The notes under the pieces were generated by a model. That model was not told where the DNA came from. It did not search any database and saw nothing but the letters and a program-made list of their open reading frames with translations. A DNA stretch of 21,045 bases. Source: Candidatus Hydrogenedentota bacterium. Its GTDB lineage: Bacteria > Hydrogenedentota > Hydrogenedentia > Hydrogenedentales > SLHB01. The DNA lies in NCBI GenBank assembly GCA_045863335.1, contig BTVY01000066.1, positions 6,100-27,144 of the forward strand, given 5' to 3'. Below are positions 1-21,045 of the stretch, in pieces (positions within the stretch are counted from its first letter, which is position 1; each line of letters opens with the position of its first letter). Position numbers and translations under genes: made by a program.

Positions 1-81
1 GGATTGGGGATTGGGGATTGGGGATTGGGGATTGGGGATTGGGGATTGGGGATTGGGGATTGCGATGCGGATTGGGGATTG
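1..81. repeat. Tandem heptamer array (GGATTGG)n, truncated by the window edge
   Basis: Eight perfect GGATTGG copies at 1-56, a near-copy at 57-63, and further copies at 69-81. The reverse complement unit is CCCCAAT, the same as the cyanobacterial STRR1 consensus CCCCA(A/G)T. Confidence 0.97.
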
Positions 82-95
82 AAGAACGGGGTGGT

Positions 96-170
96 CCGCA
101 GATTTCGCCGATGACCGCCGATAAACACAAGAACATGAGTGTCGCCAAATTGCACCGATTGTCACAGATG
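96..170. repeat. Two triplets of degenerate 9-10 nt repeats with C(G/A)C(A/C)GAT core
   Basis: CGCAGATTT-CGCCGATGAC-CGCCGATAAA (97-125) and CGCCAAATTG-CACCGATTGT-CACAGATG (143-170). Confidence 0.6.
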
Positions 171-192
171 CATGAAGACATGCGCAACGGAG

Positions 193-211
193 AACGGGCG
201 TCTCGCCCGTT
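193..211. repeat. REP-like hairpin
   Basis: AACGGGCG-TCT-CGCCCGTT, perfect 8-bp stem. It is followed by TT, so a weak terminator role is also possible. Confidence 0.6.
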
Positions 212-313
212 TTATGACCAGAGAATTGCGGACGAAGGGTGAATCGCGCCGCCCGCCCTTTTCCAATGCGCAAACTCGACCCAACAGAGTCCCTTGCAAA
301 TCCGGATCTTGTT

Positions 314-347
314 CCCTCCCCGTCTACGGGGAGGGCCAGGGAGGGGG
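314..347. repeat. Pyrimidine/purine palindrome with an extra purine arm
   Basis: CCCTCCCCGT-CT-ACGGGGAGGG (10-bp perfect inverted repeat, 314-335) followed by CCAGGGAGGGGG. Confidence 0.75.
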
Positions 348-414
348 TCTTAAATTGCTATTGTTACATATAGGACCGCGCGTTCGCGAGGGTGACGGGG
401 GATGGGCAGAAAGA

Positions 415-438
415 CACAGGTGAGGGCACCTGTGCCAC
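415..438 (-). repeat. REP-like hairpin with GTGG (GTAG-like) foot
   Basis: CACAGGTG-AGGG-CACCTGTG-CCAC: perfect 8-bp stem; CCAC is GTGG on the minus strand. Confidence 0.6.
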
Positions 439-554
439 ACGGTTCGGGCAGCAGGACAGCGCGGGTTTTCCCGTCTGGGTCCGTTGAGCGGTGAACACTG
501 GTTTCGGTCACGTCTCCTAGTGAGATGTCATGCGTTTGGGTGTTGGGCTGTTCG

Positions 555-611
555 TTTCGGATTTGGGTCATTCGGATTTGTTTCGGATTTCGTGCTTCAG
601 ATTTCGGATTT
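555..611. repeat. Degenerate TTCGGAT heptamer array
   Basis: TTCGGATTT occurs four times (556-564, 571-579, 582-590, 603-611), with TTCAGAT and TTCGTGC variants between. Confidence 0.85.
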
Positions 612-727
612 GATTTCCTCCCGTGACCTCTTGAACGCCCAGGTTTGCGTGGATACTCTATGCGCCGCTGGCGGGGGTGTCCCGCCCGGTGTGCTGCAAG
701 AATTCGCGTGACAGGTGGGAGCGGTCC

Positions 728-1507
728 ATGAGCGTTCGTGCTATCGTCAACAGTCCCTGGTTTGCTTGGTCCATTCTGGGCGTGATTGTGTTCAATGCCG
801 TCCTCATCGGCATTTCAACGTACGTGACGTATCCGATCGTCAGGACCCTGGAATGGGTCTGCGTGTGGATCTTTGTCGTCGAAATCCTGCTGAAGTTCTA
901 CGCGCGGGATTCAGCGAAGGCGTTCTTCACGGACGGGTGGAATATCTTCGATATCGTCATCGTGGGGGCGGCGTTTGTGCCGGAGATTTCCGGCGCGTCT
1001 ACGGTGCTGCGGATTCTTCGCGTGTTCCGGGTGTTCCGTCTCGTAAAGACGGTCAGCGAACTTCGGTTGATCGTCGACGTGCTCGCGAAATCGCTGCGAT
1101 CCATGGCATACATCGCGATCCTTATGTTCATTTGTTTCTACGTGTACGCGGTCATGGCGGTGGAACTGTTCGGCAAGACGCAGCCGGAGCACTACGGGAC
1201 CTTGCACGAGGCGTTCTTCTCACTGTTCCGGTCGCTCACGGCCGAGGACTGGACCGACCTGCGCTACGCGGGCCTGGAACATTCCAATTACTGGCTCGTG
1301 ACCGGATTTCACGTGACGTGGATCCTGCTGGCGACGTTTCTGTTGATTAACCTCGTCGTGGGCGCGGTGATCAACAACTACCACGAGGTCCAGGAAATCC
1401 AGAAGCACGAGCGTTCGACCGCGTCGGAGCTGGACAAACGGATCATCGAGTTGTCTGGCGAATTGCAGGCCCTCCTGAAATCCAAGGTCGCGAAAGAGGA
1501 CGGGTAA
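728..1507 (+). CDS. Bacterial voltage-gated cation channel (BacNav-like, Ion_trans family, 6TM)
   Basis: S2 'FVVEILLK', S3 'FFTDGWNIFDIVIV', S4 'LRILRVFRVFRLVK', pore 'FFSLFRSLTAEDWTD', S6 'FLLINLVVGAVINN', and a C-terminal coiled-coil-like tail. ATG 728 follows GGGAG. Confidence 0.93.
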   Translation: MSVRAIVNSPWFAWSILGVIVFNAVLIGISTYVTYPIVRTLEWVCVWIFVVEILLKFYARDSAKAFFTDGWNIFDIVIVGAAFVPEISGASTVLRILRVFRVFRLVKTVSELRLIVDVLAKSLRSMAYIAILMFICFYVYAVMAVELFGKTQPEHYGTLHEAFFSLFRSLTAEDWTDLRYAGLEHSNYWLVTGFHVTWILLATFLLINLVVGAVINNYHEVQEIQKHERSTASELDKRIIELSGELQALLKSKVAKEDG

Positions 1508-1540
1508 CCGTTGTCTAGCGATGGTGCCAGTTGCACACCA

Positions 1541-1625
1541 GTAGCGCCTGGCTTCCATGCCGGGCGTTATTGTGGTGGGACATCTTTGGCTCCGAATCTC
1601 GCCCGGCATGGAAGCCGGGCGCTAC
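1541..1625. repeat. GTAG-type REP doublet (REPIN-like), family A
   Basis: GTAGCGCCTGGCTTCCATGCCGGGCG (1541-1566) and its inverted copy CGCCCGGCATGGAAGCCGGGCGCTAC (1600-1625), 25/26 complementary; each arm is itself an imperfect hairpin. Confidence 0.9.
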
Positions 1626-1652
1626 AGGCGTGTGGATATCGGCACGTCTTAC

Positions 1653-1736
1653 TCGAAATCGGTATCGCTATCGGATTTATTTCGCTCTTCCCATGTTGGG
1701 CTTATCCCCAAACTCGATCCCGCTCCCAATAGCGAT
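1653..1736. repeat. Inverted pair of degenerate hexamer arrays (TCGNNA / CGATNN)
   Basis: TCGAAA-TCGGTA-TCGCTA-TCGGAT (1653-1676) and CGATCC-CGCTCC-CAATAG-CGAT (1715-1736). ATCGCTATCGG is complementary to CCAATAGCGAT at 10/11. Confidence 0.6.
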
Positions 1737-1815
1737 GAGGAGTGGCGTGAGCGCGAGGTCCATGCCCGTATCAGTGTGGCTGTAACGCGGTCGGTTTCCA
1801 GGTTCGCTTCGCCCC

Positions 1816-1844
1816 TTGACAAAAAGTTTGGCGGCGCGTAGAAT
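1816..1844 (+). promoter_or_regulatory. Sigma70-type promoter of the mntR-troABCD operon
   Basis: TTGACA (1816-1821), 17-bp spacer, TAGAAT (1839-1844). Confidence 0.85.
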
Positions 1845-1847
1845 ATG

Positions 1848-1867
1848 AACATCGGTTAACTTAGTTT
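1848..1867 (+). promoter_or_regulatory. Possible DtxR/MntR operator at the transcription start
   Basis: AT-rich ATCGGTTAACTTAG with a GTTAAC palindromic core, loosely like DtxR-family TTAGG-N-CCTAA boxes. It lies just downstream of the -10; flank symmetry is weak. Confidence 0.3.
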
Positions 1868-1880
1868 GTTGGTGTTTACT

Positions 1881-2315
1881 GTGGCTGTCTTTAATTCCAG
1901 TGGCATCTCCGCCAGTCAGGAGGACTATCTCCTGGCCATTCGCAGGCTGACGGAATCCGACCGCGTGGCGCGGTCCAAGGACATCGCCGATGCCCTCGGG
2001 GTAACGGCGTCGTCGGTGACATCCGCCATCCAGCAGTTGCACGCGAGCGGGCACGTCCACTACGACCGCTACAGCTACATCACCTTGACCGAACAGGGCG
2101 AACGGGTCGCCAGCCAGTTGCTGCGACGGCACCGGCTCATCCAGGACTTCTTGACAGAAGTGCTGGGCATGCCGCGGTACGACGCGCACGCGAACGCGTG
2201 CCGAATTGAACACGCCCTGGGCCCGGAAGTCTGCGGGCGGCTGGAAGAATTGATGCAATTCCTGGAAGACGATCAAACACTCCTCAACGAGTGGAAACGG
2301 AAGCGGAAGAAATGA
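1881..2315 (+). CDS. mntR: DtxR/MntR-family metal-dependent transcriptional repressor (no FeoA/SH3 domain)
   Basis: 'SQEDYL', HTH 'SKDIADALGVTASSVTSAIQQL', 'ITLTEQG', 'RRHRLIQDFL', 'ACRIEH'. GTG 1881 chosen as start (GGTG upstream); the ORF is open from 1866. Confidence 0.92.
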   Translation: MAVFNSSGISASQEDYLLAIRRLTESDRVARSKDIADALGVTASSVTSAIQQLHASGHVHYDRYSYITLTEQGERVASQLLRRHRLIQDFLTEVLGMPRYDAHANACRIEHALGPEVCGRLEELMQFLEDDQTLLNEWKRKRKK

Positions 2316-3535
2316 TGATGAAATTAGTTCGAGAATTGGAGCGAGTGGCGCAGCGTGTAGTCGCACGACTGGGCGACGAGATCTTCTCGAAGAACATCCC
2401 CCTTGATCCCCCTTCGAAGGGGGAATTCTGCACGCCCGCTTCGCGGCGTGCTTGTAAGGGAGTGCAATTTGTTGAACCAGAGACACTCGTCGTGCTCCGC
2501 CGAAGTACTTGTTCGGCCAATTCCCCCTTTGAAGGGGGATCAAGGGGGATGTTCCCAAGGGCGGTTGGTGCGCGTCGGAATGGGCGATCGACTGCGCTGC
2601 TGCACGGCTTCCTGTGCGCAGCCATCGCCGTAATTGCGGTGTCGCTGGCGGGATGCGGAAGTTCCGAGACGGCGTCGTCCGGTGCAGGCAAAGCTGACGG
2701 CGTCCTGGTGGTGACGACGACCATCGGGATGATTACTGATGTGACGCGCGAGATCGCGGGCGAACACGCGGAGGTGCGCGGGCTCATGGGGCCGGGCGTC
2801 GATCCGCATTTGTACAAAGCGACCCAGGGCGACTTGGCGAAGCTTTCGGACGCGGATCTGATCCTCTACAACGGGCTGCACCTCGAAGGGAAGATGGCCG
2901 ATGTGCTGGTTCAGATGGCGCAACGGGTGCGGACGGTGCAGGTGACCGATGAGATTCCGCAGAACCTGCTGCGGGAGCCGCCCGAGTTCGCGGGGCAATA
3001 CGATCCGCACGTATGGTTTGACGTGAAGTTGTGGAGCATGGCTGCGGAACGGATCGCGAAGGCCCTGGCCGAAGCGGACCCCCAGCACGCCGAGGAATAT
3101 CGCAGCAACGCAGAAACGTACCTTGCGGAGTTGGAACAATTGGACGCGTACGCGCGCGAACAGATCGCGACGATTCCGAAGGAACAGCGCGTGCTGGTAA
3201 CGGCCCACGATGCCTTCGGCTATTTCGGCCGCGCCTACGACATCGAGGTCATGGGACTGCAAGGCATCAGCACCGCGGCGGAGTACGGACTTCAGGATCT
3301 CACGCGCATGGTCGATGTGATCGTCGAACGCAACATCAAGGCCGTGTTTGTTGAATCTTCCGTGTCGCCCAAGTCCATCGAAGCGCTCGTTCGCGGCGTG
3401 GAAGACAAAGGCGGAACCGTGAAGGTCGGCGGCGAACTTTTCAGCGACGCCATGGGTGAGGCCGGCACGCCGGAAGGCACCTACATCGGGATGGTCCGGC
3501 ACAATGTGGACACGATCGTGGAGGCGCTGAAATGA
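2312..3535 (+). CDS. troA: Mn/Zn/Fe ABC transporter substrate-binding lipoprotein (TroA-like)
   Basis: Lipobox LAGC; 'GVDPHLY', 'LILYNGLHLEG', 'YDPHVW', 'HDAFGYF', 'LFSDAMG' give a His/His/His/Asp site as in TroA. Start is uncertain: ATG 2312 (ATGA overlap with mntR stop) or ATG 2549 inside the palindromic element. Confidence 0.93.
   Translation: MMMKLVRELERVAQRVVARLGDEIFSKNIPLDPPSKGEFCTPASRRACKGVQFVEPETLVVLRRSTCSANSPFEGGSRGMFPRAVGARRNGRSTALLHGFLCAAIAVIAVSLAGCGSSETASSGAGKADGVLVVTTTIGMITDVTREIAGEHAEVRGLMGPGVDPHLYKATQGDLAKLSDADLILYNGLHLEGKMADVLVQMAQRVRTVQVTDEIPQNLLREPPEFAGQYDPHVWFDVKLWSMAAERIAKALAEADPQHAEEYRSNAETYLAELEQLDAYAREQIATIPKEQRVLVTAHDAFGYFGRAYDIEVMGLQGISTAAEYGLQDLTRMVDVIVERNIKAVFVESSVSPKSIEALVRGVEDKGGTVKVGGELFSDAMGEAGTPEGTYIGMVRHNVDTIVEALK
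2392..2554. repeat. 163-bp palindromic element with 36-bp terminal inverted repeats (CCCCCTT/AAGGGGG family)
   Basis: GAACATCCCCCTTGATCCCCCTTCGAAGGGGGAATT (2392-2427) and AATTCCCCCTTTGAAGGGGGATCAAGGGGGATGTTC (2519-2554), 35/36 complementary. The same family recurs at 20485-21016. Confidence 0.95.
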
Positions 3536-4323
3536 GCCCAACCTCACAACCCCATGCCGTCCCCATTGAGGTACACGATCTGACCGTGGCGTATCACCAT
3601 CGCCCCGTGCTTTGGGATATCGACGTGGTTTTTCCGGAAGGGCAACTCATCGCGGTGGTCGGCCCGAACGGCGCAGGCAAGAGCACGCTCATCAAAGCCA
3701 TCATGGGATTGGTGCCGTTGGCCTCCGGAACAGTAAGCATCTTCGGGCAGAATGTCCGCGACGGGCGGCGCTTGATCGCGTACGTGCCGCAACGCGAATC
3801 CGTCGACTGGGACTTCCCGACGACGGCTTTCGATGTGGTTCTCATGGGTCGATATGGGCATTTGCCGCTGTTCGGCCGTCCGCGCAAGCGCGACAAAGAG
3901 ATCGCGCGGCAGAGCCTCGAGAAGGTGGGCATGCTGGACTATGCCAAGCGGCAGATTAGCCAGTTGTCCGGCGGGCAGCAACAGCGCGTATTCCTTGCGC
4001 GGGCGCTGGCACAACAGACGCGCGTGTATCTCATGGACGAACCCTTCGCAGGTGTCGACGCGGCGACCGAGAAAGCCATCGTCGAATTGCTGCGCGAACT
4101 TCGTGAACAGGGCAGCACCGTGATCGTCGTGCATCACGATCTGCAATCCGTGCCGGAGTACTTTGATTCTGTGCTGCTGTTGAACCTGCGCATGGTGGCC
4201 TTCGGAAAGGTGGAATCGACCTTCACGACCGAAAACCTGCACAAGACCTACGGCGGACGCCTGAATCTACTCACGGAAGTGGGGGAGAAGCTGCGCAAGC
4301 AGGAATGGAGCGCCCGCGAATGA
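3532..4323 (+). CDS. troB: Metal ABC transporter ATP-binding protein
   Basis: Walker A GPNGAGKST, Q-loop YVPQ, signature LSGGQQQR, Walker B YLMDEP, H-loop VVHHD; ATGA overlap with troA. Confidence 0.95.
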   Translation: MSPTSQPHAVPIEVHDLTVAYHHRPVLWDIDVVFPEGQLIAVVGPNGAGKSTLIKAIMGLVPLASGTVSIFGQNVRDGRRLIAYVPQRESVDWDFPTTAFDVVLMGRYGHLPLFGRPRKRDKEIARQSLEKVGMLDYAKRQISQLSGGQQQRVFLARALAQQTRVYLMDEPFAGVDAATEKAIVELLRELREQGSTVIVVHHDLQSVPEYFDSVLLLNLRMVAFGKVESTFTTENLHKTYGGRLNLLTEVGEKLRKQEWSARE

Positions 4324-5657
4324 ACGGCGACACATTGACCGTTGCGGCGTCGTTGCCGCCGTGGCTATCGTTCTTCACATTGTCCGACGTGAACGTGCGG
4401 CTGGTGCTCTCCGGATGCATGTTGCTGGGGCTCTGCGCCGGGGTCCTCGGTTGCTACACCTTTCTCCGGAAACGCGCATTGCTCGGCGACGCGTTATCTC
4501 ACGCGGCCTTGCCCGGCGTCTGCGTGGCCTTCATGCTGACCGGCACGAAGAGCCAACTCATCATCCTGCTGGGCGCGACCGTATCGTGCTGGCTCGGTGC
4601 GATTCTGGTCGACCTGATTACGAACCATACCCGGTGCAAAGAGGAAAGTGCCCTCGGCATGGTACTTTCCGTGTTCTTCGCTATCGGCATTCTCCTGCTC
4701 ACGACCATTCAGCACAGCGGGAACGCGGCGCAGGCGGGTCTCGATAAATTTCTCCTGGGCAAAGCGCCCAGCATGCTCGATCGCGACGTGTGGACCCTGA
4801 GCATTCTCAGTCTGATTATTCTGGGTAGCGTGGCGCTTGCGTACAAAGAATTTAAAGTTATCTCCTTCGATCCTGGTTATGCGCGCGCGCTTGGCCTGCG
4901 AGTGCGGTTACTCGAGGTCTTTCTCGCGACCCTCATCGTTCTTGCTGTTGTTGTCGGCATTCAGGCGGTGGGCGTCGTGCTCATGGCCGCCATGCTCGTG
5001 ACGCCGGCCGCGGCCGCGCGGTATTGGACGAACCGCCTGGGCATCATGGCAATTCTTGCGGGGGTGTTCGGCGCGTTGAGCGGCGCGTTGGGCGCCTACA
5101 TCAGCTACCTCGGCCCGGGCATGCCGACAGGTCCCTGGATGGTCATGGCGGTGACGGCGTTTTTCGTCTTTTCGCTTGCGCTCGCGCCACATAAAGGTCT
5201 TGTGGCGCGAATCAGGCAGTCCGTGCGGATTCGCCGGAAGACGGCGCAAGAGAATATTCTTCGCACGCTCTATGTGCTGGGCGAGAAGGAGCACCGCTTC
5301 GACGCGCCCTGTTCGGAGGCCGACTTGTTGAAACACCGCCGCATGCGGTCGTCCGTGTTGCACCACACCCTGGACGCGCTCCAGCAGCAGGGGGTGGTGT
5401 TGGAAACCTCGCAGGGACATATTGCGTTGACCAAGGACGGCGTTAAACGGGCGGCGCGCATCACGCGAATCCACCGCCTATGGGAGTTGTATCTCACGCG
5501 CAAGGTGGAGATCGCGCCCGACCACGTACACGACGACGCCGAGGAGATCGAGCACATCATCACGCCCGAGTTGGAAGCGCGGCTCATGGCGGCGCTGGAC
5601 AATCCGGAGGAAGACCCTCATGCGCAACGGATCCCCGGAGTGGAGGGCGCGCGATGA
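4320..5657 (+). CDS. troC: Metal ABC permease (ABC-3) fused to a C-terminal DtxR-like winged-helix/dimerisation domain
   Basis: 'LLGDALSHAALPG', 'SFDPGYA', 'AVGVVLMAAMLVTPAAAA' for the permease; C-terminal 'ENILRTLY...LTKDG..RAARITRIHRLWELYL...VHDDAEEIEH'. ATGA overlap at 4320. Confidence 0.93.
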   Translation: MNGDTLTVAASLPPWLSFFTLSDVNVRLVLSGCMLLGLCAGVLGCYTFLRKRALLGDALSHAALPGVCVAFMLTGTKSQLIILLGATVSCWLGAILVDLITNHTRCKEESALGMVLSVFFAIGILLLTTIQHSGNAAQAGLDKFLLGKAPSMLDRDVWTLSILSLIILGSVALAYKEFKVISFDPGYARALGLRVRLLEVFLATLIVLAVVVGIQAVGVVLMAAMLVTPAAAARYWTNRLGIMAILAGVFGALSGALGAYISYLGPGMPTGPWMVMAVTAFFVFSLALAPHKGLVARIRQSVRIRRKTAQENILRTLYVLGEKEHRFDAPCSEADLLKHRRMRSSVLHHTLDALQQQGVVLETSQGHIALTKDGVKRAARITRIHRLWELYLTRKVEIAPDHVHDDAEEIEHIITPELEARLMAALDNPEEDPHAQRIPGVEGAR

Positions 5658-6547
5658 ATACGGGATTCTGGATTATTGTCGTCGGCGCGCTGGTCGCGGG
5701 TTCCTGCGCGCTCGTAGGGTGTTTTCTGGTGCTGCGGCGTCAGGCCATGATGGGCGATGCCATCAGCCACGCGGTCTTGCCGGGTATCGTTCTGGCGTTC
5801 ATGATCACGGGGAGCCGCAACACGGTCCCTATGGTCATCGGCGCGGGTGTGTTCGGCTTGCTCACCGTGTTCATTACCGGCGTACTCGAACGTCACGGCA
5901 AACTGCAGCCAGACGCTTCGTTGGGCGTAACCTTCACCTGGTTGTTCGCGGTGGGCGTGATCCTGGTTTCCGCATTTGCCGGTCATGTCGACCTCGACGC
6001 GGAATGCGTGCTCTACGGGGAGATTGAATACACGCCGCTGTATACCTGGACCTTCGCCGGACACGACATGGGACCCCGCGCCGCGTGGATCATGGGCGCA
6101 GCCGCGATTGCGAATGCGTTGTTCGTCGTGCTCGGGTACAAGCAGCTCAAGCTCTGCGCCTTCGACTCGGCCCTTGCCACGGCCGTCGGGATCAATGTCG
6201 CAGTCTGGCATTACCTTCTCATGGGTTTCGTATCCCTGACCACGGTCGCCGCATTCGAGAGCGTCGGCGCGATCCTCGTCGTCGCGTTGCTGATCGTGCC
6301 GCCGAACACCGCGTATTTGCTCACGGACCGGCTCTCACGAATGCTGGTAATTGCCGTGTTACTTGGCATCGCTAGCGCGATTGGGGGATACTGGCTGGCC
6401 AAGGCGATTGACAGCTCGACGTCCGCTGCGATCGCGGTCGTCGCGGGAATCTTCTTTGCCCTTGCTGCCCTGTTCTCACCATCGCATGGGGTAGTTCCAA
6501 GATATATCCGGCAGCGCCGAGTACCATTGGAGACCAGGGCATTATGA
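5654..6547 (+). CDS. troD: Metal ABC permease (ABC-3), second subunit
   Basis: 'MMGDAISHAVLPG', 'HVDLDAECVLYGEI', 'AFESVGAILVVALLIVP'; ATG 5654 overlaps the previous stop, with GGAGG upstream. Confidence 0.93.
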   Translation: MNTGFWIIVVGALVAGSCALVGCFLVLRRQAMMGDAISHAVLPGIVLAFMITGSRNTVPMVIGAGVFGLLTVFITGVLERHGKLQPDASLGVTFTWLFAVGVILVSAFAGHVDLDAECVLYGEIEYTPLYTWTFAGHDMGPRAAWIMGAAAIANALFVVLGYKQLKLCAFDSALATAVGINVAVWHYLLMGFVSLTTVAAFESVGAILVVALLIVPPNTAYLLTDRLSRMLVIAVLLGIASAIGGYWLAKAIDSSTSAAIAVVAGIFFALAALFSPSHGVVPRYIRQRRVPLETRAL

Positions 6548-6574
6548 GTCTGAAGTCTGTAGTCTTTATTCTGT
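6547..6574. repeat. Heptamer array AGTCTNN x4 (left end of the four-helix-bundle cassette)
   Basis: AGTCTGA-AGTCTGT-AGTCTTT-ATTCTGT, beginning on the last base of the troD stop codon. Confidence 0.8.
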
Positions 6575-6631
6575 ATGTAAGAGGGGCGCGGTCAGTAGCG
6601 TCATAAGCTACTTTTTCGGACGGCTGCGGGT

Positions 6632-6945
6632 TCAGAAAGAGCGAATCAGGGCAGACAACACTTTGCTCGTCTGGCAGCACTGGTCGTTTAACGTCTCGTA
6701 GGCTCTGGGTGATATGTGCATGAGCCGATGGGCAAGACTAAGTTGATACTCCACTTCCCGCGCGGAACCGTATGCAATTTCCAGAAAACGGACGAAATCT
6801 GGTTCCGATTCGCGTGCGCACCCCTCCGCAATTGAGACGATAGGCCAAATAGCTCCTCGCGAGGAAAGCTGCGTGTTACTTGGTAAACGTCCAGGGCAAG
6901 TTGATCCGCCAAGTCGAAGGCCCGGAGTTTGCGATGGTCCCGCAT
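6632..6945 (-). pseudogene. Four-helix-bundle protein (23S rRNA-IVP/Avd-like family), frameshifted by an internal deletion
   Basis: N-half '[41 protein letters not shown]' in one frame; C-half '[37 protein letters not shown]...' in another. The family's usual ~8-residue 'AAxSxxxN' segment is missing at ~6823-6832. Alternative start 6960. Confidence 0.88.
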
Positions 6946-7069
6946 CGGGAGCACACCCATAGATATCAGAGTCATCTATCACGAAAGCGATCTTATACTG
7001 GCAGTGGTTCTACAAACAATATCGTTCCAGCCTCACTTGTGCAGATGATTCGACGGTGCGAAGAGTCTT

Positions 7070-7102
7070 GGACTCCAGACTAAAGACTCCAGACTAAAGA
7101 CC
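7070..7102. repeat. Heptamer array AGACTNN x~5 (right end of the cassette, inverted relative to 6547-6574)
   Basis: GGACTCC-AGACTAA-AGACTCC-AGACTAA-AGACC; AGACT is the reverse complement of AGTCT. Confidence 0.85.
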
Positions 7103-7106
7103 ATTC

Positions 7107-7135
7107 TTGACTCTTCGCGCCTCCCTCGCCATAAT
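7107..7135 (+). promoter_or_regulatory. Sigma70-type promoter of the protease operon
   Basis: TTGACT (7107-7112), 17-bp spacer, CATAAT (7130-7135). Confidence 0.7.
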
Positions 7136-7290
7136 GATTCCGGTGTGCCAGATCGCTGCAAACGAACGTTTTATGGTTACGGGCTGCCCACCGAACGAAT
7201 CGGGACAGGCCCGCCTCCCCATGGACTGGCAAGCGTCGCACGCACCTGTTGGTGTTAGATAACCCTCACCCAACCCACAAGGATGCTCCC

Positions 7291-9357
7291 ATGAAGTTTC
7301 GACCGTACCGGACGGCGCTACGCCTACCCGTGATTTGTGTGTTACTGCTGCTCGCCACTTCTCCCGTGATGGCTCAGGACGTCCCGGACTCGGTCCGGTC
7401 GGCGGTGGACGTGGCCATCGCGAAGGTGAAACCGGCACTCGTGCGCATTGCGGTGGTCTGGACGGACTACCGGGACGGGCGCGAGACGAAGTACGAGGCC
7501 ACAGGCAGTGGCACGATCATCACAGGCGAGGGTCACGTGGTCACCAACCATCACGTGGCGGGCCACGCCACGCGCATGTTTTGCACCCTCTCTACCCGGG
7601 AGGTGATCGAGGCCGAATTGGTCGGCACCGATCCTCAGACGGATATCGCGGTGATCAAGCTGAAGTCGGATGGGTCGCGCATTTTCCCGACGGCGTCGTT
7701 CGGTGATTCCGACGCCATGCGGGTGGGCGACTATGTGTTGGCGATGGGGAGCCCCATGGCGCTCTCGCAGTCGGTGACGCTCGGCGTAATCAGCAACACC
7801 GAACTCGTCATGCCGGGCGGCATGGGACGCTTCGGCGCCTTTACCCTTGACGGCGAAGACGTGGGTTCTCTGGTTCGCTGGATTGGACATGACGCGGCCA
7901 TCTACGGCGGCAACTCCGGCGGTCCCCTGGTAAACCTTCGCGGTCAGATAGTCGGAGTAAACGAAATTCGCATCGGACTCGGCGGCGCGATCCCCGGCAA
8001 CCTCGCGCGCAACGTCGCGAATCAAATCATCGATCGTGGTGAAGTATCGCGCGCGTGGCTTGGGCTCTCCGTACAACCGCAATTGCGTTCCGCTGATGTC
8101 CGGCGCGGCGTGCTCGTACGCGATGCTCTGACCGATTCGCCGGCCGCCCGCGCCGGCTTTGAGTCGGGCGACTTGCTCATCCGGCTGGGTGGCCAGGAAG
8201 TCAGCGTTCGTTTTGAAGAGCAATTGCCCGAGTTCAACGCGTTGATCGCCGGGTTGAAGATCGGCGAGCCCATCGAAGCCGTGGTACTGCGCGACGGAAA
8301 AGAAGTCACGCTGAATGTTACCCCCGAGCGGTACGAGAAGGTGGAGCCGAAGGAGCAGGAGTTTAAGCAGTGGGGGATTACTGGGCGCGACATTTCCTTC
8401 GTCAACGCGAAAGAAATGCAGCGCGACACGACCGACGGCGTATATGTGACGACCATGGGTCCCGGCGGTCCCGCGGGTGAAGCGAAGCCGCCGATCAGCC
8501 GGGGCGATGTCATCGTCTCCGTGAACGGCGAGAAGGTCACCGACGTCGCAGGACTGCGCGATATCACGGAGCGTCTGACGGAAGGCCAGACGGAACCGAC
8601 GCCGGTGCTGGTCGAGTTCGAACGGAAGGCTTCGAAGTTTGTGACGGTCGTGAAAGTCGGAATCAAGGAACCGCCCGATCCCGCCATGGAAGTGCAAAAG
8701 GCGTGGCTCCCCGTGAGTACGCAGGTGATTACGCGCGACATGGCCGAACAACTCGGCCAGCCGGACCTCACGGGCCATCGCGTGATCCAGGTGTACCCCG
8801 GAACGACCGCCGAAGCGGCCGGGCTTCAGGTCGGCGACTTGATCTACGCGGTGGATGGCGAGCCTATGCAGGCGACGCGTCCCGAAGACTACGAAGAACT
8901 GGAGACCTGGATTCGTCAGTATAAGATCGGCACGGTCGCAGAACTTGGTGTCGTCCGCAATGGCGAGAAAAAGACTATATCGGTCGAATTGACCACGACG
9001 CCGAGGCTGAGCCGGGAGATGCAGTCGTTCGAAGATCTCAACTTCGAGTTCACCGCCCGGAATATCACGTTTCTCGATAAGGTCAACGAAAAGTGGGACC
9101 TCGACAAGACGGGCGTACTCGTCACAAAAGTGGAGCCCGGCGGATGGGCGGCGCTCGGTGGCCTGGACGTGAGCGACTTGATTATCAGTATCGACGGGGT
9201 GTCTATCCCGGATGTGGAGGCCCTCCAAGCCAAGATGAAGGGCATCACCGACGAGGAAGTCGAAAGTGTGGTGTTTCTTGTAGAGCGCGGCATTCATCGC
9301 GCGTTTCTCGAGTTTGAACCCGAATGGGACGCCGCGGTGTCTCAAGGAAAGGAGTAG
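7291..9357 (+). CDS. HtrA/DegP-like periplasmic serine protease with four PDZ domains
   Basis: Signal peptide; triad motifs 'VTNHHV', 'TDIAV', 'GGNSGGPL'; four PDZ-like blocks ('SPAARAGFESGD', 'GPAGEAKPPISRGD', 'TTAEAAGLQVGD', 'GWAALGGLDVSD'). ATG 7291 follows AAGGA. Confidence 0.92.
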   Translation: MKFRPYRTALRLPVICVLLLLATSPVMAQDVPDSVRSAVDVAIAKVKPALVRIAVVWTDYRDGRETKYEATGSGTIITGEGHVVTNHHVAGHATRMFCTLSTREVIEAELVGTDPQTDIAVIKLKSDGSRIFPTASFGDSDAMRVGDYVLAMGSPMALSQSVTLGVISNTELVMPGGMGRFGAFTLDGEDVGSLVRWIGHDAAIYGGNSGGPLVNLRGQIVGVNEIRIGLGGAIPGNLARNVANQIIDRGEVSRAWLGLSVQPQLRSADVRRGVLVRDALTDSPAARAGFESGDLLIRLGGQEVSVRFEEQLPEFNALIAGLKIGEPIEAVVLRDGKEVTLNVTPERYEKVEPKEQEFKQWGITGRDISFVNAKEMQRDTTDGVYVTTMGPGGPAGEAKPPISRGDVIVSVNGEKVTDVAGLRDITERLTEGQTEPTPVLVEFERKASKFVTVVKVGIKEPPDPAMEVQKAWLPVSTQVITRDMAEQLGQPDLTGHRVIQVYPGTTAEAAGLQVGDLIYAVDGEPMQATRPEDYEELETWIRQYKIGTVAELGVVRNGEKKTISVELTTTPRLSREMQSFEDLNFEFTARNITFLDKVNEKWDLDKTGVLVTKVEPGGWAALGGLDVSDLIISIDGVSIPDVEALQAKMKGITDEEVESVVFLVERGIHRAFLEFEPEWDAAVSQGKE

Positions 9358-9360
9358 TTC

Positions 9361-10263
9361 ATGTTTCGACGCATGATGAATGTGGCGCCCGCATTGGCGT
9401 TCCTGGTCTGCACCGCATCCGTGTCGGCGGACGAACTCGCGACGCAGGGCCGGCAGGTGCTCGACCAGAATAAGGAAAGCGTGGTCACCATCAGTCTCGT
9501 GATCAAGCAACAGTTTTCCATGTCCGGTTTCGGTTCCCAGGATCAGGAGTCGAAAGAAGAAGTCACGGGCACGGTCATCGATCCCTCGGGGTTGACGGTT
9601 GTTGCACTCAGCACGACGGACCCGACCAGCATGATTCAAAGCATGATGGAAATGTCCGGCGAAGACACGCAGGGCTTCCAGATGTCCAGCACCGTGACGG
9701 ATCTTAAGATCCTCATGGATGACGGTACCGAGATCCCGGGGCAGATTGTGCTGCGCGACAAGGACCTCGACCTGGCCTTCATCCGGCCGAAGGAGCCGCT
9801 GGCCAAGCCGATTCCCGCTGTGGATCTGGCCGGTGCGGGCGCGCCGGAAGTGCTGGACCCGGTGTTCACCATTTCAAAACTGGGTCGCGTGGCGGGCCGC
9901 GAGTATGCGGTGTCCATCGAGCGGGTCAATTCGATTGTGACCAAGCCGCGCACCTTCTACATACCGGGCAACGATCCGACCCAGACGGACCTGGGGTCGC
10001 CAGTTTTCACGACCGATGGAAAAGTGGTCGGTGTGTTCGTGATGCGTACCGTTAAAGGCGCGGGCGGCGGCATGATGTCCATGATGCGCGGCATGTCCGA
10101 CACCTCTATGGCCATCATCGTGCCGGCAGAAGACATCTCCGAGATCGCCGCGCAAGCGCCGGAGAAGGGCGAAGAACCCGAAGCGCCCGCAGAGGAACCC
10201 GCAGCGGAGGAACCGGCAGAAGGCGCGGAAGATGCCGCAGCGGAAGAAGGCGGAGAAGGCTAG
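9361..10263 (+). CDS. Secreted trypsin-like (HtrA-fold) protein, predicted catalytically inactive, acidic tail
   Basis: 'TGTVIDPSGLTVVALS', 'DKDLDLAFI' and 'TDLGSPVFTTDGKVVG' align with HtrA motifs, but His and Ser are replaced. Signal peptide; AAGGAG RBS. Confidence 0.8.
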   Translation: MFRRMMNVAPALAFLVCTASVSADELATQGRQVLDQNKESVVTISLVIKQQFSMSGFGSQDQESKEEVTGTVIDPSGLTVVALSTTDPTSMIQSMMEMSGEDTQGFQMSSTVTDLKILMDDGTEIPGQIVLRDKDLDLAFIRPKEPLAKPIPAVDLAGAGAPEVLDPVFTISKLGRVAGREYAVSIERVNSIVTKPRTFYIPGNDPTQTDLGSPVFTTDGKVVGVFVMRTVKGAGGGMMSMMRGMSDTSMAIIVPAEDISEIAAQAPEKGEEPEAPAEEPAAEEPAEGAEDAAAEEGGEG

Positions 10264-10267
10264 AACC

Positions 10268-11404
10268 GTGAACCGATTCAAGACGCAGTATTCAGGCTCC
10301 GCGGCGATTCTAGTTGCCGCGGGGCTTTGCCTTGTGTTTGCCGCAGGCGCGGGCGTCGTTCAGGACGAGTCGTACACCGTTCTCGAACTCCCTCCCGGCG
10401 ACGGCAACCCGCGCAACTCCGAAGGCGATTTCATTCAACTCAACGACGGACGAATCTTGTTCGTCTATACCCATTTCACGGGCAGCGGCAGCGATTTCGG
10501 CGCGGCCCATCTTGCGAGCCGCGTTTCCGAAGACGGGGGCGCGACTTGGTCGTCGGAGGACGTCGTCGTCGTGCCGAACGACGCCGGCATGAACGTCATG
10601 TCCGTTTCGCTGCTCCGCTTGGCGGATGGCCGGATCGCCTTGCTCTATCTGCGGAAGAATTCCAAAGGGGATTGCCGCCCACTGATTCGTTTCTCCTCTG
10701 ACGAAGCGCAATCCTGGAGCGATCCGGTATCCATCATCGATACGATGGGCTACTTCGTCGTGAACAACGACCGGTTGTTGCAATTGCAGAACGGACGTCT
10801 GGTGGTTCCGGCAGCCCGCCACAGTCTTCCCGGCGCGGAGTTTCAGTCGCGCGGTTCGGCGCTGTGCTATCTTTCGGACGACAGCGGCCAGACGTGGCGT
10901 GCCAGCGAGACCGTGTTGGAGGCGCCCGAGGGAAGTAGGAGCGGACTTCAAGAACCCCTCGTCGTAGAACTTCAAGACGGCAGCTTGCGGATGCTGTGCC
11001 GGACCGATCAGGGCTGTCAGATGGAGTCCTTCAGCGCGGACGGCGGCAACACGTGGTCTCCGGTCGCAACGACGGACATCATTTCTCCCGTATCGCCGGC
11101 CACGGTGGAGCGCGTCCCCGGCCAGGATGCCCTGTTGCTCGTCTGGAACGATCATCGCGGCATCGCACCTGAACTCGCCGGGAAACGTACGCCTCTCGTT
11201 GCGGCGATTTCCCGCGATGACGGCGCTACCTGGGAGAACCGGACGGTGCTCGAAGACCTGCCCACGGGCTGGTATTGCTATACGGCTATGTTCTTCAGCG
11301 GAGACTACGTGTTTCTCGGGTACTGCGCAGGCGACACCTCCGTCGAGGGCGGATTGGACCGGGCACGGATTGTCCGCATCCCGATCAAACGACTGATTCC
11401 ATGA
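10268..11404 (+). CDS. Secreted BNR/Asp-box beta-propeller protein (sialidase-like)
   Basis: Five Asp-boxes: SEDGGATW, SSDEAQSW, SDDSGQTW, SADGGNTW, SRDDGATW; also 'QEP', 'RTPL', 'YCY'. Hydrophobic N-terminus; GTG 10268. Confidence 0.85.
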   Translation: MNRFKTQYSGSAAILVAAGLCLVFAAGAGVVQDESYTVLELPPGDGNPRNSEGDFIQLNDGRILFVYTHFTGSGSDFGAAHLASRVSEDGGATWSSEDVVVVPNDAGMNVMSVSLLRLADGRIALLYLRKNSKGDCRPLIRFSSDEAQSWSDPVSIIDTMGYFVVNNDRLLQLQNGRLVVPAARHSLPGAEFQSRGSALCYLSDDSGQTWRASETVLEAPEGSRSGLQEPLVVELQDGSLRMLCRTDQGCQMESFSADGGNTWSPVATTDIISPVSPATVERVPGQDALLLVWNDHRGIAPELAGKRTPLVAAISRDDGATWENRTVLEDLPTGWYCYTAMFFSGDYVFLGYCAGDTSVEGGLDRARIVRIPIKRLIP

Positions 11405-11515
11405 CCGCGGATCGGCGGAAATGTTTTGCGCGTAGCGGCTGTTGCGTATCCGTAAGTGGTTGGCACGGTGAAGTCGCCTGCCCGGCACGATTCAGTACCT
11501 AGCGCGGGTTACGAA

Positions 11516-12256
11516 ATGGAGCAATTGGCTGGAAAAACGGCCCTCGTCACGGGTGCGGCACATCGGATTGGGCGGGCCATTTCGACTGCCCTGGCCGAAG
11601 CGGGCGCTAACGTCGTGATCCACTACCGTTCGTCCGGCGAGGATGCCGACCGCTTGGCGTCGGAATTGGCCGAGTTGGGCGCGAAGACGTGGTCCGTACA
11701 AGGCGACCTCGGCGATTCGGAACAAGCGAGCGCATTGATTTCGTCCGCGCATCGCGTTGCCGGCGCGCTCGACATTGTTGTTAACAACGCGTCGATCTTC
11801 CCGGAATCGACGCTCCGTGATTTCACGCGGACGCAGTTGCAGGAGAGTGTCGACGTTAACGCGTTGGGGCCGTTTCTGATTGCACGGTCCTTTTACGAAA
11901 CCGGCGGGCAAGGCGTCGTCATCAATCTGCTGGATTGCATGATCGCCGATTACGATCGCAAGCACGTCGCCTATCACTTGAGCAAGCGTATGCTGTTTTC
12001 CTTGACGCGCATGATGGCCGTGGAGTTTGCGCCGTCCGTGCGTGTGAATGGTGTGGCGCCAGGTCTGGTATTGCCGCCTGCCGGGAAGGATGAATCTTAT
12101 CTTGCGGGGCTCGCGTCATCGAACCCGCTGAATACCTACGGGAATGTTGACGATGTAGCCGAGGCAGTGTTGTTCCTGGCGCGGAGCACTTTCGTGACGG
12201 GCCAGGTTATCTACGTGGACGGCGGACGCAACTTGCGAGGCGCGATGTATGGCTGA
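11516..12256 (+). CDS. folM: Pteridine reductase-type SDR (FolM/PTR1-like)
   Basis: 'TGAAHRIG' (the TGxxxRIG variant of pteridine reductases), 'NNAS', 'YHLSK', 'VRVNGVAPG', 'TGQVIYVDGG'; first gene of a pterin cluster. Confidence 0.75.
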   Translation: MEQLAGKTALVTGAAHRIGRAISTALAEAGANVVIHYRSSGEDADRLASELAELGAKTWSVQGDLGDSEQASALISSAHRVAGALDIVVNNASIFPESTLRDFTRTQLQESVDVNALGPFLIARSFYETGGQGVVINLLDCMIADYDRKHVAYHLSKRMLFSLTRMMAVEFAPSVRVNGVAPGLVLPPAGKDESYLAGLASSNPLNTYGNVDDVAEAVLFLARSTFVTGQVIYVDGGRNLRGAMYG

Positions 12257-12626
12257 ACGAATCCTGGATCAGATACACATTCGCGATCTCACGTGCCGGT
12301 GTATTGTCGGGATCAATCCTGAAGAGCGAACGAATCTTCAGGATGTTATCATCAACCTGACGCTTCATGCCGATCTTCGCGAAGCGTGTGCGACCGATCG
12401 TATCGACGATACGATCGACTACAAGTCGGTCAAGTTGGCCGTGCTCGCCATGGTCGAGGAATCCTCCTATTATCTGGTGGAGCGGTTGGCGGAGCGGATT
12501 GCGGAGGTTTGCCTTCAGGATACGCGTGTCGAGGCGGTCCGCGTGAGTGTGGACAAACCGGGAGCGTTACGCTTCGCGCGCAGCGTGGCAGTGGAGATTT
12601 TCCGGGAGCGTGCAAGGAAGCGCTGA
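12249..12626 (+). CDS. folB: Dihydroneopterin aldolase/epimerase family (FolB/FolX, T-fold)
   Basis: 'IVGINPEER..LQDVIIN', 'TIDY', 'LVERLA', 'VDKPGALRFARSV'. FolB versus FolX cannot be resolved by eye. Confidence 0.85.
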   Translation: MAERILDQIHIRDLTCRCIVGINPEERTNLQDVIINLTLHADLREACATDRIDDTIDYKSVKLAVLAMVEESSYYLVERLAERIAEVCLQDTRVEAVRVSVDKPGALRFARSVAVEIFRERARKR

Positions 12627-13152
12627 TACTTCGGAACCTGCGGATGTTTTCGTGTCACTCGGATCGAATATCGATCCGGAACGAAACGTCCCTGCGGCGC
12701 TTGAGTTGCTCGCTCGGCAGGCCCGGCTAGTCGATGTGTCGACCATCTACCGGACGCGCCCCCTGGATCGGCCGGAGCAAGGCATGTACTTGAACGGCGT
12801 CTGCCGGATTCGGACCAATCTTCCGCCTCGCGTGTTGAAATTTGATTGTCTCCGCAAGGTGGAGGCGGCGCTGGGTCGCGTTCGAACCGAAGACGCCTTC
12901 GAAGCGCGGACGATAGATTTCGACATCGTTCTTTATGGCGACCGCGTAATTCGGGAGGCGGACTTATTTGTCCCCGACCCGGAAGTTGCAATTCGGCCCT
13001 TCGTAGCCCTTCCGCTATTTGAGCTGGCGCCGGATACGCAGATGCCGGATACCGGGCGGCCACTGCGGGAGATTGTTCGCGAGATGTCGCGGGATGATCT
13101 GATCGCCGATATCCCGTTTACGAAAGCATTACGAGCGAGGTTGGAGCTATGA
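12610..13152 (+). CDS. folK: 2-amino-4-hydroxy-6-hydroxymethyldihydropteridine diphosphokinase (HPPK)
   Basis: 'VSLGSNI', 'YLNGV', 'VEAALGRVR', 'RTIDFDI', 'RPFVALPL'. Start GTG 12610 is tentative. Confidence 0.92.
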
Positions 13153-13715
13153 ACCTGGAACGTGTGGAACAACTGGTCCGAGAACTACTCGTCGAAATCG
13201 GCGAGGATCCTAACCGGGAAGGACTGCTTAAAACACCCCAGCGCGTTGCGCATGCCTACGAGTTTCTCACCTCCGGCTACCGGACGGACCTCGACGAAAT
13301 CGTCAATGGGGCCGTCTTCGAGTCGCACGCGAACAACATGATCATTTCGCGTGACATCGAAGTCTACAGCATGTGCGAGCACCACATACTGCCTTTCTTT
13401 GGAAAGGCGCACATCGGCTATATCGCCCACAAGAAGCTGCTCGGACTCAGCAAACTCTCGCGCATCGTCGACTACTACGCGCGCCGGCTGCAGATTCAGG
13501 AACGCCTCACCGCGGAAGTCGCCAATGAGATCATGAACGTGACTGGCGCCGAAGGTGTCGGCGTGGTGATGGAATGCCGGCACATGTGCATGATGATGCG
13601 CGGCGTCGAGAAGCAAAACTCCATCATGACGACGTCAACCGTGCTCGGGAGTTTCCTTGAAGAAGACGCCGCCCGCATGGAATTTCTGAGTCTCATCGGC
13701 CGGCAAGTTACGTGA
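13149..13715 (+). CDS. folE: GTP cyclohydrolase I
   Basis: '[11 protein letters not shown]', '[10 protein letters not shown]', 'GLSKL', 'RRLQIQERL', 'HMCMMMRG'; ATGA overlap with folK. Confidence 0.97.
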
Positions 13716-13730
13716 GCCAAGTGATCTGCA

Positions 13731-14726
13731 TTATTTCGTCTGCCAACGGTCACCGTCTTCCAACACACTCGCCGGTCCGGTCCCGTTGAGCCAGTCGCGT
13801 GCGGCGTCATCGTCGCGCAGGATTGCATCCCAGAAGGCGGTGCTGACGGCGAGGATAGCGCGGTGGTGGTTCGGGTTTCGCGGGTTCGAATCGCCGGGCA
13901 GCGCCCGATCGGTGAACGCAGCGTGTTCGGCGCCGTTCAAGACCAGTTCATATTTGTCACCCGGAGGCAGCGCGGGGTAGACCGCCAATCTCGATGCCAG
14001 ATCGATACCGCCAATCCTCGCGACGTCGTTTGTGCCGGTCATCAGCATCCACGGGATTGCCACTTGGCCGAAGGCCTGTTCCGGCTTGCCTCGCCGCGGA
14101 CTGCTGGGGCTGAACGCAATGGCGGCCTTGATGCGCGGATCGGTGAAGGCCCGATTACCGCGTGCGGTTGACTGACCGCTGACCGCTTGCGTTGTGATAG
14201 CGCCAAAGGAATGCCCGGACATGCCGACGCGGCTCAAGTCCAGGCGACCCGCCAAGGGATGATCGGGGCTTTGATTCCACGCATCGAGCTGATTGATTGC
14301 GGCGGGCACGTCTTTCACGCGCAGGAGGTAATTTTCCAAATTCGCTGCATCCTGTAACGCCGTCATGCGGACTTCGGGCCCTTCGTTCCGCCACACCGAA
14401 GTGTCGCTTCCCGGATGTTGCAGAAACACGCAAACGTACCCGCGCTTCGCCCAGTGCTCGCCGAGATACACGCAGCCTTCTCGAGATCCGCCCAGCCCGT
14501 GACTGAACAAGATGACTGGCGCGGGTGCATCGTCTGTGGGCAGATAGACCCGTATTGGGATTTTCCGCTCCCGATCGTCATCGTGTACGTCGAAATCGCG
14601 CTGGCCGGGTTGCCTATCGGATACGGTCAACGGATTGTATGCACGCTGCGAATGCTGTGCGAACGCCGCGCTCGCGCATAGCATGATGGCGGAGCATAAG
14701 ACGCGGAAAAGTGTCGTGCGATTCAT
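13731..14726 (-). CDS. Secreted alpha/beta hydrolase (dienelactone hydrolase/PAF-AH-like)
   Basis: Signal peptide ending AFA; 'FSHGLGG', 'LQHPGSD', nucleophile 'GHSFG', 'TGTND', 'GAEH'. ATG 14726 follows AAGGGAG. Confidence 0.88.
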   Translation of the reverse strand: MNRTTLFRVLCSAIMLCASAAFAQHSQRAYNPLTVSDRQPGQRDFDVHDDDRERKIPIRVYLPTDDAPAPVILFSHGLGGSREGCVYLGEHWAKRGYVCVFLQHPGSDTSVWRNEGPEVRMTALQDAANLENYLLRVKDVPAAINQLDAWNQSPDHPLAGRLDLSRVGMSGHSFGAITTQAVSGQSTARGNRAFTDPRIKAAIAFSPSSPRRGKPEQAFGQVAIPWMLMTGTNDVARIGGIDLASRLAVYPALPPGDKYELVLNGAEHAAFTDRALPGDSNPRNPNHHRAILAVSTAFWDAILRDDDAARDWLNGTGPASVLEDGDRWQTK

Positions 14727-14954
14727 CGTGTGCTCCCTTCTGGTAACGATTCCGTCGGGTAACCGCTGCCTGTTAAACACCGGAACGAGCCGGATGGTTA
14801 CGGTTGCGGATGATCGGCGTCGCGAAACAAGGCAGTGGCCGGGTCGTTGTAATGCGCCGCGCAGGAACCTATCATGTGGCACCGCCGCGCGCCAATGATC
14901 GTAGAGCCGCGCGCGTCATGGCGAACGTGGTAAGGGAAGACACGAGGTGCGGTT

Positions 14955-16748
14955 TTGGATGTGAGGGCTGATAACTCGAAGCAATCGCTTCGGCGCACTT
15001 TTGCCGTGCTCCTGATTGGCATTACGCTGGGTATCGCCATGCGTTGGGTATTTCCTGCCGCAGATCCGCCCCTGTCGCGTCAGACCGGCGCGTACTGGTG
15101 GGACGAGGTCTGGTCCATCGGCGCGCGAAACGGCGCGTTGTTCGGCTCCTGGCAGCAGGACGAGTACAACCCGTGGACGGTTTGTCCGCTCCACACGGCG
15201 CTCGTGCAGGGATTTCTGGAACTCTTCGGCGTGAATGCCTTCGGGCTCCGATTCCTGGCCATGGCCGGCGGGACTCTTTCCATTGCGTTGGCGTTTCTGC
15301 AGACTCGCTTGCTGGGATTATCGGTCCGCGCCGGACTCATGGGTGCGTTTTTTGTAGCCACATCGTGGACCCTCGTCGGGTTCAGCCGGAGCATGACGCT
15401 CGAACCGTCGATCATGCTGTTCGTGCACCTGTCCAGCACATTGGTTCTATTGGGCGAACGGAGCGGCCGGTTCCGCCTTGCGTGGTACGCCTTGGCCGGG
15501 GCCGCAGGCGGATGCGCAGTTCTCTGCAAGACCTCCGCCGCGGTGTACGTGCTGACCATGTCATTGTTTCTCGTGGCGGGACCGCTCGCGAACGACGGCC
15601 TGCACCGGTGGCGCTGGCGTATCACGCGGACGCTTGTGTTCGGCGTTGCGTCCCTGGCCGCCTTTGGCGCAGGGTTTCTCCTCTGGACGCGCGAGTGGAG
15701 AGACACCTTCGTCAGCATCGCCTTCGACACGATGCTGTATGGCCGCGCGGGAACGACCCTCGGCATGCGCGTCTACAAGGCGGTCACGTGGGCGGATTCC
15801 CAGGCATTCCTGTCGGCCCCGGCGCTGATTGTCGCGGTACTGCTTGTGCTTCCCTTGCTTGTACGCGTAGCCCGCACGCGTTTAGAAACAGTTTCCTCCA
15901 TTCAGCGATTCGGATTCTGGCTCGCGCTGATTAACGTCATTCTCGGTATCGCGGTCCTCATCAATGTAGACGTTCCCGCGCGGCGAGTGGTTTACCTGAA
16001 CCTCTTTCTCGCGCTCCTCGCCGCCATTGCCGTGGATTGGCTTCGTCAGCGCGAAGATGATCTCGCCAACCCGGCACCATCGCGTGTCAATGCCCTATGG
16101 ACGGTCTGCGCATTCGTGGTCGCCGGTCTCGTCCTGTCCGGCTGGCTCGTCTCACCGCACGGCGGCATGCTCTCGTTCGTCAATCCCGCGCTTGCATCGC
16201 GCATTCTGTTCACCATGCAGTTGAAGATTGCCGACAAAGCCGCGTGGCTGCTCCTTGGTGTGGCGATCGCCGCCGCGTTGTACCGATGGCGCGAAGCCCT
16301 ATGGCAACGTGCTGGGCAGATCGTCTCGTATGCGACCGTCGCGCAACTCGCGCTCTTCCTGATAGCGTCCGGGTTATGGATCGCGCGCTTGTCGTATACC
16401 GTGCAAGATGCGTCGATGCGGATCGAGGAAATCACCGGCCGCGAATCCTACGTGCTCGGCGGCGACGCGTCCGCCCTCGGGTTCAACAACACGACGCATC
16501 CATTATTCTGGACACCCAAGGCCATTCCCTATACCAACGTCGACGTAGACCTCATCACCCAGAAGTACGATCCACAATACCTCGCGATCTCCGAACTCAT
16601 GTGGAACGAGATCAACGCCGGTCTGTACGGCGGCCAACCCTACGCCCAAACGTTCCAACACGAAGTTGCCCGCCTGCCGCTCTACGAGATCCACGAATCG
16701 AAAGACCTCCACGGAGACATTCTAATTCTGAAGCGATCTCCCCGGTAG
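14955..16748 (+). CDS. Multi-TM GT-C fold glycosyltransferase (ArnT/PMT-like)
   Basis: TM1 followed by a loop with 'WWDE', then 'PLH', 'GLRFL', 'SRSMTLE', 'LCK'; more than ten hydrophobic segments and a soluble C-terminal domain. Start uncertain (TTG 14955 after GAGG). Confidence 0.75.
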   Translation: MDVRADNSKQSLRRTFAVLLIGITLGIAMRWVFPAADPPLSRQTGAYWWDEVWSIGARNGALFGSWQQDEYNPWTVCPLHTALVQGFLELFGVNAFGLRFLAMAGGTLSIALAFLQTRLLGLSVRAGLMGAFFVATSWTLVGFSRSMTLEPSIMLFVHLSSTLVLLGERSGRFRLAWYALAGAAGGCAVLCKTSAAVYVLTMSLFLVAGPLANDGLHRWRWRITRTLVFGVASLAAFGAGFLLWTREWRDTFVSIAFDTMLYGRAGTTLGMRVYKAVTWADSQAFLSAPALIVAVLLVLPLLVRVARTRLETVSSIQRFGFWLALINVILGIAVLINVDVPARRVVYLNLFLALLAAIAVDWLRQREDDLANPAPSRVNALWTVCAFVVAGLVLSGWLVSPHGGMLSFVNPALASRILFTMQLKIADKAAWLLLGVAIAAALYRWREALWQRAGQIVSYATVAQLALFLIASGLWIARLSYTVQDASMRIEEITGRESYVLGGDASALGFNNTTHPLFWTPKAIPYTNVDVDLITQKYDPQYLAISELMWNEINAGLYGGQPYAQTFQHEVARLPLYEIHESKDLHGDILILKRSPR

Positions 16749-16918
16749 GTCGGGAATGATTCCCGACCAGTCCGTTCTCGGCGAATCCGTCCGAGCCATT
16801 GACCCGATTCAGCTCCACGCCTCCACTCAATCACTCCTCCATTTTCAAGCTTCACTTGCAGCGCTCTTCTGCACTCGGCGACCGAGAACGTCCTGGACGG
16901 GAAACATTCCCGACCTGC
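16745..16918. repeat. GTAG-type REP doublet, family B, copy 1
   Basis: GTAGGTCGGGAATGATTCCCGACCAGTCCGTTCTCGG ... CCGAGAACGTCCTGGACGGGAAACATTCCCGACCTGC (degenerate inverted arm). It fills almost the entire convergent intergenic gap. Confidence 0.9.
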
Positions 16919-16920
16919 GT

Positions 16921-18708
16921 TTACAACCCGAGCGCGTCGAAGACGAGTTCTTGCACGGAGGTCAGACCCTCAAAAATCGTCGGTGGCACGGGCGGTTCGG
17001 GATCCGGCACGACAGTGACCTGGTCCGGCGCGCTGAGCCATTGTCCCGTTGGAAACGTGACCTTCGACCCTGGATGAATCGTCACGATAAACGGATTCGT
17101 CGTAGGCCGCAGATACGGTGTGTCTTCCGTCGACAGCGTGATACGCAACCGGTGGCCCGCTTCGAAGGTATAGAACATGCCGAAGTTCTCGAACGTCGTC
17201 GTATGCAACGGCGATGCCACAAGGGGCGCAGAGTTCACGGGCTCGCTGAAAGTCCCGCGCGAAATGAGCGTCGCGTTCCCCTGAGGATCCACGTCCCAGA
17301 TTTTCGGATTGACCTGAAACGCCGCGAGCAACCCAGGTTCGCCCACGGGTAACTGGTGGATGCTGATCACCTTGAGACTGAACGTCGGGATGCCCGCGAT
17401 GTCAATCGCGTTCGAACTCGTGAACGGCGCCGTTTCAAAGGTCAACACGCCGGGAATCTGCGACAGGTTCGGCAGTGGCAGGCCCAGCCCCAACAACAAC
17501 TCGCTCGTCACCGGTTCGTCGAGATAGCCCGAGCCCGCGTAGGTGTTGATCATGGGTAACGGCAGCGTGAGCAAGGGAAGCGGGGGAGTAGTGGACAAGG
17601 TGCCGCCGGTGGCCGATGTGGCTTTCAGGTAGTACGTGCGGCTCGGCGTGTTGATTTCGTCGGCGTAGCGCACCGTGCCGTCCCAGTGGCTGTTGAAATA
17701 ACCCACGTTCGCGACTTCGATGTCCGACGTTGCGATCAACGGGGTCTCCGATTCCGGCGCGCCTTTGAGCTGCCGGTTCAGCCACTGCAATACCTGATCG
17801 TAAAGCCGCTCGATCTCTTCGCCGTCCCCGACGGCGGGCGGGTGCCCGATGCCGCCGAGGTACAGCCGCGTTTCGATGCCGCGCGAGGTGAGTTCCTGAA
17901 ACGCTTGCATCGCCGTGTTCGCCGGGAACAGGCTGTCGTTGATTCCCTGGATGATGAACACGGGGATATCGACGTCATCCCAGTGGCCGGTCATGCTGCG
18001 CGCCGTCAGTTCCGATTCCACGTGCTGCATGTTCACGCCGGTCACCATCTCGAGCACGATCTGATGGAAGGTGTTCGAATAGTTCTGCTCTTCCGGCACG
18101 AAACCCGTCGCGTAGAACCCGACCGGCCAGACCATCATCGTCACGTCGTAGGGCACCATCGCGTCGTACAGGTTCGTTGCCGTGGCGATGGGCACGACCG
18201 TCCGCACGGCGGGATGCCCGGACCGCGCGAGCGCCCACGCATGCAGTCCGCCGTAGCTCGCGCCGACCTGCCCGATGGAATCCGGCAGCACCGCGCCAGC
18301 GACGAGCGCATTCCCGGGATCGATAAGCCAATCGACCGCGTCGATGAGGTCTTGCTGCTCCTTCGGCCCAAGCAGGTCGACCTGCCCCGGCGTGTCCCCG
18401 AATCCCCGCGACGTGTACGACAGCACGACGTACCCGTTGCGCGCGAGCCGTTCGCGGATGGACCGATCGTTCCCCTTGTGCCCGCCGAACCCGTGGTTCC
18501 AGATGACCCCTGGCACCGCGTTCGGGAGATCGGGAATGATGACTTCGGCATCGAGCGATACCGGATTGCCGCTGTCGTCCGGCGAGGTCGCCGGAATCGA
18601 CGTGACGATCGTCTGAATCGACACCTGCGCCGAGGCCACCGCCCCGGCCAACGCCACGATCGCTACCCCTGCAAACTTCGACCAAAACACCCGAGACTTC
18701 TTGTACAT
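16921..18708 (-). CDS. Secreted CocE/NonD (peptidase S15-like) alpha/beta hydrolase
   Basis: Signal peptide; 'HGFGG', 'GYVVLSYTSRGFG', nucleophile 'GASYGG', 'QGINDSLF', 'GIGH'; C-terminal 'FEAGHRLRITLS' PepX_C-like domain. ATG 18708 follows GAGG. Confidence 0.88.
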   Translation of the reverse strand: MYKKSRVFWSKFAGVAIVALAGAVASAQVSIQTIVTSIPATSPDDSGNPVSLDAEVIIPDLPNAVPGVIWNHGFGGHKGNDRSIRERLARNGYVVLSYTSRGFGDTPGQVDLLGPKEQQDLIDAVDWLIDPGNALVAGAVLPDSIGQVGASYGGLHAWALARSGHPAVRTVVPIATATNLYDAMVPYDVTMMVWPVGFYATGFVPEEQNYSNTFHQIVLEMVTGVNMQHVESELTARSMTGHWDDVDIPVFIIQGINDSLFPANTAMQAFQELTSRGIETRLYLGGIGHPPAVGDGEEIERLYDQVLQWLNRQLKGAPESETPLIATSDIEVANVGYFNSHWDGTVRYADEINTPSRTYYLKATSATGGTLSTTPPLPLLTLPLPMINTYAGSGYLDEPVTSELLLGLGLPLPNLSQIPGVLTFETAPFTSSNAIDIAGIPTFSLKVISIHQLPVGEPGLLAAFQVNPKIWDVDPQGNATLISRGTFSEPVNSAPLVASPLHTTTFENFGMFYTFEAGHRLRITLSTEDTPYLRPTTNPFIVTIHPGSKVTFPTGQWLSAPDQVTVVPDPEPPVPPTIFEGLTSVQELVFDALGL

Positions 18709-18822
18709 AGCTTTTTCCTCATGGGTTGCCAAACCACTTCGGAACTACGCAAGTAAGTCTCCACGCAACAGACCCCTCTCGGCGGTCTCAGTATAACCGG
18801 AACTCCCCGATTTGACCACCCC

Positions 18823-18998
18823 GTAGGCCGGGAATGATTCCCGGCCAGCCCCGTTCTCGACCAACCGCGCGCTGTCCGGAGGCCTGGAGTTGTAGTGAGA
18901 CTGCGCCCACCGCTTACTGATGCTTTCTGCTGATTCGCAGCCAAGGGTCATGACTCGGTGATCGAGAATCTCCTGGTCGGGAATCATTCCCGACCTAC
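18823..18998. repeat. GTAG-type REP doublet, family B, copy 2
   Basis: GTAGGCCGGGAATGATTCCCGGCCAGCCCCGTTCTCGACCAACCG ... CGGTGATCGAGAATCTCCTGGTCGGGAATCATTCCCGACCTAC. Confidence 0.92.
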
Positions 18999-19194
18999 TT
19001 GGGGGGGCTCCCAATCGAAGTAGAATTCCGAGCGCGGGCGCGATAGACTTGGCCGCGGGGGAATCCGAGCATCGAAAGGGGGGTGCCGTTACGTTCCGCA
19101 GTTCCGCGCCGGGGGATATCGCGTGCCGCGCTGACGTCGCCGGCGTTTCATGCGCCGCGCATGTGACCTCGGCCACGTTCGGGGGCGGCTCGTC

Positions 19195-20262
19195 ATGGTG
19201 ACGGCAAGCCCACTCTTCGGAACCCTGCTGCACGCCTTCGGCGCCATGGCGGCCGCGCTCTGTTACACGCCGCAACAGAAGCTGCGGGGCTGGTCGTGGC
19301 AGACGTACTGGCTGGCCCAGGCCTTTGTCTGCTGGTTCGCCCTGCCCTTCATCGGCGCGTACCTGACCATTCCCCGGCTCGGCGACGTGCTGCACGCCGC
19401 GCCCAAGAGCGCCATGCTTATCACCTTCGTGCTGGGCGTCGTCTACGGCGTCGGCGGCACGGCCTTCGGTCTCGCCATTCGCTACATCGGGTATTCGCTG
19501 ACCTACGCGATCGCCATCGGTATTTCCTGCGTCCTCGGCACGCTGACCGGACCGCTCATCAGCGGCGCGTTGCGCGAACTGCTCACGAAGACCGGGTCCG
19601 GCTGGGTCATGAGCGGCATCTTCATCGGCGTCTTCGGCACGCTCCTCTGCGGTTGGGCGGGCCGGCTCAAGGAGCGGGAGCTTGAAACCGACACCGCCGC
19701 CGCGCAGACCTTCTCGCTCTCGAAAGGTCTGCTGCTGTGCCTCGTGGCGGGTGTCCTGTCGGCGATCTACGGCATCGCCGTGAACGACACGGGACGCCCC
19801 ATCGCCGATACGGCGGCGCAGTTCGGCGCCGGGCATTGGCAGACGAATGTCGTGTACATCTTCTCCAACAGCGGCGCCTTCCTGACGACGGCGCTCTACA
19901 CGCTCTGGCTGGGCCGCCGCGAGAAGACCTTCGGCGAATTCCGGCGCGTGGGCGAAGCGGCGCAAGGCGCGCTCCCGGTGAACTACGCCATGGCCCTGCT
20001 CACCGGATGCCTCTGGTACTCCCAGTTCCTGTTCTACGGACTCGGCCACGTCCGCATGGGCCAGTTCCAATTCTCCAGTTGGGCCATTCACATGATCATG
20101 CTGATCCTCTTCAGCAGCCTCACCGGAATCGTCCTCCGCGAATGGCACGGCCGCAGGAGATTAACCAAAGCTCTGATCACCCTCGCGTTCATTGTCCTCG
20201 TCTTCTCCGTCATCATCCTCACCTACGGCAACTACCTCGGCGAACAACCCGCAACGCCCTGA
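19195..20262 (+). CDS. rhaT: L-rhamnose/H+ symporter family protein (RhaT, DMT superfamily)
   Basis: 'CYTPQQKLRGWSWQTYW', 'YGVGGTAFGLAIRYIGYSL', 'KGLLLCLVAGVLSA', 'LWYSQFLFYG', 'SWAIHM', 'LREW'; about 10 TM segments. Confidence 0.88.
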   Translation: MVTASPLFGTLLHAFGAMAAALCYTPQQKLRGWSWQTYWLAQAFVCWFALPFIGAYLTIPRLGDVLHAAPKSAMLITFVLGVVYGVGGTAFGLAIRYIGYSLTYAIAIGISCVLGTLTGPLISGALRELLTKTGSGWVMSGIFIGVFGTLLCGWAGRLKERELETDTAAAQTFSLSKGLLLCLVAGVLSAIYGIAVNDTGRPIADTAAQFGAGHWQTNVVYIFSNSGAFLTTALYTLWLGRREKTFGEFRRVGEAAQGALPVNYAMALLTGCLWYSQFLFYGLGHVRMGQFQFSSWAIHMIMLILFSSLTGIVLREWHGRRRLTKALITLAFIVLVFSVIILTYGNYLGEQPATP

Positions 20263-20272
20263 GCCGCCGCCC

Positions 20273-20318
20273 GTAGGTCGGGAATGATTCCCGACCAGTC
20301 CCATTCTCGACCAACCGC
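20273..20318 (+). repeat. GTAG-type REP, family B, singlet
   Basis: GTAGGTCGGGAATGATTCCCGACCAGTCCCATTCTCGACCAACCGC, 10 bp after the rhaT stop; no inverted partner recognised. Confidence 0.9.
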
Positions 20319-20484
20319 ATGCGAGACGGAAGCACGGAGTCGCACGGAAATTGCGTCCACCGCCTGCCAATGTTAACTCCGTACTGAGCCACCACGCTTG
20401 GGCGTAGTGAGAATTTCTCCGGGGCTCTGCCGTTCCGTCGTGCGTCGAGTGCGCTGGATCACGGATCGAGATGAGAAAGAAGAA

Positions 20485-20524
20485 GAACATCCCCCTTGAT
20501 CCCCCTTCAAAGGGGTGCAGTTCT
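20485..20524. repeat. CCCCCTT/AAGGGG element arm
   Basis: GAACATCCCCCTTGATCCCCCTTCAAAGGGGTGCAGTTCT; the first 24 nt are identical to 2392-2415. Confidence 0.92.
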
Positions 20525-20594
20525 GACAATACCGGTCATGCACTCCGAAAACGGCAATACAGTTCAAGGACTTGACCAATTTCTGCAGCCACCA

Positions 20595-20807
20595 TGGGTC
20601 GGGCTTTCAGCCCTATGGACAAAAGACACTCCCTTTCCTGGGCCTGCGGCCCAGGCTGGTATTGAACGGGCCGTTGGCCCTCAAGAAGGTTTCGTTTTTG
20701 ACATGAGCGAAATGACGTTTGCGCCAACGGCGCGCTCTATACCAGCATGGGGCAACGCCCCATGAAAACGGGGATCCCTGAAGATAAAGGGCTGAAAGTC
20801 CGATCTA
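20595..20807. repeat. Multi-hairpin inverted-repeat element (clustered REP-like, family C)
   Basis: Outer arms TGGGTCGGGCTTTCAGCCCT / AGGGCTGAAAGTCCGATCTA; inner arms CCTGGGCCTGCGGCCCAGGCTGGTATTGAACGGGCCGTTGGCCC (20637-20680) / GCGCCAACGGCGCGCTCTATACCAGCATGGGGCAACGCCCCATG (20721-20764). Confidence 0.88.
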
Positions 20808-20870
20808 CGCTACACCGACAGAAGGGTCGGCATGCGCCTTGACGCTGCGTGCATTTCGAGCGGTACTGCA

Positions 20871-21016
20871 AGAACTGCACCCCTTCAAAGGGGGAAAAAC
20901 ACCCAGCACTTCGTGGTGTGTTGAGGGAGGGAGCGTCTGGAATTCGGAGCAGATTACGCTGAGTATGCGCATAACATTGGTTGCGCACAATTCCCCCTTT
21001 GAAGGGGTGCAGATCT
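20871..21016. repeat. 146-bp palindromic element, CCCCCTT/AAGGGG family
   Basis: AGAACTGCACCCCTTCAAAGGGGGAA (20871-20896) and TTCCCCCTTTGAAGGGGTGCAGATCT (20991-21016), 25/26 complementary. Confidence 0.92.
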
Positions 21017-21045
21017 GGGAATACCGCGAATTCTGTAATAAATAA

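Follow-up and report, generated by a model that had tools for sequence, protein, structure and literature searches.

What is the short antisense gene, framed by heptamer arrays, that separates a metal transporter gene from a protease gene in a Hydrogenedentota genome, and does it belong to its host or to an insert? The window, i.e., the whole stretch of 21,045 nucleotides analyzed here, comes from one contig of Candidatus Hydrogenedentota bacterium. Its segment 6547–7104 contains an antisense four-helix-bundle (4HB) gene of the TIGR02436 family between two inverted heptamer arrays, hereafter the arms (Table 1), as the first-pass annotation had described. Positions 6548–6573 and 7076–7101 are 85% complementary over 26 nt, and further registers pair as well. 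The final base of the troD stop codon, the A of TGA at 6547, is also the first base of the left array, just as the annotation had claimed, and TGAGTCT is readable as repeat unit 1. By TRF, the left array spans 6547–6565 with a period of 7 and 2.7 copies. The right array contains a perfect 14-mer, GACTCCAGACTAAA, repeated 2.2 times at 7071–7101, and continues as (G/A)GACTNN heptamers to 7104. On the sense strand of the gene, the right arm reads GGAGTCT/TTAGTCT, the G-rich version. It ends 2–4 bp before the −35 box TTGACT (7107–7112), where 4 bp had been noted. The protease gene matches TIGR02037 (E 8.7e-110), and its promoter is conserved in four other genomes (G001, G002, G004, and G015), insert-free ones included. 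The segment is more AT-rich than its neighbors, with a GC content of 0.50–0.55 over 6400–7199 versus 0.595–0.66 on either side. As stated earlier, the segment encodes no transposase. No Rfam family matches 6300–7400 at E up to 1, and no consensus sigma-70 promoter for the 4HB gene was found on the minus strand; its leader has a weak TTGTTT-16-TATAAG, read by eye only. A 31-mer identical to the right arm lies at G000:C1:9745–9775 and a near-identical one at C21:8560–8588, and every metagenome contig breaks at the right arm.

Table 1. Features of the segment and of its boundaries, in window positions.
Feature	Positions	Strand	Remarks
troD-like metal ABC permease, stop codon TGA	6545–6547	+	ORF 5480–6547; NF040927/AztB-type permease
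Left arm AGTCTGA AGTCTGT AGTCTTT ATTCTGT	6547–6574		3' of the 4HB gene in gene sense
Trailer, present stop codon to left arm	6575–6631	−	from alignment with the intact G003 copy
4HB pseudogene (TIGR02436/PF05635, S23p family)	6632–6945	−	start ATG 6945–6943; premature TGA 6634–6632
Leader, right arm to start codon, 125 nt	6946–7070	−	
Right arm GGACTCC AGACTAA AGACTCC AGACTAA AGACCAT	7070–7104		5' of the gene in gene sense
13-nt inverted repeat GGTGCGAAGAGTC / GACTCTTCGCGCC, 92%	7055–7121		encloses the right arm, overlaps the htrA −35 box
Do/HtrA-family protease promoter TTGACT-17-CATAAT	7107–7135	+	10/12 consensus matches; right boundary of the insert, outside the insert

The gene between the arms is broken. 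Its match to TIGR02436 is split over two frames, with profile positions 4–36 in the ORF 6688–6975 (28.1 bits) and positions 42–107 in the ORF 6632–6982 (63.9 bits), both pieces exceeding the curated cut-off of 24 bits. The frame is shifted by a 34-bp deletion within 6821–6833, located between direct repeats CCCTCC(R)CAAT and seen as 34 gap columns against the congener G003. Position 6634 is an A here and a T in G003 and in contigs of the runs X3, X4, and X5, where the minus-strand TGA is AGA. The trailer still contains the final eight codons of the ancestral gene together with its stop, which is the reverse complement of 6608–6610. The uninterrupted frame of about 115–125 codons that marks the family is absent from this copy. 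As the profile is split over two frames and a deletion and a premature stop are present, we regard the gene as a pseudogene, which the first-pass annotation had not said explicitly; judged from its sequence, the copy at this locus is dead and cannot supply its protein. The same deletion exists in other samples, since two contigs, X4 record 19 and X5 record 22, run through the deletion point gap-free. The intact G003 orthologue has 123 amino acids from MRDHRKL onward and scores 125.8 bits over profile positions 4–108. PDB relatives are 2gsc (E 5.6e-23) and 2rld, each having five chains.

We then compared the troD–htrA spacer among relatives. In G003, the cassette is intact at the same site. In the congener G005, the arms are kept, the ORF is lost, and most of the leader is deleted. 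The number of left-arm units varies among congeners, being 4–5 in G003 and about 2 in G005, and the arms are retained in all three congeners while the gene decays. In G001 of the same genus and G015 of another genus, the troD stop is followed by a short spacer and the htrA promoter, with neither arrays nor a 4HB gene. The empty alleles that the first-pass annotation had suggested looking for at this junction hence exist. Since both arrays and the gene are missing from the empty sites, the arms arrive with the gene, and the alleles as sequenced show the package to have entered the spacer in the lineage of the three sampled congeners. A second cassette, on contig C24, likewise has a matching spacer that is empty and 36–38 bp long in G001 and G002. 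The flanks of the empty sites are only 75–77% identical to those of this genome (G001 and G002) or belong to another genus (G015), the spacers are unalignable, and no target-site duplication is visible at this divergence. At two further loci, C62 and C6, G005 carries unrelated genes where cassettes sit here; gene replacement at two loci fits recombination through flank homology as well as transposition. The earlier claim that the unit moves therefore holds for gain, loss, and replacement between genomes, which are seen; active movement is what we infer.

The layout recurs within the genome. All eight places matching TIGR02436 lie among short tandem arrays, and six of them have a clear inverted pair around the gene. 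The arm units are GGGGTAT/CCATACC in C24, GAATTAA/TAATTCA in C6, TGCGGAC/CGCAATC in C62, and ATCGGT/CGATAC with a period of 6 in C79; C30 has arms of period 9, and C66 is the present locus. The remaining places, C29 and C25, have more complex layouts. We scored arms by local alignment of the left flank with the reverse-complemented right flank. The present locus scores 16.0, and a score of at least 16 is reached in five of the seven evaluable 4HB places versus 4 of 3000 intervals of 321 bp drawn at random from this genome.

Relatives provide a larger sample, comprising 30 TIGR02436 loci from 29 of 41 genomes; 21 of these loci have an inverted-repeat (IR) score of at least 14, and clear arms were not seen at the other nine. 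Among 80 loci encoding proteins of 55–69% identity, 60 reach this score and 20 lack clear arms. This set was searched with five clade members and covers this clade alone, as a broad 4HB alignment of 16 sequences was too diverse; it includes Planctomycetota, Verrucomicrobiota, Desulfobacterota, Bacteroidota, Nitrospira, Hydrogenedentes, and others, with records of Rubripirellula obstinata, Adhaeretor mobilis HG15A2, Novipirellula sp. SH528, Stieleria sedimenti, and Pelagicoccus mobilis among them. Homologues are thus flanked by inverted arrays beyond chance, in the own genome, in relatives, and in the clade, as predicted from the single locus; the gene-plus-arms design extends from this genome to its order and many phyla. 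The prediction of co-variation between repeat unit and protein clade was borne out too. Two or more copies of the motif AG[GAT]CY[GT] flank the gene on each side, correctly oriented, at four of five clade members among the relatives and at 0 of 28 other-clade loci. Across phyla, this arrangement is seen at 42 of the 75 loci that could be evaluated; at least one side carries the motif at 65 of them, and the wrong orientation is found at eight. The 45 consensus units of period 7 have A1 in 43, G2 in 44, C4 in 41, and T5 in 34 cases, and their positions 3, 6, and 7 are at the level of a random-rotation control. Hence, the unit core A-G-n-C-T-n-n is conserved in this clade, and other 4HB clades use other units, such as GAATTAN. 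Co-variation of unit and clade is also expected from common descent of gene and arms; only the position-specific conservation argues for constraint. Polarity is fixed, as the sense strand carries the G-rich arm on the 5' side of the gene: this 5' arm has more G than C at 25 of 26 loci in one set and at 56 of 60 in another. Arms are usually about 30 nt long, and the 5' arm ends within 20 nt of the start codon at 29 of 60 loci. The 125-nt leader of the present locus is untypical. Its antisense orientation to both neighbors is a minority layout, found at 5 of 59 loci with both neighbors called.

Pairing of the arms was evaluated by their duplex energy, because whole-segment folds are uninformative for a 596-nt RNA, being no stabler than shuffled ones (z 0.13 for the minus and −0.50 for the plus strand). 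The predicted duplex energy is −34.5 kcal/mol for the plus strand and −32.9 kcal/mol for the minus strand; shuffled arms have −15.7 ± 3.3 kcal/mol, and none of 500 shuffles attains the energy of the actual arms. The minimum-free-energy fold of the minus strand contains the long-range stem, while that of the plus strand uses a local hairpin instead. The latter is formed by the 13-nt inverted repeat around the right arm, which competes with the long-range stem (local folds of −28.5 kcal/mol on the plus and −34.8 kcal/mol on the minus strand) and is not conserved in G005. Arm mismatches at 26 loci have no G-U wobble bias on either strand (15 sense-compatible, 25 antisense-compatible, and 52 other), and hence give no sign of selection on the stem as RNA rather than as DNA. 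Contigs of the RNA-library run X3 span 6200–7500, although contigs reveal neither transcription, strand, nor ends. The genome has an RNase III gene, and the modeled arm stem of ~26 bp is a likely substrate of this enzyme. Looping-out as an RNA or single-stranded DNA stem, suggested by the annotation, is what we infer from the predicted stem.

The closest known counterparts are the intervening sequences (IVSs) of 23S rRNA. According to the available part of PMC4990558, RNase III cuts the 28-bp terminal stem of the Coxiella burnetii IVS (helix 45), and tandem heptamers GACAGAT, the number of which varies among strains, lie directly upstream of its S23p ORF; the ORF is decaying, an S23p homologue is a pentameric toroid, and ORF-bearing IVSs are also cited for Leptospira, Brucella, and Xanthomonas. 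As far as that part goes, the segment shares with 23S IVSs the S23p-family gene in the loop, complementary termini (28 bp in Coxiella versus 26 nt at 85% here), tandem heptamers of variable number, a decaying ORF, and the lack of a mobility enzyme of its own; RNase III cutting is demonstrated there and predicted for the cassette. IVSs are defined by insertion in the 23S rRNA gene (helix 9, 25, or 45) and by a terminal stem of ~20–30 bp around the S23p ORF. The segment has such a stem and is not in a 23S rRNA gene: it is flanked by a transporter gene and a protease promoter and runs antisense to them. It further differs from IVSs in that both arms consist wholly of tandem units, that the unit is clade-specific, and that the genome has many gene-less hairpins. 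In our literature searches, the gene-plus-arms layout was described only for rRNA inserts; the package itself is widespread.

Dispersed pairs of four to five tandem heptamers are also on record in Geobacter metallireducens. In the portion of PMC2700814 at hand, this genome has 49 elements of four GGACCGG units and class-3 sites of five MTYCTGA units; these families of 4–5 heptanucleotide units are 'mostly found in pairs' and are read as putative regulator sites or RNA elements. The same portion does not link the arrays to a 4HB gene, and 'four-helix' occurs 0 times in it. The cassettes resemble MITEs as well in being short, having inverted ends, lacking an internal transposase, and existing in many copies, but their ends are microsatellite-like, and the unit and its period (6–10 nt) differ by family. 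We know of no cognate transposase for array-armed cassettes. We inspected the period-6 gene-less hairpins as a possible MITE family. Of 26 found, 22 were compared (four near contig ends were dropped), and only eight share loop and flanks, riding in a larger dispersed repeat; the others are unrelated to one another outside the arms, and the idea of one family was rejected.

We consider it probable that the segment is a decaying copy of a recurrent insert, which consists of a 4HB gene of the 23S IVS type and clade-specific complementary arms and is located outside rRNA. The arms would pair into a stem in any transcript crossing the cassette. Such a stem would be of the same kind as those that RNase III cuts in ORF-bearing 23S rRNA IVSs, and the insert could thereby be clipped from, or insulated from, host transcripts and be tolerated almost anywhere. 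The pentameric 4HB protein may bind the repeat units of its clade, whether in RNA or in DNA. It probably reads its own repeats; such binding would explain why the unit core is fixed despite divergence of the proteins to 55–69% identity. The unit has no transposase, and a reverse transcriptase was not found in the genome. Candidates for the route to new sites are host recombination or enzymes that process hairpins. The gene-less array hairpins of the genome, about 80 inverted pairs, are at least partly leftovers of such cassettes, which the G005 allele demonstrates directly.

The gene-less hairpins allow a different reading. RAYT/REPIN systems, which combine REP-associated tyrosine transposases with REP doublets, have a single-copy gene with its own inverted repeats, gene-less doublets genome-wide, and a repeat type that tracks the gene clade. 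By analogy, the 4HB gene could be a single-copy trans-acting partner that disperses or maintains gene-less hairpins, with the cassette as the 'master' copy. The similarity comprises the gene within its own inverted repeats, the gene-less population with the same repeat, and the unit tracking the clade; the differences are that the gene encodes a 4HB protein instead of a Y1/HUH transposase, and that the repeats are tandem arrays instead of palindromic REPs. Array pairs within 3 kb across the whole genome comprise at least 102 inverted versus 29 direct ones, and 80 inverted pairs are no more than 219 bp apart and have no gene. The figure of 102 is a lower bound since the pairing rule (at most one mismatch between TRF consensus units) missed this very locus. 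Almost all hairpin families are matched in unit by a 4HB gene resident in the genome, namely ATCGGT/CGATAC with C79, TATGGAC with C30, ATAGGAC with C29, ACACGGAC with C25, CGGATT types with C62, GAATTA with C6, and AGNCTGG with the present locus. Arms co-vary even in deviant units (AAGCACG/CGTGCTT and AATCTTG/CAAGATT, one copy each). However, about 29 arrays of the AGNCTGG type remain elsewhere in the genome although their sole cognate gene is broken, so arrays can persist without the protein. Moreover, a simple in-place internal deletion can yield a gene-less hairpin, as in G005, some of the period-6 hairpins lie within a larger dispersed repeat, and to our knowledge the 4HB fold has no catalytic activity. 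We regard a trans-acting partner as unlikely. A link of the cassette to Y1/RAYT transposases was rejected: 0 of the 11 Y1_Tnp genes in the same genome have inverted array arms, and these genes bear palindromic REP-like flanks of their own.

The arrays might instead be intergenic hairpins of the host, such as terminators, insulators, or regulator sites, in or next to which 4HB genes merely land. Most inverted array pairs lack a gene, the arms outlive the gene in the three congeners, the segment lies exactly between an operon end and a promoter, and the paired G. metallireducens repeats are read as putative regulator sites in the part of PMC2700814 cited above. Host hairpins would not account for the joint absence of arrays and gene from the empty sites, the unit tracking the protein clade across phyla, or the arm polarity tied to gene orientation, and no T-run terminator signature was found at the arms; this origin appears improbable. 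A remnant of a diversity-generating retroelement (DGR) or another retro-mobile unit was also considered. Avd, a small basic 4HB protein of DGRs, forms pentamers and binds nucleic acids, and the 4HB protein would be an Avd-like accessory of a reverse transcriptase. The relation to Avd that the first-pass annotation had proposed persists as a shared fold and a weak match of the G003 orthologue to the Avd model NF033474 (E 2.5e-4, 21.3 bits), and fails at the cut-off of that model, which is 80 bits. The genome, 99.4% complete, has 0 matches to RVT_1 (PF00078), and the segment has arrays only, without a template/variable repeat pair. A link to a reverse transcriptase or DGR was hence rejected, and a retroelement remnant is very improbable. 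Two further readings, microsatellites arisen by chance in a spacer richer in AT and an artefact of assembly, would fit the shortness of the arrays, to which TRF assigns 2.7 and 3.6 heptamer units. Given that so few random intervals reach the arm score, that no shuffle reaches the duplex energy, and that the same segment is present in two other genomes and in contigs of independent runs, chance or artefact is scarcely credible.

Returning to the recurrent insert, the TIGR02436/PF05635 family ranks among the most common small genes of bacteria that are still unexplained. For decades, dispersed heptamer arrays have been recorded with no owner, and the cyanobacterial STRRs are heptamer repeats too. 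The 4HB genes and the dispersed heptamer arrays may be parts of a single package of gene and complementary arms, with a unit that tracks the protein clade, which comes and goes as a whole and is related to the rRNA IVS. If so, the nature and spread of IVS elements and of their ORF become directly testable. A more far-reaching version, which we put forward tentatively and hold to be possible rather than probable, is that S23p 4HB proteins are sequence-specific readers of their own arm repeat, that cassettes and gene-less hairpins constitute a transposase-less RAYT/REPIN-like system across phyla, and that the 23S IVS is the special case that landed in rRNA. This would provide a function for a very common 'hypothetical' family and an origin for unexplained heptamer arrays in several phyla. 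For annotation, the package accounts for such genes as strain-specific inserts directly after stop codons and before promoters, and the short 'microsatellites' around 4HB genes can be flagged as part of the unit.

The position of the left arm on the troD stop codon raised the question of whether arms supply the stop codon of the host gene, for which the evidence is suggestive only. At both loci with empty sites (n = 2), the stop codon of the host gene differs from that of the relatives; at the troD site, it is TGA here, TAA in G001, and TAG in G015. ORF ends lie near arm starts at 40 of 182 arm sides versus 314 of 4000 random positions, and the stops near arm starts are TAG in 20, TGA in 14, and TAA in six cases, compared with a genome-wide TAG share of 33% by a crude ORF proxy.

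The spacer of ~740 bp between the troD stop and the protease gene start has a GC content of 0.50–0.55, versus 0.60–0.66 in the surroundings. Between two tandem-repeat arms, its minus strand carries a four-helix-bundle (4HB) gene of the TIGR02436 family, which is broken into two frames. The arms are inverted to each other, with 26 nt pairing at 85% complementarity and several further registers, and the right arm ends 2–4 bp 5' of the TTGACT in a TTGACT-17-CATAAT promoter. The computed RNA pairing energy of the two arm regions is -34.5 kcal/mol for the plus strand and -32.9 kcal/mol for the minus strand; shuffled arms gave -15.7 ± 3.3 kcal/mol, and none of 500 shuffles reached the observed value. 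The first-pass annotation had described an AT-rich segment in which inverted heptamer arrays, stretching from the troD stop to just before the next promoter, frame an antisense 4HB gene, and had proposed a mobile cassette with no encoded transposase. The observation made there is confirmed, and sequence comparison, to the extent that it can, bears out the interpretation; the cassette codes for no enzyme.

Features of the studied locus (window positions) and of related repeats elsewhere (G000, own genome; C, contig; L, extracted locus)
Feature	Location	Description
troD-like metal ABC permease gene	ORF 5480–6547	left neighbour, TGA stop
Left arm	6547–6574	AGTCTGA AGTCTGT AGTCTTT ATTCTGT; first base is the A of the troD TGA stop
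Right arm	7071–7101	perfect 14-mer doublet GACTCCAGACTAAA x2.2; readable as (G/A)GACTNN heptamers up to 7104
Do/HtrA-family protease gene	ORF to 9357	right neighbour
Suffix-domain 4HB genes	L132:271–945 (G000:C30), L131:299–880 (G000:C29), G000:C25:54200–54700	
Period-6 hairpins with common flanks	G000:C16:42877, C22:22668, C46:51644, C28:30690, C34:77494, C58:15135, C68:2376, C7:6295	

The congener G003 (91% identity over 2.6 kb) has the same segment with an intact ORF of 123 codons (125.8 bits). Compared with this reference, the window copy lacks 34 bp within 6821–6833, between direct repeats CCCTCC(R)CAAT, and reads TGA for AGA eight codons ahead of the ancestral stop. Contigs from two other metagenome runs span the deletion point gap-free, and the premature-stop codon is AGA in three metagenome runs; the lesions therefore represent natural variation rather than assembly errors. 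The studied 4HB gene is a pseudogene, and its lesion is genuine. In a third congener, G005, the left arm is shortened and the right arm one unit longer; the trailer and a portion of the leader persist between them, but ~6641–7023, the ORF, is missing. Hence, three states of one locus are seen: intact in G003, broken in the studied genome, and reduced to a hairpin with no gene in G005.

The empty-site alleles anticipated at the troD–protease junction were found in two relatives. The troD stop is followed by the conserved promoter after 67 bp in G001 (same genus, 75% identity) and after ~150 bp in G015 (another genus of the family), both without arrays and without a 4HB gene, which indicates that the arms arrived together with the gene. 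G002 and G004 keep the promoter as well, downstream of a different gene. A second cassette of the own genome, on contig C24, takes up ~440 bp, versus 36–38 bp between the matched flanks in G001 and G002. In G004, the site (L139, G004:C21:42917–44131) holds 1.2 kb with a gene-less (TCGTAC)5.5/(CGAGTA)5.5 hairpin and two REP-like palindromes. This site, which lies between two convergent genes, is a hot spot for repeat insertion. The cassettes on C62 and C6 are common to the own genome and G003; at these loci G005 has unrelated ORFs of ~180 and ~340 codons, respectively (L154, G005:C254:1142–1730; L144, G005:C406:317–1391), within flanks that are 88–93% identical. The difference is a replacement, not a simple insertion, and both spots undergo turnover of whole genes. 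Ordinary recombination via the flanking homology could be behind the replacements.

All eight TIGR02436 places in the own genome lie among short tandem arrays, and at six of them an inverted array pair, built from a unit particular to that place, encloses the gene. As the first-pass annotation expected, this association is above chance: a flank-versus-flank alignment score of at least 16 was reached by 5/7 evaluable places (C79 is at a contig end) versus 4/3000 random intervals. C25 and C29, with longer genes and layouts more complex than a simple inverted pair, scored 11 and 12.5. None of 11 Y1-transposase genes, taken as small mobile-looking genes of the own genome for a negative control, had inverted arrays around it. 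Within the order, 29 of 41 genomes gave a TIGR02436 match, and 21 of the 30 loci returned scored at least 14, three low scorers being cut by contig ends; 300-nt flanks were used here and 220 nt for the random control, which makes the figures not strictly comparable. A cross-phylum scan with an alignment of the five closest proteins as query, one genome per species, returned 80 loci with proteins 55–69% identical to that of G003, from Planctomycetota, Verrucomicrobiota, Hydrogenedentes, Desulfobacterota, Bacteroidota, Nitrospira, Lentisphaerae, Acidobacteriota, Chloroflexota, and others. A score of at least 14 was found for 60/80 (56/74 where flanks are complete).

The repeat unit co-varies with protein clade, in a test that the first-pass annotation had suggested. 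The unit of the studied protein's clade is AG(G/A/T)C(T/C)(G/T)N, while by eye other clades have GAATTAN/AATTGAC, GGATTGC-like, GGGTNT, AGGGAG (period 8), and TCG... (period 6). Two or more copies of the clade motif lie on each side of the gene in 4/5 clade members versus 0/28 other loci. Among 75 evaluable cross-phylum loci, this holds for 42 on both sides, for 65 on at least one side, and for eight in the wrong orientation. Upstream units of period 7 were available for 45 of the 80 loci (24 had no array at the threshold used and 11 had other periods); in these 45, A1 is conserved in 43, G2 in 44, C4 in 41, and T5 in 34, and positions 3, 6, and 7 do not exceed a rotation control of random heptamers. 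Such position-specific conservation across phyla, at 31–45% protein divergence, argues for constraint on the arm unit beyond common descent.

Polarity is likewise fixed, the G-rich arm being the upstream one on the gene's sense strand in 25/26 loci and in 56/60 of a further set. In the 60 loci, the upstream arm ends within 20 nt of the start codon in 29 and terminates in AGG/GGA/GAG in 43, and the downstream arm starts within 25 nt past the match in 41. Arms this tight against the ORF leave scant space for a private promoter. By a crude ORF proxy, the upstream neighbour is co-directional with the 4HB gene in 52 loci versus opposite in 17 (11 not called); the studied copy is atypical in being antisense to both neighbours and having a 125-nt leader. 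Arm length is ~30 nt (median 30, IQR 27–34), and ~31–35 nt in the own genome whether the period is 6, 7, 9, or 10.

Gene and arms form a unit with a clade-specific arm repeat and a fixed polarity. Genomes gain and lose this unit, and it also breaks or sheds its ORF. For its way of working, we infer RNA stem processing, by analogy with the ORF-bearing 23S rRNA intervening sequences (IVS), and also protein–repeat recognition. The arms would pair within any transcript running across them, and host RNase III, whose gene is present in the own genome, would cut the stem and render the insert harmless in transcribed DNA; the 4HB protein may bind its own repeat units. In this the segment would resemble an IVS, although it lies outside any 23S rRNA gene, the defining feature of an IVS. 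According to PMC4990558, the Coxiella IVS has a 28-bp terminal stem cut by RNase III and tandem heptamers upstream of a decaying S23p ORF, and an S23p homologue is a pentameric toroid. The RAYT/REPIN system is alike in logic but differs in the protein. The segment is not part of a diversity-generating retroelement, since it reaches 21 bits with the model of the accessory protein Avd, whose cut-off is 80. The own genome yielded no reverse transcriptase of the RVT_1 type. Dispersed heptanucleotide arrays of Geobacter metallireducens, ‘mostly in pairs’, are annotated as regulator sites and, in the passages available from PMC2700814, are not linked to the 4HB gene family. In full-text literature, whose coverage largely leaves out subscription journals, we found no description of the cassette outside rRNA genes.

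The own genome contains 1100 arrays with periods of 5–12. Same-unit pairs within 3 kb are inverted in 102 cases versus direct in 29, and 80 inverted pairs at most 219 bp apart enclose no gene; the arms of these gene-less hairpins co-vary, deviant units included. Arrays of the studied clade's type occur at ~29 further places, the only cognate gene being the broken one. Eight period-6 (ATCGGT/CGATAC) hairpins have in common the loop and >100 bp of flank per side, and thus belong to a larger dispersed repeat. The 11 Y1 (IS200/RAYT-type) transposase genes (G000:C16:55716, C62:205, C7:164598, C42:12304, and seven more) have palindromic REP-like flanks, and copies of the REP-like palindrome tgtagcgcccggcttccacgccgggcgg also lie within array-hairpin loops, e.g. 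G000:C93:2510–2758. Longer 4HB genes with a TIGR04258 ‘suffix domain’ have a period-9/-10 array inside the reading frame at the bundle–suffix junction (e.g. ...GVSISSISSISSIP...), one arm being translated as a linker.

The window's first intergenic region has a (GGATTGG) array x11.9 at 1–81 and a degenerate (TTTCGGA) array x8.4 at 555–611, direct rather than inverted and with no 4HB gene in between; the latter, which has no partner, looks like a right arm from the AAATCCG/TTTCGGA hairpins, a family abundant in the genome. A 10-mer doublet, ATCCCCCTTG x1.9, occurs at 2396–2414, 2532–2550, and 20489–20507, with the inverted copy AAGGGGGATC at 118 bp and the third copy 18 kb beyond. Strings resembling this 10-mer, CCCCCCTTGAATCGTCA, lie on either side of arrays on contig C1. 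The permease gene upstream of troD (4305–5657) encodes a fused DtxR/MntR-type metal-repressor domain at residues ~313–447, which places transporter and regulator in a single protein.
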